DNA of 64,000 bases from Candidatus Lloydbacteria bacterium RIFCSPHIGHO2_02_FULL_50_18. GTDB taxonomy: Bacteria; Patescibacteriota; Minisyncoccia; Phycocordibacterales; UBA6899. The stretch spans positions 174,381 through 238,380 of the forward strand of contig MHLM01000014.1 in the NCBI GenBank assembly GCA_001821395.1, read 5' to 3'. The position numbers were made by a program, and so were the translations under genes. The notes beneath the pieces were generated by a model, which worked only from the letters and a program-made list of their open reading frames with translations, searched no databases and was not told the origin of the DNA. Of this stretch, positions 1 through 64,000 are shown in pieces (within the stretch, counting starts at the first letter, position 1; the number at the start of each line of letters is the position of its first letter).

Positions 1-168
1 TAATTAGATCAATCGTCAATTATGAACACTGGTTGGCAATACAGCTGAAGCAGGGCGTTTTCAAAAAATGCTAGACATGTTGGATGCTTATTCCGGCATA
101 GGATGGTGGAGAAAGAAGAATCAAAAGACACACGACAGCATCATGATGTAGCGTATCTTATGACTCGC

Positions 169-1305
169 TTATTTATAGTAGATGCCGCCAAGTATGCGTT
201 TACCGCGCGCGCCCGTTGCCTTGGGAAGGTTCCCCGGTCGCCGTAGCAGCGTCTGTTCTGCAAGCCATGCGAATGCAAGCGCTTCGACGTCTTGGGTGCC
301 GACATTGAGCTCGTCCGTCACCGTGATCCTTGCCTCCGGAATGAGCTCGCGCAATCGATTGCGTAGGGCAGAGTTCTGCGCTCCACCTCCGCAGCAATAG
401 ACCTCTGTCGTACCGCGGCAATAGGCGTGGATGGCGCCGGCGATGGCGTGCGCCGTAACGGCAAGTAGCGTCGCCTGCACGTCGCATGCTGTATATTCAG
501 GCTTCAGCGCGTGTTCATACCACGCAGCATTGAACAGGTCGCGCCCGCTCGATCTTGGCGGCTTCTTCTTGAAATAGGGGTCGGCGAGGAGCCGTGAGAG
601 AAGAGCGGGGATGACCGTACCCGACGCTGCCCATTTCCCGTTCTTATCGAATGCCATCTTTTTGTTCTTCCGTATCCATGAATCCATGAGCATATTACCC
701 GGTCCGGCATCAAATCCGATGGTCGCTTTGACGGGGTTGAGATCGGTGATATTCGCTATGCCGCCGATGTTCAGGATCACACGATGAACTCTGGGGTGAC
801 GAAACATGACATCGTGGAATGCCGGCACAAGCGGCGCACCTTCCCCACCCGCGGCAATGTCACGGCTACGAAAGTCGGAGACAACGGTGATGCCTGTTAA
901 TTCAGCAAGGAGAGAGGGATTATTGAGTTGCAGTGTAAAACCAAGATTCGGGCAATGCAGTATCGTCTGCCCGTGACATCCGATCGCCGAAATATTTTTG
1001 GCGGGAAGGTTGGCATTCGCGAGCACGGCGGTGATGCTTTTTGCATACAAATGCGCCAACCGGTTTGCGGTTTTCGCGGCAAGCGTGAGCGAGCCCGCTT
1101 TGTCTTCGTGGAGGAGAAGCAGCGTTTCACGGAGTCGTTTGTCGAATCGGACGAACGCTGTCGCACGCACGGTAAACGGAGACTTGCTTAAGTCGGCGAG
1201 AACGGCGTCCGCGCCATCGAGGCTCGTGCCCGACATGATGCCGATGTAGTATGCTCGTTTTGCTCGACTCATCTCTTCAGTGTACCCGCGCCAAAAGGAG
1301 CTCAC
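169..1305 (-). CDS. anmK: anhydro-N-acetylmuramic acid kinase
   Basis: 378 aa. N-terminal 'YIGIMSGTSLDGADAV' and overall length match the AnmK family (ASKHA fold). Confidence 0.8.
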   Translation of the reverse strand: MSSFWRGYTEEMSRAKRAYYIGIMSGTSLDGADAVLADLSKSPFTVRATAFVRFDKRLRETLLLLHEDKAGSLTLAAKTANRLAHLYAKSITAVLANANLPAKNISAIGCHGQTILHCPNLGFTLQLNNPSLLAELTGITVVSDFRSRDIAAGGEGAPLVPAFHDVMFRHPRVHRVILNIGGIANITDLNPVKATIGFDAGPGNMLMDSWIRKNKKMAFDKNGKWAASGTVIPALLSRLLADPYFKKKPPRSSGRDLFNAAWYEHALKPEYTACDVQATLLAVTAHAIAGAIHAYCRGTTEVYCCGGGAQNSALRNRLRELIPEARITVTDELNVGTQDVEALAFAWLAEQTLLRRPGNLPKATGARGKRILGGIYYK

Positions 1306-1351
1306 AAGGAGGGGTATTTCCGTTTCTCGGCGTGTGGCGAGGAAATGAGTC

Positions 1352-1915
1352 GTGTATACTGAGCAGGTGAGATCAAATTTAGAAAATTTTCAGATCGAAA
1401 CGGCGCGATTACTCCTTGTTCCCATCACCATGGAATATGCCGAGGAGATCTTTCGCGTATTCGATGATGAGATAACAAGGTATATGTACCCTGCGACGCC
1501 CGGCTCGATCGAGGATACGCGAATATTCATCAGAAAAAGTATCGAAGGATTCTCAAGAGGAGAAGAGATCGTGGCGGCAATTCTCACAAAAGACGCCCGT
1601 GAATTTATCGGAAATGTGGGTATCCATGACATCAACACGAGCACGCCCGAGCTAGGGATATGGATCAAGAAGGATGCGCATGGCCACGGTTATGGAAAAG
1701 AGGCGGTGACCGGACTTAAGGAATGGGCGGATACAGCGCTTGGCTATGAATATATCAAATATCCCGTCGTTGAGGAGAATATTCCAAGTAGGGCGATCGC
1801 GGAATCGCTGAATGGGAAAGAGGTACTGCGATATCCCAAAACAAACTTAAGCGGAGTAACACACGCGATGGTCGAGTATTATATTCATCCGAATGTACCT
1901 CATGCGCATCAGTAG
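1352..1915 (+). CDS. GNAT family N-acetyltransferase
   Basis: 187 aa. 'ARLLLVP' and 'HGHGYGKEAV' acetyl-CoA-binding-like motifs are typical of RimJ/RimL-type GNAT enzymes. Confidence 0.7.
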   Translation: MYTEQVRSNLENFQIETARLLLVPITMEYAEEIFRVFDDEITRYMYPATPGSIEDTRIFIRKSIEGFSRGEEIVAAILTKDAREFIGNVGIHDINTSTPELGIWIKKDAHGHGYGKEAVTGLKEWADTALGYEYIKYPVVEENIPSRAIAESLNGKEVLRYPKTNLSGVTHAMVEYYIHPNVPHAHQ

Positions 1916-1961
1916 TGTGTTGCTCTTGCAAAACATGTGTAAAATGCAGTAATGTATAGTA

Positions 1962-2474
1962 ATGACCAGTGAATCACTACATGCCGTCGAAGATGAAAGT
2001 GTGGGCCTGCAAATTACCAGGAGAGATTTCTTGAAAGGGGTGTGCGGCGGGTTGGCGCTCTCAGCGATCGGGCTTGATTCCGAGGCAGTGGAGAGTAAGG
2101 AAAAAGATGAGTCCCCGTTTGACCATGAGGTACAGAGGAGGCTATTGGGCTTTGTGGCAAAAACAATGGACGTCGTACTCGACACCGACGTCATATCGCT
2201 TCCCACCGTGGTAGAGGCGGAAACGATATCAGATGCAGATTTTAATCAGATGATAGGATTTGACACAGAAGGGCATCGTAATAATTTATTTTTTCCGCCA
2301 AGCTGCATATTGTTATTGAAGAAAAGCAAGGCGCACAGCCTCGTGCATGAATACGTGCATTATATTCAGTACAACTATAAGGGGTACACTGATGGAACGA
2401 CTGACGAGGTTGAAAATCAAGCGGTACGTATTCAAAATATATTTAGAGAAACAGGGGAAGGAGTTGTTCGTTGA
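1962..2474 (+). CDS. hypothetical protein with twin-arginine-like signal (RRDFLKG) and HExxH motif (HEYVH)
   Basis: 170 aa. N-terminal 'TRRDFLKGVCGGLALSAIG' resembles a Tat signal; 'SLVHEYVHYIQ' is a zincin-like HExxH. Confidence 0.45.
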   Translation: MTSESLHAVEDESVGLQITRRDFLKGVCGGLALSAIGLDSEAVESKEKDESPFDHEVQRRLLGFVAKTMDVVLDTDVISLPTVVEAETISDADFNQMIGFDTEGHRNNLFFPPSCILLLKKSKAHSLVHEYVHYIQYNYKGYTDGTTDEVENQAVRIQNIFRETGEGVVR

Positions 2475-2619
2475 GGCGGTGTTTGCTCCAACATGTAAAT
2501 GATCGTTTTGTCCCGTTTTGACATAATGGTAGATGGTCTTCATCTGGATTGCATAAGAAACGTAGTCATGCGAGTATTGTGAAAGGTGTGTTTTTTGTTC
2601 AACACTGAGGAGGTCTGAC

Positions 2620-3009
2620 GTGACCAACATAACTGAACGACTCGTGCGCCCGGAGCATATGAATGCGGCGGGTGCGCTTTTTGGGGGAGTCATCCTTGCG
2701 TGGATCGACGAAGCGGCTGCTATCGCTGCACGAAAACTTTTTCATACAACGAACTTCGCTACGGTGGCGATAACGGGGGGTATCTATTTTCGGCGCCCTA
2801 TTTTTCTTGGAGACCTCGTGTCACTCCAAAGTACGCTCGTGCGCGTGGGGAGAACATCGATCGCGTTTCAGGTCGATATCAACGTTTTCGACTCGAAAGA
2901 CCCAGCGCCCGTTTGCTCGGTGCAGGAGATCGTCTTTGTGCGGAAGGATGCACAAGGCACACCTTATCCTCACGGACTCTCTCCGCTGCTCATCACTCAC
3001 ACGCCGTAA
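2620..3009 (+). CDS. acyl-CoA thioesterase (hotdog fold, YciA-like)
   Basis: 129 aa. 'RPEHMNAAGALFGGVILAWIDEAA' is the characteristic acyl-CoA thioester hydrolase core. Confidence 0.8.
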   Translation: MTNITERLVRPEHMNAAGALFGGVILAWIDEAAAIAARKLFHTTNFATVAITGGIYFRRPIFLGDLVSLQSTLVRVGRTSIAFQVDINVFDSKDPAPVCSVQEIVFVRKDAQGTPYPHGLSPLLITHTP

Positions 3010-3024
3010 TATGTCGCGAAAAGT

Positions 3025-3049
3025 ACACCGACCTGCTCGGTGTTTTTTG
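3025..3049 (+). terminator. intrinsic terminator after the thioesterase gene
   Basis: Stem acaccga/tcggtgt with loop cctgc, followed by a TTTTTT tract. Confidence 0.6.
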
Positions 3050-3156
3050 TTGAAAAAATATTTTACAAATAAAAGCACACGACGTGTTGCCTCCTCGCGT
3101 GTGAACAGTATCAATCATTATACTTTTAGGTAAAGTTAATTCTTTTGCATGTTGGG

Positions 3157-3189
3157 AACAATAATAAACCCCACGCATGATGCGTGGGG
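3157..3189 (-). terminator. intrinsic terminator for the minus-strand membrane protein gene
   Basis: 9-bp stem ccccacgca/tgcgtgggg with loop tga. On the minus strand the hairpin is followed by a T-rich tract (tttattattgtt). Confidence 0.55.
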
Positions 3190-3198
3190 TGCGATAAA

Positions 3199-3762
3199 CT
3201 ATATTTGCCTGCGGAGGATCAGGATGATCACTCCGCTTTGGATAAAAAAGAATGCGATCGGTGTGAGTGCGTATGCGATGGTCATCGAGGGGATCGCAAG
3301 TACACCGAGTGTTGCGGCAAGGAGTCCGTAGAGCCAGCCCCTAAGCGGTTCGTTGTGCGGGTCTTTCCAGAGGTTGATCAGCATCGGTATCGAACCAACG
3401 ATGTTCGCAACGACACTGATGGTGATCGCCACGTTTGCATTACCCGAGAAATACCACCCGACCAACGCCAGGATCACGAGTCCGAAGCAGAAGCTGTCGA
3501 GCTTCTTCCACTCGATCGTCACCTTTTTTACGCCGCAGAGGATGACGATGAGTCCGGTCCCTGCGAAGTAGACGTACATTTGCCGGACAATAGAGTCCTT
3601 CGCGATCATCCCTGCCAAAATGACTGCATCAACGATGAGCCATGAGAGCCACGTAGAGAGAGTTGGTCTCGACGTACCACTAAGGATGGAGCGAATGTAT
3701 GGGACGTATGCCCACACTACGGCGACTATCGCCAGTGCGGTAAAGAAAGAAACACGGTCCAT
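3199..3762 (-). CDS. hypothetical polytopic membrane protein
   Basis: Start chosen at internal ATG (MDRVSFF...) preceded by an AGGGAG-like RBS. At least five hydrophobic segments. The ORF-track upstream extension lacks an RBS. Confidence 0.5.
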   Translation of the reverse strand: MDRVSFFTALAIVAVVWAYVPYIRSILSGTSRPTLSTWLSWLIVDAVILAGMIAKDSIVRQMYVYFAGTGLIVILCGVKKVTIEWKKLDSFCFGLVILALVGWYFSGNANVAITISVVANIVGSIPMLINLWKDPHNEPLRGWLYGLLAATLGVLAIPSMTIAYALTPIAFFFIQSGVIILILRRQI

Positions 3763-3906
3763 AGAGATTCTCCCTAGGTGTTGTTGTGAAGGTGCGTTTG
3801 CTTGACAATGCATTATGTAAACGAAAAAGTCAAACATGAAAAAGTATCTGCAGGCGGACCCTGAAAGAAGAAACGCCCTGCGCATGAAGCGCAGGGCGAG
3901 GATCGA

Positions 3907-4161
3907 TCAATAAGACGTATCACCTTTTGAATTGAGAGAAACATATTCCGGGATGAGTCCCGTTTTGCGCAGCTCTCGCGAGAGTTCCTTGAGGGTGGCG
4001 CCGCTTGCGCGCGCGAGCTCCGTCTTCTTTCCGGCTTCGTCGATCTGATAGATGACGCCTTTTTTGCCGCTACTGCCCTTGCGTCCGCCGCCGATAGCGC
4101 CGTTGCCTTTGCGTTTTGCGGTGATGGTCACAATTCTACCCAACATTGCTCGTTCGCGCAT
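3907..4161 (-). CDS. small basic hypothetical protein (Gly/Lys-rich)
   Basis: 84 aa, 'KRKGNGAIGGGRKGSSGKKG', no family recognised. Compact ORF sitting between two terminated genes. Confidence 0.35.
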   Translation of the reverse strand: MRERAMLGRIVTITAKRKGNGAIGGGRKGSSGKKGVIYQIDEAGKKTELARASGATLKELSRELRKTGLIPEYVSLNSKGDTSY

Positions 4162-4304
4162 TGATTACTCCTTGGTTGTACAGACTTGCTAGCCCCCATG
4201 TTACGTATTTTTGATGATTTGTCGAGCATTTCCATCAGGTGAACGTGCAGCAGAGAAGCATGCCGAAGACATACGGCAAACATATTTTTAGATGCTCGTG
4301 AATG

Positions 4305-4868
4305 CTATTTTTGTTCGATCTTCATCTTTTCGGCAAGACGAACCGGCAGCATGCGTATGAGCGTTTCGTCATGAGTAACATAGTGATGATAGAGTGCCGC
4401 GAAGACATGCACGAGAACGAGTAATACGATGATCACACCGAGCAGGGAATGCATTGCTCCGAGCTGTGGCGCCGATATCCCGGGAATGATAAGCGGAGAA
4501 AAAGAATAGAGTCCAAAAAAACTGACGGCCAATGCCCGAGAGGATGCCCATGCCCACCCCAAAATAGGCATAGCTATTAGTGAAATATAAAGGGCGTAGT
4601 GCATCGCATTCGCGAGTGGTTCAGTATGTATGCTCACGTCAGACTTACTCGTTACGAATGGACGTAAGTGTATAATGGCCCACATCCCGCGCAACATGAT
4701 CACCCCGATAATAAGCAGCCCAAAAGAGAAGTGCAGATCGGTGAGCGTGCTCACGTCAGTTTCGCCGCGCATTTCAGGCATGGCCGCTGCGACGAGAAAT
4801 TCAATTGCTACAAGTAAAAAAACAAGCCAGTGAAACATCTTTGAAATTGGGTCGTATTTTTCTTTCAT
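4305..4868 (-). CDS. cytochrome b561 family protein (CybB-like)
   Basis: 187 aa. 'MFHWLVFLL', four TM segments with conserved His residues, C-terminal 'LIRMLP', as in Ni/Fe-hydrogenase b-type cytochrome / cytochrome b561. Confidence 0.7.
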   Translation of the reverse strand: MKEKYDPISKMFHWLVFLLVAIEFLVAAAMPEMRGETDVSTLTDLHFSFGLLIIGVIMLRGMWAIIHLRPFVTSKSDVSIHTEPLANAMHYALYISLIAMPILGWAWASSRALAVSFFGLYSFSPLIIPGISAPQLGAMHSLLGVIIVLLVLVHVFAALYHHYVTHDETLIRMLPVRLAEKMKIEQK

Positions 4869-4960
4869 ATTATTATAGTGTTACGCTTCATTATATCACT
4901 GATCTTCTCTTGAAGTCTCTCCTGTATTGTGAAAAATCTCGGTCGGTGTATTATGCATTC

Positions 4961-5401
4961 ATGAACAAAGAGATGCAGGGATCGGAGGTGGACGCGAATG
5001 AGCTACCAGAGGAAACGGCCGCAATTATTGAGCGCGAGCCGCCTTATTCGTATGAGGGGTATATCGCACTGGGCGGACGTATCGACGAAGAGAATTATCA
5101 GCGAGTGATGAAAAGGGCGAGCGAAGAGTCGAGTCATTTCAGAGTGAACCAACTGAGAGATCAAACTAGGTCTACTGCGGACGTCTCCGGAATTTCTCTT
5201 GATGTGGTCCGGGATGAGGCCGGTATTGATCCGAGGTGTATATACGAAATTTTAAGATATGACGTGAAGCCTGCTGACGTGAAAGACCATCATAGTCAAA
5301 TGTGCGACCAGCAACTCTTGGTAGAATCGCTCCGTATGTTGGAGCAAGGGAGTGCAGCACAGGCGATCATCGATAGGCACCCACACATTTCTTTTAACTG
5401 A
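4961..5401 (+). CDS. hypothetical protein
   Basis: Internal ATG (MNKEMQGSEV...) chosen, since the longer ORF overlaps the cytochrome b561 gene. Followed by a terminator at 5442-5470. Confidence 0.4.
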   Translation: MNKEMQGSEVDANELPEETAAIIEREPPYSYEGYIALGGRIDEENYQRVMKRASEESSHFRVNQLRDQTRSTADVSGISLDVVRDEAGIDPRCIYEILRYDVKPADVKDHHSQMCDQQLLVESLRMLEQGSAAQAIIDRHPHISFN

Positions 5402-5441
5402 TCGGGAATTCGCTCCGTACTTGTTTGGACGCAATGAGAAA

Positions 5442-5470
5442 CCCCGCAATATTGGCGGGGCTTTCTTTTG
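5442..5470 (+). terminator. intrinsic terminator
   Basis: Stem ccccgc/gcgggg with loop aatattg, then ctttcttttg. Confidence 0.6.
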
Positions 5471-5519
5471 TGCGAAAACGCACGGTTCACGGTGAGAGAA
5501 AATTCTTTGTGACAGGTGG

Positions 5520-5945
5520 CTACTTCCGTGCGAAGTGCTTTGTCTCATGGTACGTATCGTAATCGGCGGTCAGCTCTTCGCCTGCTTTCACGTCGCGCAT
5601 CGTGATGAAGGTTTCACCCTTGTCGAGGGTCGTCATGTTCGGCTTTTTTGAGTGATTGAGAAAATAGTTTTTTGTCAGCGCATCAATTCCGTAGTCCGGT
5701 ACGAAATAAACACCATCTTGCAGTGCGCAAAAATCGCGCACGAGTTCCTTTGCTTCCTCCGGCGCGTCAAATCGATCAAGGTCGCACTTGGGGATCTTGA
5801 GTACGTCGCCGCAAGGGTCCGCATTTTTGAAGGGGTCTGTTCCTTTAGGAATCATGCGAATGGCAACCACTCCGACACCGTGCTTGGTGATCCCGAGCCG
5901 GCAATACACATCACGGAGCGCAGTGAGGAACGACTTTTTATTCAT
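5520..5945 (-). CDS. SET domain protein (putative protein-lysine methyltransferase)
   Basis: 'GVGVVAIRMIPKGT' N-SET start, 'YFLNHSKKPNM' (NHSCxPN-like) and 'GEELTADY' (ELTxDY) are SET-domain signatures. Start set at the internal Met. Confidence 0.65.
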   Translation of the reverse strand: MNKKSFLTALRDVYCRLGITKHGVGVVAIRMIPKGTDPFKNADPCGDVLKIPKCDLDRFDAPEEAKELVRDFCALQDGVYFVPDYGIDALTKNYFLNHSKKPNMTTLDKGETFITMRDVKAGEELTADYDTYHETKHFARK

Positions 5946-6001
5946 GAGATAGAGTATACCGTAATTGAGAAAAGAGAGAACAGACATGATACAATCTTTT
6001 T

Positions 6002-6238
6002 ATGTACGAGCCATCAAAACATCCGAACAATCCGTTGCACGGAAAAACGCTGCAGATGGTACTTGAGTATCTCCTTGAACAGTACGGCTGGGAGGAACTG
6101 GGAAAACGCATCAGTATCAAGTGCTTTATGTTGAATCCGAGTATCAAATCGAGTCTGACATTCTTGCGCAAGACCCCATGGGCACGGGAAAAAGTTGAAG
6201 GACTCTATTTGGAGACGGTTAGCAGGAATTATCAATGA
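6002..6238 (+). CDS. DUF2132 (VF530-like) small conserved protein
   Basis: 78 aa. '[31 protein letters not shown]...[13 protein letters not shown]' matches the DUF2132 family as I recall it. Confidence 0.55.
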
Positions 6239-6292
6239 TCCTCCTGCGGCGTTTGTGCACGGTGCTTGCATAAATAAAAAAAGTAGGAAAGA

Positions 6293-6622
6293 ATGGAGCA
6301 TATGTCAAAGAACCCAGGTGAATCGGTACCCGAGGAAGTCCCCAAAGCAAAGCGTGATATGACGAGTAAGCTCGATATTCTTAATACGCAGATCAATGGA
6401 CAACTCACTGAGGGGAACCCTGATGCGGAGCTTGATGTTGAAGATTGCGTCAGAGCGGCGGAAGATATGCTCGATCTCCTCGAGGCTGAAAACGCTGAGG
6501 GTCGCAAACCTTATAAGGATGATGTTGATGCGATCTTGAAGAAACTGAATACCGCGATCGCTATTTCCAACGAACCCTACGCGCGTGAATTGCGCAAGAG
6601 GCTTTTGATGCGATTTGGCTAG
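6293..6622 (+). CDS. hypothetical acidic protein upstream of sufB
   Basis: 109 aa, Asp/Glu-rich, no recognisable family. Confidence 0.4.
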   Translation: MEHMSKNPGESVPEEVPKAKRDMTSKLDILNTQINGQLTEGNPDAELDVEDCVRAAEDMLDLLEAENAEGRKPYKDDVDAILKKLNTAIAISNEPYARELRKRLLMRFG

Positions 6623-6770
6623 CAAGAATGATGACGATATTGAGGGGGATGTCCCTTTTAGTCTGCCGTCATTTTTCATTGGCGGTTGCCAGGCCACGAT
6701 GTCGCAACCCACTTTTCGGGGTGATTTCGGTTGCAAAATTACATTAAATCCGTATACTGTCAAGCACAAT

Positions 6771-8135
6771 ATGCCTAAAACAAATGCGGCAAAGAACAAT
6801 ACACTGAGCGATGTCGGACCGACGGAGGCGCTTGTTCGGCAGATATCCGCGACAAAAAAAGAGCCCGATTGGATGCTCGAGCTGCGTCTTCGCGCTCTTG
6901 CGCTATGGCGTGAGACAGCGATGCCGAACTGGGGACCTGATCTTTCCGGGCTCGACCTCGACGGGATGACCTACTATGCGGATCCGAACGTGAAAGAGAC
7001 TGACGACTGGAAAGAACTGCCGAAAGAGATCACCGATACATTCGAAAAATTGGGTATCCCGAAAGCGGAGCGGGATTACTTGGGAGGGGTTGGTGCACAA
7101 TTCGACTCAGGAATCGTTTACCATCGTATCCAAGACTCGCTCGCAAAGAAGGGGGTGATTTTTGAGAACATGGATGTCGCACTACAAAAGTATCCCGAAA
7201 TGGTGAAGGAGCATTTTATGACGAAGTGTGTTCCGATCAATGACCACAAGTTCATCATGCTTCACGCTGCCGTTTGGAGCGGTGGGACATTCATCTATGT
7301 GCCGAAGGGCGTGTCAGTCGAGCTTCCGCTCCAAGCATATTTTCGCATGAACAAAGCGCGCTCGGCGCAGTTTGAGCATACGCTCATCATCGCCGACGAA
7401 GGTTCCGAGATCACGTATATCGAGGGGTGTTCCGCGCCGCAATACACCGAGTCGTCACTCCATGCCGGTTGTGTAGAGCTATGGGTGAAGAAGAATGCGA
7501 AGATCAAATACATCAGCGTCGAGAACTGGTCCAAGAACACCTATAATTTGAATACAAAAAAAGCGCTCGTATTCGAGCGGGGACTTGTGGAGTGGGTGAA
7601 CGGAAATATGGGTTCGCGTGCGACAATGCTCTATCCCTCATCGGTCCTATTGGAACGCGGTGCGCGCTGTGAATCGCTCGGCATCGTGATGGCCAATGCG
7701 GGGCAGGTGCAAGACACGGGGTCGAAGGCGACACACGTTGGGCCCGAGACGGTTTCCGTCATTCGTTCGAAATCAGTTTCGAAGGGTGGGGGAGTGTCCA
7801 ATTATCGAGGAATTGTAAAAATTTTACCCGGTGCGACGGACGCACAGTCGAGCGTCTCATGTGATGCGCTCATCCTGGACGATCTTTCTATTTCAAACAC
7901 CTATCCGTCGATGAAAAACCAGAACGAAACCGCCGACCTTTCTCATGAAGCGCGTGTTGGACGTATTGGTGAAGAGGAAGTATTTTATTTACGCTCTCGC
8001 GGTTATTCGGAAGATGAAGCCCTCCGCCTCATCGTCGGGGGGTTCATGGAGCCGATCGTCAAAGCCCTTCCGCTCGAATATGCGGTAGAACTCAATAAAT
8101 TAATAGAATTAGAAATGGATAACAGTGTCGGATAA
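6771..8135 (+). CDS. sufB: Fe-S cluster assembly protein SufB
   Basis: Strong SufB similarity from '...EPDWMLELRLRALALW...' through the C-terminus. Start uncertain: the ORF track begins at a TTG (6615); in-frame ATGs are at 6699 and 6771. 6771 was chosen by alignment with typical SufB N-termini. Confidence 0.85.
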   Translation: MPKTNAAKNNTLSDVGPTEALVRQISATKKEPDWMLELRLRALALWRETAMPNWGPDLSGLDLDGMTYYADPNVKETDDWKELPKEITDTFEKLGIPKAERDYLGGVGAQFDSGIVYHRIQDSLAKKGVIFENMDVALQKYPEMVKEHFMTKCVPINDHKFIMLHAAVWSGGTFIYVPKGVSVELPLQAYFRMNKARSAQFEHTLIIADEGSEITYIEGCSAPQYTESSLHAGCVELWVKKNAKIKYISVENWSKNTYNLNTKKALVFERGLVEWVNGNMGSRATMLYPSSVLLERGARCESLGIVMANAGQVQDTGSKATHVGPETVSVIRSKSVSKGGGVSNYRGIVKILPGATDAQSSVSCDALILDDLSISNTYPSMKNQNETADLSHEARVGRIGEEEVFYLRSRGYSEDEALRLIVGGFMEPIVKALPLEYAVELNKLIELEMDNSVG

Positions 8136-9324
8136 TATTTTACAGCTTACAAATATTTCAAGCGCACTCAAAGAACCTGAGTGGCTTTTGGCTTGGCGGA
8201 AAAAGCAGACGACACTTTCGTCAGTACTTCCGAAAGCCATTAAGCATGGCATTGGCATTTCCGCGCTATTTCCAGAGATCGAGCCCGACTTCAGTGCAGT
8301 TGCGGACTATCATGTCGATACGACGAAGGGTCTTGAGATCTATACATGGAGTGAGGCCGTGACTCAAGAGGAAGTCGAGCCGATACTCAAAGGTCTTTTG
8401 GAGAGTGCATTCTTTCCCGCACCGAAAGACTTTTTCCGCGCGAAAGGGCAGGCGCTCTTTGCGTCGGGGCTTGTGGTCTACGTCCAGCCCAATATGGCGG
8501 ATGACGGAACATTCATTACGGAAAAACTTACACTTGATACGATGCTTCCAACAGGCTCATCCTCGGATATCATCGTGGTTATCATAAAAGAAGGGGCGAA
8601 GTGCGATCTCACGCTCAATACGAGCGGAGGAGCATTCGGGAGTATGCATTCACGGACGCTTGTTGTGGTGACCGAGGCGGATAGTATCGTGCGTGTCACA
8701 AAGAATGATCGGCTGGAGTCCGGAGCGATGGCGATGCATTTTTCGCGCGGAGTGGTCGCGGGTAATTCGCATATCGTTTGGCGTGAAATCCTCGGTGGGG
8801 ATATGCTCGTGTCTTCCGTTACGAATAATCTCCTCATCGGAAGCGGGGCAAACGCAACAGTACTTCAGGCGCTCATTGCGCGTGACCACGGCGAGTTTGA
8901 CGTTGATGTCTCCGCGGAGCATTTGGCGGATGATACGCATTCAGCAATCTGTACCGCAGGAACGGGCGCTGATACATCGAAGATCCTTTACCGAGGACTT
9001 GTTTCCATGAAAGAGGGTGTACATAGGGTGGCGGGTGCACAAGAGGCAAAATTCCTCATGCTTACGCCGGGAGCGAAGATCGATGCGATACCTTCGCTCG
9101 ATGTGGCGTCGAATGACGTTGCGTGTGCCCATAAGCTTTCGATATCGCACGTACGCGAAGGGGATATGTTCTATCCGAAACTGCGCGGACTTGGTGACGA
9201 TGAGAGCCGCGCACTCTTTTTGGAAGCGCATTTTGCGCATGTATTCTCAGGGGAAGAAAATGCGGATATACTGAATATCATCACACCACTCTTTTTGGGA
9301 GGATCATCATCACATGCCGCTTGA
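8125..9324 (+). CDS. sufD: Fe-S cluster assembly protein SufD
   Basis: 399 aa beta-helix SufBD-family protein. Overlaps the sufB stop by 11 nt (translational coupling). Confidence 0.8.
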   Translation: MSDNILQLTNISSALKEPEWLLAWRKKQTTLSSVLPKAIKHGIGISALFPEIEPDFSAVADYHVDTTKGLEIYTWSEAVTQEEVEPILKGLLESAFFPAPKDFFRAKGQALFASGLVVYVQPNMADDGTFITEKLTLDTMLPTGSSSDIIVVIIKEGAKCDLTLNTSGGAFGSMHSRTLVVVTEADSIVRVTKNDRLESGAMAMHFSRGVVAGNSHIVWREILGGDMLVSSVTNNLLIGSGANATVLQALIARDHGEFDVDVSAEHLADDTHSAICTAGTGADTSKILYRGLVSMKEGVHRVAGAQEAKFLMLTPGAKIDAIPSLDVASNDVACAHKLSISHVREGDMFYPKLRGLGDDESRALFLEAHFAHVFSGEENADILNIITPLFLGGSSSHAA

Positions 9325-10525
9325 TACGTTGAAAATTAAAAAAGAATTTCCCCCGATACCGGACGGGGTCTATCTTGATAGTGCGGCGACATCGCTCACA
9401 CCGCTAGCGGTTATGGACGCCGAGCTCGAGTACTACACCGATTTTCGTGCCAATGTGCATCGTGGATTCTTTAAAGAAGCGGTGCGTGCTACCGAGCGGT
9501 ACGAGGAAGTACGAAAGCGAGTCGCCGCATTCATTCATGCGGATCCTGAGGAGATCATATTCACGTCCGGCGCGACCGAGTCCTCCAATATGTTCGTGCG
9601 CATGATCGATGAATCCGCCGTCGTTGCCGGTGAACGGATGGAAATCTTGAGTACGGTGATGGAGCATCATGCCGGTCTTGTGCCCCTCCAGCAATTCGCA
9701 CGGCGACGAGGACTTCCGCTCCGCCTTATCCCGATGAAGGGAGTAGCGCTCGACTATGAAGAGGGCGCGCAAATGATCACCAAGAAGACCGCACTCCTCT
9801 CCGTTATGCTCGCGTCAAACGTGTCCGGTGCCATCAATGATGTGCATCTCCTTGCCGGCCTTGCGCATCGTGAGGGAGCGATCGTGGTCGTTGATGCGAC
9901 CGCGGCGGCGGGACATATTCCCATCGATGTGCAGCAACTTGGGTGCGATGCACTTTATTTTTCCGGTCACAAGATGTTCGCACCGACCGGAGTGGGCGTG
10001 CTTTTTGTGAAGCGGGAACTTCTCGAAAAACTTTCACCATCAGTGTTCGGAGGACATATGATATCGCACGTAGGGGAACAGGTATCGGAATGGGCCGAAA
10101 TTCCATCCCGTTTTGAAGCGGGAACCAAGAACATCGCCGGAGTAATCGGGCTTGGTGCCGCGATCGACTTTCTCGAAAGGCACGATGTGAATGAGATCCA
10201 TGGGCATGTAAAAGAATTGGTTACCTATGCCGTAATCGAGCTGGAAAAGATCCCCGGTGTCACGGTGATAGCGGAGAAGGATCCTGAGAAGAATATCGGT
10301 ATCGTGAGTTTTGTATGTGCATGGGCACATCCGCACGATGTCGCTGAGATCCTTGCGCGCGACAACGTCGCAGTACGTCCCGGCCACCACTGTGCGATAT
10401 TGCTTCATGCGGCACTCCGAATTCCCGCAAGCACGCGTGCAAGTTTTCATCTTTATAATTCGAAGAACGATGTCGATATGCTTGTCGAGAGTGTAAAGAA
10501 AGCATGCGCGATATTTACTCAATGA
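9314..10525 (+). CDS. sufS: cysteine desulfurase SufS (class V aminotransferase)
   Basis: 403 aa. PLP-lysine motif 'SGHKMFAPTGVGVLF'. Start overlaps the sufD stop. Confidence 0.85.
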   Translation: MPLDTLKIKKEFPPIPDGVYLDSAATSLTPLAVMDAELEYYTDFRANVHRGFFKEAVRATERYEEVRKRVAAFIHADPEEIIFTSGATESSNMFVRMIDESAVVAGERMEILSTVMEHHAGLVPLQQFARRRGLPLRLIPMKGVALDYEEGAQMITKKTALLSVMLASNVSGAINDVHLLAGLAHREGAIVVVDATAAAGHIPIDVQQLGCDALYFSGHKMFAPTGVGVLFVKRELLEKLSPSVFGGHMISHVGEQVSEWAEIPSRFEAGTKNIAGVIGLGAAIDFLERHDVNEIHGHVKELVTYAVIELEKIPGVTVIAEKDPEKNIGIVSFVCAWAHPHDVAEILARDNVAVRPGHHCAILLHAALRIPASTRASFHLYNSKNDVDMLVESVKKACAIFTQ

Positions 10526-10535
10526 TGTTGCTTAT

Positions 10536-10829
10536 ATGAAATTCCTTTTACATGCGGTAGTGCGAATGGTCGTCCTGGGTAGTTTCATCATCTTGGTTGC
10601 TTTCGGTCTTTTTCAACATCCGACGTTCGCTCAAAAGATCGGAGCTGCAGGAGTTATTTTTGTCTTCAATAGCTTTGCGGTCTATTTAAGTATAAAGGAA
10701 GTCGATTGGAAGAATGTTCGACTTACGTCATCGTTGCCGCCCATCATTGTCATTGCAATCGTGCCGTTTTGCGTCATGATCGTATCCGGTCTCGGGTTGA
10801 TCTTTATTATCTGGAAGAATTATTTTTAA
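10536..10829 (+). CDS. small hypothetical membrane protein
   Basis: 97 aa with three hydrophobic helices, packed between sufS and sufU. Confidence 0.45.
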   Translation: MKFLLHAVVRMVVLGSFIILVAFGLFQHPTFAQKIGAAGVIFVFNSFAVYLSIKEVDWKNVRLTSSLPPIIVIAIVPFCVMIVSGLGLIFIIWKNYF

Positions 10830-10832
10830 GCT

Positions 10833-11207
10833 ATGGATCCGCTTTACCAAGAACATATTCTCGAACATTACAAACATCCGCACAACAGGGGTTTGATGGA
10901 GGGTTTTGATGTGAAGAAAAAAGGAGAGAACATTTCGTGCGGCGACGATCTTACGCTGTATCTGAAATGGAACCTGGCTGCGCAGGCAGGCGGAGATACG
11001 CTTTTAGATATTTCCTTTGAGGGTTTCGGTTGTGCGATATCGCAATCGGGCGCATCGATGCTTACGGATAAGGTGAAGGGGATGATGCGGGCTGATATCG
11101 CGAAACTCACGGAAAAGGATATGTATGAGCTCTACGGCACAGTCATTTCCCCGCAGCGTGAAAAGTGCGCACTGCTCGCTCTGTCTACGCTTCATTCGGC
11201 GCTTTAG
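10833..11207 (+). CDS. sufU: Fe-S cluster scaffold SufU (NifU N-terminal-like)
   Basis: 'LYQEHILEHYKHPHNRG', 'ISCGDD' and 'GCAISQSGASM' are IscU/SufU signatures. Confidence 0.85.
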   Translation: MDPLYQEHILEHYKHPHNRGLMEGFDVKKKGENISCGDDLTLYLKWNLAAQAGGDTLLDISFEGFGCAISQSGASMLTDKVKGMMRADIAKLTEKDMYELYGTVISPQREKCALLALSTLHSAL

Positions 11208-11210
11208 TAA

Positions 11211-11240
11211 TAAAAACCCGCCTTATGCGGCGGGTATGTG
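11211..11240. terminator. bidirectional terminator between the convergent sufU and minus-strand genes
   Basis: Stem cccgcc/ggcggg with loop ttatgc. Confidence 0.5.
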
Positions 11241-11867
11241 TCGTTGCTCAATGCGTTTGAGGAGTTGCTGGAGCACGCGCATTTCCTCGGTAATCGCACA
11301 ACCTTTTGGCCATCCGGTGAGTGTGTATGCTTGTATCTCGTCGAGAAGTACTGTTTTTGAATAGCGCTCCAATATCCATGATCGTAATTCAGCAATAGGG
11401 AAACATGCGATGATCTCGATCATGGCATTGTGATACTCTCTGTTGAGTGCAAACAACGCATGTCGGTACTCATGTTCAAAGTATGCTTTCGCGCCACGTT
11501 TGTTTCCGATGAGGTAAAATTGATCCTCATGAAATGCTCCCTGTTTTGTTAATTCATCAAAGAGCCACAACTCTTTCGCTGAGTGTCCGGTAAAGGTTTC
11601 GCAGACCGCGCGTACCGCCACCTCTGGAACATTGAATGCCGACCAATCAGATGCATAGGTGAATGCGCCGTAGGGCTTTTTTGTTTTTGAATATTCCCGC
11701 ACATACCAGTCCATATACGTTTCAAGAGAAAAGACTTTTCCTTGAAATAGCGGATTCGGACTTTCGTAATATTCTTCGATCCGCAGGAACGTCATCGCCA
11801 GATCCCATCGGTCATCAGATTCGACATGCCAAATGGGGTAGTTGGGAAGTTTTCGTATAGTGAGCAT
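11223..11867 (-). CDS. hypothetical protein with HExxH motif (HEYRH)
   Basis: Start at internal ATG (MLTIRKLPNYP...) preceded by an AGGGA RBS. 'YFEHEYRHALF' is a possible zincin-like motif. No family recognised. Confidence 0.5.
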   Translation of the reverse strand: MLTIRKLPNYPIWHVESDDRWDLAMTFLRIEEYYESPNPLFQGKVFSLETYMDWYVREYSKTKKPYGAFTYASDWSAFNVPEVAVRAVCETFTGHSAKELWLFDELTKQGAFHEDQFYLIGNKRGAKAYFEHEYRHALFALNREYHNAMIEIIACFPIAELRSWILERYSKTVLLDEIQAYTLTGWPKGCAITEEMRVLQQLLKRIEQRHIPAA

Positions 11868-12036
11868 CAGTATCCCTAAGGAAAGGAATCTGTGTCCAAT
11901 ATTGCATGGAGCAGCCGCTTCTGCAAGGAGACGATCTTTGTTTCCAGTGCGCTTCTTTTGCGTACAAAAACTCATTGTTTTTCTCGGGTTCCTGTGCTAA
12001 ACCGAAGGGAGATTCTTTGAGTATTGGAGGACAATT

Positions 12037-13650
12037 ATGGATCAAAAAAATATCGTGGTCATTGGTGGCGGGCATAACGGACTCGTCGCGGCGGCATATC
12101 TGGCGAAAGCAGGACACAACGTGACCGTGCTTGAGTCTCGACGGGTGGTCGGGGGTGCGGCATCAACAGATACAACAACATTTCCGGGATATAAAATATC
12201 GACCGCATCATATCTGAATAGTCTGTTTTTGCCGGAGGTCATCGCAGACCTTGAGCTTGAGCGCTTTGGGTACGAGATGCTTCCCCGAGAACCTTCTTCG
12301 TTCACACCTCTTCCGTGTGGTACGAAGTCGCTGCTCATGGGTAGCGACATGGAGTACAACCAGATGCAGATCGAGCAATTCTCAGCGCATGATGCGGTAG
12401 CGTATCAGCGTTACGAGCATGAGCTTGGTGAGATCGCCGCATGGATGTCACAGATGATGACGATGACCCCGCCGAATATTCCGCCGCGCAATATGCGTGA
12501 TGTGAAAAATATTCTGAAGGTCGCGCGTCATGGACTGCGTTTAACGCCCGTGCAAATGTATCGAATGGGAAAATTGCTTTTGAGCGATCCCGTCGAATAT
12601 TTGAACGAATGGTTCGAGTCGGATGTATTGAAGGCGACCTTGCTCACCGATGCCTTGATCGGTGCGACAGCATTGAACGGTTACGTTCTTTTGCATCATG
12701 TGATGGGTGAAGCCGGCAGTGCACGCGGAGTATGGGGATATATGCGTGGAGGCATGGGCGGCATATCGGAAGCGCTCGCCAAGGCCTGTACTGAATTTGG
12801 AGCGGAGGTCATACTCAATGCTGAGGCAGACCGAATAATTGCTCGGAATGGCCGTGTGATCGCTGTGTTGGCGATGGCAAAAGATCTCGAAGGACGCCAC
12901 GCCCCGATGTGGAAATACGTTTATGCGGACATTGTCATTTCCGCGGTTGATCCGACGATCACATTTGCGAAACTATTGAGGTCATCACACCTCGTGGATG
13001 GTGTCCGCAAAAAAGTCGTTGCACGTGATACAAAAAGTGCTTCGATGAAGATCAATCTGACGCTCTCCGGTCTTCCTGATTTTCGTGCGAAACCGGGCGT
13101 CACTCCCGGACCGCAGCATAAGGGGACGGTGCATATTGCTCCCTCGGTGGCGCATATCCTTGATGCATTAGAGGACCTGAAGAAGGGCTGCCCATCCTCT
13201 CGTCCGATTCTTGAGCTCACGATACCAAGTGTGGTCGATGACACATTGGCGCCACCAGGATGCCATGTGATGAACATCTTCCTGCAGTTCGTTCCATACA
13301 AACATCCGTTCGGAGACTGGCAAAAAGAGAAGGATGGATACTTTCAAAATGTCGTCCTTCCGCTCCTGCGCGAGTACATCACGAACATTGATGCGATCGT
13401 CACAGGGGTCCAGATATTCACTCCGGAGGATATCGAGCGCGAGTTCGGTATGGTTGGAGGAAATATCTTCAGCGGCGGCATGGGGCTTTCGCAATTGTTC
13501 TCCGGTCGGCCCATCAGGGGTATGGCGGATTATCGGACTCCGATCAAGGGTCTCTATCTCTCCGGTGCGGGAACGCATCCGGGTGGGGGAGTGACCGGCG
13601 CTTGCGGGTACAATGCCGCACGTGAAGTCCTTGCTGATATTGGCTTGTAG
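12037..13650 (+). CDS. FAD-dependent oxidoreductase, phytoene desaturase (CrtI)-like family
   Basis: 537 aa. N-terminal Rossmann 'IVVIGGGHNGLVAAAYLAKAGHNVTVLESRRVVGG' and a C-terminal amine-oxidase-like domain. Confidence 0.8.
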   Translation: MDQKNIVVIGGGHNGLVAAAYLAKAGHNVTVLESRRVVGGAASTDTTTFPGYKISTASYLNSLFLPEVIADLELERFGYEMLPREPSSFTPLPCGTKSLLMGSDMEYNQMQIEQFSAHDAVAYQRYEHELGEIAAWMSQMMTMTPPNIPPRNMRDVKNILKVARHGLRLTPVQMYRMGKLLLSDPVEYLNEWFESDVLKATLLTDALIGATALNGYVLLHHVMGEAGSARGVWGYMRGGMGGISEALAKACTEFGAEVILNAEADRIIARNGRVIAVLAMAKDLEGRHAPMWKYVYADIVISAVDPTITFAKLLRSSHLVDGVRKKVVARDTKSASMKINLTLSGLPDFRAKPGVTPGPQHKGTVHIAPSVAHILDALEDLKKGCPSSRPILELTIPSVVDDTLAPPGCHVMNIFLQFVPYKHPFGDWQKEKDGYFQNVVLPLLREYITNIDAIVTGVQIFTPEDIEREFGMVGGNIFSGGMGLSQLFSGRPIRGMADYRTPIKGLYLSGAGTHPGGGVTGACGYNAAREVLADIGL

Positions 13651-13658
13651 GTTTGATA

Positions 13659-13686
13659 AGATGCATCTTCCGATGCATCTTTTTTG
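13659..13686 (+). terminator. intrinsic terminator
   Basis: Perfect 9-bp stem agatgcatc/gatgcatct with loop ttcc, then TTTTTTG. Confidence 0.7.
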
Positions 13687-13729
13687 TTGCCTTTTTTCGG
13701 ATTTTAGTGTCTAATACACAAACAAATAT

Positions 13730-14464
13730 ATGAGCGAACTGACCATCAACAATGTCACGGTGCGAACGAGCGATAAGATCGTCGTTGACGGTGCATCGCT
13801 TACGATCAAAAGCGGAGAGATCCATGTGCTGATGGGGCCGAACGGATCGGGGAAATCGTCTCTCCTCAACGCCATCATGGGACATCCGAAATATGAAATT
13901 AGGGGCGGCTCGGTGATGCTCGACGGAGAAGATATCACGACACTTGCCACGGAAAAGAAGGCGCGTGCGGGGATATTCCTTTCGCTCCAGCATTTGCCCG
14001 AGATTGCGGGTGTGACGCTCACGAATTTTCTTTTCCGCGCACACAAAAGCATGAAGCCAGAAAGCGAGGTCACGCCGCTTGAATTTTTTAAACTGATGGA
14101 GGCAAAGGCAAAAGAGTTTGGGATCGATCCGTCGTATCTGCGCAAACATTTGAATGCCGGACTTTCGGGAGGTGAGAAGAAACAATCCGAAGTGCTCCAA
14201 CTCCTTGCGCTCGAACCCAAATTCGCACTCTTGGATGAGATCGACTCCGGGGTTGATATTGATGCCTTGAAGCGAGTCTTTGCGGTCATTAGCGCGCTCC
14301 GTGATCGTGGGATGGGATTTCTGCTCGTGACCCACTACAGCAAGCTTTTGGAACACATTACTCCTGATGCGGTCACCGTCATCAAGGAGGGAAGAGTTGT
14401 CGCATCGGGTAAGGGTGAGCTTGTCGAGAAGATCGCGAAAGAGGGATTTGAATCCCTCATCTGA
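13730..14464 (+). CDS. sufC: Fe-S cluster assembly ATPase SufC
   Basis: Walker A 'GPNGSGKSSL'. 'HPKYEIRGGSVMLDGEDI' and 'LSGGEKKQSEVLQL' are typical SufC. Confidence 0.9.
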   Translation: MSELTINNVTVRTSDKIVVDGASLTIKSGEIHVLMGPNGSGKSSLLNAIMGHPKYEIRGGSVMLDGEDITTLATEKKARAGIFLSLQHLPEIAGVTLTNFLFRAHKSMKPESEVTPLEFFKLMEAKAKEFGIDPSYLRKHLNAGLSGGEKKQSEVLQLLALEPKFALLDEIDSGVDIDALKRVFAVISALRDRGMGFLLVTHYSKLLEHITPDAVTVIKEGRVVASGKGELVEKIAKEGFESLI

Positions 14465-14466
14465 CC

Positions 14467-14748
14467 ATGCTTACGAAAGATGACATCATTAAGGCGCTCA
14501 AGACCGTCGAAGATCCCGAAATACATATTGATGTGTATACACTTGGACTTATCTACAATATCGACATCAATGATGCGGGGATAGACATCTTGATGACGCT
14601 CACGACGCCTTTTTGTCCGTATGGCAATCAGATCGTGCAGGCCGTCGAGAAAGCACTCAAGCCATTCGGACTTGAGGTACGCGTTGAGATCACGTTTGAG
14701 CCCGAGTGGGTTCCACCTGAGGATGTAAGAATAGCCCTGGGGATATAA
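14467..14748 (+). CDS. DUF59/MIP18-family Fe-S assembly protein (SufT-like)
   Basis: 93 aa. 'VEDPEIHIDVYTLGLIY' and 'TLTTPFCPY' are hallmarks of PF01883. Confidence 0.8.
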   Translation: MLTKDDIIKALKTVEDPEIHIDVYTLGLIYNIDINDAGIDILMTLTTPFCPYGNQIVQAVEKALKPFGLEVRVEITFEPEWVPPEDVRIALGI

Positions 14749-14821
14749 TAATTTGACAAAAGCATAAAAAGAAGTCTAACTAGTACTAGAAGTTGTACTC
14801 GTTGACGATGATGTGAATTTG

Positions 14822-14864
14822 CCATAGCCAAAAGTCCTTTGATGAGCTCAGGATTTCTGGCTGT
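14822..14864 (+). repeat. 43-nt conserved hairpin element, copy A (upstream of the 14921 gene)
   Basis: 'catagccaaaagtcctttgatgagctcaggatttctggctgtg' is identical to 15706-15748. It folds as a roughly 17-bp stem with a 13-nt loop. Confidence 0.8.
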
Positions 14865-14920
14865 GGCAAATCTCAATTCCGAGAAACCAGAGCAGTGCGA
14901 CCTCATTTGAGGGAGCAATT

Positions 14921-15529
14921 TTGAAAAGGAGACCCATCATGGGGAAACTTATCACAGAGACACCGTACTCGGAGATTACTGCAACGATGGAGTTGCTCGA
15001 TTCTTTTGGTGTGTCACGGGAAGATCTGACTCGGTTCAGGAAGGCTTCGTGGGAATTGAAGACGAGGGTGGCTGGCCTCATCATCCATGGCGTCTCTCAC
15101 AGCGCCACAATATCCGTCGACTACAATATGCCTCTCAAGGCAATGATTGTCTCCGGGCTTTACGATTGGGTGAACAAGAATATCACTGAAGAACACTTCC
15201 CGATTGCGGAAAGTGGAGTGGCAAATATCACGGTTGAGCTGGTGCAGTTTGGTCGAAAGATTTTATTCGATGATGCCGTCGCCGAATTGCGTCGTCGCGA
15301 TTTACGCCCCGCAACCCTGGCCGAGCTCCTTGCGTTCGGTAATGCGTTCCCCATGGAGCAGTGTAGGTACCCTATTGTGGCGCTTGGCTCCGATGCGATC
15401 GTCGACCGCCTTCGGTACGTCGCATTTATCAGCAAAGAGGGTTCGGATCGGGTTCTCGACCTCGAGTCTACGTTCGGTTATTTTTTTGGCAACGCTCGTT
15501 TTCTTGCCGTGTGCAACAAAGATCTATGA
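14921..15529 (+). CDS. hypothetical protein, paralog A of the tandem cassette pair
   Basis: 202 aa. Shares faint motifs with the 15820 protein ('YDWVNK' vs 'YPDWVKQ'; C-terminal 'VLDLES...ARF' vs 'RLDLHW...AARF'). Confidence 0.5.
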   Translation: MKRRPIMGKLITETPYSEITATMELLDSFGVSREDLTRFRKASWELKTRVAGLIIHGVSHSATISVDYNMPLKAMIVSGLYDWVNKNITEEHFPIAESGVANITVELVQFGRKILFDDAVAELRRRDLRPATLAELLAFGNAFPMEQCRYPIVALGSDAIVDRLRYVAFISKEGSDRVLDLESTFGYFFGNARFLAVCNKDL

Positions 15530-15569
15530 TCCTCGTTTCTCGGGTCTACTTTGTAACCTATTGACCGTC

Positions 15570-15612
15570 AATATCGTCCCGCGCATGTATGCAAATACAG
15601 CGCGGGACTTTT
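15570..15612 (+). terminator. conserved GNRA-tetraloop terminator, copy 1
   Basis: 'cccgcgc a tgtat GCAA ataca gcgcggg' then acttttaaatt; about 40 nt nearly identical to 16468-16511. Confidence 0.65.
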
Positions 15613-15705
15613 AAATTGACAAAAGTGCCACTTGGATTAGGTTGAAGGTATTGTTCTTGGTTTTTTAATGCAGGCGTGCATTCCTGTATGGGGTAGGTCG
15701 GTGGT

Positions 15706-15748
15706 CATAGCCAAAAGTCCTTTGATGAGCTCAGGATTTCTGGCTGTG
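15706..15748 (+). repeat. 43-nt conserved hairpin element, copy B (upstream of the 15820 gene)
   Basis: Identical 43-mer. Flanking bases extend the stem with a compensatory change relative to copy A (C-G in A, T-A in B). Confidence 0.8.
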
Positions 15749-15819
15749 ACCAACGTAGGCCACAGCTCCACCTCGGATGAGAGGAAAATCTACGCACAAT
15801 TGAGTGCAAGGAGAATGAT

Positions 15820-16419
15820 ATGATTAGAGAAAGATTGGCGATCGCTGATGTCACTGGTGGGCAATTGAATGCCATCGTCAAAAAGATCAAAAAAGCTGGC
15901 GGAGTTGATGGCGTCCAACGCTTCTTGTCCGACGAACTCATCGTCACCGCAAAGGAAGACACCATCATCCGCATCACGCGTCCGGTCAAACCGACCTACC
16001 CCGACTGGGTGAAACAGGTGATGCACCCAGAACTAGAAGACGTGGGTCCAGGCGAGTACGATCTCGCTTCCATCGACCTATGGCTCGATGAGCGACAGAT
16101 GAAGAGTAGTGACTACATGAGACAGATGGGGCGGGTCTACGGAAGCGTTATCTACGAAGATTTCAAACACAACGACAGACTTAAAACCTGTCTCGGCCTC
16201 CGAGATGCCGAGGAGATCCAAAAGAAGGGCCCCGCCGTTTTCCGCCGATGCTTCGGCAAGAAAGCGTTGTGCTTTTGGAAGTCGGTTGTCTGCAGCACGG
16301 ATCTTAATCTCCACGTCCCGTGTATCTACGTGTTAAATGATGATGTGGTGATAAGTTGGTACCGGCTCGACCTTCACTGGTCGAGCGACGACAACCTTGC
16401 GGCGCGTTTCACAAGTTAG
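15820..16419 (+). CDS. hypothetical protein, paralog B of the tandem cassette pair
   Basis: 199 aa. Good RBS (AAGGAGAAtgat-ATG). Confidence 0.5.
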   Translation: MIRERLAIADVTGGQLNAIVKKIKKAGGVDGVQRFLSDELIVTAKEDTIIRITRPVKPTYPDWVKQVMHPELEDVGPGEYDLASIDLWLDERQMKSSDYMRQMGRVYGSVIYEDFKHNDRLKTCLGLRDAEEIQKKGPAVFRRCFGKKALCFWKSVVCSTDLNLHVPCIYVLNDDVVISWYRLDLHWSSDDNLAARFTS

Positions 16420-16467
16420 TTCTTTGGGTTCGGTCACTATGTCTTTGTGATATTCTGACCCTCGATA

Positions 16468-16511
16468 TCGCCCCGCGCATGTATGCAAATACACCGCGGG
16501 GCTTTTTGTTT
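16468..16511 (+). terminator. conserved GNRA-tetraloop terminator, copy 2
   Basis: 'ccccgcgc a tgtat GCAA ataca ccgcgggg' then ctttttgttttt. Confidence 0.65.
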
Positions 16512-16537
16512 TTACCCCCCATGATTCATTTTTGGGA

Positions 16538-16572
16538 TAAAAAATCTCCGCGATCGCGGAGATATTTTAATT
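16538..16572. terminator. bidirectional terminator
   Basis: Perfect palindrome atctccgcg-atc-gcggagat, flanked by A-runs and T-runs on both strands. Confidence 0.6.
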
Positions 16573-16586
16573 TATAGAATTCCTTG

Positions 16587-17369
16587 CTACTTCGCCGAAG
16601 GGGCGGCGATAATACCATCAAGCAAAGATTTCACATTTTCGAACGGATAGGCTCCGTTCATTGATACCTGCTTTCCGGTCTTCCTGTTCCAGATGATCGA
16701 GTAGGGGGTTCCGCGAACGCCGACGCTCGCGCCGTTCTCAAAATCACGCTGTACGCGAGGAGCATATTTCCCGCTACTCAAACAGGTGGTGAACTTTGCA
16801 ACATCGACTCCGACCATGCCGGCGATCTGTGGAAGCATTGTAGCGTCAAGTCCATTGTTACCAGGGGTGATCTCGAATATCTTATCAGCGTATTTCCAGA
16901 ATGCATCATTACCGCCGAGTTCATTTGCGCATTCAAGCGCCTCAGCTTCTTTGCGAGCTTTCGGATGCATATCGAGCGGGAAGTGACGATACACCCATGC
17001 GACCTGTCCTGATGTACCATATTCCCCGGCGACGAGAAGCATCGTCTCATGGAGTCGCTTGCAGAATGGGCATTCGGTATCCGAATATTCGATGACCACA
17101 ACATCAGCATCGGGGTTTCCAAGAATGTGGTCGTCGTTCGTGAGCTTAAGCAGGTTGACGTCGACATTGGCGACCGGGGCGTCTGCTGCGGGTGGGGGTA
17201 CCCCGCCGGCGGCTAGTGTTGGTGTTCCTACTGCGGTCTTATTCGAAAAAATGATCGAACCCGCAATGAGTATTCCGGCAAAAACGATCGCGATAGGTAT
17301 GTTGAGACTGTCATCTCTCTTGGTGTGGGTAACATGATGCGTGGCCGGCGTTTGATTTTCTTTTTCCAT
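16587..17369 (-). CDS. DsbA-family thiol:disulfide oxidoreductase, membrane-anchored
   Basis: 260 aa with N-terminal TM, 'CPFC' active site and 'GVRGTPYSII' cis-Pro region. Confidence 0.8.
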   Translation of the reverse strand: MEKENQTPATHHVTHTKRDDSLNIPIAIVFAGILIAGSIIFSNKTAVGTPTLAAGGVPPPAADAPVANVDVNLLKLTNDDHILGNPDADVVVIEYSDTECPFCKRLHETMLLVAGEYGTSGQVAWVYRHFPLDMHPKARKEAEALECANELGGNDAFWKYADKIFEITPGNNGLDATMLPQIAGMVGVDVAKFTTCLSSGKYAPRVQRDFENGASVGVRGTPYSIIWNRKTGKQVSMNGAYPFENVKSLLDGIIAAPSAK

Positions 17370-17499
17370 AAATTTGGCGTATGTGAATAAGCGCTTAAGG
17401 TTTGTATTGCGAGTATAACATGACAGGGTTATTCACATGAGTTGACAAAAGTGTCTTATCGTGAATAATTATTGCAGGTCTACCAAAAGGAGCATCGTT

Positions 17500-17709
17500 G
17501 TGAGCATTCTTACGTTCATCGAAGAGGCTGTCCGTCGTATGGAGCAAACGGGAGAAGAGTTTTGCGTATCATGCGGGCGTGGCATGGGATTTTCCGCAAT
17601 GAATACACATGTCGACCATCCCGTACGATATGAGAATGGCGCCCGCTATGTTGAGGGTAGTGGCCAAGTTTGTGGCGATTGCGCTGCAAAAGAAGACGCA
17701 AAGAAGTAA
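17500..17709 (+). CDS. small zinc-ribbon protein (two CxxC pairs)
   Basis: GTG start 7 nt after an AAAGGAG RBS. 'CVSCGRG...CGDC'. Followed by a terminator. Confidence 0.45.
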   Translation: MSILTFIEEAVRRMEQTGEEFCVSCGRGMGFSAMNTHVDHPVRYENGARYVEGSGQVCGDCAAKEDAKK

Positions 17710-17721
17710 TCGGCTCGAGAA

Positions 17722-17746
17722 AACCGCATTGATGCGGTTTTTTTAT
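17722..17746 (+). terminator. intrinsic terminator
   Basis: Stem aaccgcat/atgcggtt then TTTTTTT. Confidence 0.7.
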
Positions 17747-17834
17747 ACGGAAGTATTGCCGTTGGGCTGTCCAGTAAAATGTGTTCAGTCGACGAGTAGT
17801 TGATTTTATGTCGTAATGGTATTAGTATGCAGGA

Positions 17835-18503
17835 ATGCAACGCAACTCAAAACCAAAGAAAAAGCCGTCAGCCAAGCTGCTGCTTCCGCCGAAGACGACG
17901 AAGCACTTTAAACCCCAGACGGCCTCCGGTGTGCAGGTAAAGTTCAGCCGCGGGATAAGGGGCACGGATAGCATTCTCTTGGACTCAAAGCCTCAGATCG
18001 CTTTTGTCGGACGCTCAAATGTGGGGAAATCCTCCACTATCAATGCGATATTAGGAGCGGTCGTCGCACGCACGAGTTCGACCCCGGGGAAGACGCAAGA
18101 GATCAATTTCTTTGAGGTAGGAGGAAAGGGGTATTTTGTCGATCTTCCGGGCTACGGCTACGCACGGATGACCGATGACGCTAAGGATAAGATCAGGAAG
18201 CACATCGCGTGGTATATCACGAGTGGCGAGGCAAAGCCGAAGCTCCTCGTGCTTATTTTGGATGCGCGCGTCGGCGCGACCGAACACGACTATGAGCTTG
18301 TTTCACTTGCGCGGCAGGAAGGACACCCATTGCTCATTATTGCCAACAAGATTGATAAACTTTCCGGTAACGATCGTCCGAAGGTCATGGCAAAGCTCGT
18401 CGAAGAATTTCCCGATGCCGACATCATCCAATTCTCGGCATCAAAGAAAGAGAATGTCACACTCGTGCGTAAAATACTTTTTGGTCTCCTTGGGATCAAG
18501 TGA
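17835..18503 (+). CDS. engB: ribosome biogenesis GTPase EngB (YsxC/YihA)
   Basis: 'IAFVGRSNVGKSSTINAIL' (G1), 'DLPGYGYA' (G3), 'NKIDKL' (G4), with a basic N-terminal extension. Confidence 0.85.
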   Translation: MQRNSKPKKKPSAKLLLPPKTTKHFKPQTASGVQVKFSRGIRGTDSILLDSKPQIAFVGRSNVGKSSTINAILGAVVARTSSTPGKTQEINFFEVGGKGYFVDLPGYGYARMTDDAKDKIRKHIAWYITSGEAKPKLLVLILDARVGATEHDYELVSLARQEGHPLLIIANKIDKLSGNDRPKVMAKLVEEFPDADIIQFSASKKENVTLVRKILFGLLGIK

Positions 18504-18677
18504 GCACTTGCTCCCTTCGCCCTACGTCGTTCGCGTCGAAAACTTTTTGCTATTTTCTGACAAATAGCTCAATAGGGTTTCTTTTTGCGAAGCTGTCAAG
18601 CTAGGCATTTATCCAATCGCGCTTAGAATGGGGGGAGTTATAGTTCATTGAGAACAACTCTCTAAAGGAGAAATGGT

Positions 18678-20318
18678 ATGAGCACGAAAAAAACTGATGC
18701 TCCGCACACTGATGCGAAGCCTGAGTCAAGTGGTCATGGTTTTTGCCCGAAGTGTGGGAATGGCTGGCTCGTAAAGGACGGTCAGACCACGAACACTGGT
18801 AGTGAAAAACAGCGCTACCGATGCAGTGCATGTGCGCATAAGACAACTGCACCTTCCGCAGAACATCCTGCCGACGTAGTGACGATGCGCAGTAGTTTGC
18901 CGACGGCAAAACGCTACATCATCACCGCTGCACAAAATGCGACGCCAATTCATAGGCCGACGTGGCTATCACTTCTTTGTGCGGCAAAGTATTACGATGC
19001 CGAACTCGTTGTGATCCCCGGTCGGTATAAGAATCCGACCAGTCAGTGGACGCAAAACAATAAGGACCATGAATGGTGGGATGAGGCGGTTGTGCCATAT
19101 TTGTGCAACGGATGGATCGCGCTCAATGACCGACTGTTGATCCTTGGTGACGTGAAGGTACAGTGGGCGGCACGTCAGCCGCTTGTTGGACTGGACGCAC
19201 TCACCAAAGACAAGAGCGGCATTGTTGGCCACGGCTCTCGCGGAATGCGATCCGTTGCAACTCCGCAACACAAGCATCCCAAGATCATGATGACGACGGG
19301 AGCATGTACGGTGCGCAATTACACCGATACGAAGCAAGGCAAGCTCGGAAAGTTCGCTCACTGCCTCGGTGCTTTGATCGTTGAAGTGGACATCGATGAT
19401 GTATTTCACATCCGTCAGTTGAATGCGACCAAGCAGGGGAGTTTCATTGATCTTGATATGGAATTCACTCCCGAAGGAGCCCGTCCCGCGAAGCCCGCCC
19501 TGTCGATCTCGATGGGTGATATTCACCAGCGATGGATCTTACCTGATGTGGTCAAGGCAACCTTTACTGCACCGGATAGTCTGGTGAAGATGATCAATCC
19601 GCGTTATCTCTTTTGGCATGACACGGTTGATTTTCATTCGCGCAACCATCATCATCAAGATGATTGGATCACCAAATTCGCAAAGTGGAAATATGGGATC
19701 GAGTGTGTGCGCACTGAGGTTGAGGATGCGATACGTTTTGTGAATAAGCACACGACGCAAGGGCGCAAGTCGGTTGTCGTATCGAGCAATCATGATCGTG
19801 CGATCGCGCGGTGGTTGAAGGATGCTGATTTCCGAAATGATCCGGTGAATGCGCAGTTCTATCTCGAATGTGCGTATCGCGCAACGGAGAGTGCGCGACT
19901 GACCGAGGGCGGCGTCGCGTTTGATGACCCCTATGTGTCCTATGCACAAATGTTTGCGAAACCAAACGTGCAGTTCTTAAAGCCCGGGGAAAGCAAGGTG
20001 CTTGCTCAGGTCGAGTATGGATTCCACGGTGACATTGGTCCCAATGGTTCGCGCGGGACGACCAAGAATCTCTCCAAGCTTGGAGTGAAGGTCACGAAGG
20101 GGCACAGCCACACGGCCGAGATCATCGACGGATGCTACAGTGCCGGCAAATCGACCGGCATGCTCGAGTATGAGCATGGCGGACCGAGTAGCCACACCAA
20201 CTCCCACGTTGTGCAGTATGCCAACGGTAAGCGAGCAATTATCATCATCATCAATGGACGGTATTGCTTGAAGCGTCCAAAGAGGGTAATGGTGAAATTA
20301 TCTACGAAGCCTGTTTGA
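18678..20318 (+). CDS. zinc-ribbon / calcineurin-like metallophosphoesterase fusion protein
   Basis: 546 aa. N-terminal 'CPKCGNG...RYRCSACAHK' is a transposase-type (IS1/IS1595-like) Zn ribbon. The C-terminal roughly 270 aa carry ordered MPE motifs: 'GDIH', 'HDTVDFH', 'SNHD' (GNHD), 'GFHGD', 'GHSH' (GHxH). Strong RBS AAAGGAG. Confidence 0.6.
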   Translation: MSTKKTDAPHTDAKPESSGHGFCPKCGNGWLVKDGQTTNTGSEKQRYRCSACAHKTTAPSAEHPADVVTMRSSLPTAKRYIITAAQNATPIHRPTWLSLLCAAKYYDAELVVIPGRYKNPTSQWTQNNKDHEWWDEAVVPYLCNGWIALNDRLLILGDVKVQWAARQPLVGLDALTKDKSGIVGHGSRGMRSVATPQHKHPKIMMTTGACTVRNYTDTKQGKLGKFAHCLGALIVEVDIDDVFHIRQLNATKQGSFIDLDMEFTPEGARPAKPALSISMGDIHQRWILPDVVKATFTAPDSLVKMINPRYLFWHDTVDFHSRNHHHQDDWITKFAKWKYGIECVRTEVEDAIRFVNKHTTQGRKSVVVSSNHDRAIARWLKDADFRNDPVNAQFYLECAYRATESARLTEGGVAFDDPYVSYAQMFAKPNVQFLKPGESKVLAQVEYGFHGDIGPNGSRGTTKNLSKLGVKVTKGHSHTAEIIDGCYSAGKSTGMLEYEHGGPSSHTNSHVVQYANGKRAIIIIINGRYCLKRPKRVMVKLSTKPV

Positions 20319-20325
20319 AAGTAAT

Positions 20326-20354
20326 CCCGCGTCAATGACGCGGGGTTTTTGTTT
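20326..20354 (+). terminator. intrinsic terminator
   Basis: Stem cccgcgt/acgcggg with loop caatg, then gtttttgttt. Confidence 0.65.
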
Positions 20355-20385
20355 CACGGTGTTTAAAAACATGATATTGGGAAAT

Positions 20386-20415
20386 TTTGTAAAAAAACAC
20401 CCGCACGGGGGTGTT
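20386..20415 (-). terminator. intrinsic terminator for the ClpP-like gene
   Basis: Stem aacaccc/gggtgtt; on the minus strand it is followed by TTTTTTT. Confidence 0.6.
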
Positions 20416-21083
20416 TATTGGTATTGCGCGACTTCGTCAGCGAGTCCGATCTCAACCGCTTCTTCCGGGGTGATGAACCAGTCGAACTTCATTTTTTCTT
20501 TGAGTCGGCTACGTGACCATGGTTTTTTCCCGAGGGCTTTAGCTTTCTCATTGATCTTATAAAGGTAGATGTCCTCCATGCTCGTGTTGATACGGTCAGA
20601 TTCCTGTGCGTGTTTCTGAAAATCTTTTGAGTGTCCGTAGAAGCCGTCGTTTCCATAGTGGAGGAGCATCGTCGTGTTCGGTGCGATCACGCGCTTGTCC
20701 CCAGCTTGATAAATGACGGTTGCCGCACTCATGAGGTAGCCGTACGCTTCGATGGTGATGTGGTGTCCAGATCGTCTGATGCGGTCATAAATACCAAACA
20801 TGTGATATGCATCACCTCCCGGATTGTTGATCTCAATGGTGATGCCAGGGTCCTGTCCTTCTAGGACCGGCCATCGTTCAAGTACCGAGAGTCCGGTTGC
20901 GAGTCGTTTCCACATGTCCGCATCGACGCCGGATTCACCGGAGTCAATGTCTACGGTGGCGCTTGCGAGAATGATCCGCCTTGTCGCGGGATTCACTCCA
21001 TATTCAAAAAAGAGTTTCAGCTCATCATCTTTTGTGAGCGGCTTATTAAGAGACTTAGCGAGCGGTTTGCGTCGTTCTGTCAT
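20415..21083 (-). CDS. ClpP-family serine protease (S14), stand-alone
   Basis: 222 aa. 'INNPGGD', 'GYLMSAATVIY' (catalytic Ser), 'MLLHYGN' (His), C-terminal 'ITPEEAVEIGLADEV'. N-terminal extension is atypical. No clpX adjacent. Confidence 0.7.
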   Translation of the reverse strand: MTERRKPLAKSLNKPLTKDDELKLFFEYGVNPATRRIILASATVDIDSGESGVDADMWKRLATGLSVLERWPVLEGQDPGITIEINNPGGDAYHMFGIYDRIRRSGHHITIEAYGYLMSAATVIYQAGDKRVIAPNTTMLLHYGNDGFYGHSKDFQKHAQESDRINTSMEDIYLYKINEKAKALGKKPWSRSRLKEKMKFDWFITPEEAVEIGLADEVAQYQ

Positions 21084-21221
21084 TTTTTGCTCCCGTTATT
21101 TCAGTTATTACATCTCATATCACTATACGTACCTTTGTGTAGTTTGCAAACGAATCTGTTGTTCACATGATCAGGGGATACACATTCGTTCGAACGCGCA
21201 TTGGGCTATATAATGGTGGGA

Positions 21222-21485
21222 ATGAAGCAGGTTACACTTGAAGTCCTCACCTCACCCGGCTGCGCGCCCTGTCATGATTTTTTGGACTATTGGAAAACAA
21301 TTGCCGGCGAGTGGACGAATGTCAGCATGGAAGAGTGCTCACTCTCGACATCAGAAGGAATGACGCTCGCAGCGAAGCATCGGGTCTTTGCGGTACCGGC
21401 GGTCATTCTGAACGGAACACTCTTTGCGTCGGGAGCGATTGACACGAGATCGTTCGTCGCTTCACTCAGCGATCTCTCCGAGTAA
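21222..21485 (+). CDS. thioredoxin/glutaredoxin-like small protein (CxxC)
   Basis: 'LTSPGCAPCHDF' active site and a cis-Pro-like 'VPAV'. Start uncertain (TTG 21201, ATG 21213 or 21222). A TATAAT at 21209-21214 suggests a short or absent leader. Confidence 0.6.
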   Translation: MKQVTLEVLTSPGCAPCHDFLDYWKTIAGEWTNVSMEECSLSTSEGMTLAAKHRVFAVPAVILNGTLFASGAIDTRSFVASLSDLSE

Positions 21486-21500
21486 AATAATTATTAGGTA

Positions 21501-22862
21501 TTGAGCACACATATGGCACAACGATCAACGGGGCTTTTAAGAAAGATCATTATTTTATCGGTTGCAGCCGTCACCATGGTGATCGCGGTCGACGTGCTGC
21601 GTGCACTCTTCCCACTACCCCAATCGTTCGCATCGGGAAGTCTCGGGTGGTATCTTTTCTCGTTCATATCGGGACTCTCTATGATCGTGCTTCCGTGCTC
21701 GCTTCCGCTCTTGTTCATCATCTTGCCGCTCTCCCAGGGGAAGAGGCCAATGGCGGGTCTTTCGCTCGCACTTGCTTTCGGACTCGGTGTTGCGGTCATG
21801 CTCTCTTTGTATGGTGTGTTCGTCGCACTCTTGGGTGAAACGATCTTTTCGTTCGCGCACATTGAGGCCGATGATATCAAGAATGGTGTCTATTTTATTT
21901 CGGGATTTTTTGCGTACCTGTTTGCGCTCGGAGAGATCGGTCTCATCAACTTTCGCATGCCCTCCTACGTCGGTGTGACGCCCCGCGCTTTTCAAAAACA
22001 CAACGGCCTCGCACGTGCATTTTTTCTCGGTTTATTCCTTGGAAATATCGGTATCGGAAGTCCGCATCCCGCAATGCCGCTCCTCTTGATCGAGAGTGCG
22101 TCCTCCGCCGACCTGTTCTACGGATGGTCTCTTTTTCTTACTCATGCGATTGGGCGTGTTCTCCCGCTCGTCTTACTCTCTCTTCTCGCGATGTACGGGA
22201 TGAATAGTGCAGAATGGCTCCTCACTCGCAAGGAGAGGATCGTGAGCGCAAGCGGGTGGGCAATGGTCTTTGTTGCGGGATTCATTCTCACGCTTGGTCT
22301 TTTTTCGCATGATTGGTTCACGAACTCAGGGCAGCCGTACGTACTTGAACGAATCACCGGCGGGGAGGTTTCCGGGCTCTCCCTGCATGGTGAGGTTGGG
22401 CTGCAGACCATAGGGCGACCGAATGCCGTTGCGAATGCGGTAGGAATTTTTGGGCAGCCTGCCGCGTGGGGGAACTGGTTCCTTGTTTTTCTTTGGATCA
22501 TGCCGCTCGTCGCATATTATCGTCGTGAAAAACTTCGGGTTTTCCGAACTCCCGCATTTCAAATACAAAAACTCGAACGAGAACTACTTCGCATTGAAGA
22601 AGAGCGAAGAGGGATCGAAGCGGTACTCCATATTCCTCATGGTGTGCAGGGCGCGCGGGTAAAGGAGCTTGAACATCAAATGGATGGTCTCATGAAAGAA
22701 CGAACCGTGCTTGAGGAAGCGATGCGCTTCGGAACAAAAAGCGGGATCCGCGATACGGCGTCACAGCGTTATGAAGAGCAGCTCCTTCGTATGCGCCGTA
22801 ACTGGTACATCACGCTCGCACTCTTGCTTGTTCTTACCTTCGCAATATTCTTGCCGCTTTGA
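21501..22862 (+). CDS. CcdA/DsbD-family thiol-disulfide transporter with C-terminal coiled-coil extension
   Basis: 453 aa. 'IVLPCSLPLLFIIL' matches the CcdA 'PC(V/I)LPL' TM motif. Multiple TM segments. C-terminal roughly 120 aa is charged coiled-coil plus a final TM. Confidence 0.65.
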   Translation: MSTHMAQRSTGLLRKIIILSVAAVTMVIAVDVLRALFPLPQSFASGSLGWYLFSFISGLSMIVLPCSLPLLFIILPLSQGKRPMAGLSLALAFGLGVAVMLSLYGVFVALLGETIFSFAHIEADDIKNGVYFISGFFAYLFALGEIGLINFRMPSYVGVTPRAFQKHNGLARAFFLGLFLGNIGIGSPHPAMPLLLIESASSADLFYGWSLFLTHAIGRVLPLVLLSLLAMYGMNSAEWLLTRKERIVSASGWAMVFVAGFILTLGLFSHDWFTNSGQPYVLERITGGEVSGLSLHGEVGLQTIGRPNAVANAVGIFGQPAAWGNWFLVFLWIMPLVAYYRREKLRVFRTPAFQIQKLERELLRIEEERRGIEAVLHIPHGVQGARVKELEHQMDGLMKERTVLEEAMRFGTKSGIRDTASQRYEEQLLRMRRNWYITLALLLVLTFAIFLPL

Positions 22863-22950
22863 TCCACAAAGAGGGTGTTTCGGTAAGTGATAAAAAAACC
22901 ACCCAAGTCATCCGCTCATACGGATCACTCGGGTGGTATTTTGCCTTGCA

Positions 22951-23307
22951 TTAAATTTGCCCTCGCGTTTGTTTCCAATTCGACCATTCGTGGATGAGAC
23001 TGATGTCATTCTGTGCATCTCCGTCACTCGCGGCAGTTCGCCAGGCCACCAACTTGTGCGCATCATCCCGTTTGATCTGCTCGAAAAAAAGGTCAAATTG
23101 TTTTCCATTCTTTTCTATCCAGTCGAAAATGGCCTCATCCGGGAATGCCGGTTGGTCCTCGTTTTCTTTTTGGCAGAGAAATGTCTGGAGGTCATTTTTC
23201 AGACTCACCCATTTCTCTCGCTCTTCTGCACTGGGGATCTCTTCCTCTCCGGTGGGTGTTGCTCTCACCTCCACCTGGTCGGTGTCGTAGACAGTCTCAG
23301 CATTCAT
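22951..23307 (-). CDS. hypothetical acidic protein
   Basis: 118 aa. An overlapping plus-strand ORF (22933-23328) is equally unproven. Chosen by co-orientation with the downstream NUDIX gene. Confidence 0.3.
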   Translation of the reverse strand: MNAETVYDTDQVEVRATPTGEEEIPSAEEREKWVSLKNDLQTFLCQKENEDQPAFPDEAIFDWIEKNGKQFDLFFEQIKRDDAHKLVAWRTAASDGDAQNDISLIHEWSNWKQTRGQI

Positions 23308-23324
23308 GATGTTTGCCCTATAGC

Positions 23325-23744
23325 TTAGCGGTTAAAAACTCCCGTAGCTATGATACGCCCAAATTCTTTTTTATCAATGACATTTGTGAGAAGGTCGGGG
23401 ACAGCGTCGGGAGGGATCCAGAGCGCTTCAGGATTCATCGGGTCTTCCGGTTGGAGATTGTCCCATTCCGTCGCAAAAAGGTATAGCGTAATATCGCGGA
23501 CCTCATCGGTGTCCCACTCGCGGACCTTGATGCGCTGGCGGGTGTAGTGTGCGATCTCGCCAACAAGCTTGAGCGACGTCTCAGGAATACCCGATTCTTC
23601 GCGTATCTCTCGCATCGCGGCGGGGAGTGTTTTTTCTCCCTCTTCAACGTGTCCTTTTGGCAGCGACCAAGAGTTGTGGTTCTGGTTGACCACGACAACC
23701 CCTTTATTCCTGTTCCAAACGACTCCTCCTGCGATCTGGATCAT
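23325..23744 (-). CDS. NUDIX hydrolase
   Basis: Nudix box 'GHVEEGEKTLPAAMREIREESGI'. Confidence 0.8.
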   Translation of the reverse strand: MIQIAGGVVWNRNKGVVVVNQNHNSWSLPKGHVEEGEKTLPAAMREIREESGIPETSLKLVGEIAHYTRQRIKVREWDTDEVRDITLYLFATEWDNLQPEDPMNPEALWIPPDAVPDLLTNVIDKKEFGRIIATGVFNR

Positions 23745-24066
23745 GTGTACATTATATCAGTGACATGTTCTTATTCGCGTGGTGCCCTTTATGCAACTGA
23801 GGATTCAGGGTGGATAACTTTCTTCGAAAGCAGAAAACACTGTAAACAAAAGACCTTTCGAACATCGTTGTCCACAGGGGTATTGTCATCTGTACCGATG
23901 TCTCGTACAATACATGTAGTTCATCGTTCTTGTTGGTTTTGTTTCCGTTTCTTGGGCATAAAAGAAGACGACCCGTGGTACTAGCTTGCGCTATACCATG
24001 GGTTTATTCATTTACCGTTTTCTTACGGTGTGCAAATTGAGCGCATTGCATTGTCGCCATCGGGAA

Positions 24067-24092
24067 ACAAAGCAAATGGAGTTATTTTGCAG
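24067..24092 (+). repeat. 26-nt direct repeat copy 1 (acaaagcaaatggagttattttgcag)
   Basis: Identical copy at 24249-24274, 182 bp away, within a 520-bp noncoding gap. Confidence 0.7.
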
Positions 24093-24152
24093 ATATTCAT
24101 TCCTGCCAGAAATAGCTCCAGTTGCGCGGCGTGGAGAAAGCAACGAGCGACT

Positions 24153-24207
24153 AATTTTTCTTAACGGTAACCCGTTTTAGAAAAATGAAGTACTCTCTGT
24201 GGTGGAA
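24153..24207 (+). repeat. roughly 55-nt intergenic repeat, copy 1 (aatttttctt...tttagaaaaatgaagtactc...gtggtg)
   Basis: About 80% identical to 61479-61531, including an exact 20-mer 'tttagaaaaatgaagtactc'. Confidence 0.6.
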
Positions 24208-24248
24208 AGCATATTCCCATATGTTGACTGAGTTGCAGAGGCTCCACA

Positions 24249-24274
24249 ACAAAGCAAATGGAGTTATTTTGCAG
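24249..24274 (+). repeat. 26-nt direct repeat copy 2
   Basis: Overlaps the stop codon of the 24264-24653 response regulator gene. Confidence 0.7.
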
Positions 24275-24653
24275 GAATGAGTTTTTCGCGGATGCGGGCG
24301 ACTAGTGCCTCAAGGCTCCACTCAGCCTTGATAAGAAAATCCGTATCTCCAAAACTCGAAACACGAGCGATAGTTTGTGCGTCGGTTGAATTCGTGAGCA
24401 CGATGACATGCACGTGCTTGCCCCATGCGTCCTCGCTGCGCAGTTTAGAAAGCATGGTAATGCCATCCATGCGCGGCATAAAGATATCGAGCAGAATGAT
24501 CGCCGGATGTTTCTCCAGTGCGACCTTGAGTCCCTCCAGTCCATCGACTGCCTCAAGAGCGACGAATCCCTCGTCAGTGAGTTTGTCGACGAGCACCTTG
24601 CGAAGGGCGATGTCGTCTTCAACGATAAGAACAGATTTATTTTCTATATCCAT
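24264..24653 (-). CDS. response regulator receiver domain protein (CheY-like, stand-alone)
   Basis: 129 aa. 'VLIVEDD', a phospho-acceptor Asp in 'ILLDIFMP', and a conserved Thr/Lys downstream. Confidence 0.85.
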   Translation of the reverse strand: MDIENKSVLIVEDDIALRKVLVDKLTDEGFVALEAVDGLEGLKVALEKHPAIILLDIFMPRMDGITMLSKLRSEDAWGKHVHVIVLTNSTDAQTIARVSSFGDTDFLIKAEWSLEALVARIREKLIPAK

Positions 24654-24662
24654 ATTTTTTGA

Positions 24663-25046
24663 TTATTTCTTTTTTTTGAGTACTTCCTTAACGCGCGTGA
24701 CGACGTCATTGAGTCCTGTCTCGGCCTTCACGAGATATGCGGTGAGGTTGAGATCATTGAGTCGCCCTTCTTCCTCGTTGCTGTTCTGGTTGGTAAGCGC
24801 AATGATGTTGACCTTTTCACCCCATTCACCGGATTGGCGGATCTGTTTTGCCATTTCGAGGCCGTCGACAGGGAACATCACGATGTCCGTGATGATCATG
24901 TCGGGTTTTTGATCGAGGGCGATCTTCGCGCCTTCTCCTCCTCCGTTCGCTTCAAGGACGGTGAATTTTTCATTGCGCAGCATTTCTGCAAGGACTTTTC
25001 TGAGCGGCTCGCTGTCTTCGACCACGAGTATCTTGTGTTCTGTCAT
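24663..25046 (-). CDS. response regulator receiver domain protein (CheY-like, stand-alone)
   Basis: Start at MTEHKILVVED. 'IITDIVMF' acceptor Asp. Tandem with the previous gene. Confidence 0.85.
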   Translation of the reverse strand: MTEHKILVVEDSEPLRKVLAEMLRNEKFTVLEANGGGEGAKIALDQKPDMIITDIVMFPVDGLEMAKQIRQSGEWGEKVNIIALTNQNSNEEEGRLNDLNLTAYLVKAETGLNDVVTRVKEVLKKKK

Positions 25047-25163
25047 ATGGGAAAAGTATAACATGTTCCTGTTTTTTGTGTACGGGTACAATATCGTCCA
25101 TTTTTGTTCCTTACGTTATGCCGTATTTTTGACCGACATCCTCCTTTGGTATACGATGGGGAC

Positions 25164-26210
25164 ATGGCCAAAGTCATTATTTGTACGGGGATTTCGGGAT
25201 CTCGTCGAAAAGAATATCTCGATCGATTTGTGGAATATTCGATGAGACTTGGGAAGAGGGTCAAGGTCTATCATGTGGGGCAGCTCATGCTCGAGCGCGC
25301 AAAACGCGACGGATTGAACATCTCGTCGAAGAATATTTTAAATACGAATAAACACACGATGCAGGCGCTCCGCGGCGGAGTGTACGAGAGTATCTTGCGC
25401 AGTTTCAAGGAAGACCATAAGAATTATGACGTGATCATCGTTTCGATCCACGGATTTTTCTATTGGAAGAAGACGTTCCATCACTCATTTGACCATCATT
25501 ACATCAGCCGATTCAAGCCGGAGATGTTCATCACGATCATGCGCGACCCGGTAGATATCACTGAAACGCTGAAGGAGCGCGAGCAGTGGAAGAGGGAACG
25601 CCTGAACGAACAGGAAATATCGCTGTGGCAGAATGTCGAGACGGAAGTGATCGCAACGTGGGCGGAATTGCTTAAGTGCCCCTACTTTGCGTTCTATGAC
25701 CTGCAGCGCATGTGTACGCTCTATAAGCTGGCGTTCATCCCGGAAATGGAGACAACGTATATTTCGATGCCCATGACGCACGTGATGGATGGACCCAATC
25801 GCAGGAAGATCGATAATTTCATCAAAAAGCTCGAGGAGTATTTCGTCGTATTTGTGCCGATGATCACCAAAGGAAAATTGCCGGAGGTCAGTCAGGCACT
25901 TTCCAAGAAAAATCACACCGAATACACTAACTCCTATCAGCTCGTGAAGATCGATCTTGATATCCTCCTGCACCAGTCGAAACGCATCATCGTCTTTTTC
26001 CCCAAGCCTGCAGCAAGTCCCGGCGTGGTCAATGAACTTCGCGAGGCGCACGAAACGAATAAAGAGGCGTGGCTCATTTACCCCTCAAAGCTTGCGAGCC
26101 CTTTCCTTATCTATTACTATGACCGTTCATTCTTAAATGAAAAACAGTTCTTCGCATTTCTTGCGAACGAAAAGAAGGGAACGCCACGGTTCACACAAAA
26201 ACTGGATTAA
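25164..26210 (+). CDS. hypothetical protein (possible degenerate P-loop 'CTGISGSRRKE')
   Basis: Start at MAKVIICTG. No family confidently recognised. Divergent from the CheY operon. Confidence 0.45.
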   Translation: MAKVIICTGISGSRRKEYLDRFVEYSMRLGKRVKVYHVGQLMLERAKRDGLNISSKNILNTNKHTMQALRGGVYESILRSFKEDHKNYDVIIVSIHGFFYWKKTFHHSFDHHYISRFKPEMFITIMRDPVDITETLKEREQWKRERLNEQEISLWQNVETEVIATWAELLKCPYFAFYDLQRMCTLYKLAFIPEMETTYISMPMTHVMDGPNRRKIDNFIKKLEEYFVVFVPMITKGKLPEVSQALSKKNHTEYTNSYQLVKIDLDILLHQSKRIIVFFPKPAASPGVVNELREAHETNKEAWLIYPSKLASPFLIYYYDRSFLNEKQFFAFLANEKKGTPRFTQKLD

Positions 26211-26225
26211 CAACTATTTATTTCT

Positions 26226-26714
26226 ATGAACGACAAAAGTATCATCGGCGGGGTCATCATTATCATTTTGGCGGTCGGAGGAATTCTCTTTGCCACGAGT
26301 AAAGGGGGGGATAGTGGAAGCAGTACGGTGACCACACCCGGGGGAGAGGTCGTGTTGGGCGATGCCCCCAAGGGTGCGCTTGAGTTGGCGCAATGTCTGA
26401 GTGCGAAAGGCGCCACCTTTTACGGTGCTTTTTGGTGTTCTCATTGTCGAACACAAAAGGCACTTTTCGGCACGGCTGCTTCGGCGTTGCCGTATGTCGA
26501 GTGTTCGACTCCGGATGGCAACAATCAAACACCTGCATGTAAAGACAAAAAGATCATCAGCTATCCGACTTGGGTATTTGAGGGAGGGGATGAGCTGACC
26601 GGCGAACAGTCATTCACCGTTCTTGCGAATAAGACCGGCTGTATCGATCCTACGCTTGGTGAGACCAAGGTATCGGGGACGGAGGCTACTGCGACAACCC
26701 AACTTCCCAAGTGA
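26226..26714 (+). CDS. membrane-anchored thioredoxin-like protein (BdbA / VKOR-associated Trx-like)
   Basis: N-terminal TM then 'GATFYGAFWCSHCRTQKALFG' CxxC thioredoxin fold. Confidence 0.7.
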   Translation: MNDKSIIGGVIIIILAVGGILFATSKGGDSGSSTVTTPGGEVVLGDAPKGALELAQCLSAKGATFYGAFWCSHCRTQKALFGTAASALPYVECSTPDGNNQTPACKDKKIISYPTWVFEGGDELTGEQSFTVLANKTGCIDPTLGETKVSGTEATATTQLPK

Positions 26715-26736
26715 TCAATTAGCGAAAAATATTTTT

Positions 26737-27288
26737 ATGGACCTCGGAACACTTTTCACCAAAGCGATCGCACTCTGCACGCTATTCGGTAACGCATTCA
26801 TTCTTGCGCTTTTGCTCGCATTTATCATCGCGAGGCCGATACAGGTGCTCATCATGCGGTTTGCGGCTCGCAATGCACTCTGCCTTGGACTTCTTGTTTC
26901 CGCCGCCTCGACAATCGGCAGTCTGCTCTATTCGGAAGTCGTGGGTTTTCCCGCCTGCATCCTTTGCTGGACGCAGCGCATCTTCATGTACCCGCTGATG
27001 TTCCTGTTCGCCTTGGCGCTTGTGCGAAAAGAAAAACACATCATTCCTTACGCGTTCATGCTCTCGGTCATTGGTGCTCTTGTTGCCGCCTATCAATGGG
27101 TGAAGGACATGCTGCTCGTCTATAGTCACGTGACCATCCCGTGTCCTGCGGTCACCTCGCTTCCGTCATGTGACAAGATCTACGTGCTCGAGTACGGGTA
27201 CATCACCATCCCGATGTTCTCATTGAACGCGTTTGTCCTGATCGCAATCCTCACATACGCAGCAATGCGCATACAGAAAGAAGCATAG
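26737..27288 (+). CDS. disulfide bond formation protein B (DsbB/BdbC family)
   Basis: 'FPACILCWTQRIFMYP' matches the BdbC 'CxLCWYQRIxMYP' motif. Four TM segments. Second Cys pair 'PCPAV...SCD'. Confidence 0.75.
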   Translation: MDLGTLFTKAIALCTLFGNAFILALLLAFIIARPIQVLIMRFAARNALCLGLLVSAASTIGSLLYSEVVGFPACILCWTQRIFMYPLMFLFALALVRKEKHIIPYAFMLSVIGALVAAYQWVKDMLLVYSHVTIPCPAVTSLPSCDKIYVLEYGYITIPMFSLNAFVLIAILTYAAMRIQKEA

Positions 27289-27408
27289 TCGCGCAATAAG
27301 AATAACAATCGAAGAACTCTAATGCGGAGAGGTGATTTAATGATCACTTGCATTTTGTGTAGTTGCTGATAGTTTGAAAATATTACCAAGTATTTTTGAA
27401 ACTACTTT

Positions 27409-30183
27409 ATGCGCCCACTCTCCGCAATCGCGCTACTTCTCTTCATGTTCGTATTTGTTCCCACCACCTCCTCAGCGATGATGATCTTCTATTTCCCTGT
27501 CCTGACGCCAAGTGAAGAGCTTGGATATGCGGGTGATGTGGTGAGTGATGGTGTCGAACCGAATACGAGTTCTGGCACACCATTCACATTTAAAATCATT
27601 TCTACCTCACATTACAATACGGCAAATGAGGTTGACCTCCTCGTCAGTGACGGAACGACAACTACTACATACATCATGCAGCGTGATCTCACCACCGCAT
27701 CAACGACACTTATCGATGGTGACTACATAAATGGGGAACAGTATTTCTATACCGGCACATTTCCCACAGGAAACTATACCTATCACTTCGAAACATTCGG
27801 TACCCAGTATCCTGAGATGGGGGAGGAGACATTTAGTGTGAGTGCCGGACCAGTGGATATTTGCGCGGGAGTCGAGAATTGCAACTCCAATGTGCTGTTT
27901 CTCCCCGGAATCATGGGCTCACGCCTGTTTGAAAATTCATTCGTCTGCGGAATACTTACCAATGAAAAAGAACGATGGGTTTCAACTTTGGATTGTGACC
28001 AGGCGCGCCTTGCACTTCGCGTAAATGGAACAAGTGTAAACCAAATATATACGAAAGAAGGGGAGGTTGGAGTCATCAATGAGGCCTATTCGTTCAACCT
28101 CTATAAATCATTTATGAGTGATTTGAAAAAGTGGAAGGAGACAGACAAGATCATCGCAGACTACGCCCTTATCCCCTATGACTGGCGCCTTTCACTTGAG
28201 GATGTTCTTCAAAATGGTGCGACTTCAACCGACGGAACATTTTCCTATGGCGCAAGCCAAGGATTTGCCAATTCCCATATCTACAGAAAGCTGACTGAGA
28301 TGGTCGCGTCGTCACGGACAAAGAAAGTTACCATTATCGCACACTCCAATGGCGGACTGGTGACCAAGGCTTTAATTCAGAAACTCAAAGAAACCCATGA
28401 CCCGCTTTATGACAAAATAGACAAGATCATATTCGTTGCAGTCCCTCAGACAGGAACACCTGAGGCAATAAGTAATATCCTCCATGGCGATCAGATCGGC
28501 CCCATGGGTTCGATTATGAGTGCCAATCGCCTTCGTGACCTTACACAAAACATGCCGGGAGCATACCACCTCCTACCCTCCGCAGCATATTTCGCAGGAG
28601 AAGGCGCAACTGTCCCTACGCCCATTGTCACGTTTGAGGATGGTACTGCAACGCAGCCGTTCATCAATCTGTATGGACATTCAATCGCGAATGCGTCTGA
28701 CTTGAAACGCTTCTTGCTTGGTGAAGATGGGAGACCAACTCCGACATATGATGATCTCGAAGATCCCACAAAGCTTAATTTCGCCCTTCTTTCCTACGCC
28801 GAAAATCTGCATCAGCAACTCGACGATAACTGGGAAGTATCTTCGTCAACCAATATATATCAGATCGCGGGATGGGGTGTGGGAACACTCGCGAATATCA
28901 ACTATCGCACAGTGCCGCACTGTGACCGCGTGGATTCAGTGATTATTCAAGGTGCACGAAATATCTATTGTGGTCTCTGGGGGAGTCGTCTCACCTTTGA
29001 CCCCAACAAAGTGATTGATGGAGATGGTACCGTGGTGATGCCAAGTGCGCTTGCGATGAGTACGAGTTCGGATAAGGTGACGAGGTATTGGGTGGATTTG
29101 GATAGGTATGGGAAAAGTGGACTTTTTAACTCAACAATCAATCGTGTTCATAAAGATATTCTTGAGGTTCCACAGCTGTGTGATTTTATTCATAATATCA
29201 TTTCGTTTTCTCTGGACACACTTCCTGTATATATTTCAACCTCAACACCACCATCAACCAACTACACAGATCGCCTCACCTTCACGCTCCACTCCCCGCT
29301 CACCCTCGAATTCACCGACACCGAAGGTCGCCATGTTGGACCATCAACGAGCACTCCGGACACATTCGACTCAAATGTCCCAGGAGCAACATATGAGCGC
29401 TATGGAGAAGTGCGGCTTCTCTCAATCCCAAAGACTGCCACAGGTACCCTTACGCTTCATGGTGTTGCGTCCGGCTCCTTCACGCTCGATCTCGCAGAAG
29501 AGAACGGAAACATCACCATTGCAACAACATCATTTGAAGGAATCACCTCTGCGACAAGTACGGTGGTGACGATGACCATTGATCCCATATCATCTCCAAT
29601 CACAAACGGCATACTTACGGTAGACACGAATGGTGATGGTACCACCATCGAAATCCTCCACGCGCACGAAGGTGAAACAGTGTTTTCTGACACCACTCCT
29701 CCCGAGGCACGGATTGGCTTCAGTACCTCTACCCAGCAACTGCGAACAATTGGTCTCGATGTATCGCCGACCAATGCGTATAAAACCGCCACCACAACCA
29801 CGGTCATCGATAGTGTGGGAAATGTCACCATCATTCATTTTTCCTCATACAAAGCAGGAAATCACAGTATTAAGGCAAAAATAGACTCCATCAGTTATAA
29901 TGGGGTAGCAACCGTAGTGAGTGCTGAGCTTTCCTATAAGTGGAGCATGAACAAGAAGGGGGAATATACGATGTTTGCCGCATATATAAAAACAGCAACA
30001 GGAATAGTCGAATCTCATTACCGCCCCAAGAAGAATCAAACGATCATCATGACAAAGGCACAGGACTTCGACGATGAGGATAATGATGACGAGTGCGACA
30101 AAAGAGCGACAAGCTCAAAAGTATCTGGTATGGTCATCCCTGGATTGGTGACCAATCAGGGGAAGATTAACGTTAATTATTAG
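27409..30183 (+). CDS. large secreted LCAT/PGAP1-like alpha/beta-hydrolase (lipase/acyltransferase) with long Thr-rich C-terminal region
   Basis: 924 aa. Signal peptide 'MRPLSAIALLLFMFVFVPTTSSA', 'IPYDWRLS' (LCAT-family motif), 'IIAHSNGG' (GxSxG nucleophile). The C-terminal roughly 450 aa are Thr/Ser-rich beta-like repeats. Confidence 0.7.
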   Translation: MRPLSAIALLLFMFVFVPTTSSAMMIFYFPVLTPSEELGYAGDVVSDGVEPNTSSGTPFTFKIISTSHYNTANEVDLLVSDGTTTTTYIMQRDLTTASTTLIDGDYINGEQYFYTGTFPTGNYTYHFETFGTQYPEMGEETFSVSAGPVDICAGVENCNSNVLFLPGIMGSRLFENSFVCGILTNEKERWVSTLDCDQARLALRVNGTSVNQIYTKEGEVGVINEAYSFNLYKSFMSDLKKWKETDKIIADYALIPYDWRLSLEDVLQNGATSTDGTFSYGASQGFANSHIYRKLTEMVASSRTKKVTIIAHSNGGLVTKALIQKLKETHDPLYDKIDKIIFVAVPQTGTPEAISNILHGDQIGPMGSIMSANRLRDLTQNMPGAYHLLPSAAYFAGEGATVPTPIVTFEDGTATQPFINLYGHSIANASDLKRFLLGEDGRPTPTYDDLEDPTKLNFALLSYAENLHQQLDDNWEVSSSTNIYQIAGWGVGTLANINYRTVPHCDRVDSVIIQGARNIYCGLWGSRLTFDPNKVIDGDGTVVMPSALAMSTSSDKVTRYWVDLDRYGKSGLFNSTINRVHKDILEVPQLCDFIHNIISFSLDTLPVYISTSTPPSTNYTDRLTFTLHSPLTLEFTDTEGRHVGPSTSTPDTFDSNVPGATYERYGEVRLLSIPKTATGTLTLHGVASGSFTLDLAEENGNITIATTSFEGITSATSTVVTMTIDPISSPITNGILTVDTNGDGTTIEILHAHEGETVFSDTTPPEARIGFSTSTQQLRTIGLDVSPTNAYKTATTTTVIDSVGNVTIIHFSSYKAGNHSIKAKIDSISYNGVATVVSAELSYKWSMNKKGEYTMFAAYIKTATGIVESHYRPKKNQTIIMTKAQDFDDEDNDDECDKRATSSKVSGMVIPGLVTNQGKINVNY

Positions 30184-30201
30184 TTCTTTAATTTAGGGAA
30201 T

Positions 30202-30639
30202 ATGGGGACAAAAAAAAACATTATCATTGTTTCAGCCCTAGCTCTCGTTGCGGTGTTTGTCGTGACAAATCCTCTCATTTTTGGTTTTTGTCGTGGCGTG
30301 TCGTCATGGAGTGATGGCACAAAATATTGTTATTCTAGCATTACAGATGACATTCCAGAGACATTCATATTATCAACAGGATTGATCGCGACCTTACTAC
30401 TGATATTTACATTTCTCACCTACCGCATGCGCGACGAAGTCTTCCGTGCATGGTGGAACTTCGCAAGATGGATGGTGCCGGTCATTATTCTTGCCACCCT
30501 CGCGGTCAACGCCATACCCTCCAATGGTGGATTCTTCAACATGGATGCCCTCGCATACCCCTTATTCCTCGGACCCCTATATATTATCCTTATTTTCGCT
30601 TCACTCTGGAAAATTGTGCGAGCGTATAGGAAGAAGTAA
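30202..30639 (+). CDS. hypothetical membrane protein
   Basis: 145 aa, four hydrophobic segments. Confidence 0.45.
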   Translation: MGTKKNIIIVSALALVAVFVVTNPLIFGFCRGVSSWSDGTKYCYSSITDDIPETFILSTGLIATLLLIFTFLTYRMRDEVFRAWWNFARWMVPVIILATLAVNAIPSNGGFFNMDALAYPLFLGPLYIILIFASLWKIVRAYRKK

Positions 30640-31022
30640 TTTGTATTCCCACTGCAAAGGTCTGAACTTTGTAGTCTACGAGTGGAGCATCAACAAGAGA
30701 TTCGTAGCGGTTGCGATGTCCATCCTTTTTGCAATCCTGAGCACGGTAATCATTCTCACGGCATTCGTTGCGTTGAGGAAGAAAAAATAGACTCCATCAA
30801 GTTATAGTGGGCTACCTGTCAATTACGTAGTGGGTCACTCGTTCCTATCGACAAGAGTCGTGTCTCACTCTTTATGAACAGCCTCTTCCTTATTGTTTCC
30901 CTGATAATCGTCGCTTGGAAATGGTTTTCGCTGCGGGAGAAGAAATAAGTTGTATCGTTCTGGTTCATAAGTAGCTTCGAATGATATGCTTGATATCAAG
31001 TATAAATATACAATTAACGATC

Positions 31023-31796
31023 ATGCAAAAAAGACTTATTCAATCAGGGCGGACGCGTTTTGCCAACGATATCATCGCGGAGTTTTGGATGCCGAAAAAA
31101 GCATCGGGGCGGGCGATCATCCTGTGTGACGGGTGTCCGACGGTTCCATCGAAGCGGAGACTGGGAGAATTTCTGGCGCGAAAGGGCTATTGGGTCTTCC
31201 ATCTGCGCTATCGCGGGTCCTGGGAGTCAGGCGGTGAGTTCTTGAAGTACGCTCCACGGGAGGACGTGCTGCTTGTTGCCGAAGGACTGAATAAGGGATT
31301 CATTGAAATATGGAGCGGGGTGACATATTTTCTTGATATATCGGATATCACCGTTGTCGGGGCGTCATTCGGAGGGGCAGCCGCACTGCTCTCATCGCTC
31401 GACCCGCGCATCTCGCGCGCTGTCACACTTGCCCCTGCCGTAGATTTTTGCTACGGGAAAAGCGGCGAGTCATTTGCTGAATTCGAGCGTCAGGTGAAGG
31501 AAGGATTCGCCGGCGCATACCGCGGACCAACAAAGAATTATGCCAAATTGAAGACCGGAAAATTCTACAATCCTATCGCGCACGCCAAGGCATTTGATCC
31601 GACAAAGATATTCATTGTGCATGCGAAGGATGACAAGGTGGTCCCGCTTGCTTCCGTGCGTATGTTTGCCGGAGCTACGAAACTTCCTAAGAAAAATTTT
31701 CAGGTCTTGAAAGAAGGCGGGCATTTGTCGACAAATATCGCTACAGAGCAGAATGTCTGGAAAAATATCGCACGATTCATCGCAACGAGTAAGTAG
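31023..31796 (+). CDS. alpha/beta-hydrolase (dienelactone hydrolase / S9-like)
   Basis: 'VVGASFGGAAAL' GxSxG nucleophile elbow, 'VHAKDDKVVP' and 'GGH' catalytic region. Confidence 0.65.
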   Translation: MQKRLIQSGRTRFANDIIAEFWMPKKASGRAIILCDGCPTVPSKRRLGEFLARKGYWVFHLRYRGSWESGGEFLKYAPREDVLLVAEGLNKGFIEIWSGVTYFLDISDITVVGASFGGAAALLSSLDPRISRAVTLAPAVDFCYGKSGESFAEFERQVKEGFAGAYRGPTKNYAKLKTGKFYNPIAHAKAFDPTKIFIVHAKDDKVVPLASVRMFAGATKLPKKNFQVLKEGGHLSTNIATEQNVWKNIARFIATSK

Positions 31797-31866
31797 ATGG
31801 AAGAGGGAACAGATAAGCGGTCACTATTCACAGCACCGCTTTTTTGTTGTCTTGAAACGTGAGATA

Positions 31867-33420
31867 ATGTCCGCAATGACCACTCTTCTTCAATACACGA
31901 AAGCGCATAAGTTTTTGATGATCTTGCTCGTACTTGCCATCGCCGGTGTTGGGTATTATTTTACGCGTCCTCCTGCCGCGCCGAATTACGAGACAACCCT
32001 TGTAAAAAAAGGGAACGTGATACAGGAAGTTTCGATCACAGGAAAAGTAGAGTCCGATAGCGTCGTCTCGCTGGCATTTGAGCGCGGCGGGCGTGTGGTG
32101 AGCGAGCCTATTCCCGTCGGTGCGCACGTAAGGCGCGGGGATCCATTGGTTCGGCTGGATACAAAAGAATTGGATGCACTTCGTTTGCAGGCACAAGCGA
32201 ACCTCGATGTCGAGCTGGCAAATCTGGCACAACTCAAAAGCGGGACCAGAAGCGAAGATATTGCGGTATCCGAAGCACAAGTGAGAAGCGCGCAGTCCGC
32301 CGTCACCGATGCGCACGCCTCATTGCAAGACAAGCTTGCCTCTGCAGGTACGACCGCTGATGATGCTATCTTTAACAAGACTGATTATCTCTTTGAGAAT
32401 CCCCGTACGGCAAATCCGCGTTCAATCTTCCCGGTCGCTGATCAACAGCTGGTGGCCAGAATTGAGCAGGAGCGCGAGCAGCTGACGCAAGCATTGAAGC
32501 AGCTAACGCCCTCGGGTGGTGATTTTGAGGCGGATCTCTCTCTGCATAAGACCTATTTCAATGATGTGAAGGTCTATCTTGATGACCTTGCCTCGGCGAT
32601 CAACGCGGTCACCCCTTCCTCACTGTTTTCTCAGACAACCATCGACGGATGGAAGGCGAATGTATCGATCGCTCGGACAAATATGAATACGGTGATGTCC
32701 GCATTGCTTTCCTCCGAACAGGCTTATCGCGCAGCAGACGCGGCGCTTGTCATCGCGAACAATCAGCTGGCGCTTAAAAAAGCGGGAGCGACACCGGAGG
32801 CAGTGAGTGCGGAAGAGGCAAAGATAAGGTCGGTCAGTGCAACGATCGCAAACTACGATGCACAGATGACAAAGTCGGTCATCAGCGCACCGTTCTCGGG
32901 GACGGTGACGACTCAGAATGCAAAGCTTGGGGAAACTGTCGCGCCAAATGTTCCTGTCGTTGCGCTCATGAGTGACGGCGTATTCAAGATCACTGCGAAC
33001 ATTCCCGAAGTGGATGTTGCGAAGCTTACGGTGGGTGATAGTGCGAGGGTCACACTCGATGCATACGGTGCGGACGTGCTTTTTAAGGCAACGGTTTCAA
33101 GTATCGACCCAGCGGAGACGGTCATTGAGGGCGTCTCAACCTATAAGGCGACATTACGATTTGAAGGCAGAGACGCGCGTATTCGCTCGGGCATGACGGC
33201 CAATATCGACATCTCAACCGACAAACGTGAAAATGTACTCTATGTTCCGGCGCGATCTGTTTTTAACAAGGATGGTAAAAAATACGTGAGAGTTCCCGAT
33301 GGTCAGACGCTTACTGTCGATACGGAGGTCACAACCGGTCTTCGGGGTTCTGATGGGTCGATCGAGGTCCTCAGTGGGCTTAGCGAGGGGCAGACCATCG
33401 TGACATTCCAGGCGAAATAG
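31867..33420 (+). CDS. HlyD-family periplasmic adaptor (membrane fusion protein, MacA-like)
   Basis: N-terminal TM, long coiled-coil (LDAL...ANLD...), C-terminal beta-barrel. Start at MSAMTT; the upstream extension overlaps the previous gene. Confidence 0.8.
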   Translation: MSAMTTLLQYTKAHKFLMILLVLAIAGVGYYFTRPPAAPNYETTLVKKGNVIQEVSITGKVESDSVVSLAFERGGRVVSEPIPVGAHVRRGDPLVRLDTKELDALRLQAQANLDVELANLAQLKSGTRSEDIAVSEAQVRSAQSAVTDAHASLQDKLASAGTTADDAIFNKTDYLFENPRTANPRSIFPVADQQLVARIEQEREQLTQALKQLTPSGGDFEADLSLHKTYFNDVKVYLDDLASAINAVTPSSLFSQTTIDGWKANVSIARTNMNTVMSALLSSEQAYRAADAALVIANNQLALKKAGATPEAVSAEEAKIRSVSATIANYDAQMTKSVISAPFSGTVTTQNAKLGETVAPNVPVVALMSDGVFKITANIPEVDVAKLTVGDSARVTLDAYGADVLFKATVSSIDPAETVIEGVSTYKATLRFEGRDARIRSGMTANIDISTDKRENVLYVPARSVFNKDGKKYVRVPDGQTLTVDTEVTTGLRGSDGSIEVLSGLSEGQTIVTFQAK

Positions 33421-33427
33421 ACGGAGA

Positions 33428-34135
33428 TTGATCGTCATGGCACTTATCGAAACAAAGGGTATTGAGAAGGTCTTCGGGGGAGAAACGCCCACGGTGGCAT
33501 TGCGTAACATAAATTTTATCGTTGATCGGGGTGAATTTGTTTCGATCGTCGGGCCGTCCGGTTCGGGTAAGTCAACCTTGCTGCAGATCCTCGGGCTTCT
33601 TGATTCTCCGACGGCCGGAAGTTATTTTCTTGATGGGAAAGATACTTCAACGCTCTCTGATGAAGAGTTGGCAAAGTTGCGCAATCGCACACTTGGTTTT
33701 GTGTTTCAATCATTCAACCTACTGGCGCGGACGTCGGTGCTTGAGAACGTGAAACTTCCGCTTGCTTACTCAAATTTTCCCTCACGTTCGTGGGATAAAA
33801 TGGCAATGGCGCAGATCGAGGCGGTTGGGTTGTTGAAGCGTGTGTATCATGAACCATCGCAGCTTTCCGGAGGAGAGCGTCAGCGTGTGGCAATAGCGCG
33901 CGCGCTTGTTACAAACCCTGAGATCATCTTTGCTGATGAGCCGACGGGGAACCTTGATTCTGCGTCCGGCAAGGTAGTGATGGACACATTGACACGACTG
34001 CATCACGAAGGGAAAACCGTTATCCTCATCACACATGATCGCAATGTTGCGCGACGTGCCCACCGTGCAGTTTTGTGCAGAGATGGTGCGATCGTATGGG
34101 AAGGAGACGTTAATGATATTCCGGAAATTTCATAA
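33428..34135 (+). CDS. ABC transporter ATP-binding protein (MacB/LolD-like)
   Basis: Walker A 'GPSGSGKST', 'LSGGERQRVAIARAL', Walker B 'IFADEPTGNLD'. Confidence 0.9.
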   Translation: MIVMALIETKGIEKVFGGETPTVALRNINFIVDRGEFVSIVGPSGSGKSTLLQILGLLDSPTAGSYFLDGKDTSTLSDEELAKLRNRTLGFVFQSFNLLARTSVLENVKLPLAYSNFPSRSWDKMAMAQIEAVGLLKRVYHEPSQLSGGERQRVAIARALVTNPEIIFADEPTGNLDSASGKVVMDTLTRLHHEGKTVILITHDRNVARRAHRAVLCRDGAIVWEGDVNDIPEIS

Positions 34136-34137
34136 TT

Positions 34138-35382
34138 ATGTCTTCATTTTTTTACACAGCAAGATCAGCAAGTCGCGCCGTCGGTGCCAACCGGGTCCGT
34201 TCCGGTCTTACGGTCCTCGGTATCGTGATCGGTGTCACGTCGATCATCCTTATCGTCTCGATCGGTGAGGGTGCGCAGTCGCTCATCCTGGGGCAAATTC
34301 AAGGCTTGGGAGCTGAGACCATCGTGATACGCCCGGGGAGAAAGCCGTCCGGTCCGACGGATATGGCGCAGACATTATTTGCGGACTCCATCAAGCAGCG
34401 AGAGGTTGACGCATTGAAACGTAAGGAAAACGTACCCGACTATGTCTCCTCAGCACCGCTGCTCATGGTGTCGGATTCAGTGACCTACGGTTCCAACATT
34501 GAGCATCCTACGATCTACGGTTGGTCTGCAGAGTTCATGGTAAGCATGATAAAAGCAAAGATAAGAGTCGGAACTATTTTTGATGAGGAGGATATAAAAC
34601 AGGAAGCGGCGGTTGCGGTGCTTGGGAGTCAGATTTCCGATGATCTGTTCGCGGGTGATGATCCTATCGGGAAGTCTATTCGCATTGGGACGAAAAATTT
34701 TCGCGTTGTCGCAGTGCTTCAAGGGGGTGGGGGAGGGCTTTTGAACACAGACAAGATGGTGGTGATCCCGTACTCTACTGCGCTTACGTACCTCTCGTCA
34801 GGGAAACATTACAATGAGGTCATGTTGAAGGTCTCTTCGCCGGAAGCTGTGGCGCGTTCCGTTGAGGACATCAAAGCGACGCTTCGGGAACTGCACAGCA
34901 TTACCGATCCTGCGAAAGATGATTTTTATGTCGAGACACAGCAGGCGGCGATAGATCAGATCGGTACCATACTTTCGGTGCTCACTGCATTTCTTTCCGC
35001 GGTGGTCGCGATATCGCTCGTCGTCGGCGGCATCGGCGTGATGAATGTCATGCTCGTATCGGTCACCGAGCGTACAAAAGAGATTGGTCTGCGAAAGGCG
35101 CTCGGTGCGACCAATAGTGATATTTTGACGCAATTCTTGCTCGAGGCGGTGCTCCTCACTATGGTGGGAGGTGCGATCGGCATTGTCCTCGGGGTCCTGT
35201 TCGGTTATGGCGCATCTATTGCCTTATCGCAAAATCTTAATGTCGATTGGGCGTTCGCATTCCCATGGAGAGCGGCGCTCATCGGTCTTGGTGTTTCCGG
35301 CGGCGTGGGTATCGTCTTTGGGATCTATCCTGCACGGCAGGCTTCACAGAAGAGTCCGATCGAGGCGCTCCGTTACGAGTAA
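34138..35382 (+). CDS. ABC transporter permease (FtsX/MacB-like)
   Basis: 414 aa with an N-terminal TM, a periplasmic MacB_PCD-like domain and C-terminal 4-TM FtsX domain. Confidence 0.85.
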   Translation: MSSFFYTARSASRAVGANRVRSGLTVLGIVIGVTSIILIVSIGEGAQSLILGQIQGLGAETIVIRPGRKPSGPTDMAQTLFADSIKQREVDALKRKENVPDYVSSAPLLMVSDSVTYGSNIEHPTIYGWSAEFMVSMIKAKIRVGTIFDEEDIKQEAAVAVLGSQISDDLFAGDDPIGKSIRIGTKNFRVVAVLQGGGGGLLNTDKMVVIPYSTALTYLSSGKHYNEVMLKVSSPEAVARSVEDIKATLRELHSITDPAKDDFYVETQQAAIDQIGTILSVLTAFLSAVVAISLVVGGIGVMNVMLVSVTERTKEIGLRKALGATNSDILTQFLLEAVLLTMVGGAIGIVLGVLFGYGASIALSQNLNVDWAFAFPWRAALIGLGVSGGVGIVFGIYPARQASQKSPIEALRYE

Positions 35383-35392
35383 GTCCCGCTCG

Positions 35393-35522
35393 GGTTTTCT
35401 TCTTTTGAAAGGCACACAGTCGGCCCCTCCTGCGGGGGCCGCTGTCACTCTCGGCCAATTGCCCCATCAGAATGGGGACCAAGCCAATTGTCCTCCGAGA
35501 GGCCTTTCAAAAGAAGAAAACC
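35393..35522. repeat. 130-nt element with perfect 21-bp terminal inverted repeats (MITE-like or structured RNA)
   Basis: ggttttcttcttttgaaaggc (35393-35413) and its exact reverse complement (35502-35522). The interior has three GC hairpins (ggcccc/ggggcc; cccca/tgggg; ctcgg/ccgag). 'ctcg' flanks both ends. Confidence 0.7.
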
Positions 35523-35765
35523 CTCGCCTCAGAGGAGCGGCGTTTGAGTTTGGTGCCCGCAGGTGGAGAAGAAACACTTGGCAGAATAGCTAGTTAGTGC
35601 GAGTATGTTTAGTAACTCGTGACCGAGTTCTCGGGAGGAAACGAGCGAAATTAGAATACGCAAAACATGAATATAGTGTATTTATCCCCATTCTCAGAGA
35701 CTTGGGTTGCAAAGGGCTTGCAGGCTGAGTATTTTCAACTCCTAAACGAGTTTAAAAAATAAAAT

Positions 35766-36125
35766 ATGAATATAAATATAAAAGCATTACATTTTTTGGG
35801 ATTACCGATTAAAAGAGAAATCTATACAAAAGCAATTTGCTCACTCTTCGGAATACTCATTTTATTTTTTGTTGTACTGGTCGTCGTGCCTTCGGTGGTT
35901 TGGCAGGCAGTACCATATTTGCTTTGGGCAATTATAATTATGTATGTTTTCTATATCGGAATTGCTCTCATTGTCTCTTTTTATCTCATAAGTCGAAGAC
36001 TTAAAACCTTGGGATATTCCACGCTGTGGATGATACTGATGTTCTTTCCAATCTTTTTTGTTTTTGTGGTGCTCGGTCTTATGGCACCAAGTGATGAAAA
36101 AATAGTTTACAAAATTTCAGCCTAG
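35766..36125 (+). CDS. DUF805-family small inner-membrane protein
   Basis: 119 aa. 'ISRRLKTLGYSTLWMIL' resembles the DUF805 'RRLHDxGxSGWW' motif. AT-rich coding region. Confidence 0.55.
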   Translation: MNINIKALHFLGLPIKREIYTKAICSLFGILILFFVVLVVVPSVVWQAVPYLLWAIIIMYVFYIGIALIVSFYLISRRLKTLGYSTLWMILMFFPIFFVFVVLGLMAPSDEKIVYKISA

Positions 36126-36166
36126 TTTGGGGCAATCACACTGACCCCAGTGGACCAAAGTTGGGA

Positions 36167-36838
36167 ATGTGGATTATTGCATTATTTGGAGGAAACAAAA
36201 TCCTCACCCATATGAAATCAAAGAAGAAGCCCGTAATAGAGCACAAAAGAAAGATACGAAACATAAGTGACTATGTTTATGACTGCCTCAACCGCCTGCG
36301 TGACCACGCTGACCTCATTTTATATCTTGGTAAACACAAGGACGACTTTGCCGGGGGTACACCAAAACAAAGCCTCTCTATAATTATTTCAATGATCGAC
36401 GTCTATTCAAGGGATGCCATTGTTATTTTCGGCACAATTTTTGATAAGAATAGGCAGACATCATCACTTTATACGATGGTTGACCACATAAAAGATGAGA
36501 AGAAGCGGAAGCGTTATCAGAAGAGGCTAGATAATATAAAAACATCTATAAATCAAATAGTCCGTGCCAGAGGAAATCAGGTTGGTCATTTCAATACAAA
36601 ACTGAATATCCACGACAACCACGACAATGGCTTTATTCATATCAACGGTGTTTTTCAGGTGGACCCACGCTTTACAAAAAAGATAGCAAATAGAATAGAG
36701 CGATTTTACTGGGATATTAGAGAAGAGCTTGGGGTTGAAGGAACTTTTGTTTTTCACAAAGGAGAACCAACCGCAAAGTCATTTGCCAGATTGGTCGGCA
36801 AGGCACCCAAGCGCTTGAGTGGTGGTATAAAAACTTAA
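36167..36838 (+). CDS. hypothetical protein, possible HEPN-like (Rx4-6H 'RGNQVGH')
   Basis: Start ambiguous (TTG 36161, ATG 36167 or ATG 36212). Low-GC. Helical, Lys-rich. Confidence 0.4.
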   Translation: MWIIALFGGNKILTHMKSKKKPVIEHKRKIRNISDYVYDCLNRLRDHADLILYLGKHKDDFAGGTPKQSLSIIISMIDVYSRDAIVIFGTIFDKNRQTSSLYTMVDHIKDEKKRKRYQKRLDNIKTSINQIVRARGNQVGHFNTKLNIHDNHDNGFIHINGVFQVDPRFTKKIANRIERFYWDIREELGVEGTFVFHKGEPTAKSFARLVGKAPKRLSGGIKT

Positions 36839-37015
36839 ACCTTGATACCCAATGTAGTGGGGTAGGGTGTGGGAATATAGATTGTCGCATCATTTAATCG
36901 TTCAAACACAGTTCTAACGTCCTCTACGACGCGACGGCTGGTCTTGGGCGAGTAAATAGACAGACGATATGCAAATTGCTAGGGTGGAGGCAGTTGTTCA
37001 ATACAAGGAGTTTTT

Positions 37016-37789
37016 ATGAGGCCATATATTGGTATTTGCGACTTTACCGCACCGGAACAAGCGCATCGCCTGCTCCAGTTGATCCCTCACGGATTTTCTC
37101 ATGACCTTATGGTCGGCGTGATGATGAGCTATAAAACGCTCAATAATCTTCCGACAAAATGGGCAAGGGTGTTTCCTGCGAAAAAGAATATTCGATCGAT
37201 CTTCGTCGATGATCCGCGCGTCTTGAATACCATTCATTATGCCGATTATGCCACAGGGGTTGATGCCGATCGACAGCTCGCGTATACGCTGGCCAAGGTG
37301 GAGATCTACGGCGGAGCGTGTCTTGGGGCGATCCAGCTCGATATGATCTGGCCGGATCCGGATGAGCTCAAGAAGTTTCGCGAGCACTGTAATATCCCCA
37401 TCATCCTGCAGGTTGGTGCGAATGCGATGCGCGAATGCGGCGATGACCCCATTGCAACCTGTGAGCGATTGAAGACGTATGGCACTACGATCAATGCCGT
37501 ACTTTTTGATAAAAGCATGGGTCGCGGGGTGGGGATGGATGCCGCGCTCTTGGCGAAGTATGCGGGAGTGCTTTCGTTCGACTGCCCGCATCTTGCACCC
37601 GCAGTGGCCGGGGGGCTTGGTCCGTCATCAATGGACCTCGTGGCACCGCTCATTCGAGCGTTTCCCGATCTTTCGATCGACGCACAGGGGCGGCTGCGTA
37701 AGAGCGGCAACATGAAAGACCCGATCGATTGGTCGATGGCGGAAGATTATTTCACGCAAGCGGTGGCACTGTTTTCCAAACAACCGTAA
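37016..37789 (+). CDS. TIM-barrel protein, phosphoribosylanthranilate isomerase (TrpF)-like
   Basis: 257 aa. 'GICDFT', 'IQLDM', 'VAGGLGPSS' resemble PRAI motifs. Good RBS (AAGGAG) and a downstream terminator. The overlapping minus-strand ORF was rejected. Confidence 0.5.
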   Translation: MRPYIGICDFTAPEQAHRLLQLIPHGFSHDLMVGVMMSYKTLNNLPTKWARVFPAKKNIRSIFVDDPRVLNTIHYADYATGVDADRQLAYTLAKVEIYGGACLGAIQLDMIWPDPDELKKFREHCNIPIILQVGANAMRECGDDPIATCERLKTYGTTINAVLFDKSMGRGVGMDAALLAKYAGVLSFDCPHLAPAVAGGLGPSSMDLVAPLIRAFPDLSIDAQGRLRKSGNMKDPIDWSMAEDYFTQAVALFSKQP

Positions 37790-37797
37790 TGACCCGA

Positions 37798-37828
37798 GGC
37801 CCCGCAGAAGCGGGGCCTTTCTTTTTTG
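37798..37828 (+). terminator. intrinsic terminator
   Basis: Stem ggccccgc/gcggggcc with loop agaa, then tttcttttttg. Confidence 0.7.
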
Positions 37829-37885
37829 AATAATGATCGATGAATGGTATACTCTTTCCGTATTATTGACGGTAATTTTTTAATC

Positions 37886-38599
37886 ATGAATCAAACAACG
37901 TGGATCATTGGGGGTGGAGTTGTCATCGTGGCAATCGCCGCATTGCTCTATTTATCAAGCGGAAGCGGTACACCAAAGACTGAGCCGACAACCATTCCCG
38001 CAGCGGAAATAACGGTAGACGATAAACCTATCGCAACCTCAACTTCGGTTGAAGCCCCAACGGATATTACTCGAACATCACAAGGAAATATGGAACAAAA
38101 AACAAATGAATCAAGCAGTGCGACACTGCACACAAGCATGGGCGACATCACGCTTAAATTTTACGCGAGTGATGCGCCAAAGACGGTCGAAAACTTTCTC
38201 AAACTTGCACAGTCGGGTTTTTATGACGGCGTGAAGTTTCACCGCGTGATTAAAGGATTCATGATCCAGACCGGTGACCCGCTTTCAAAGGATGACACGA
38301 TGATGTCACGATGGGGCACCGGTGGACCGGGGTACCAGTTTGCCGATGAAATCGTGCCCGCGAGTGCGCTCTATCAGAAAGGGTACAAGCATGGTGTTCT
38401 TGCCATGGCGAACTCCGGAGCAAATACGAACGGAAGCCAGTTCTTCATTATGGCTGCCGATTATCCGCTTCCACCGCTCTACACGATCTTCGGGGAGGTG
38501 ACGAGTGGGCTACCCGTTGTTGATGCGATAGACGCGGTGCCGACGTCACAGGACCGACCGCTTACTTCCGTGGTTATCAAGTCAGTCGAAGTCAAATAG
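37886..38599 (+). CDS. peptidyl-prolyl cis-trans isomerase, cyclophilin type, membrane-anchored
   Basis: N-terminal TM and linker, then 'FHRVIKGFMIQTGDP', 'GTGGPGYQFADE', 'LAMANSGANTNGSQFFI'. Confidence 0.85.
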   Translation: MNQTTWIIGGGVVIVAIAALLYLSSGSGTPKTEPTTIPAAEITVDDKPIATSTSVEAPTDITRTSQGNMEQKTNESSSATLHTSMGDITLKFYASDAPKTVENFLKLAQSGFYDGVKFHRVIKGFMIQTGDPLSKDDTMMSRWGTGGPGYQFADEIVPASALYQKGYKHGVLAMANSGANTNGSQFFIMAADYPLPPLYTIFGEVTSGLPVVDAIDAVPTSQDRPLTSVVIKSVEVK

Positions 38600-38729
38600 T
38601 TGGATTCCACGCAAATGGTGAACTTCTTTGTTGCGGGGCCCCTATGATTCGGTCACCATATAAGAATATGCCTTCCTCGTCACTTTCCCCGCGTCTCGAA
38701 TTTCATCCATTTGTATGAAATCCAGTCGA

Positions 38730-38761
38730 TAAAAAAAGACCCTGCAAAGGGTCTTTTTTTA
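38730..38761. terminator. bidirectional terminator
   Basis: Stem agaccct/agggtct with GCAA loop, A-run before and T-run after. Confidence 0.65.
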
Positions 38762-38768
38762 TATGATG

Positions 38769-38957
38769 TTATCGTTTCTTTGAAATGAGAAAGTGTGCCG
38801 CAAAATAGAGCAAGAGTCCCGGGAGTATCCCCGTAAGGACCATAAGGACGATGTAGCCGACACGGAGTATGCCGGGGCTGACTTCCATCCATTCACCTAA
38901 ACCTCCGAATATGCCGCTGGCAACCTTGGAGTCATCACTTTTATGCAGTTTTTTCAT
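38769..38957 (-). CDS. PspC-domain small membrane protein
   Basis: 'KVASGIFGGLGEWMEVSPGILRVGYIVL' matches PspC domain consensus. Confidence 0.7.
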   Translation of the reverse strand: MKKLHKSDDSKVASGIFGGLGEWMEVSPGILRVGYIVLMVLTGILPGLLLYFAAHFLISKKR

Positions 38958-38980
38958 ATGAGCTATTGTATCGCAGACGA

Positions 38981-39814
38981 TCAGCGAAATGCAAACTTCT
39001 TTTGCAGGCTTTTGAGAAAATAATTATCTTCAAACTCCGCAAAAGTGATGATATGTTTTGACTTCGTGACCTCGACGCGGTCTTTTTCGTGAAGAGGGAA
39101 GAGGTCCATATCATCGGCGGTAAGCACCGCATCAATGGGTTCATTGGTTTGTGTGATTGCGAGAATTCCTCTTTTGCGCACTTCGGTGATGTCGATGTAC
39201 ACGGTCTTTGTGTTTTTGAGGACAAGAGACGGTGTCGGAATATTGTGATCAAGCAACTCCGTGACAATCATGCAGTGCATGTCCGGAGTGACGATCGGCC
39301 CGTGCGCCGAGAGATTGTATGCGGTAGAACCGGTCGGAGTCGCGATGATCACCCCCGAGCCGTGTACATATTGGAGCGGATGCCCATCAACGGATATCGT
39401 CATTCTGATCGTACCCATGATGCCTTGCGCGGTGACTTCATTCAGGCAGTCGGTGGTGTGGACGAGGGCTCCGCCGCGAAATACTTTTGCGGTAAGCATC
39501 ATGCGATGTGTCGTGACGAACGATCCTGAAAGGAGGGCGTCAACTGCACCGATGAATTGATCCGGTCTTCGAGCGGATGCTAAAAAACCGACATGACCAA
39601 GATTAAGACCGAGGAATATCGGTGCGTTTTTTTGAAAGTATCGTGCGCTTTCCAGTATCGTTCCGTCACCGCCGAGGGTGATCACAAAATTGGGTTTTTC
39701 CGTTACGATCAGAACACGCGGATGGTGTGCGGCGATGTGTGCGATGATCTTCTTTTTCCAGTTCAGTGCGCGCCGGTTGTCGGCTCGGCAAAATAGTGCG
39801 ACTCGTGTTTTCAT
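38981..39814 (-). CDS. nadK: NAD(+) kinase
   Basis: 'FVITLGGDGTILESARYF' GGDG motif, 'DGHPLQYVHGSGVIIATPTGSTAY' NADK motif. Confidence 0.85.
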   Translation of the reverse strand: MKTRVALFCRADNRRALNWKKKIIAHIAAHHPRVLIVTEKPNFVITLGGDGTILESARYFQKNAPIFLGLNLGHVGFLASARRPDQFIGAVDALLSGSFVTTHRMMLTAKVFRGGALVHTTDCLNEVTAQGIMGTIRMTISVDGHPLQYVHGSGVIIATPTGSTAYNLSAHGPIVTPDMHCMIVTELLDHNIPTPSLVLKNTKTVYIDITEVRKRGILAITQTNEPIDAVLTADDMDLFPLHEKDRVEVTKSKHIITFAEFEDNYFLKSLQKKFAFR

Positions 39815-39911
39815 GGTCTGGTCATTTTTGTTGCAAGAATAATGTTGAAGAGCGACATGAAGCGATCATGTGGTCTTAGACGGATCGCATCAAACGATAA
39901 TGGATACAGGA

Positions 39912-41204
39912 TTAGTCGCCACGGTCAGTATCTGCGTCATGTTCGTTTTCCAGTACGTACGCAGTGATGGGCTTCTTGCCTCTTTCACTCAACTGTTCAT
40001 GATGTGTGTTGCTACGCAGTGCGGAATAGATCCCGCCGGTCAGTCGTTGAAAATCGATCGCCAGTGCCTGCAGCTGTTGCGCAGCTGCAGCGACCTGTTG
40101 ATTCGCGGCACTTTGTTGTTGTGCCGATGCGGAAAGCTGCTCGGAGCTTTCGGAATTTTGGACGGCAACGCTCGCGATCGCGTCCATGCTTTCCGCAATA
40201 TGCTTCACAAGCGTCGTTTGCTTCTCTGTTCGCTCGGAGATCTCTTTGATGCGCGCAGAGAGTTTCTGGATCGCGCCGGACATGTTTTGCAGATCGACGA
40301 GCGATTCGTTCACTACTTTTGCATTTTCGTCGGCGTGTTCGAGCCCCTTTTCTGCTGCGAGCACGGTGTCGCCTATTTGCAGTAGCATGATCTCAACTTG
40401 CCCCTTTATTTCTTCTGCTGCGCCGGCTGATTGCTCTGCAAGCTTTCGGATCTCGTCAGCGACGACGGAGAAACCTCGTCCCGCGTCTCCTGCACGTGCC
40501 GCTTCGATCGCGGCATTCAATGAAAGAAGGTTTGTTTGCTCGGCGATCTTTGTGATCGTATCAACAATGGTACGGATCTCACGAGAGCGGTTGCCTGTCG
40601 TACGTGCGATCACCGCGGTGTCGGTGGTCATTTTTCTGATCTGGTCGAGACTTTTTTGCGATTGCTCTCCCTTCGCACCTGCTTGTTGTGTGACCTGAGA
40701 GACTTCTTTCGCCATGAGTGATGCCTCCTCTGCGGTAACGAGCATTTCATGCGCTCCACCCGCCAGCTCAGCGATCGAGCGTGCGATAGACTCCGCTTGG
40801 GTCGATTGGGTCACGGCCCCTTGGGCAACTTGTTCTGCAATACCCGCATTGTTTTGCGCTGCTGCGGCGACCTGCTGGGATGTTGCGGCGAGCGATGATC
40901 CCGCTTGAGATATCTGGTCGCCTGCATTACGAAGCGGAATAAAAAGCCAGCGGAGGTTCATCGTTGCCAAAAAAAGCGAGAATGCCATGAGTCCGAGGAA
41001 AAGAATGAGCGCAATGCCAAAATTGAGTGCATGAGTGCCGTAGAGGTATCCTGTGAATGCGACCAAGATGATCGGCACAACGATGCCGAATAGGAGTTGT
41101 ATCGTCACCTTGCGCGCACCGGTTGCACTGGTGAAAAATGAGCTTACTGTTGCCATTTGTTCATCATAGCAGATAGCGCGATTGTCTGCTTTCTGTTTAT
41201 GCAC
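39912..41204 (-). CDS. methyl-accepting chemotaxis protein (short, 2 TM)
   Basis: Highly conserved MCP signalling region '[34 protein letters not shown]'. Start ambiguous (GTG at 41204 or ATG at 41156). Confidence 0.8.
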
Positions 41205-41245
41205 AAAAAACCCGCCGGAAGTGGCGGGGTGAGCTGTTGCTTTTC

Positions 41246-41806
41246 TTATGCGTTTGACGCTCTCCAGACGTCGATATGGTGCACGATCTTTTCCAGAGTA
41301 TTCGCGAGATCGATGTTTTGCACATAGAGTGCAAATTCATGCCGAAGGCGAATTTCCGAATTTCGCGTTTTCATGCGTTTGGCGATCATCATCTTATCAT
41401 CACCTCGTGCAACGAGCCGCCGCAACAGCTCCTTTTTCGGTGCATCGACGAAAATCGTTCGTGCGTCCGGGTATTGCTGAAGGATTGCATGTGCGCCGAA
41501 CGGGTCCATGATGGAAATGACGAGATCGTGGCGGTTTCGTGCGTCGGCGAGGTCGAGATGTCGCGTGCCGTAAAGAAATCCATGCACGTTCATGTGTTCG
41601 ATGAATTCGCCAAGCGCGAGTCGTTGTTCGAATTCTTCCGTTGAGAAAAAATGATAGGCGATACCGTCCACCTCACCCGGCCGCGGTGGTCGGGTCGTTG
41701 AGGTCACGACCTTTCCTGAATCGGGAAAATGCGCGCGTATGCCTTTTGTCAGAACATCTTTTCCGGCACCCGATGCACCGGTGATGATCACCCATGTATG
41801 GAACAT
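41246..41806 (-). CDS. gmk: guanylate kinase
   Basis: '[10 protein letters not shown]' P-loop and '[17 protein letters not shown]' GMP-binding signature. RBS AGGAGG. Confidence 0.8.
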
Positions 41807-42075
41807 TTTTGACCTCCTAGGGTACAGATACTTCTGCCTCCGTTATAGCGTGAGGGCACACTGGCCGCTACTTGCAAAGTTGCGCTTAGTGTTCCATAAT
41901 TATGTCAGTAGGCAATAAGGAACAGTCGTTCATTGCCAGTCCGAGAAATAACAGACTTCAGCCTCCCCGCATGCGTGAGAGCGGTTCTTTCATATCCGGG
42001 GAGGGTCGGGATACGCTTAGTGATCCCAGGTCTTGTTGTCGAACAAGATATCTCTCCCTTAAACGAACAAAAGCT

Positions 42076-42231
42076 ATGGGTATCTTTCGCGCAATAGGCT
42101 TGGGTCTCACGATCGTCATTCTGAAGCTTCTTCTCCCGGACGTGATGTCCGGATTTGAGGGAACCCTCGCTCAGTTCTTTGGACTCACCGAGACGATATT
42201 GTCGAACGTGCAGTCGAACATCGCCGGGTGA
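42076..42231 (+). CDS. possible small hydrophobic protein (51 aa)
   Basis: ORF MGIFRAIGLGLTIVILKLLLPD..., followed by a hairpin terminator at 42253-42289. Weak RBS. Antisense to flanking genes. Confidence 0.2.
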   Translation: MGIFRAIGLGLTIVILKLLLPDVMSGFEGTLAQFFGLTETILSNVQSNIAG

Positions 42232-42252
42232 GCAGCAGTTCTTTCTCAATTC

Positions 42253-42289
42253 AAAACCCGCCACTCTTAGGAGTATGGCGGGTTTTTTG
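42253..42289. terminator. terminator hairpin (bidirectional)
   Basis: Stem aacccgcca/tggcgggtt with 12-nt loop, TTTTTTG after. On the minus strand it lies just downstream of the 42314-42844 gene. Confidence 0.55.
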
Positions 42290-42313
42290 CTCCCGCTTAC
42301 GCATTCCCGCGCA

Positions 42314-42844
42314 TCAGAATTCAAAGATATGCTTTGAAGCCGGAACGATGTTTGCCCCGATGACGTTGTTGGGGTAGAGGTCATAGAGAATACGGATCAC
42401 TCCGCGATGGGTGACGAGCATGACGCTGGACTCTTTCTTTGTTTTGAGCGATTCGACGAATTCCCGCACCCGCTTCGTGACCTCCTCGACCGATTCACCC
42501 CCGTAGGGTCGGTAATCGTAGTGACCCTCAAGGTCGTCCAAGATGATCTGCTGGTCAACCTCACAGCGTGGTTTATCAGACAATGTACCGAAGTTGCGCT
42601 CCCGAATTTCCGGAACAGTGACGATGGGTACCTGAAAACGCTTATTTAATATTTGTGCTGTTTCCTGTGTACGTACGAGGGGGGATGCATAGATGACCTC
42701 AGGAGATATCAATAGGTCCTTGCTGAGTTGCTCTACCATCGTTTGCCCCGCAGCGTTCAGCGGGAGGTTCACGCCCTCCGACCCCTGCAGCCTGTTCTCT
42801 TTATTGAGATCGGTCTCTCCGTGACGTATGACGATGAGTTTCAT
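42314..42844 (-). CDS. histidine phosphatase family protein (phosphoglycerate mutase-like)
   Basis: 'KLIVIRHGETDLN' RHG motif and a C-terminal His region 'LVTHRGVIR'. Confidence 0.8.
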   Translation of the reverse strand: MKLIVIRHGETDLNKENRLQGSEGVNLPLNAAGQTMVEQLSKDLLISPEVIYASPLVRTQETAQILNKRFQVPIVTVPEIRERNFGTLSDKPRCEVDQQIILDDLEGHYDYRPYGGESVEEVTKRVREFVESLKTKKESSVMLVTHRGVIRILYDLYPNNVIGANIVPASKHIFEF

Positions 42845-42910
42845 GAGATCAGTATAGCATCTTGAAAAACAAAAAACGCGGGGCTAGCCGCGCTTAGTTC
42901 ATTCGGGTTT

Positions 42911-43063
42911 TTAGTCCCAAATTGCTCCCGTGACAAGAAGTGCGCCAATAACCATCCCTCCAGCGCCTCCTCCGCTCAGTATGTCGAACGAATGAAACAT
43001 GTAGCAGAGTACTACGGTTCCCGCCCAAATCGCTACGGTAGCCAGCCCCTTCCCATTGCTCAT
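42911..43063 (-). CDS. tiny 2-TM membrane protein (50 aa), not in the ORF track
   Basis: MSNGKGLATVAIWAGTVVLCYMFHSFDILSGGGAGGMVIGALLVTGAIWD. GAGGG RBS 8 nt upstream. Below the 60-aa track cutoff. Confidence 0.35.
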   Translation of the reverse strand: MSNGKGLATVAIWAGTVVLCYMFHSFDILSGGGAGGMVIGALLVTGAIWD

Positions 43064-43142
43064 TGTAATCGCCCTCGAAGAAGAATCCGAATATTATTCT
43101 CTATCTATTTGCAAAAATGTCAAGTTCGCGTAGTCTTACTGC

Positions 43143-44435
43143 ATGCAAAAAGTATTCACGATGAAGGCGGAACGGATCGCGCACGACGGCGCGGCAGAAG
43201 GACTCTATGAAGGTGGTGCAGTGCGCGTGCACGGTATGCTTCCCGGCGAAGAGGCGATCATTGAGGCGACAAAGAAACATGGCATATACATTGGGGTCAT
43301 AAAGGAGATCATTTCGGGCTCACCGTCCCGCAAGAATCCCGAGGAGACGCATTATCTTTCCTGCAGTCCGTGGCAGATCGCAGACTATGCGCTGCAGATC
43401 GCGCTCAAGCATGAGATACTCGTATCGCTGTGGGGCTATTATGACAATGCGCCAAAGCCGACATTCGTTCCCGCGGATAAATTTTACGGTTACCGCACCA
43501 AAGTTGAGTTCAGTTTTACCGACAGGGACGGGGACAGAGAACTCCCTCTTTCGTTAGCTTTCCATGAGCGTGGAGGGGGAAGCAGGAGACTTGCCCTCGA
43601 GAAGGGTTGTGCGCTCGTATCCGACGGAATGAATCGTGTCGCTCTTGCTCTCTGTGAAAAGTTGAGAGCAGAGGAGTATACGACAAAAGAGCTAAAGACG
43701 CTCGTGGTGCGCGAAAGTAAGTCAACCGGAAAACTCCTCGCGATACTCTATGCCAAGGCTGAGAAGCTCCCGAAATTTCCCGTGGACGATATACCGGGGC
43801 TCACCGGATTCCTTGTTTTTCATTCGACGGAAAAATCTCCCGCATCGGTGCCGACCAAAGAGTTGTGGCGAACGGGAGAGGACTTTCTGCATGAATCGAT
43901 CCTAGGAACGGAGATCACATATTCGTGGGACTCTTTTTTTCAAAATAATATCCCGGTTTTTGAGACTGCAATGAAAGTAATGCAGGATGCCATACCTCCG
44001 AATGCGAATATTCTCGAACTGTATTCGGGTGTCGGGACGATCGGACTGTTGCTGGCTAAAGTGGCGAAGCACGTGCACGGAGTGGAAATCGTCCAAGGTG
44101 CGGTGGATTCGGCAGGGCGCAATGCGGAGCGGGCGAAGCTTGCGAATTATGTCGCTGAATGTATCCCCGCAGAGAAGATGGATGCGCGTCTCCTTGATAA
44201 GCGCGACGTGCTCGTACTTGATCCGCCACGTTCCGGACTTCATCCGAAGGTGATCGGTATGATCATTGAAAAGAGGCCGCCAACGATCGTCTATTTGTCC
44301 TGTAATCCCGAGACGCAGGCGCGTGATTATTCGTCCCTTAAAGAGTACTACACCGTAGAGCGGATTACGGGTTTTGACTTTTATCCTGAAACGCCACACT
44401 TGGAAGCGTTGGCGATATTGAAATTAAGAGCGTAA
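43143..44435 (+). CDS. 23S rRNA (uracil-5-)-methyltransferase RumA/RlmD family (TRAM plus class I SAM MTase)
   Basis: N-terminal TRAM-like region. 'LELYSGVGTIGL' SAM motif I, 'VLDPPRSGLHP', 'VYLSCNPETQARD' catalytic Cys region. Confidence 0.85.
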   Translation: MQKVFTMKAERIAHDGAAEGLYEGGAVRVHGMLPGEEAIIEATKKHGIYIGVIKEIISGSPSRKNPEETHYLSCSPWQIADYALQIALKHEILVSLWGYYDNAPKPTFVPADKFYGYRTKVEFSFTDRDGDRELPLSLAFHERGGGSRRLALEKGCALVSDGMNRVALALCEKLRAEEYTTKELKTLVVRESKSTGKLLAILYAKAEKLPKFPVDDIPGLTGFLVFHSTEKSPASVPTKELWRTGEDFLHESILGTEITYSWDSFFQNNIPVFETAMKVMQDAIPPNANILELYSGVGTIGLLLAKVAKHVHGVEIVQGAVDSAGRNAERAKLANYVAECIPAEKMDARLLDKRDVLVLDPPRSGLHPKVIGMIIEKRPPTIVYLSCNPETQARDYSSLKEYYTVERITGFDFYPETPHLEALAILKLRA

Positions 44436-44452
44436 TAAGGTAGATTGTCCCC

Positions 44453-44533
44453 ATGGCAAATAAAAAAGAAAAAGCATCTCAGCGCAAGAAGTCACATCGC
44501 GCAGGGAAGGAGGTCAGCGCCCGACATCGCTAA
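44453..44533 (+). CDS. possible small basic peptide (26 aa)
   Basis: MANKKEKASQRKKSHRAGKEVSARHR, between the methyltransferase stop and a strong terminator. Could be noise. Confidence 0.15.
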   Translation: MANKKEKASQRKKSHRAGKEVSARHR

Positions 44534-44542
44534 GCATCAGAC

Positions 44543-44576
44543 TAAAAAAAGACCCGCTTAGGCGGGTCTTTTTTGT
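44543..44576. terminator. bidirectional terminator
   Basis: Stem agacccgc/gcgggtct with loop ttag, A-run before and T-run after. Confidence 0.7.
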
Positions 44577-44582
44577 TTTGGT

Positions 44583-45182
44583 CTATTCGAGTACTTGATC
44601 CGGCTTGCGCTCTTTTTTGAATACGATCGGTGCGTCAAGAAATCGCTCCCATTCTTTTATTGCGTAGACAAGCTCGAGATTCTTGAAAGCGAGGAGTGAA
44701 AGGGCCTCCCACAGGAAGACCCAGCCGCCAATGAAGAGGCCCTGGCCAAAAATACCAAAAAGCACGTTAGCTTCGAGTGCGCGTTCGAACGTTACTGCAA
44801 TCGCGAGGAAGGCTGCGCCGAACATGAAGTATTTTAATGCGCTCTTACGTGAGGCTTTGAGTTCTTTCTCCGCAAGGTAGTGGTTGAATTGAAAAAAATT
44901 GCGCAAACCCTCCTCGCATTTTAGCTGTTTCTCCGGATCGATCTCCGCTTTGGGGATGAAAAAAGCGATCGCGATCTTGTGTCGGATCGATATCTCCTCG
45001 GAGCATTCTTCGAGAAATGTGCGCAGGTCCGGATCGATCGCACGACGCTTGAATGGAGCGGGGTCCCATTCACTGAACATATCCTCATAGTTATCGAGAG
45101 CAACCTCTATCATGAGTCTGTTTGTGTCTTCGAATTTACGATATATTTGAGCGGTTTTCGTCTTTTTTGTATTGCCTGCCAT
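44583..45182 (-). CDS. hypothetical protein with C-terminal hydrophobic region
   Basis: 199 aa, no family recognised. Confidence 0.45.
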   Translation of the reverse strand: MAGNTKKTKTAQIYRKFEDTNRLMIEVALDNYEDMFSEWDPAPFKRRAIDPDLRTFLEECSEEISIRHKIAIAFFIPKAEIDPEKQLKCEEGLRNFFQFNHYLAEKELKASRKSALKYFMFGAAFLAIAVTFERALEANVLFGIFGQGLFIGGWVFLWEALSLLAFKNLELVYAIKEWERFLDAPIVFKKERKPDQVLE

Positions 45183-45234
45183 TCGCGCATTTTACCACAC
45201 GTGCGGTGATTGGCGACAGGTTTCAGAAGCCCCG

Positions 45235-45993
45235 CTATTTTCTGAGTATGAGAAATCGGATCTGATCGTATTGGTCGAGCCAGAACTCATGTTTCCAGGG
45301 GGTGCCCACCAGGAGCTCTTCGATCCATTCGCGCTGGTGCGCGTCGCATTCGACGTAGAATGTACCGCCCTCGTTCAGGAATTTCCTGCCTTCATTGATG
45401 ATGATCTTGACATAGTCGAGACCGCGGTCGCCGGCAAAGAGCGAGAGGTGGGGTTCGAAGTTGATGACGCTTTCGTCCATTTCAGGAATCGCCTTCGGGT
45501 CGATGTACGGGGGATTCGCGAAAATGGCGTCGTAGGTACCCGTGAGCCCCTCCAGAGCATTTCCGGCCCAGCATTTCGCGCGCGATTCATCGATGCCGTT
45601 CAGTCGGACGTTGATGCGCAGTTGCTCCGTCAATTTCGGATCGAATTCACTGATGTCGACCGTGGCATTCGGGAGGTGCTTCAGGAGCGCGACGCCGATG
45701 CATCCGGAGCCGGAAAAGGTGTCTGCGAGGCGAAGCATCGGCTTTCCGAGCGCCGTGAGTTCCGCGACCGCGCGTTCGACCCAGAATTCCGTTTCCGGGC
45801 GGGGGATCATGGGATGCAGCGAGACGTCAATCTTGCAGTCGTAAAAAGGTATCCAGCCGATGACGTAAGCAAGCGGTTCGCCCTTCTTGAGACGCAGGAC
45901 ATCCGCCTCGAATTCAGGGGTTTCTTTGCCGTTGTATTTTTCCCTGAGCAGCCATTCAACTTCCTTTGAATCAAGCGGTGGTATCATCGCCAC
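45235..45993 (-). CDS. prmC: release factor glutamine N5-methyltransferase PrmC (HemK)
   Basis: 'FANPPYI' NPPY motif, 'VLDLFSGSGCIG'-like SAM motif ('ADTFSGSGCIGV'). Confidence 0.85.
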   Translation of the reverse strand: MAMIPPLDSKEVEWLLREKYNGKETPEFEADVLRLKKGEPLAYVIGWIPFYDCKIDVSLHPMIPRPETEFWVERAVAELTALGKPMLRLADTFSGSGCIGVALLKHLPNATVDISEFDPKLTEQLRINVRLNGIDESRAKCWAGNALEGLTGTYDAIFANPPYIDPKAIPEMDESVINFEPHLSLFAGDRGLDYVKIIINEGRKFLNEGGTFYVECDAHQREWIEELLVGTPWKHEFWLDQYDQIRFLILRK

Positions 45994-46052
45994 AGTCTAG
46001 CGATTTATCACACTTTTGCAAACGCGCGGCGTATGGCTATACTGCTGTGTAC

Positions 46053-46124
46053 GTCCTTGTCGTTCAATGGATAGGATATCTCCCTCCGAAGGAGATGATG
46101 CTGGTTCGATTCCAGCCAAGGGCA
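46053..46124 (+). tRNA. tRNA-Arg (anticodon CCG)
   Basis: Manual cloverleaf: acceptor gtccttg/caagggc (one G-U), D-arm gttc-aatggata-ggat, anticodon stem tctcc/ggaga with loop cTCCGaa (U33, CCG, A37), T-arm gctgg-ttcgatt-ccagc, discriminator A. CCA not encoded. Confidence 0.85.
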
Positions 46125-46201
46125 CTATTGTTGCGTTGCATTTTTGTATAGCTTCGCTTAGTATCGGGTAAGCTTGTACAAAGAACACTCAGGAGTGGGA
46201 C

Positions 46202-46807
46202 GTGAAAAGAACGAAACCGGTATTTGGAGTTGACGTTGATGACACGCTCATCCATTGCGCTGCGGCGATGTGTGCCTATTTGAACAGGGTGCATGGCTAT
46301 ACGATCGAGAAGAGTGACATGACAACTTTTTATTTCGGTGACCTACTTGGATTAAGCCGTCAGGAAGCACGCGCCATGATCTACCCGTTCCACTTTTCGA
46401 AAGAGCACGAGAACATCAGTCCGATCAGCGGCGCACATGAGGCGCTCTCCACGTTGTCGTTGCGTTACACGCCAATTGCGATCACTGCGCGATCCCCAAC
46501 TACGCGTATTCCGACCGTTACGCTTGTCGAGCGGCACTTTCCCGGGATCTTCAAAGAAGTGCTTTTTACCGGCTATGTTCCGGGGCAACCGTATCGCTCA
46601 AAGGGTGATGTCTGTGCAGATCTCGGGGTAGCATTCATGGTTGAAGACGCCTTGCACAATGCCGTGTCTGTCGGCGAAAGGGGAATCACTGTTTATCTTC
46701 TTGATACCCCGTGGAATCAGGGGGCACTTCCTCCGAATACGATCCGCGTCGCTTGCTGGGATGATATCGTGAGGCATGTGACGGACGGTGCTCTGTGCAG
46801 AAAATAA
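46202..46807 (+). CDS. HAD-superfamily hydrolase (5'(3')-deoxyribonucleotidase-like)
   Basis: GTG start after a GGAGTGGG RBS. 'FGVDVDDTL' DxDxT motif. Confidence 0.6.
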   Translation: MKRTKPVFGVDVDDTLIHCAAAMCAYLNRVHGYTIEKSDMTTFYFGDLLGLSRQEARAMIYPFHFSKEHENISPISGAHEALSTLSLRYTPIAITARSPTTRIPTVTLVERHFPGIFKEVLFTGYVPGQPYRSKGDVCADLGVAFMVEDALHNAVSVGERGITVYLLDTPWNQGALPPNTIRVACWDDIVRHVTDGALCRK

Positions 46808-46847
46808 AAAAGAAATAGCCGCGTGAGACACGCGGCTTTTTATTTCT
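46808..46847. terminator. bidirectional terminator
   Basis: Stem agccgcgtg/cacgcggct with loop aga, A-run before and T-run after. Confidence 0.7.
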
Positions 46848-46867
46848 TGTTCTCTTTCGGGTGAGCA

Positions 46868-47332
46868 TCACCGCGTCTGTTCGGTGACGTATTTCCACAT
46901 CACGATGTCTCCGGGTTTGAGGTAGTACTTACTCGCAATGCGCGGCTCGTAGGTATTATTGATCCAGTACTGCCATCGTACGGTCGAGGTGCCCTTGGTC
47001 GTATTTGCAAAGCCGTCGATCGATGCGACGTAACGATCGTTGTTCATATTATTCTTTGTGAGCAGGACGATCTCTTTTGCCGATGCAACTGTCTCGAGAA
47101 GATTTAATACGGACATCGATTCATGCCACGAGATCGTGTTCCACGTTCTGATGGTACCGTCGCCATGGTCAATCATCAGGTTGACCGAGCTCATTGCCGC
47201 GGGCGTATCTGGGGTGCCTTCACGGACGACGACTGTTTCTTTGTGAAAAAATGCTCCAATCAAGACACCGGAAAGTATCGAGAGGATCGTAACGGCAATG
47301 ATCAATTTTGAACGGAGTAATCGCTGTTTCAT
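46868..47332 (-). CDS. DUF4430-domain protein (transcobalamin-like fold), membrane-anchored
   Basis: Start at MKQRLLRSKLII (TM). C-terminal 'WQYWINNTYEPRIASKYYLKPGDIVMWKY' resembles the DUF4430 signature. Confidence 0.55.
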   Translation of the reverse strand: MKQRLLRSKLIIAVTILSILSGVLIGAFFHKETVVVREGTPDTPAAMSSVNLMIDHGDGTIRTWNTISWHESMSVLNLLETVASAKEIVLLTKNNMNNDRYVASIDGFANTTKGTSTVRWQYWINNTYEPRIASKYYLKPGDIVMWKYVTEQTR

Positions 47333-47406
47333 ATATGTCGGTAAGTTGATTCTATCCCGTACACAAGTAGTGATGCAAGGAGTATAATATCGGAAACGAC
47401 AGCACC

Positions 47407-48114
47407 ATGAGACGTATTGAACGAAATGATGAACGCGGAACAAGTGACCTCGGATGGCTGCTTTCGCGCTTCTCCTATAGTTTTGCGGAGTACGAAAATT
47501 CCTCTCGTATGGGTTTCGGAGCATTGCGCGTGGTGAATGATGACACGATAGCGCCGCAAAAAGGTTTTCCATTGCATCATCATGAACAGATGGAGATCGT
47601 GACGATCATGCTTGAGGGAACCCTCACGCATCACGATACATTAGGGAATACTAAAGACCTGAAAGAGGGAGAAGTGCAAACCATGACTGCCGGTACCGGG
47701 GTAAGCCATGGTGAATGGAATAATGACAAAACAACTCCGGCAAAGTTGCTTCAGGTGTGGATATACCCCAAAGAGCGCTCTTTGGTGCCCCGCTATACGC
47801 AGATGAAATTTGATGAGACTGGTCGACATAATATTTTTCAAATATTGGCGTGTGGAGAACACCGGGATGGGATGCTTTTTGTGCATCAAGACGTGACCTT
47901 AGCTCGTGTGCTCATCGAGGGTGGGAGGTCGGCTTCCTATACGCTTGCAAACCCCATGCACGGAGTATTTGTCTTTGTCGTCAGTGGAAAGGTGGAGGTC
48001 GGTACCGATATGCTTTCGAGCAGGGATTCAATGGAGGTCACCCAAGAAGAAAAACTGACCTTCAATGCACAAGAACGATCTGACGTCATCGTGATCGAGG
48101 TCTCAATGGGGTGA
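47407..48114 (+). CDS. pirin family protein (cupin)
   Basis: 'GFPLHHHEQMEIVTIMLEGTLTHHD' metal-binding His cluster typical of pirin. Confidence 0.85.
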   Translation: MRRIERNDERGTSDLGWLLSRFSYSFAEYENSSRMGFGALRVVNDDTIAPQKGFPLHHHEQMEIVTIMLEGTLTHHDTLGNTKDLKEGEVQTMTAGTGVSHGEWNNDKTTPAKLLQVWIYPKERSLVPRYTQMKFDETGRHNIFQILACGEHRDGMLFVHQDVTLARVLIEGGRSASYTLANPMHGVFVFVVSGKVEVGTDMLSSRDSMEVTQEEKLTFNAQERSDVIVIEVSMG

Positions 48115-48160
48115 TCTAAAAAAGAACCCCCGCATTACTGCGAGGGTGTCAATTGTTGAT

Positions 48161-48613
48161 CTATAGATGTGTTGCGACTTGCGCTACGAGAGTTCTTTTT
48201 TGATCAAAAAAATATTTGAATACGTCCACGAGGCCGACAAGATCCTCGTTGACGCTTATGGCTCGGCGCAATTCCTGGAATTCCGTGTCGCTTAAGGAGT
48301 GCTGTCCGATCTGTGCAACGCAGGCGCGAAACACGAATGTTTCGACGAGGCCCTTGTCGAACAATTTCTTGAGGAGCAGATAACGTTCATGCTGAGTCTT
48401 TGCGTGCAAGAGCGCGTCGTTATATTCATGGCGATATCCCAGTGCTTCTGCGCGCTCGATGTACTGCAATTCACTAAACCCTAGGACCGCGCAATTGTGG
48501 CGTACGCTTGCGAGGGATTTTTCCTTTTTGCAGTAGCGCGTCGGGTCAAAATGATGCGCTGCATCTACAGAGGCAAGAAATGAAGGTCGCTTTACAGCGA
48601 GCGTGGTTTGCAT
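48161..48613 (-). CDS. hypothetical protein
   Basis: 150 aa, no confident family. Confidence 0.4.
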   Translation of the reverse strand: MQTTLAVKRPSFLASVDAAHHFDPTRYCKKEKSLASVRHNCAVLGFSELQYIERAEALGYRHEYNDALLHAKTQHERYLLLKKLFDKGLVETFVFRACVAQIGQHSLSDTEFQELRRAISVNEDLVGLVDVFKYFFDQKRTLVAQVATHL

Positions 48614-48689
48614 ATTTTCTCCTTGATTGGAACAGTTTTTCCTTCTGCAAACTACACTATATTTTTATTTTGTCAAAGGCAGCTCCGGC

Positions 48690-49205
48690 CTATTGGAGTA
48701 AAACGGGGATTGCGATCGAGTCGTCATACTCTGGTAGACCGGAGGGATTGTCGCGTTTCAGGATGAGTACTCCGCTTGTTGCGACGGTGCTCGTGCTCGA
48801 CCAAGTGAGGATAGTGTTGAAGGGAACGAAGTCGTCGGTCATCCAGTCTCCTTGTGCTTGTGCGGGGACCTGTGCAAGCGTGACACCATTCGCATCAACA
48901 AGCATGATTGGAAATGATGCTTCAAAATACCAATTGCCGCGCGCATTACCCGAGACAGTCAGCGGACTTCGTGCGATAGTTTCCGGAAGCGGAGTATCGA
49001 CAGTGATCCGCGTCGCAGCAGTTTCCGACGTGACGGGCAAAACGGGTGCGACGGAAGCCACCTCGGTCGTCGTTGTAAGCGGTATATCACTTATGGTCGG
49101 TGCCAATACGATCGGAGCATTCACGGTCGTATAAAGTAGATATCCTAGTGCGGAGAGTACCAGTGTGAGTATTATTCCGCTAAAGATGTATATGCGGTTA
49201 TTCAT
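48690..49205 (-). CDS. Gmad2 immunoglobulin-like domain protein, membrane-anchored
   Basis: Start at MNNRIYIFSGIIL (TM). 'SGNARGNWYFEASFPIMLVDANG...KRDNPSGLPEYDDS' matches the Gmad2/GerM-like Ig domain. Confidence 0.6.
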   Translation of the reverse strand: MNNRIYIFSGIILTLVLSALGYLLYTTVNAPIVLAPTISDIPLTTTTEVASVAPVLPVTSETAATRITVDTPLPETIARSPLTVSGNARGNWYFEASFPIMLVDANGVTLAQVPAQAQGDWMTDDFVPFNTILTWSSTSTVATSGVLILKRDNPSGLPEYDDSIAIPVLLQ

Positions 49206-49309
49206 AGTGGAAGTATAGCAGACAGTCGACCGATAAAAAAATAGGGGAATAGAGATGTTTGTACGGGAATAAAAAGCACCCTCCATGGGAAGGCGCATTT
49301 ATCGAATGA

Positions 49310-49804
49310 TCAGTTTGGTTGGATCTCCCAATCCCCAGTGCGGGGATTTCTACACGCAACACCGCGAGTTGTCGCAACTTCAGAGCGTCCGTCCATCTTC
49401 ACAATAACTTCTTGCGTGAATGACTTGCAGTTTCGATCGTACCCCCTTGGCGCGGGTGCTGGATACACGTTGCTTTCGTATTGTCGCGCATCGTGCTCCC
49501 ATTGGTGCGATTGATAGCCGTTGGTCGGACCATTGAGTCCAGAGCGCAGCGTTTCCTCGGTTTGACGATGGTCTTCTGCATCCATCGATCTCCCGACGGA
49601 CGATCCTGCCCATGCGCCCGCAAGCGCGCCCGCAATAGTGAAGATCGTTTTACCGTTTCCACCGCCGAATTGACTACCGACAACTCCACCGACGACCGCA
49701 CCAAGGACGGTGCCAACATCCTGTTTAGAGGGATTGGTGACGCAACCGGTAGTTGCAAATAGCAGTGCCGATACGGAAAGTGCGGCGCACAAAGTCTTTT
49801 TCAT
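49310..49804 (-). CDS. lipoprotein with glycine-zipper (17-kDa-antigen/SlyB-like) domain
   Basis: Lipobox 'LFATTGC', 'GAVVGGVVGSQFGGGNG...AGALAGAWAGSSVG' glycine zipper, and a C-terminal Cys-containing domain. Confidence 0.6.
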   Translation of the reverse strand: MKKTLCAALSVSALLFATTGCVTNPSKQDVGTVLGAVVGGVVGSQFGGGNGKTIFTIAGALAGAWAGSSVGRSMDAEDHRQTEETLRSGLNGPTNGYQSHQWEHDARQYESNVYPAPAPRGYDRNCKSFTQEVIVKMDGRSEVATTRGVACRNPRTGDWEIQPN

Positions 49805-49959
49805 GAGTTCTCCTTTTGGTGATGCAAGGTATTTTCCGAAGATACTATATCATTTTTTTGCGTGGAGGCAAGCTTTTATCATTAGTATGTTTTTGTGTTT
49901 GTGGGGCGTCAGTATTATCGGTATACTTGGAGTATTACTTTGAGTAATTAATTTTTTTT

Positions 49960-50322
49960 ATGAGATATACCATCAAAGCGACGAACATCGAGCACACTAA
50001 CGCCATCGATTCTTATATTGGGAAAAGCATGCTTGAACTCGAGCGAACCCTTGAACCAAAAGAAAAGAGTGAGATCGCTCGCCTTGATGTTGGCATGACG
50101 TCAAAGCATCACAAAGAGGGAAAAGAAATTTATTACGCGGAGATAACTTTTCACGTCAAGAAAAAGGATTTTCGCGCCGAGGCAAAGGCGGGAAATCTTT
50201 ATGCTGCGATTGATAAGATAAAAACAATGATCATTCGCGACGTGAAGCGCCACCATACGCAAATGCGTGCCTTACAGAAAAAAGGTGCACGTGAATATAA
50301 GAGCCGTATCAGTAAGGTATAG
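49960..50322 (+). CDS. hpf: ribosome hibernation promoting factor (HPF/RaiA family)
   Basis: 120 aa. 'IKATNIEHTNAIDSYI' and the beta-alpha-beta-beta-beta-alpha pattern are typical of the sigma-54 modulation protein family. Confidence 0.7.
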   Translation: MRYTIKATNIEHTNAIDSYIGKSMLELERTLEPKEKSEIARLDVGMTSKHHKEGKEIYYAEITFHVKKKDFRAEAKAGNLYAAIDKIKTMIIRDVKRHHTQMRALQKKGAREYKSRISKV

Positions 50323-50328
50323 ACTGCC

Positions 50329-50961
50329 ATGTTCATCCGAAAGCTTACGCTCGATGAGGTTGTGTATTGGGGTATACTCTTTTTCGCCTCTATCGCGGCA
50401 GGGTACACGCTCATTACGCTCATTCATATATCCTTGCGCGAGGAAACTGCTTTTTCGCAAACGACATACATGAAAAGTATGGCAAAGTTCGTGATCGTTG
50501 AAACATCATTCGGGGAGATCCGCATTGCACTGCTTCGTTCGCAGGCACCGGTCACATCGAATAATTTCGTTTCCTTAGTACAGGCGGGGTTCTATGACAA
50601 CATAAAGTTTCACCGCGTCGTGAAAGGAATGCTTGTACAGGGTGGAGATCCGCTTTCTCGCGAAAATGACCGCGATCTTTACGGCACCGGAGGACCGGGT
50701 TATGTTTTTGATGACGAGATACGTGGTCAACAAATGGAGCGTGGTGTCGTGGCGATGGCGAATCTCGGAAGGCCAAAAACGAACGGAAGCCAGTTCTTTA
50801 TTCTTGTCGCGCCCGATGCTCCGCTTATGGCCGGCAAGTATACGATTTTTGGGAAAGTCGTTTCAGGTATGGATGTTGTTGATCGTATCAATAGTGTTAC
50901 CGTCGACGCACGCAATATTCCCATTGACCCGGTAGTCATCCATTCAATGGATGCCGAATAA
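50329..50961 (+). CDS. peptidyl-prolyl cis-trans isomerase, cyclophilin type (second copy), membrane-anchored
   Basis: 'FHRVVKGMLVQGGDP', 'GTGGPGYVFDDE', 'VAMANLGRPKTNGSQFFI'. Confidence 0.85.
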   Translation: MFIRKLTLDEVVYWGILFFASIAAGYTLITLIHISLREETAFSQTTYMKSMAKFVIVETSFGEIRIALLRSQAPVTSNNFVSLVQAGFYDNIKFHRVVKGMLVQGGDPLSRENDRDLYGTGGPGYVFDDEIRGQQMERGVVAMANLGRPKTNGSQFFILVAPDAPLMAGKYTIFGKVVSGMDVVDRINSVTVDARNIPIDPVVIHSMDAE

Positions 50962-51002
50962 AAGTGTTGAGGGTCCCGCATACTTCATTACATCAGGGTC
51001 GT

Positions 51003-51908
51003 TCAGTGAATGCGAGATATTTTTTGTTGGTCACCCCTCCGAAAATCTTCGTATGACATTTCTTTTTTACCCTCCGGTGTGACGCGTGTGATCGTGAGCA
51101 CTCCGTTCTCGATGGTGGCGTCATTGATACGGACGCGAATATTCTTTCCGTTCCGGACGGTAGTGAAAAAGGCGCCCGGCCATTCATCAAAGGCGCGGAT
51201 CTTTTTATAATTCTTGAGCGGATCTTCAGTAAGATCGATAAGGCCGTCTTCTTTTTTTATCTTCGCGGTGAATGTTGCTTGCGCATGGTCCTGCTCGTGC
51301 GCCCTAGGTTCATTCATCCATTCGGGGATGGTTTTCGCGAGGAGTGCCCCGCCAAAATGGGCGAGGTCGCGCGTGAGCATACTTCCTCTTGGCGGCCAAT
51401 CTGTGACGATCCGTTCTCGTTGCGCCACGATCGGGCCGTGGTCCATTTCGGGGTCGAGTTGCATGATCGTGACTCCGGTGTGCCCACCTGAATGCGTACA
51501 CGCGTGGGCAGGAGTTTCATCGGAGAGGATGACAGACTCGATCGGGGATGGTCCGCGAAATTTCGGCAGGAGCGACGGGTGGACATTGAGCACGCCATGG
51601 GCGGGGATGTCGAGGATCGTCTTTGGGATCAATTTTCCGTATGCCGCAACAATAAAAAGGTCAGAGTGATACCACTCCATGATCTCCTTGAATGCCTCGT
51701 CGCGTAATGTTTTTGGTGTGAGTACTGGAATTTCGCGTGTTTCTCCCCATACTTTTGCTTCGCTTGACGTAAGAATCAGCTTGCGGCCCCTGGGTGCATC
51801 GGGAGAGGTGACGATCACGGTCGGTAAAAAACCCTTCTCGGCGAGTTCCTCGAGAATGATCACTGCAAACTCTGGCGTTCCAAAGAATGCAAAGCGCGGT
51901 TTCATCAT
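51003..51908 (-). CDS. fmt: methionyl-tRNA formyltransferase
   Basis: 'FFGTPEFAV', 'NVHPSLLPKFRGPSPI' SLLP motif, C-terminal Fmt domain. Confidence 0.9.
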   Translation of the reverse strand: MMKPRFAFFGTPEFAVIILEELAEKGFLPTVIVTSPDAPRGRKLILTSSEAKVWGETREIPVLTPKTLRDEAFKEIMEWYHSDLFIVAAYGKLIPKTILDIPAHGVLNVHPSLLPKFRGPSPIESVILSDETPAHACTHSGGHTGVTIMQLDPEMDHGPIVAQRERIVTDWPPRGSMLTRDLAHFGGALLAKTIPEWMNEPRAHEQDHAQATFTAKIKKEDGLIDLTEDPLKNYKKIRAFDEWPGAFFTTVRNGKNIRVRINDATIENGVLTITRVTPEGKKEMSYEDFRRGDQQKISRIH

Positions 51909-51909
51909 G

Positions 51910-52512
51910 TTATCGCTTACCGCTTTTTGCTTGTATCTCGGCGATCTCTTTTGGGGTCAGCTCTTCGATCTCGGTGGCATGGTCGACAAAGAGGGTACCA
52001 TTGAGGTGGTCCGTCTCATGCTGGAATATTTGCGCGACCAGTCCGGAGCCTCCATAGGTAAAGACCTTGCCGTATTCATCGTACGCGCGGATCATCGCTT
52101 TTTCATGACGTAGCGTGTTGCCATAATACCAACGCACCGAAAGGCATCCCTCAGGGACTTTTACTTTTTTACGGGATACTTTGATGATCTCCGGATTGAT
52201 GCAGACCATGTTCTTTTCCGGCATCACGGGTGCATCCACTTCCGTATCTTCCGCCTTTATCTTTCCATCTTCGTTTATCGCAAAGGCTTTTCGTGAAACG
52301 ATGAAAATGCGCAGCGACACCCCGATCTGTGGGGCAGCAATGGCAACACCGTCAAATTCCGCCTCAAGCGCGGAATTCATCGCATCAAGAATGTTGTTTA
52401 GCTGTTTCGTTCCGAATTCACTCTTCGCGACAGACGCCGCATGTGCACGAAGCACGGGGTCTCCCTGCTGAACGATATCACTTGCAACATTTTTATTGTT
52501 ACTTTCTTTCAT
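51910..52512 (-). CDS. def: peptide deformylase
   Basis: 'GVAIAAPQIG' (motif 1), 'EGCLS' (motif 2), 'HETDHLNG' (motif 3). Stop abuts the fmt start. Confidence 0.9.
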   Translation of the reverse strand: MKESNNKNVASDIVQQGDPVLRAHAASVAKSEFGTKQLNNILDAMNSALEAEFDGVAIAAPQIGVSLRIFIVSRKAFAINEDGKIKAEDTEVDAPVMPEKNMVCINPEIIKVSRKKVKVPEGCLSVRWYYGNTLRHEKAMIRAYDEYGKVFTYGGSGLVAQIFQHETDHLNGTLFVDHATEIEELTPKEIAEIQAKSGKR

Positions 52513-52708
52513 GGCCTTATTTTACTCGTTTTTTACTCTTCCGCCAGCACCATTTTGGCATATCTCGGCTTTAGGAAAATTGGATACAGCGTGAGGCCGC
52601 AGACTTTGCAATGCCCAGAAGGCGTACATGCAGTACGTTGAAGAGGGCTTGCAGGGTCGAGAACGAAGCGATGTGCCAAATTTACAAAGCCCGTTAAGGT
52701 CACGGCTC

Positions 52709-54640
52709 CTAAATCACTGATTCGGGATTGACCCTAACCTCGATCTCGGTCGGAAGCGCTCGAATGAGACCGAGCAGTTCTTCATCAGGCCATCCGCCTG
52801 CCTGCCCTGGCAGGCCTCGCGGGATCTTAAGGAGCGCATTCATTCGGAACTTGCCTTTTACGCGCGCGATGAAAGAAGGAAAAGTGACCGGGTGGTACGC
52901 ACCGAATATTTTTTCGATCTCCTGCATAGCCACTTCCCCCTCACCCTTTTTGCCTTCATGGGTAAATTTGATCAGGGTCGAAAATGGCGGATAGTGCAAT
53001 TGGTTGCGCGCATCGAGCTCTGTGCGAAGAAATTCACCGATATTTCCCGATGTCGCAAGTTCGAACAGCGGCACATCGGTATCGCGTGTTTGAATGAGAA
53101 AATGCTCGCTCGCTTTTTCGCGCAGAAGGAGGAGTAATCTGAAGACGCGTTCGCCCATGCGAAAGTCGGGAATAGTGAGCAGGGAATTGACCGAGAGAAC
53201 GGCGACGGTCGCGACGGGTTCCGTAAGATAGGGGATAGCCATCTCAGTGCCGATGAGAATACTCCCCGGAGTTTGGTAGAACTCGCGCATGATGCGTAGT
53301 GCATCAGCGTGTTTTTTGACGACGTCTTTGTCTATGCGAAAGATGTGCGCATCGGGGAATCGGTTGCGAATGGATTCCTCCGCTTGTGCAACGCCGATGC
53401 CGAGCGGCGTGAGTCTCCACCCGCCGCAGTGCGTACACACACGATCCGTATCTCGTTCGTATCCACAGCGATGGCAGAGAAAGATATTGTGTTCGCCATC
53501 GCCGTCTTTTTGAGAACCGTTCTTTTTATGGAGCACCATCGGTGCCGAGCAGCGTTCACAGGAAACCACCGTCGCACAATCGCCGCATACGGTCATCGGC
53601 GCGAATCCGCGTCGCACACCCATGACGAAACAGTGCTTACCCTTCTTCTGCACGTCTTCAATGAGATCGACGAGTTCCGGAGAGGCGATAGCGATGCGAC
53701 CGGTCGCGGGCTGCTCACCGAGCGTGCGCATGTCGACGATGTGCTGCGCGGCGGTCGATGGGAGTCGATATTTGGGACGCACGAATTCCTCGAGCTCGCC
53801 CCGTTCCTTCCTATAGAGCGTTTCCGTGCGCAGAAAGAGGTCGCCATAGATAATATCCGCTCCGATCGCCTTTGCGAATTCCTCGGCAAACACACGTAAG
53901 TCGAGAAATGGTCTCGACTGAAGCGTATATGCGCCCGCACTTTCCCGGTCAAGGATGATGCTTTCGATATCATAACGCGGTATCGACAGAAAAAGCGGTG
54001 TCCCTATGATGAGCACGGGGTGGGTCATCGTGGTGATCTTTTCCCATCGTGACTCGAGCTCTTTCTTTGTCAGTCCTCCGTGCAGGATGAATGTATATTC
54101 TTTGATGCCTTTTTCGAGTGAGGCATAGGTGTGTTCAATGTCCTGAATTGACGGTAGCACAAAATAACATGATGCTCCGCGCGCGAACACTTCGCGGATA
54201 TGACTTTTGTATGTGGTGTACCGTTCATGTTCGTCCGCCTGAAAGATCATTCGTTCGCTTCTGCGTTTTGGTCTCTCTGTTGCTGGAACGTTCGCACCTG
54301 CTTTTTTTGAAAGGACCAGCGCGCTCGGGAACGCCGAGTGGATCACGGCGCCTGTCGATGCGGCGAAATATCTTCCGGTCTTCTCGCACGCCTCGATGAA
54401 CTCCTTGCGAAAGAAATTCTTGGCATGCACGCTGTCGAGTTTTTTGATGGCGAATTGTGCGCGCTTGATGTCGGCCTTCATCTCATGTGCGGGGGCACAG
54501 CGGATCACGAGTGCCGGAGTGAGTCTGCCGCGCATCGGCACCGTGACGAGTGCACCTGGCAACACTTCATCTTTTGTGAAGTAGGAAAGCTCATCAATGG
54601 GTATTCCTCGCTTTATTGGTGCAACCGTAATGATATACAT
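52709..54640 (-). CDS. priA: primosomal protein N' (PriA) homolog lacking canonical Walker A/B
   Basis: N-terminal 3'-DNA-binding and winged-helix region, and the Cys-rich Zn-binding region (CGDC...CERC...CHRCG...CTHCGG), are conserved. The position expected for GxGKT reads 'QADEHERYTTY', and the DExH position reads 'ILDRES'. Confidence 0.8.
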   Translation of the reverse strand: MYIITVAPIKRGIPIDELSYFTKDEVLPGALVTVPMRGRLTPALVIRCAPAHEMKADIKRAQFAIKKLDSVHAKNFFRKEFIEACEKTGRYFAASTGAVIHSAFPSALVLSKKAGANVPATERPKRRSERMIFQADEHERYTTYKSHIREVFARGASCYFVLPSIQDIEHTYASLEKGIKEYTFILHGGLTKKELESRWEKITTMTHPVLIIGTPLFLSIPRYDIESIILDRESAGAYTLQSRPFLDLRVFAEEFAKAIGADIIYGDLFLRTETLYRKERGELEEFVRPKYRLPSTAAQHIVDMRTLGEQPATGRIAIASPELVDLIEDVQKKGKHCFVMGVRRGFAPMTVCGDCATVVSCERCSAPMVLHKKNGSQKDGDGEHNIFLCHRCGYERDTDRVCTHCGGWRLTPLGIGVAQAEESIRNRFPDAHIFRIDKDVVKKHADALRIMREFYQTPGSILIGTEMAIPYLTEPVATVAVLSVNSLLTIPDFRMGERVFRLLLLLREKASEHFLIQTRDTDVPLFELATSGNIGEFLRTELDARNQLHYPPFSTLIKFTHEGKKGEGEVAMQEIEKIFGAYHPVTFPSFIARVKGKFRMNALLKIPRGLPGQAGGWPDEELLGLIRALPTEIEVRVNPESVI

Positions 54641-54778
54641 TCCATTATTCTAACACGGATGTCGCAGGCTACCCCTGCAATAACTTGCAAAAACCTTCTA
54701 AGCGTGTTATGGTGCGACGGGTTATACAGCCAAGTCCCCGGGCTTCATTACGGGAATATTCTTTGAAAGGAACAGATC

Positions 54779-55519
54779 ATGCAAACGCATGAGACAGACC
54801 ATACTCCGGCTACACCGGAACAGCTTGCGATCCTCACGGGTGAGATCGCTCTTGCAGTTGCGAAAGCAAAGCCATCATTTGCTCGCATTCAGAAACTGCT
54901 TGGGAGTAAGAGTGCAACGCGGAAGAGTATTTCCACTGCCGTACTTTCCGCGCTCGAGATTGACAGTGCCCCAGACCCTCGCCTTGTGAAGAGCCAAAGG
55001 CTTTGGGCGAAGCTTGGGTTACCACTTGATTGCCTCGACGACCTCGTTATGCCGGACATTCCGACCGATTGGGATGGTGTCGCCATCATTCCGGAGGTTT
55101 CGTGCGAAAGGCTCTTCGCTCTTTGCGTGAAGCACTTCCCATCGTGGAAGTACGGCAACAACCTCGATAACTTCAAGGAAGAGCAGAATCGCCCGAGTCG
55201 CGCCTACGCCCTCGGTCATCGTGGTGGCGTCGAGCCTGACGTCCTGCATCGCGGCAAGAGCTACAACCAATGCATCGAGGAAGGACTCATCTTCCTGACG
55301 CAGAAGGAGCGCATCTGTATCGAGCTCCTCCGCTTTGCCGAAACGGGAGAGCATCTCGATGTGGTGGGTCTCACCATCACGTCTTCGCTTGCGGAGGTCG
55401 GCCATGCGTATTACGCGCACTTGGACTCGAGCTTTCGGACGCAAGTGTTTCGCATGGGCTTTTGCCGTCGCATGTGCGCCGATTCGGCGGGCGGACCTCG
55501 TCAAGCAGTTTTTGCTTAA
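54779..55519 (+). CDS. hypothetical protein
   Basis: 246 aa, followed by a strong plus-strand terminator; the overlapping minus-strand ORF was rejected. Confidence 0.45.
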   Translation: MQTHETDHTPATPEQLAILTGEIALAVAKAKPSFARIQKLLGSKSATRKSISTAVLSALEIDSAPDPRLVKSQRLWAKLGLPLDCLDDLVMPDIPTDWDGVAIIPEVSCERLFALCVKHFPSWKYGNNLDNFKEEQNRPSRAYALGHRGGVEPDVLHRGKSYNQCIEEGLIFLTQKERICIELLRFAETGEHLDVVGLTITSSLAEVGHAYYAHLDSSFRTQVFRMGFCRRMCADSAGGPRQAVFA

Positions 55520-55537
55520 GCCTTCTTCCTTTTTTTC

Positions 55538-55568
55538 ACCAGAACAGTCCGCTGTTCTGGTTTTTTTG
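55538..55568 (+). terminator. intrinsic terminator
   Basis: 10-bp stem accagaacag/ctgttctggt with loop tccg, then TTTTTTTG. Confidence 0.75.
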
Positions 55569-55629
55569 TTATACGGCAAACAGGAGTTAGCAATGTGTCT
55601 TTTTCTTCTTTTTATATTAAGATACTCGC

Positions 55630-56913
55630 ATGTCATATCTTTCTATCAAAGGCCTTTCGGGAAAGGCGACCATTGGAGGCACAGTAAAAATAGTCGGAGC
55701 AAAGAATGCTGCGCTGAAAGCGATTGCGGCGAGCATCCTTTTTCGTTCACCGCTTTTGCTTGATAACGTTCCCGATATCGAGGATGTGTCACGCATGCTT
55801 GAGATCATTCGCACGATGGGCGGAAGTGTGTCGGTTGCATCGCATAAGGCGACGATCGATGCGAGCACGCTCTCCTCGACGACGCTCACTCCAGAGATAT
55901 CCAAACGCCTCCGTTCGTCAATCGTACTGACCGGCCCGATGCTCGCGCGACACGGACTCGTCCGTTTTCCTCATCCCGGAGGATGCGTCATTGGTGAGCG
56001 ACCGATAGACCTTTTTGTCGAAGGTTTCATCAAGATGGGAGCGAAGGTCAAAAAGGTCGGAAAATTCTACCATGTCGCGGCTCCGAAGGGGGGACTCCGT
56101 GGCGGCGAACTTTTCTTTCGCACGCAAAGCGTGACGGGTACTGAGACATTCATGATGGCCGCAGTGCTTTCAAGGGGTGTAACGACGATCAAGAATGCCG
56201 CCATGGAGCCGGAGATCGTATGGCTCGCGGATCTATTGAATGCGAGTGGGGCAAAAATTGCGGGTGCCGGAACTCCGACGGTCACAATCACCGGTGTGCA
56301 GCTTCTTGATGCAAAGAAAAAAGTATTTACCGTAATACCCGATCGTATCGAAGCCGGAAGCTTTCTTATTTTAGGTGCACTTGCAGCAAAAAAACTTACC
56401 GTAACAAATGTTATTCCCGAGCATCTTGAATCGCTCACAGAGCTGTTGACCTATACCGGAACAAAAATTTCTACAACAAAGAATAGTATTACCGTTTCGG
56501 CCAATAAGAAGAAGGGGGGACTTTGCGCGGTCAATATTCGTACGCACGAATATCCGGGATTCCCGACTGACCTTCAGGCGCCAATGGTCGTGTATCTTAC
56601 TCAGGCGGAGGGGGAGAGCTTGATGTTCGAAACGATCTTTGAAGGAAGATTGAATTTCACCGAGTCATTGAATCGCATGGGCGCAAATATCTCCATGATG
56701 GATCCGCATCGCGTTATTATCCGCGGAAGTACGACCATAAAGGGTTCTCATCTTGAAAGCCCTGACCTGCGCGCCGGACTCGCGTTCGTGATTGCGGCAA
56801 TCATCGCAAAAGGTGAATCGAAGATCTACAACGTGTACAATATTGACCGCGGTTATGAGCGTATTGAAGAGCGCCTCCGAAGCATCGGCGTTTGTATCGA
56901 GCGCAAGGAATAA
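55630..56913 (+). CDS. murA: UDP-N-acetylglucosamine 1-carboxyvinyltransferase
   Basis: 427 aa EPSP-synthase fold. 'KIVGAKNAALKAIAA' and 'PGFPTDLQAPM' are typical MurA. Confidence 0.9.
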   Translation: MSYLSIKGLSGKATIGGTVKIVGAKNAALKAIAASILFRSPLLLDNVPDIEDVSRMLEIIRTMGGSVSVASHKATIDASTLSSTTLTPEISKRLRSSIVLTGPMLARHGLVRFPHPGGCVIGERPIDLFVEGFIKMGAKVKKVGKFYHVAAPKGGLRGGELFFRTQSVTGTETFMMAAVLSRGVTTIKNAAMEPEIVWLADLLNASGAKIAGAGTPTVTITGVQLLDAKKKVFTVIPDRIEAGSFLILGALAAKKLTVTNVIPEHLESLTELLTYTGTKISTTKNSITVSANKKKGGLCAVNIRTHEYPGFPTDLQAPMVVYLTQAEGESLMFETIFEGRLNFTESLNRMGANISMMDPHRVIIRGSTTIKGSHLESPDLRAGLAFVIAAIIAKGESKIYNVYNIDRGYERIEERLRSIGVCIERKE

Positions 56914-56923
56914 TGTGCCAATA

Positions 56924-56960
56924 CAAAAAACCACCCGAATGATTTCGGGTGGTGCTGTCA
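56924..56960. terminator. bidirectional terminator
   Basis: Stem ccacccgaa/ttcgggtgg with loop tgat, A-run before; on the minus strand followed by TTTTTTG. Confidence 0.65.
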
Positions 56961-57365
56961 TTTGTCTTCTTTTTTGACTTTCTTTTTGACACCAAGTTTG
57001 TTGAACATCATATTGGTATGAACAATCGCCTCGATACGGGAGGGGAGAAATGTATCCATCTCGGGGTCTTCCATGAGTATCGTTGCTACCTGCCTTGCTC
57101 CTCCTTCAACCGCCGCGAGCTCCAGCAGTCGGAATGCCAATAGACATGTGTCGGTGATGAGCTTCTCCAGCTCCTCGGCTCCGATCGTCCCCTTTTTTGC
57201 TAGTCGCGCCTTACTGTTCCTTGAGATCGTATTGATGAGCAGGGCGTAGAGCGGGTCTTCCGTGCGTACACGTGCAAGGAGTTTTTTGAAGTACTCACGC
57301 TGGTCGCCAATCGATTCCTGTTTGAGTCGATCAATGTTCTTTGGTGTGACCGGATTGAGAAACAT
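56958..57365 (-). CDS. hypothetical helical protein
   Basis: 135 aa, no family recognised. Confidence 0.4.
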   Translation of the reverse strand: MFLNPVTPKNIDRLKQESIGDQREYFKKLLARVRTEDPLYALLINTISRNSKARLAKKGTIGAEELEKLITDTCLLAFRLLELAAVEGGARQVATILMEDPEMDTFLPSRIEAIVHTNMMFNKLGVKKKVKKEDK

Positions 57366-57450
57366 GATGATTTCCCATAAGCAAATTCTTTCCTTACGTT
57401 ACTCATCTTGGCCCCCTTCGTCAAACCGCGTTCTTATACACTGAACATCA

Positions 57451-57479
57451 TTGTCAAAAGTGCCAATGCTTCATACAAT
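57451..57479 (+). promoter_or_regulatory. sigma-70-like promoter TTGTCA-17-TACAAT, apparently leaderless
   Basis: The -10 ends 3 nt before ATG 57483 (second ATG at 57489), so the predicted TSS is at or next to the start codon. Confidence 0.5.
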
Positions 57480-57482
57480 GAT

Positions 57483-60272
57483 ATGCATATGCTCACCCCA
57501 GAACTTTTGGAATTCATTCGCGCGCAACAGGAAGCAGGAATGTCGAGAGAAGAGGTCGAACGGTTACTTCTTACAGAGGGGGGGTGGACAAAATCAGACG
57601 TAGATCAGGCCTTTCGCTCACTTGCTCAGGCTAAAGAGCCACCCGCTTTATCCTCAGTCGCTCTGCCCGAAGAGCCTGTGATGTCTCAGCCTTCGTCGGT
57701 CACTATCACACCGCTCATCGAAGGAGTGACGCCGACTTCGGCTGTTAGCGTGGAAGCTTTTCCTGCTATGGCCCCAGTGATTCAGACTCCCGCAGTCCCG
57801 GTCGAAGCGACGGTGGCACTCGCCAAACAAGAGGAGTTTACACCTTTTGTTCCCGTGATGATCACCACCCCCACGCCCGGCATTCCTCAAGAAGCTCCCG
57901 CAGTGGTTACGATCGAGCAGCAAGTCCCGTCTCTTCTCGTCGTGCAAGAACCATTCCTTGCTTCACCGATAATAGCGAAAGAGGAACCTTATATATTTGT
58001 TGGATCGGAAAATCCTACCCCTGCTCCTCTGGTGTCGGCAGTGTCTCCGGTAGAGGAGGCTCCGATCACCGTCGATGATGAAAGTCACGTTGTTTCTGTT
58101 CCTCCGGCAGATGATTTTCTTGGGTTATTCGGTTCGCTCAAGTCGTCATCCTGGCAGAATCATTCAGCAGAACATGCGCCGGTCATCTCTCCTTCGCCAT
58201 TGCCCTTCCGAGAGGTTGAGACTCCTGCATCAAAGCCGCAGGGGAGTTCGATCAGCGACATTCTTCTCGGTGGTGTTGCCCCCAAAGTTGAGAGTGCTGA
58301 AGTCCAACCCACTTCACCTTTTGTGCTTGCACCCGTTGTGCCGAGCGTTCCCTCGGAGCCCGACGTTCTTCGGAATGCGCCGTCCCCGTTTGCACCGCTG
58401 TATCAGACAAAAGCGGGAGAGGAGCCCGCCTCGGTGTTCAAATTTGATTTTGCAAAGATGCGGAGTGTTCCCCTCGAGCAAACGGGGACTCCGGCCGCGG
58501 CGGGACTGACGACGGAAGCTAGTCCGCTCGATGTTTCTCAGTTGTTAAAGACTGAGTCTAAGGACGAGTCTATGAGCATGCCAATCCCCGGAACCCCGAG
58601 CGCTCACGAGACCGGCAGTGAACTGAGTGCACCAGCCGGACGGCGTACGATGGCGGGTGATCTTCTTTTGCAGGGACTTGTTCCTCCATCACCGTCCGGA
58701 TCAACGCCGGTCATTCCATCGCCCATCACCCCTGTTTCCGTTCCTGCGGTACCGTCTATTGAGGGTCATGAGGAAAAGTCTCAAATAACAAGCATGCCGG
58801 TCAATGTTTTTGGTGCTCCGCTCGCGGAAGAGATTAAAAGAAAGAATACCGTCAAGCGCTTGCTCGGGCTTGCGATCGGCGGCATCGTGTTACTCACGGT
58901 GATCGGTGGTGCAATCTTCTTGGTGCTCAAGTTTCGCGCTCCCGATATTCAGATGATTGCATCGGGCGCGTTTGGGAAGTTCTTTGATGCAACGTCTTTT
59001 TCCTATAAAGGGAAAGGATCGGCTGACCTGCTCTTATCAACTGCAACCGGTGGAGCAGAGCAGACTGGTATTGTTAAGTTTGATATCGATTATGAAGGAT
59101 CACTCGACAATGGCCCCTTAGGATATGGTAATGGTGCACACCGCATCAAGCTCGCCGGCGGACTTCAGTCCGGTGATTTTTCATGGCCGGCATACCTCGA
59201 TGCAGATATGCGTATCTTTGATTCATCACTCTATTTCCATCTTCTCTCTTTGCCTCCCGACACAAATCTTGATCCGGAATTGGTCAGGTCATACTGGATA
59301 AAGGTCAATCTTTCCGAGATCGCAAAGGAGCTTGCGTTGTCAGGCATGGCGGCTGCACAGGAAGGATACGGTGATTTTGGCGGACAGATCAAAGACAACA
59401 ATTTTAATGCCATGTTAAAAAAACATGCCCCGTTTGAGGTATCCGAGCAGTTACCTGACGATGTGATCAATGGGGTTGCAGTTGAACACTTTAAAATGAA
59501 AGCGAACGGAGAAGCGATGTTGCAGTTCACTACGGATGTGTACAAAAGATCCTTCGGTAAAGACCTCGTGCTCACTGACGACAAACATATTCGCCTCCGA
59601 GACGGATTGGCGAAGATGGTTGGGGAAATATGGACCAATAAAGATACCGGGGAGCTCATTCAAGTGAGTATCTCAGGAGATCTTGATGATGATATGTTCG
59701 ATGTCCACGTGAGGGGAAGAGTGAGCCTATTCTTCGGATTTTTCGATCTCAATAAACCGGTCGCAGTTGATGTTCCGTCACCTACGCTTACGCTCGAAGA
59801 ACTTAAAGCGCAGATGGATCAGTATCAACGATTGAAAGAAGTTCGCTCGCGCGATGCGGAGAAGGTCGCTCGACTGAGTGGGATCCTGCGTTCACTCGAC
59901 GCCTATAAGGAAGCAAAGGGGAGATTCCCGACTGCATTAAATGAAATGTACGGAGCAGGGATAATTGCCTCTTCATCAATACCAACACAGATATTAAGTC
60001 AGTATGAGTATGAGTCCTATGTCGGCAAGTCTGTTTTACTAAAGGCGAATCGTTGTTCACTAAAGGGAAAAGTCTGTGCGTTTTATCATATCGGAACAAA
60101 CCTCGAAGAAGTGGAGAACGCGTTGCTCTCGACCGACGCCGATATCATTGGCGACGTGCGGGGTGCCGATACTGCAGGCTGTATCGGTGAAAAAGGTTTT
60201 GCGTGTTATGACGTGGTCACACCCGTTACCGGAACGTCCACTCCAGAGACCCCCGTTAGCCAGATCAAGTAG
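57483..60272 (+). CDS. large Pro/Thr/Ser-rich single-pass membrane protein with extracytoplasmic C-terminal domain
   Basis: About 930 aa: small N-terminal helical domain, roughly 450 aa low-complexity P/S/T/V-rich linker, TM 'LLGLAIGGIVLLTVIGGAIFLVL', roughly 450 aa C-terminal domain with Cys pairs. Start per the leaderless promoter; the ORF-track start at 57408 lies upstream of the promoter. Confidence 0.6.
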   Translation: MHMLTPELLEFIRAQQEAGMSREEVERLLLTEGGWTKSDVDQAFRSLAQAKEPPALSSVALPEEPVMSQPSSVTITPLIEGVTPTSAVSVEAFPAMAPVIQTPAVPVEATVALAKQEEFTPFVPVMITTPTPGIPQEAPAVVTIEQQVPSLLVVQEPFLASPIIAKEEPYIFVGSENPTPAPLVSAVSPVEEAPITVDDESHVVSVPPADDFLGLFGSLKSSSWQNHSAEHAPVISPSPLPFREVETPASKPQGSSISDILLGGVAPKVESAEVQPTSPFVLAPVVPSVPSEPDVLRNAPSPFAPLYQTKAGEEPASVFKFDFAKMRSVPLEQTGTPAAAGLTTEASPLDVSQLLKTESKDESMSMPIPGTPSAHETGSELSAPAGRRTMAGDLLLQGLVPPSPSGSTPVIPSPITPVSVPAVPSIEGHEEKSQITSMPVNVFGAPLAEEIKRKNTVKRLLGLAIGGIVLLTVIGGAIFLVLKFRAPDIQMIASGAFGKFFDATSFSYKGKGSADLLLSTATGGAEQTGIVKFDIDYEGSLDNGPLGYGNGAHRIKLAGGLQSGDFSWPAYLDADMRIFDSSLYFHLLSLPPDTNLDPELVRSYWIKVNLSEIAKELALSGMAAAQEGYGDFGGQIKDNNFNAMLKKHAPFEVSEQLPDDVINGVAVEHFKMKANGEAMLQFTTDVYKRSFGKDLVLTDDKHIRLRDGLAKMVGEIWTNKDTGELIQVSISGDLDDDMFDVHVRGRVSLFFGFFDLNKPVAVDVPSPTLTLEELKAQMDQYQRLKEVRSRDAEKVARLSGILRSLDAYKEAKGRFPTALNEMYGAGIIASSSIPTQILSQYEYESYVGKSVLLKANRCSLKGKVCAFYHIGTNLEEVENALLSTDADIIGDVRGADTAGCIGEKGFACYDVVTPVTGTSTPETPVSQIK

Positions 60273-60364
60273 TTATCGCAATTCCGTTGTCTTTAATATT
60301 GGATTGGAAAGAAAGATTTTTTCCTATTTGCACTCCCACTCACTTTCGTGTTAAATGAGCGTCA

Positions 60365-61378
60365 ATGGGATTATTTTCTGCAAAACTGGGAATCGACCTT
60401 GGGACCGCAAATACACTCGTATACGTACCGGGCCGCGGCATTGTGCTCAATGAGCCTTCAGTAGTTGCGGTTTCGGAGCGGGATAACCGTATCCTTGCCG
60501 TCGGTATTGAAGCAAAAGAAATGATCGGCCGCACGCCGGACGATATCATTGCATACCGACCGATGCGCGACGGGGTCATCGCCGACTATCGTGTGACCGA
60601 AGCAATGCTTCGCTATTTCATCGGCAAAGCAATGGGGCGTTGGAATCTTCTCAAGCCAGAAGTCATGGTCTCCGTTCCTGCGGGCGTCACCTCGACCGAA
60701 CGACGCGCGGTGATCGAAGCCGCGATGCGTGCCGGAGCCAAGAATGCGTTCGTCGTGAAGGAGCCGATCCTCGCCGCTATCGGTGCAGGCATCCCTATCT
60801 ATGAAGCGCGCGGACACATGGTCGTCGACATCGGAGGAGGAACGACCGACGTCGCGGTGATCTCACTCGGAGGCATCGTTGCGTCCACGTCGGTGAAGTG
60901 TGCGGGCAACCGTATCGATCAGGCGATCGCGGACTACATCAAAAAAACCTTCAATCTTGCGATCGGTGACAAGACTGCGGAAGACATCAAGATCAAGATC
61001 GGCTCAGCGGTGCCGCTTGAGGAAGAACTCACACTTGTCATCAAGGGCCGTGACTTTATCGCGGGACTCCCACGCTCCGTGACCGTCTCTTCGAACGAAG
61101 TAGTAAAGGCGATCGATAAGGAGCTGCGCGAAATGGTGAAAGCCATAAAGGACGTGCTTCAGGAGACTCCGCCGGAGCTTTCCGCGGATATCATCGACCA
61201 GGGGATCATCATGACCGGCGGCTCATCAATGCTGCGCAATCTCCCCGAGCTCGTTTTTCGCCGTACTGGCGTCAAGGCCATTCTCGCGGAGGATGCACTG
61301 TATTGTGTGGTGAAGGGGACCGGAGTTGCCCTCGAACATCTCGACACCTACAAGCGCTCGATAATCGCGAAGCGTTAA
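60365..61378 (+). CDS. mreB: rod shape-determining protein MreB
   Basis: 'LGIDLGTANTLVYV', 'VVDIGGGTTDVAVISLGGIV', actin-fold phosphate motifs. Confidence 0.9.
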   Translation: MGLFSAKLGIDLGTANTLVYVPGRGIVLNEPSVVAVSERDNRILAVGIEAKEMIGRTPDDIIAYRPMRDGVIADYRVTEAMLRYFIGKAMGRWNLLKPEVMVSVPAGVTSTERRAVIEAAMRAGAKNAFVVKEPILAAIGAGIPIYEARGHMVVDIGGGTTDVAVISLGGIVASTSVKCAGNRIDQAIADYIKKTFNLAIGDKTAEDIKIKIGSAVPLEEELTLVIKGRDFIAGLPRSVTVSSNEVVKAIDKELREMVKAIKDVLQETPPELSADIIDQGIIMTGGSSMLRNLPELVFRRTGVKAILAEDALYCVVKGTGVALEHLDTYKRSIIAKR

Positions 61379-61478
61379 ATTGGCGCCCTACTTGTCCTTC
61401 CTTCGTCGGGTTCGAAGGACGTATGAGGAATACGCCCTCTCGAACACCGACTCAGTCCAAGACTTTGTATTGCGACCA

Positions 61479-61531
61479 ATTTTTCTTGGCCGTATTCAGC
61501 TTTAGAAAAATGAAGTACTCCCGTGGTGCAT
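61479..61531 (+). repeat. roughly 55-nt intergenic repeat, copy 2
   Basis: Matches 24153-24207 (exact 20-mer tttagaaaaatgaagtactc plus flanking similarity). Confidence 0.6.
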
Positions 61532-61699
61532 CCAATTGTAAACGCTTCTTTCTGCAGACTTTTCACCATGTCGTATTATTGTCACGCTTGAACTTCATCC
61601 AAATTTCCTCCACGCCGTGAAGTTTTACGCATTTTGGTGCATCTCAATTAACAATATTACCTTATTGCGTCCTCATGCGTTCTTTTTTGCAATTATTAA

Positions 61700-61736
61700 C
61701 TAAAAATGAAATGAAAGGGACCGCCATTGGCGGTCC
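61700..61736 (-). terminator. intrinsic terminator for the small minus-strand gene
   Basis: Stem ggaccgcc/ggcggtcc; on the minus strand followed by ctttcatttcattttt. Confidence 0.6.
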
Positions 61737-61755
61737 GATTTTGAAAGAACGTTGG

Positions 61756-61968
61756 TTAGAAAATTTTGTTCAACGTGAGTAGTAATCCAACGAACCCGAT
61801 AATAATAAGCAAGAACCCCATTTTTACTCGGAATCTTGGTTTTACTGTATCACCAGTGTCCCAGCCAAGGTTATCAGTCTCGCATAGGTCCAAATACCAA
61901 AAGACAGTTGCAATGCCGCTCGAAAAACATAGTACAAAGATCAAGGCAAGAATCATGTTAATATCCAT
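61756..61968 (-). CDS. small 2-TM membrane protein
   Basis: 70 aa. AGGAG RBS. Has its own TTGACA promoter element copy upstream. Confidence 0.45.
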   Translation of the reverse strand: MDINMILALIFVLCFSSGIATVFWYLDLCETDNLGWDTGDTVKPRFRVKMGFLLIIIGFVGLLLTLNKIF

Positions 61969-61989
61969 TTCGGAGCTCCTGTAGTGTGT

Positions 61990-62035
61990 GATGAATTCCC
62001 AAAATCATGCTCACACGGTTAATTACTTTTGTCAA
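61990..62035 (-). promoter_or_regulatory. conserved promoter/operator element copy 1 (TTGACA...gattttgggaat)
   Basis: On the minus strand: TTGACAaaagtaattaaccgtgtgagcatgattttgggaat; about 85% identical to the copy at 62385-62430. Confidence 0.5.
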
Positions 62036-62037
62036 GA

Positions 62038-62066
62038 ATAAAAAAGCGCCAAATGGCGCTTTTTGG
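62038..62066. terminator. bidirectional terminator
   Basis: Stem agcgcc/ggcgct with loop aaat, flanked by A-run and T-run. Confidence 0.6.
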
Positions 62067-62080
62067 GTATGGTGTGAGCG

Positions 62081-62362
62081 CTAGCTCAATCCCATTTTCT
62101 CGTATATCTCGGCAATAACACGGTCCCGTTTCTCCTCATCATTTTTGCAAGAGTAGTACTCCGGGTCGCGAATGTTTTTGTAGCACACCCTAATAAAATA
62201 CTCGAAACTCTCAGGGTCCGGTTTTTTTCCGCCATTCTTGCGTTGTTCGTCAAGATCCTTTTGGTTGAAAATGGGTTCCGGTGCCATGGCGATGATTTCG
62301 CGTATCTCCGAGACATTAATTACGATGCTTGGTCCTAGTTTTACAAAGACGTTTTCCATCAA
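62081..62362 (-). CDS. hypothetical small soluble protein
   Basis: 93 aa. AAGGAGAAG RBS. Confidence 0.45.
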   Translation of the reverse strand: MMENVFVKLGPSIVINVSEIREIIAMAPEPIFNQKDLDEQRKNGGKKPDPESFEYFIRVCYKNIRDPEYYSCKNDEEKRDRVIAEIYEKMGLS

Positions 62363-62384
62363 ACTTCTCCTTCGTGGGTGGGGG

Positions 62385-62430
62385 GATTCCCAAAATCATA
62401 TTTACACAGTGAATCGCTTTTGTCAACTTT
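62385..62430 (-). promoter_or_regulatory. conserved promoter/operator element copy 2
   Basis: On the minus strand: TTGACAaaagcgattcactgtgtaaatatgattttgggaat, i.e. TTGACA-17-AAATAT followed by the shared 'gattttgggaat'. Confidence 0.5.
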
Positions 62431-62473
62431 TTTGAAAGATCTGAGAGAGAAAAAACCACACATGTCGTGTGGC

Positions 62474-62908
62474 TTATTGTTTTGTTTCGCTGGCGCGTGT
62501 TGATGCGCGGATGTCCTGAAGCACTGACAATATCTCGGTCACTTCCTCGAGGTCCCGACGGAGCTCAGTGAGGCTGTCGTATGATCGCGTAAATTCACGT
62601 CTATTGCGTAGTCCAAAATAGATACAATCTCCTAGCTGCGGAGTCTTTCTTTGTTCTACGGTCTCAAGACTCTCTGCGCGAAACATGACGCTGTGGTAGC
62701 GGACAAAATCCTCATTTGGCAGTGCTGCTTCAATTGCTGCCCACATGGCATCACACTCAGCATCCGTTCCCGAAACGCTGAGCACTGTTCCACCGTCTTT
62801 AAGTAAAAAAAGAATACCCGGTTCATCCGCCTCATGCGGACGCAGGAGGAGCGCATCAATTGAATCGACCGGAACTTGTACTAATTCACTATCACCGATC
62901 GTACACAT
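62474..62908 (-). CDS. hypothetical protein
   Basis: 144 aa, acidic, no family recognised. Confidence 0.4.
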   Translation of the reverse strand: MCTIGDSELVQVPVDSIDALLLRPHEADEPGILFLLKDGGTVLSVSGTDAECDAMWAAIEAALPNEDFVRYHSVMFRAESLETVEQRKTPQLGDCIYFGLRNRREFTRSYDSLTELRRDLEEVTEILSVLQDIRASTRASETKQ

Positions 62909-63006
62909 ATCGTCTCCAGTTCATTTTTATCCTTCTCATTACAGACTGCCACGTACGAAATATCTGTCAAACTGCAGGGTCCACGAAATGACGCTATACT
63001 ACGCTT

Positions 63007-63702
63007 ATGGACCTCCGCCCACACATCGCCCTCTCGAGTCTATCCCATGCATACGTCATTGAAGGTGCTCGTGCATCGGGGCTTTCCGCACTTCGTGACC
63101 TCATGGAGTCTTTTGGTATCGCGATCAAAGCAAATCCCGACTACCACGAGTATCAATACGAGACATTGCTCATCGAGCATGCACGAGAACTTCGCCGCGA
63201 GCAGGGGATGCGCGGAGCCGAAGGCGCAAAGAAGATATTCGTCGTTGCATTCAATGCCATCCACCATGAGTCTCAGAATGCGCTCCTGAAGACCCTTGAA
63301 GAGCCGACCGACAACACACATTTTTTCTTTCTCGTGCGCACGAGTGAGATCCTCCTTCCGACCGTGCGTTCACGCATGCAAGTAGTAAGAGGAGAAGAAT
63401 CGAAAGGGGATGCGCTTCCGCTCGCCGCAGAATTTTTGAAAAGCAGCATCTCCGCCCGCATGAAAATGATCGAACCGATGACCAAAGCAAAGACTGACGA
63501 TAAGCCGAGGGCAAAAGAAGAAGCGCGCCTCTTTGTCGAAGCACTCGAGCCGCTGCTGTATGAAAAGATCACTCAGGAAGAGCCGCGCATTACCCGTGCG
63601 CTCGAGGATGTGCTCATTGCAAAACGTGAGCTCTCAGGTCGTTCGCCCTCAGTGAAGCTGCTGCTTGAGCATTTGGTGCTTACGGTGCCACGTGGTAGCT
63701 AG
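63007..63702 (+). CDS. holB: DNA polymerase III delta' subunit-like clamp-loader protein
   Basis: 'QNALLKTLEEP' and 'ILLPTVRSRMQ' (SRC-like) are clamp-loader box motifs. There is no intact Walker A, consistent with delta-prime. Confidence 0.65.
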   Translation: MDLRPHIALSSLSHAYVIEGARASGLSALRDLMESFGIAIKANPDYHEYQYETLLIEHARELRREQGMRGAEGAKKIFVVAFNAIHHESQNALLKTLEEPTDNTHFFFLVRTSEILLPTVRSRMQVVRGEESKGDALPLAAEFLKSSISARMKMIEPMTKAKTDDKPRAKEEARLFVEALEPLLYEKITQEEPRITRALEDVLIAKRELSGRSPSVKLLLEHLVLTVPRGS

Positions 63703-63734
63703 GAATAAGCCACACCACGCTCATTTGTTAAAAA

Positions 63735-63763
63735 CTTGCGTACTATTGAAAAATATGATATAA
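63735..63763 (+). promoter_or_regulatory. sigma-70-like promoter TTGCGT-17-TATAAT
   Basis: Good consensus hexamers and spacing. Drives the structured leader at 63771-63957. Confidence 0.55.
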
Positions 63764-63795
63764 TGTCGTTATAAGTTCGTTGAACGTTTTAACGT

Positions 63796-63912
63796 TCGCC
63801 AGAGCAGAAAGTGCCCCATCTAAAGACGGATTAAGGTCTCTCCTTGGCTTTGAAAGGTGAGAACTTAGAGAGGTTGTCCGTCTTTTGTGGATGAGATCTT
63901 TTCTGCTCTGGC
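63796..63912 (+). ncRNA. structured 5' leader or small RNA candidate (15-bp closing stem enclosing roughly 85 nt)
   Basis: cgccagagcagaaag pairs with cttttctgctctggcg. There is an inner 8-bp stem aaagacgg/ccgtcttt and a preceding small hairpin gaacgt-ttta-acgttc. It lies between the promoter and the RBS (AAAGGA) of the gene starting at 63958. Confidence 0.4.
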
Positions 63913-63957
63913 GTAACCATTTCGGTAAGGCTCGGGCAAATTTGAAAGGAATTGTCA

Positions 63958-64000
63958 TGACACAACGTGTCGCCGACAGTGAAATCGATCGCGCGATGAA
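63958..64000 (+). CDS. 5' end of an unidentified gene (MTQRVADSEIDRAM...)
   Basis: ATG after an AAAGGAATTGTC spacer. Truncated by the window edge. Confidence 0.3.

Follow-up and report, generated by a model that had tools for sequence, protein, structure and literature searches.

Comparative analysis of the 64,000-nucleotide stretch of DNA studied here (referred to as the window) indicates that the structured region ahead of its last gene is one copy of a conserved family of sense-strand 5′ leader RNAs in Candidate Phyla Radiation (CPR) bacteria of the Parcubacteria type, among them Candidatus Lloydbacteria, from which the window comes, and that, across the loci compared, this predicted leader is associated exclusively with variable-protein genes of the type targeted by diversity-generating retroelements (DGRs), which fall into at least three sequence-unrelated families (A, B, and D). 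As deduced from the alignments, the leader has a fixed order of elements: a boxA-like 5′ motif, a short spacer, an unbranched hairpin (P1), and a short tail often containing GGUAAG, after which comes a gene-specific stretch with the RBS. A preliminary description of this DNA had treated the region as a single element and missed a multicopy family with three copies in the window alone, all heading DGR-type genes. The features of the window that are referred to below are as follows.

14794-14886, + strand: leader copy 2 (60.7 bits), upstream of the gene at 14939-15529, which encodes a paralogue 46% identical to the 190-aa protein listed below

15677-15769, + strand: leader copy 3 (52 bits), upstream of the gene at 15820-16419 (199 aa, "family B")

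63736-63741, + strand: −35 hexamer TTGCGT, read from the sequence; TTGCAT or TTGACA stands at the equivalent place in 15 related leaders

63756-63764, + strand: extended −10 element TGaTATAAT (TG at 63756-63757, TATAAT at 63759-63764), 17 nt past the −35

63772-63929, + strand: match of the window-end leader copy to covariance model R1 (41.5 bits, E = 9e-9; 17.1 bits on the reverse strand)

63775-63783, + strand: boxA-like motif GTTCGTTGA, from alignments; family consensus GTTCWTTGA

63782-63797, + strand: small local hairpin GAACGTTTTAACGTTC, from folding; found in the window copy alone and unconserved in relatives

63797-63811, + strand: P1 5′ arm CGCCAGAGCAGAAAG, with a conserved AGC core at 63804-63806

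63812-63898, + strand: variable apical module of P1, with inner helices such as GACGGA../..TCCGTC and AAGGTCTC../..GAGAACTT; replaced or shorter in other copies

63899-63913, + strand: P1 3′ arm TTTTCTGCTCTGGCG, with a conserved GCT core at 63904-63906

63914-63938, + strand: conserved single-stranded tail TAACCATTTCGGTAAGGCTCGGGCA, including CGGTAAG at 63923-63929; almost invariant among Lloydbacteria copies

63945-63950, + strand: RBS AAAGGA, read from the sequence and followed by the ATG at 63957-63959

63957 to the window end, + strand: 190-aa gene, which starts at the ATG and runs off the window; the full ORF was taken from a related contig (L004, 1786-2358)

The promoter of the window-end copy had been described as strong and near-consensus, of the form TTGCGT-17-TATAAT. 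This is correct for the −10 element and the 17-nt spacer but not for the −35 hexamer, which agrees with TTGACA at 3 of 6 positions; for this reason the promoter was absent from the list returned by a consensus promoter scan. That a strong promoter precedes the leader has comparative support, as 15 related leaders retain a −35 element (TTGCAT/TTGCGT or TTGACA), a spacer that is always 17 to 18 nt, and a TATAAT-like −10, usually with TG, and the distance from promoter to leader is fixed among them despite differing flanking sequence. On these alignments, the promoter is of the sigma-70 type and is maintained as a functional unit with alternative −35 versions. At the other end of the leader, the start codon and the RBS are present as described, with the ATG at 63957, one base before the claimed 63958; the good RBS said to follow the helix after 40 nt was confirmed as AAAGGA, the whole stretch from helix to ATG being 43 nt (63914-63956).

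We then considered the fold of the leader. The predicted folding energy of its 191 nt was −66.8 kcal/mol, compared to −49.0 ± 4.2 kcal/mol for shuffled sequences (z = −4.2), with none of 200 shuffles as stable; together with its conservation on the gene strand, this bears out the initial impression of a structured leader of roughly 190 nt, and the element goes beyond an ordinary 5′ UTR. The hairpin of the window copy spans 117 nt (63797-63913), and the helix previously taken as a perfect one of 15 bp around about 85 nt is indeed a long closing helix with internal helices, although it consists of 14 perfect pairs and a terminal G63811-U63899 pair, and the 87 nt between its arms form additional helices. 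Compensatory changes were found in these inner helices as well (UCUA/UGGA versus UUGA/UCAA, and GACGGAC/GUCCGUC versus UGCGAAC/GUUCGCA and GGUGGAC/GUCCACC). Across the family, the lower 15 to 16 pairs of P1 are conserved or covary around the AGC/GCU core, which is invariant, as is a G-C at the fifth pair; single-stranded motifs are conserved on both sides of the helix, and the tail motif GGTAAG or GGTAG occurs also in some distant members (L014, L031, L026, and L039). The apex is freely variable, its 20 to 90 nt being swapped wholesale between leader copies. In two loci (L098 and L105), the apex is a small hairpin that elsewhere, ahead of other promoters, acts as a terminator-like element.

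A stem with these properties might serve stability or processing only, as a site for RNase III or another double-strand-specific nuclease or as a protective 5′ structure that sets mRNA half-life, with no role for Nus factors and with the 5′ motif being simply the initial transcribed region. The window copy would offer such a nuclease a coaxial helix of about 40 pairs (15 basal pairs plus the inner helices), a conserved lower stem with a free apex is expected if a double-stranded stretch suffices, and the RBS is not consistently sequestered. The Escherichia coli pnp and rnc and the lambda N leaders, which are processed by RNase III, share the strong promoter and the long, near-perfect 5′-UTR stem before the RBS. 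On the other hand, the invariant AGC/GCU, the fixed fifth pair, and the conserved single-stranded flanks exceed what generic double-strandedness would require, and short family members have only some 16 to 25 pairs. The pnp, rnc, and lambda N leaders, moreover, are single-gene, autoregulatory elements, whereas the family described here is common to many unrelated ORFs and has conserved single-stranded flanks, its cleavage being putative. We therefore regard a pure stability or processing element as unlikely, if still credible.

To place the leader in a wider family, metagenome contigs were searched by protein alignment with the product of the downstream gene, yielding 80 homologous loci. A sequence-only nhmmer profile of the Lloydbacteria leaders gave no convincing match in these 80 metagenome loci. 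Reading the 220 nt upstream of the homologous genes revealed a shared plan in many loci, unrelated metagenome contigs included: TTGACA-17-TATAAT, then AGTTCTTTGATA within about 0 to 10 nt, a spacer that is often TTTGCGAA, a hairpin, a variable region often with a second hairpin, and the RBS. The lower stem of the hairpin takes forms such as TCGCCATAGCC...GGCTATGGCGA, GGTCATAGCG...CGCTATGACC, GTCACAGCC...GGCTGTGAC, GGTTACAGC...GCTGTAACC, and GCCGTAGC...GCTACGGC. The leaders of the two other genes in the window, 14939-15529 and 15820-16419, are of this wider-family type.

Covariation was assessed in a gap-free alignment of 24 distinct leaders trimmed to 18 nt per arm and anchored on the AGC and GCT cores. 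In this alignment, 92.8% of cells were paired, a figure that is inflated, unlike the strand asymmetry described below, by the arm-complementarity filter with which several of the sequences were chosen, and 11 of 15 pairs showed compensatory change. The covariation score was 0.64, as against 0.18 for column shuffles (none of 500 reached the observed value) and 0.09 to 0.16 when the partner arm was slid by 1 to 3 columns. Within the core helix, G-U pairs outnumbered A-C mismatches by 11 to 1, and this excess indicates that the conserved molecule is RNA on the gene strand.

A covariance model, R1, was built from 19 leaders and run over 366 kb. Its strong matches lay only directly upstream of DGR-family genes, the gene strand always scoring far higher than its complement (e.g., 77.5 versus 30.0 bits), and all 34 strong matches had a same-strand gene directly downstream. 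Exactly three sites were found in the 64-kb window, along with matches at approximately 27 of the 80 homologous loci, and members outside the seed were recovered, among them L018, L040, L052, L071, L079, and L089; no match occurred near a template repeat (TR), avd, or reverse transcriptase (RT) anywhere in the 366 kb. In the 34 best matches, aligned by a model fit that in itself favors structure, 96% of cells were paired and 11 of 16 pairs showed compensatory change, with a score of 0.62 versus 0.19. About two-thirds of the homologous loci lack a match to R1, and the leader is thus not obligatory for the gene family. Viral contigs carrying a loose version of the motif (IMG/VR, 738 kb) served as a negative control and gave no R1 match, the loose-pattern matches being due to chance; a strict pattern in IMG/VR returned a single match of 33.9 bits, which has no recognizable target gene or RT.

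The model was also tested independently on three loci (L171 to L173) fetched purely by homology to the 199-aa family B protein. All three proved to be DGRs with Avd and RT, with mismatches between variable region (VR) and TR at adenines in 20 of 20, 16 of 16, and 16 of 18 cases. In two of them, a leader with a high R1 score immediately precedes the target gene; in the third, the 5′ motif and the 3′ arm are retained and the 5′ arm has been lost. Altogether, the covariation of P1 and the matches to R1 answer the concern, raised at the outset, that the structure might prove unconserved upstream of orthologous genes.

Within Candidatus Lloydbacteria, the leader is present in multiple copies, up to a maximum of five per MAG (five in JAYSSO01 and three in JAYTEB01), and an 18-nt pattern taken from the 3′ arm picked out 13 Parcubacteria contigs among many chance matches. 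These copies share, almost without change, the promoter, GTTCATTGAG as the 5′ motif, (T)GCGCCAGAGCAGAAA / TTTCTGCTCTGGCGC(A) as the lower stem, and AACCAATTTCGGTAAGGCTCGRGCA as the tail, and the ORFs behind them, of 180 to 220 aa and without Pfam match, represent at least five families unrelated in sequence, between which hhalign detected C-terminal similarity only, at insignificant scores. The copy at the window end is part of a unit of about 870 bp, bounded by the promoter and by a terminator that lies about 92 nt past the stop codon, which recurs with 95.7% identity in a second context, IleRS-X-RRF (L008). All four pairings of a left flank (holB or IleRS) with a right flank (recO or RRF) occur in the assemblies, and several contigs end inside the unit, which thus behaves as a repeat; assemblies break or turn chimeric at leader loci because the leaders are near-identical. 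At the holB-recO site, a single leader type stands before ORFs of different families, namely, family A in the window, L012, and L151, family B in L111 and L123, and family E in L103, and the terminators closing these cassettes are similar and common to different cassettes.

These observations could be taken to mean that the element works at the DNA level, with leader and terminator delimiting a mobile or exchangeable cassette or providing its homology arms, and with a hairpin that is incidental or acts as DNA. The near-identical unit in two contexts, the recombined flanks, and the exchange of ORFs behind one leader all fit that explanation. However, it does not account for a helix that is kept by compensatory changes across distant lineages whose primary sequence has diverged, nor for the 11:1 ratio and the gene-strand model scores, which indicate selection on RNA; at the loci inspected, no recombinase, integrase, transposase, or integron-like array accompanies the cassettes. 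Use in recombination and a function as RNA can also coexist. An exclusively DNA-level element is accordingly improbable in our estimation. What the near-identical leader and the shared terminator around interchangeable ORFs do suggest for Lloydbacteria is that they probably double as homology arms for cassette replacement. Mycoplasma vlp and vsp lipoprotein genes similarly have near-identical upstream segments before divergent ORFs, with ORF replacement at a fixed chromosomal site.

Several mobile-element systems were set aside. Type III toxin-antitoxin, retron, and integron assignments were dropped, there being no tandem repeats, adjoining RT, arrays, or integrase. In integron attC sites, too, a hairpin combines conserved bases with a variable centre; the leader family, by contrast, comes without arrays, integrase, or the R/L box consensus, its cassettes are single and lie between housekeeping genes, and its hairpin is placed 5′ of an ORF with its own promoter and shows covariation of the G-U type.

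The identity of the downstream gene, which the preliminary description had named as the guide to a possible ligand, was established from contigs that carry the upstream holB-like gene and continue past the end of the window, one of which (L004) supplies the complete 190-aa ORF. Pfam gave no match for this protein or for six other leader-associated ORFs, and only 17 homologues were found in the databases. An AlphaFold model built on the alignment of homologues (pLDDT 84.9) comprises a helical part at the N terminus and a separate domain at the C terminus, and the predicted fold is a C-type-lectin fold; the downstream gene thus agrees in fold with C-type-lectin/FGE-type proteins that have a C-terminal variable region. 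In 6 of the 80 homologous loci, the last 125 to 135 nt or so of the gene are repeated a few hundred bases downstream, and mismatches between these two copies, VR and TR, are almost confined to positions where the downstream copy has adenine (21 of 21 in L039, 24 of 25 in L074, and 18 of 19 in another locus). Approximately 25 of the 80 loci have a DGR-type reverse transcriptase and approximately 30 an Avd gene in the flank. The adenine-specific mismatches of its homologues and the adjoining Avd and RT genes place the 190-aa protein in a DGR variable-protein family.

A complete system was found within Lloydbacteria itself: L106 comprises the leader, a family D target gene with its VR, a TR, an oppositely oriented Avd gene, and an RT that has the YADD motif, and all 12 of its VR/TR mismatches are at adenines. 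A terminator follows the target gene in both L039 and L106, and in L039 a separate TGnTATAAT promoter stands ahead of the TR, past the target-gene terminator; these features weaken the idea that the leader drives antitermination into the TR. For the 190-aa gene, a TR, RT, or Avd was absent from both the 64-kb window and the flanks available from L004, L007, and L008, and none of the three leader-headed genes of the window has a TR within it. The 190-aa gene of the window is either a remote DGR target or an orphan.

Given this association, the leader RNA might be coupled to the DGR machinery, the nascent leader marking targets, for example by binding an Avd-RT or TR-RNA particle, and so guiding cDNA to dispersed targets far from the TR and RT. 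It is consistent with such a role that the leader is seen ahead of DGR-type targets only, in families as unrelated as A, B, and D, and that it stands beside complete DGRs (L106, L172, and L173) as well as at remote sites, exemplified by the three copies of the window, where there is no RT or Avd. To our knowledge, however, a DGR recognizes its target through the IMH and a hairpin alone, both at the 3′ end of the VR, and the leader lies at the opposite end of the gene, about 600 nt from them. Many DGR loci of that protein family have no leader, and no comparable element occurs next to TR, avd, or RT. A direct coupling of this kind appears very unlikely. The cis elements described for DGRs, namely, the IMH, the hairpin downstream of the VR, and the TR-spacer RNA, are likewise tied to DGR target genes; they sit at the 3′ end of the VR or flank the TR, whereas the target mRNA carries the leader at its 5′ end.

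The leader was compared with known RNA families. Rfam 15 had one match only in the whole window, a tRNA at 46053-46124, and at E ≤ 10 gave nothing relevant in positions 63600-64000; nor was there a leader match in 17 related loci at gathering and permissive thresholds. Motifs of SRP, 6S, or tmRNA were not visible by eye. The earlier impression that the leader resembles no known riboswitch, T-box, SRP, 6S, or tmRNA thus stands after the Rfam search, and in the literature searched we found no described leader of DGR targets and no RNA element of Lloydbacteria.

Among the functional options first listed were a riboswitch and an RNA thermometer, either of which would govern translation or termination. 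The long structured 5′ UTR with covariation might suggest such a device, and some family B copies (L111 and L154) hold the RBS in a small CUCCU...AGGAG hairpin. The conserved structure, however, is one unbranched helix with an interchangeable apex, with no conserved internal loop, junction, or pocket and no expression platform such as a terminator or antiterminator, and the Rfam search was empty even at its most permissive. The RBS of the window copy is open and takes part in no conserved pairing, and accessibility is inconsistent across the family, with a mean unpaired probability of 0.3 to 0.7 that depends on automatic, rough start-codon calls. In some minimum-free-energy folds (L028), the 5′ motif pairs with the RBS, but this pairing was likewise inconsistent. 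The genes concerned encode hypervariable binding proteins and belong to no metabolic pathway. Control by ligand or temperature is therefore extremely unlikely.

A further option was an independent small RNA, and a related possibility is a trans-acting hairpin that processing or premature termination frees from the 5′ UTR. A strong promoter, a very stable and compact hairpin, and a lower stem invariant in sequence across several copies per genome are features that such an RNA might have. Against this, P1 and the ORF have no terminator between them, every copy is fixed in position directly upstream of a same-strand gene, and the least conserved part is the apex, where hairpin small RNAs usually have their seed, so that a trans-acting product seems highly improbable.

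The remaining option, a protein-binding regulatory leader, is the best-supported class and still plausible. Conservation of sequence in the helix and its flanks, combined with an apex that can be dispensed with, is what would be expected of a protein-recognized RNA. Our preferred, though tentative, reading is that the conserved leader family acts in cis as a protein-recognized element, possibly of the Nus/boxA type, with the lower part of P1 as a second recognition site. The identity of the lower stem within Lloydbacteria could instead stem from recent copying or gene conversion and not from protein recognition.

The boxA component of this reading concerns the 5′ motif, which lies about 10 nt past the −10 element and is therefore predicted to be at the transcript's 5′ end or close to it, the start being placed from the promoter; this placement after the −10 is conserved in the family. 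The motif is AGTTCTTTGATA in members outside Lloydbacteria and GTTCATTGAG as the Lloydbacteria consensus. The boxA consensus of gammaproteobacteria is GYTCTTTAANA (PMC5725501), with which AGTTCTTTGATA agrees at 10 of 11 positions, bearing in mind that a gammaproteobacterial consensus may not be that of this lineage. The resemblance spans 9 to 11 nt, and the leader family has G instead of A at position 8; in the Lloydbacteria copies, position 5 is A or G. Nus binding here is putative. Gram-positive rRNA boxA elements have G at the position where AGTTCTTTGATA differs from the consensus. The window copy (GTTCGTTGAAC) has fewer agreements than AGTTCTTTGATA, and both its motif GTTCGTTGA and the Lloydbacteria form GTTCATTGAG deviate from the boxA consensus more than the motifs of distant members do.

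On the preferred reading, the leader would act in cis on the nascent or mature mRNA and would be recognized by protein without sensing a ligand. The boxA-like motif may recruit elongation factors of the NusB/S10 type to RNA polymerase, as in rRNA leaders, lambda nut, the suhB leader, and CRISPR leaders, and the sequence-conserved lower stem of P1 may provide a second site for a protein or an RNase III-type enzyme. Motif and stem would then jointly set the processivity, processing, and stability of variable-protein mRNAs, and in Lloydbacteria the leader and the terminator would additionally serve cassette replacement in the manner described above. The targets are single translated cistrons with their own terminators, and the TR of L039 has its own promoter; a need for antitermination is thus not evident.

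Known Nus boxA leaders, i.e., those of rRNA, lambda nut, the suhB 5′ UTR, and CRISPR, likewise carry a motif near GYTCTTTAANA just past a strong promoter, and in lambda nut a hairpin follows boxA, the same order as in the leader family. Targets of such motifs other than rRNA are also known, including the suhB leader (PMC5725501) and sites upstream of CRISPR arrays (PMC7665894); the Rfam scan found no rRNA operon in the 64-kb window. By contrast with these systems, the leader family heads ordinary translated single genes with their own terminators, and its hairpin is far longer than lambda boxB and has a different conserved core. A more far-reaching version, which we consider highly doubtful, is that this is a DGR-dedicated RNA of CPR bacteria, in which a boxA/nut-like signal on the nascent target transcript couples a modified transcription complex or an Avd-RT particle to the target locus, linking transcription with diversification and enabling one retroelement to serve dispersed targets.

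DGRs are very common in CPR bacteria. What is new here, judging from Rfam 15 and the literature searched, is the predicted leader family itself and its link to DGR variable-protein genes in this group; a cis-acting structured leader, possibly with boxA, is of an already known kind, its mechanism here being inferred. The results suggest shared control of DGR hypervariable proteins through a common leader. As the leader marks DGR targets of several unrelated sequence families, it offers an experimental handle on their expression, through binding partners, processing, and Nus dependence, and it provides both a new sequence signature for DGR targets distant from the retroelement and a candidate entry for RNA family databases. 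The boxA reading, if true, would extend Nus-factor control to a new gene class in a minimal-genome lineage.

The Avd gene (the accessory protein of diversity-generating retroelements, DGRs) was found between the template repeat (TR) and the reverse transcriptase (RT) gene in DGRs of CPR bacteria, as seen in the complete Lloydbacteria DGR L106 (at 999-1367), in the loci fetched via the family B protein (L171-L173) and in about 30 of the metagenome loci L013-L092. In all of these, Avd lies on the strand opposite to that of the target gene, TR and RT.

One of the fetched loci carries a degenerate copy of the leader (L171 2770-3000), in which the promoter, the 5' motif AGTTCATTT, the 3' arm of hairpin P1 and the tail are kept, with the 5' arm of P1 lost. 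This copy is located 5' of a DGR target that appears to be active, with 20 adenine-specific mismatches out of 20. A single leader-model match (33.9 bits) was also found in an IMG/VR contig classed as viral (L302 8439-8530), with no recognizable variable-protein gene or RT nearby.

Within the window, the GTTCATTGAG motif also occurs at 18643-18652, 26 nt 5' of the ATG at 18678 of a 546-aa open reading frame (ORF); it is preceded by the -10-like hexamer TTAGAAT, and no P1 hairpin follows it. Other inverted repeats were noted in and beside the window. A perfect 22-bp repeat with arms 88 nt apart (35392-35523) sits within a 380-nt gap 3' of an ABC-permease-like ORF (34138-35382) and shows no sequence kinship with the leader family, and a 20-nt repeat, 85% complementary with arms 80 nt apart (38932-39051), lies close to the start of minus-strand ORFs. 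Just past the window end, L004 contains an intergenic block 5' of recO (2524-2638), approximately 90% identical to a block in L103, and an inverted repeat with 28-nt arms 3' of recO (3324-3505). Rfam gave no match for the 35392-35523 repeat or for either L004 element.

Around the ~870-bp cassette at the window end, the assemblies (L001-L010) contain all four pairings of a left flank, holB or IleRS, with a right flank, recO or RRF, and several of these contigs stop within the cassette. One or more of the flank-to-cassette joins are probably chimeric. The MreB genes of the window and of L008, which has the IleRS-RRF context, are only ~55% identical.

The small hairpin TTTTTGGAAGCTTAGCTTCCAAAA occupies two positions: it forms the apex of P1 in the leaders L098 and L105, and in L120 and L151 the same hairpin is terminator-like and directly precedes the promoter, 5' of the -35 element. 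Several variable-protein cassettes end in similar terminator-like hairpins, CCGCGCATGTATGCAAA.ACAGCGCGGG, at the following positions:

Window 15576-15613, terminator-like hairpin
Window ~16443-16506, terminator-like hairpin
L151 1879-1917, terminator-like hairpin
L103 3856-3892, terminator-like hairpin

Because similar hairpins close several of them, the cassettes are conserved at both ends.
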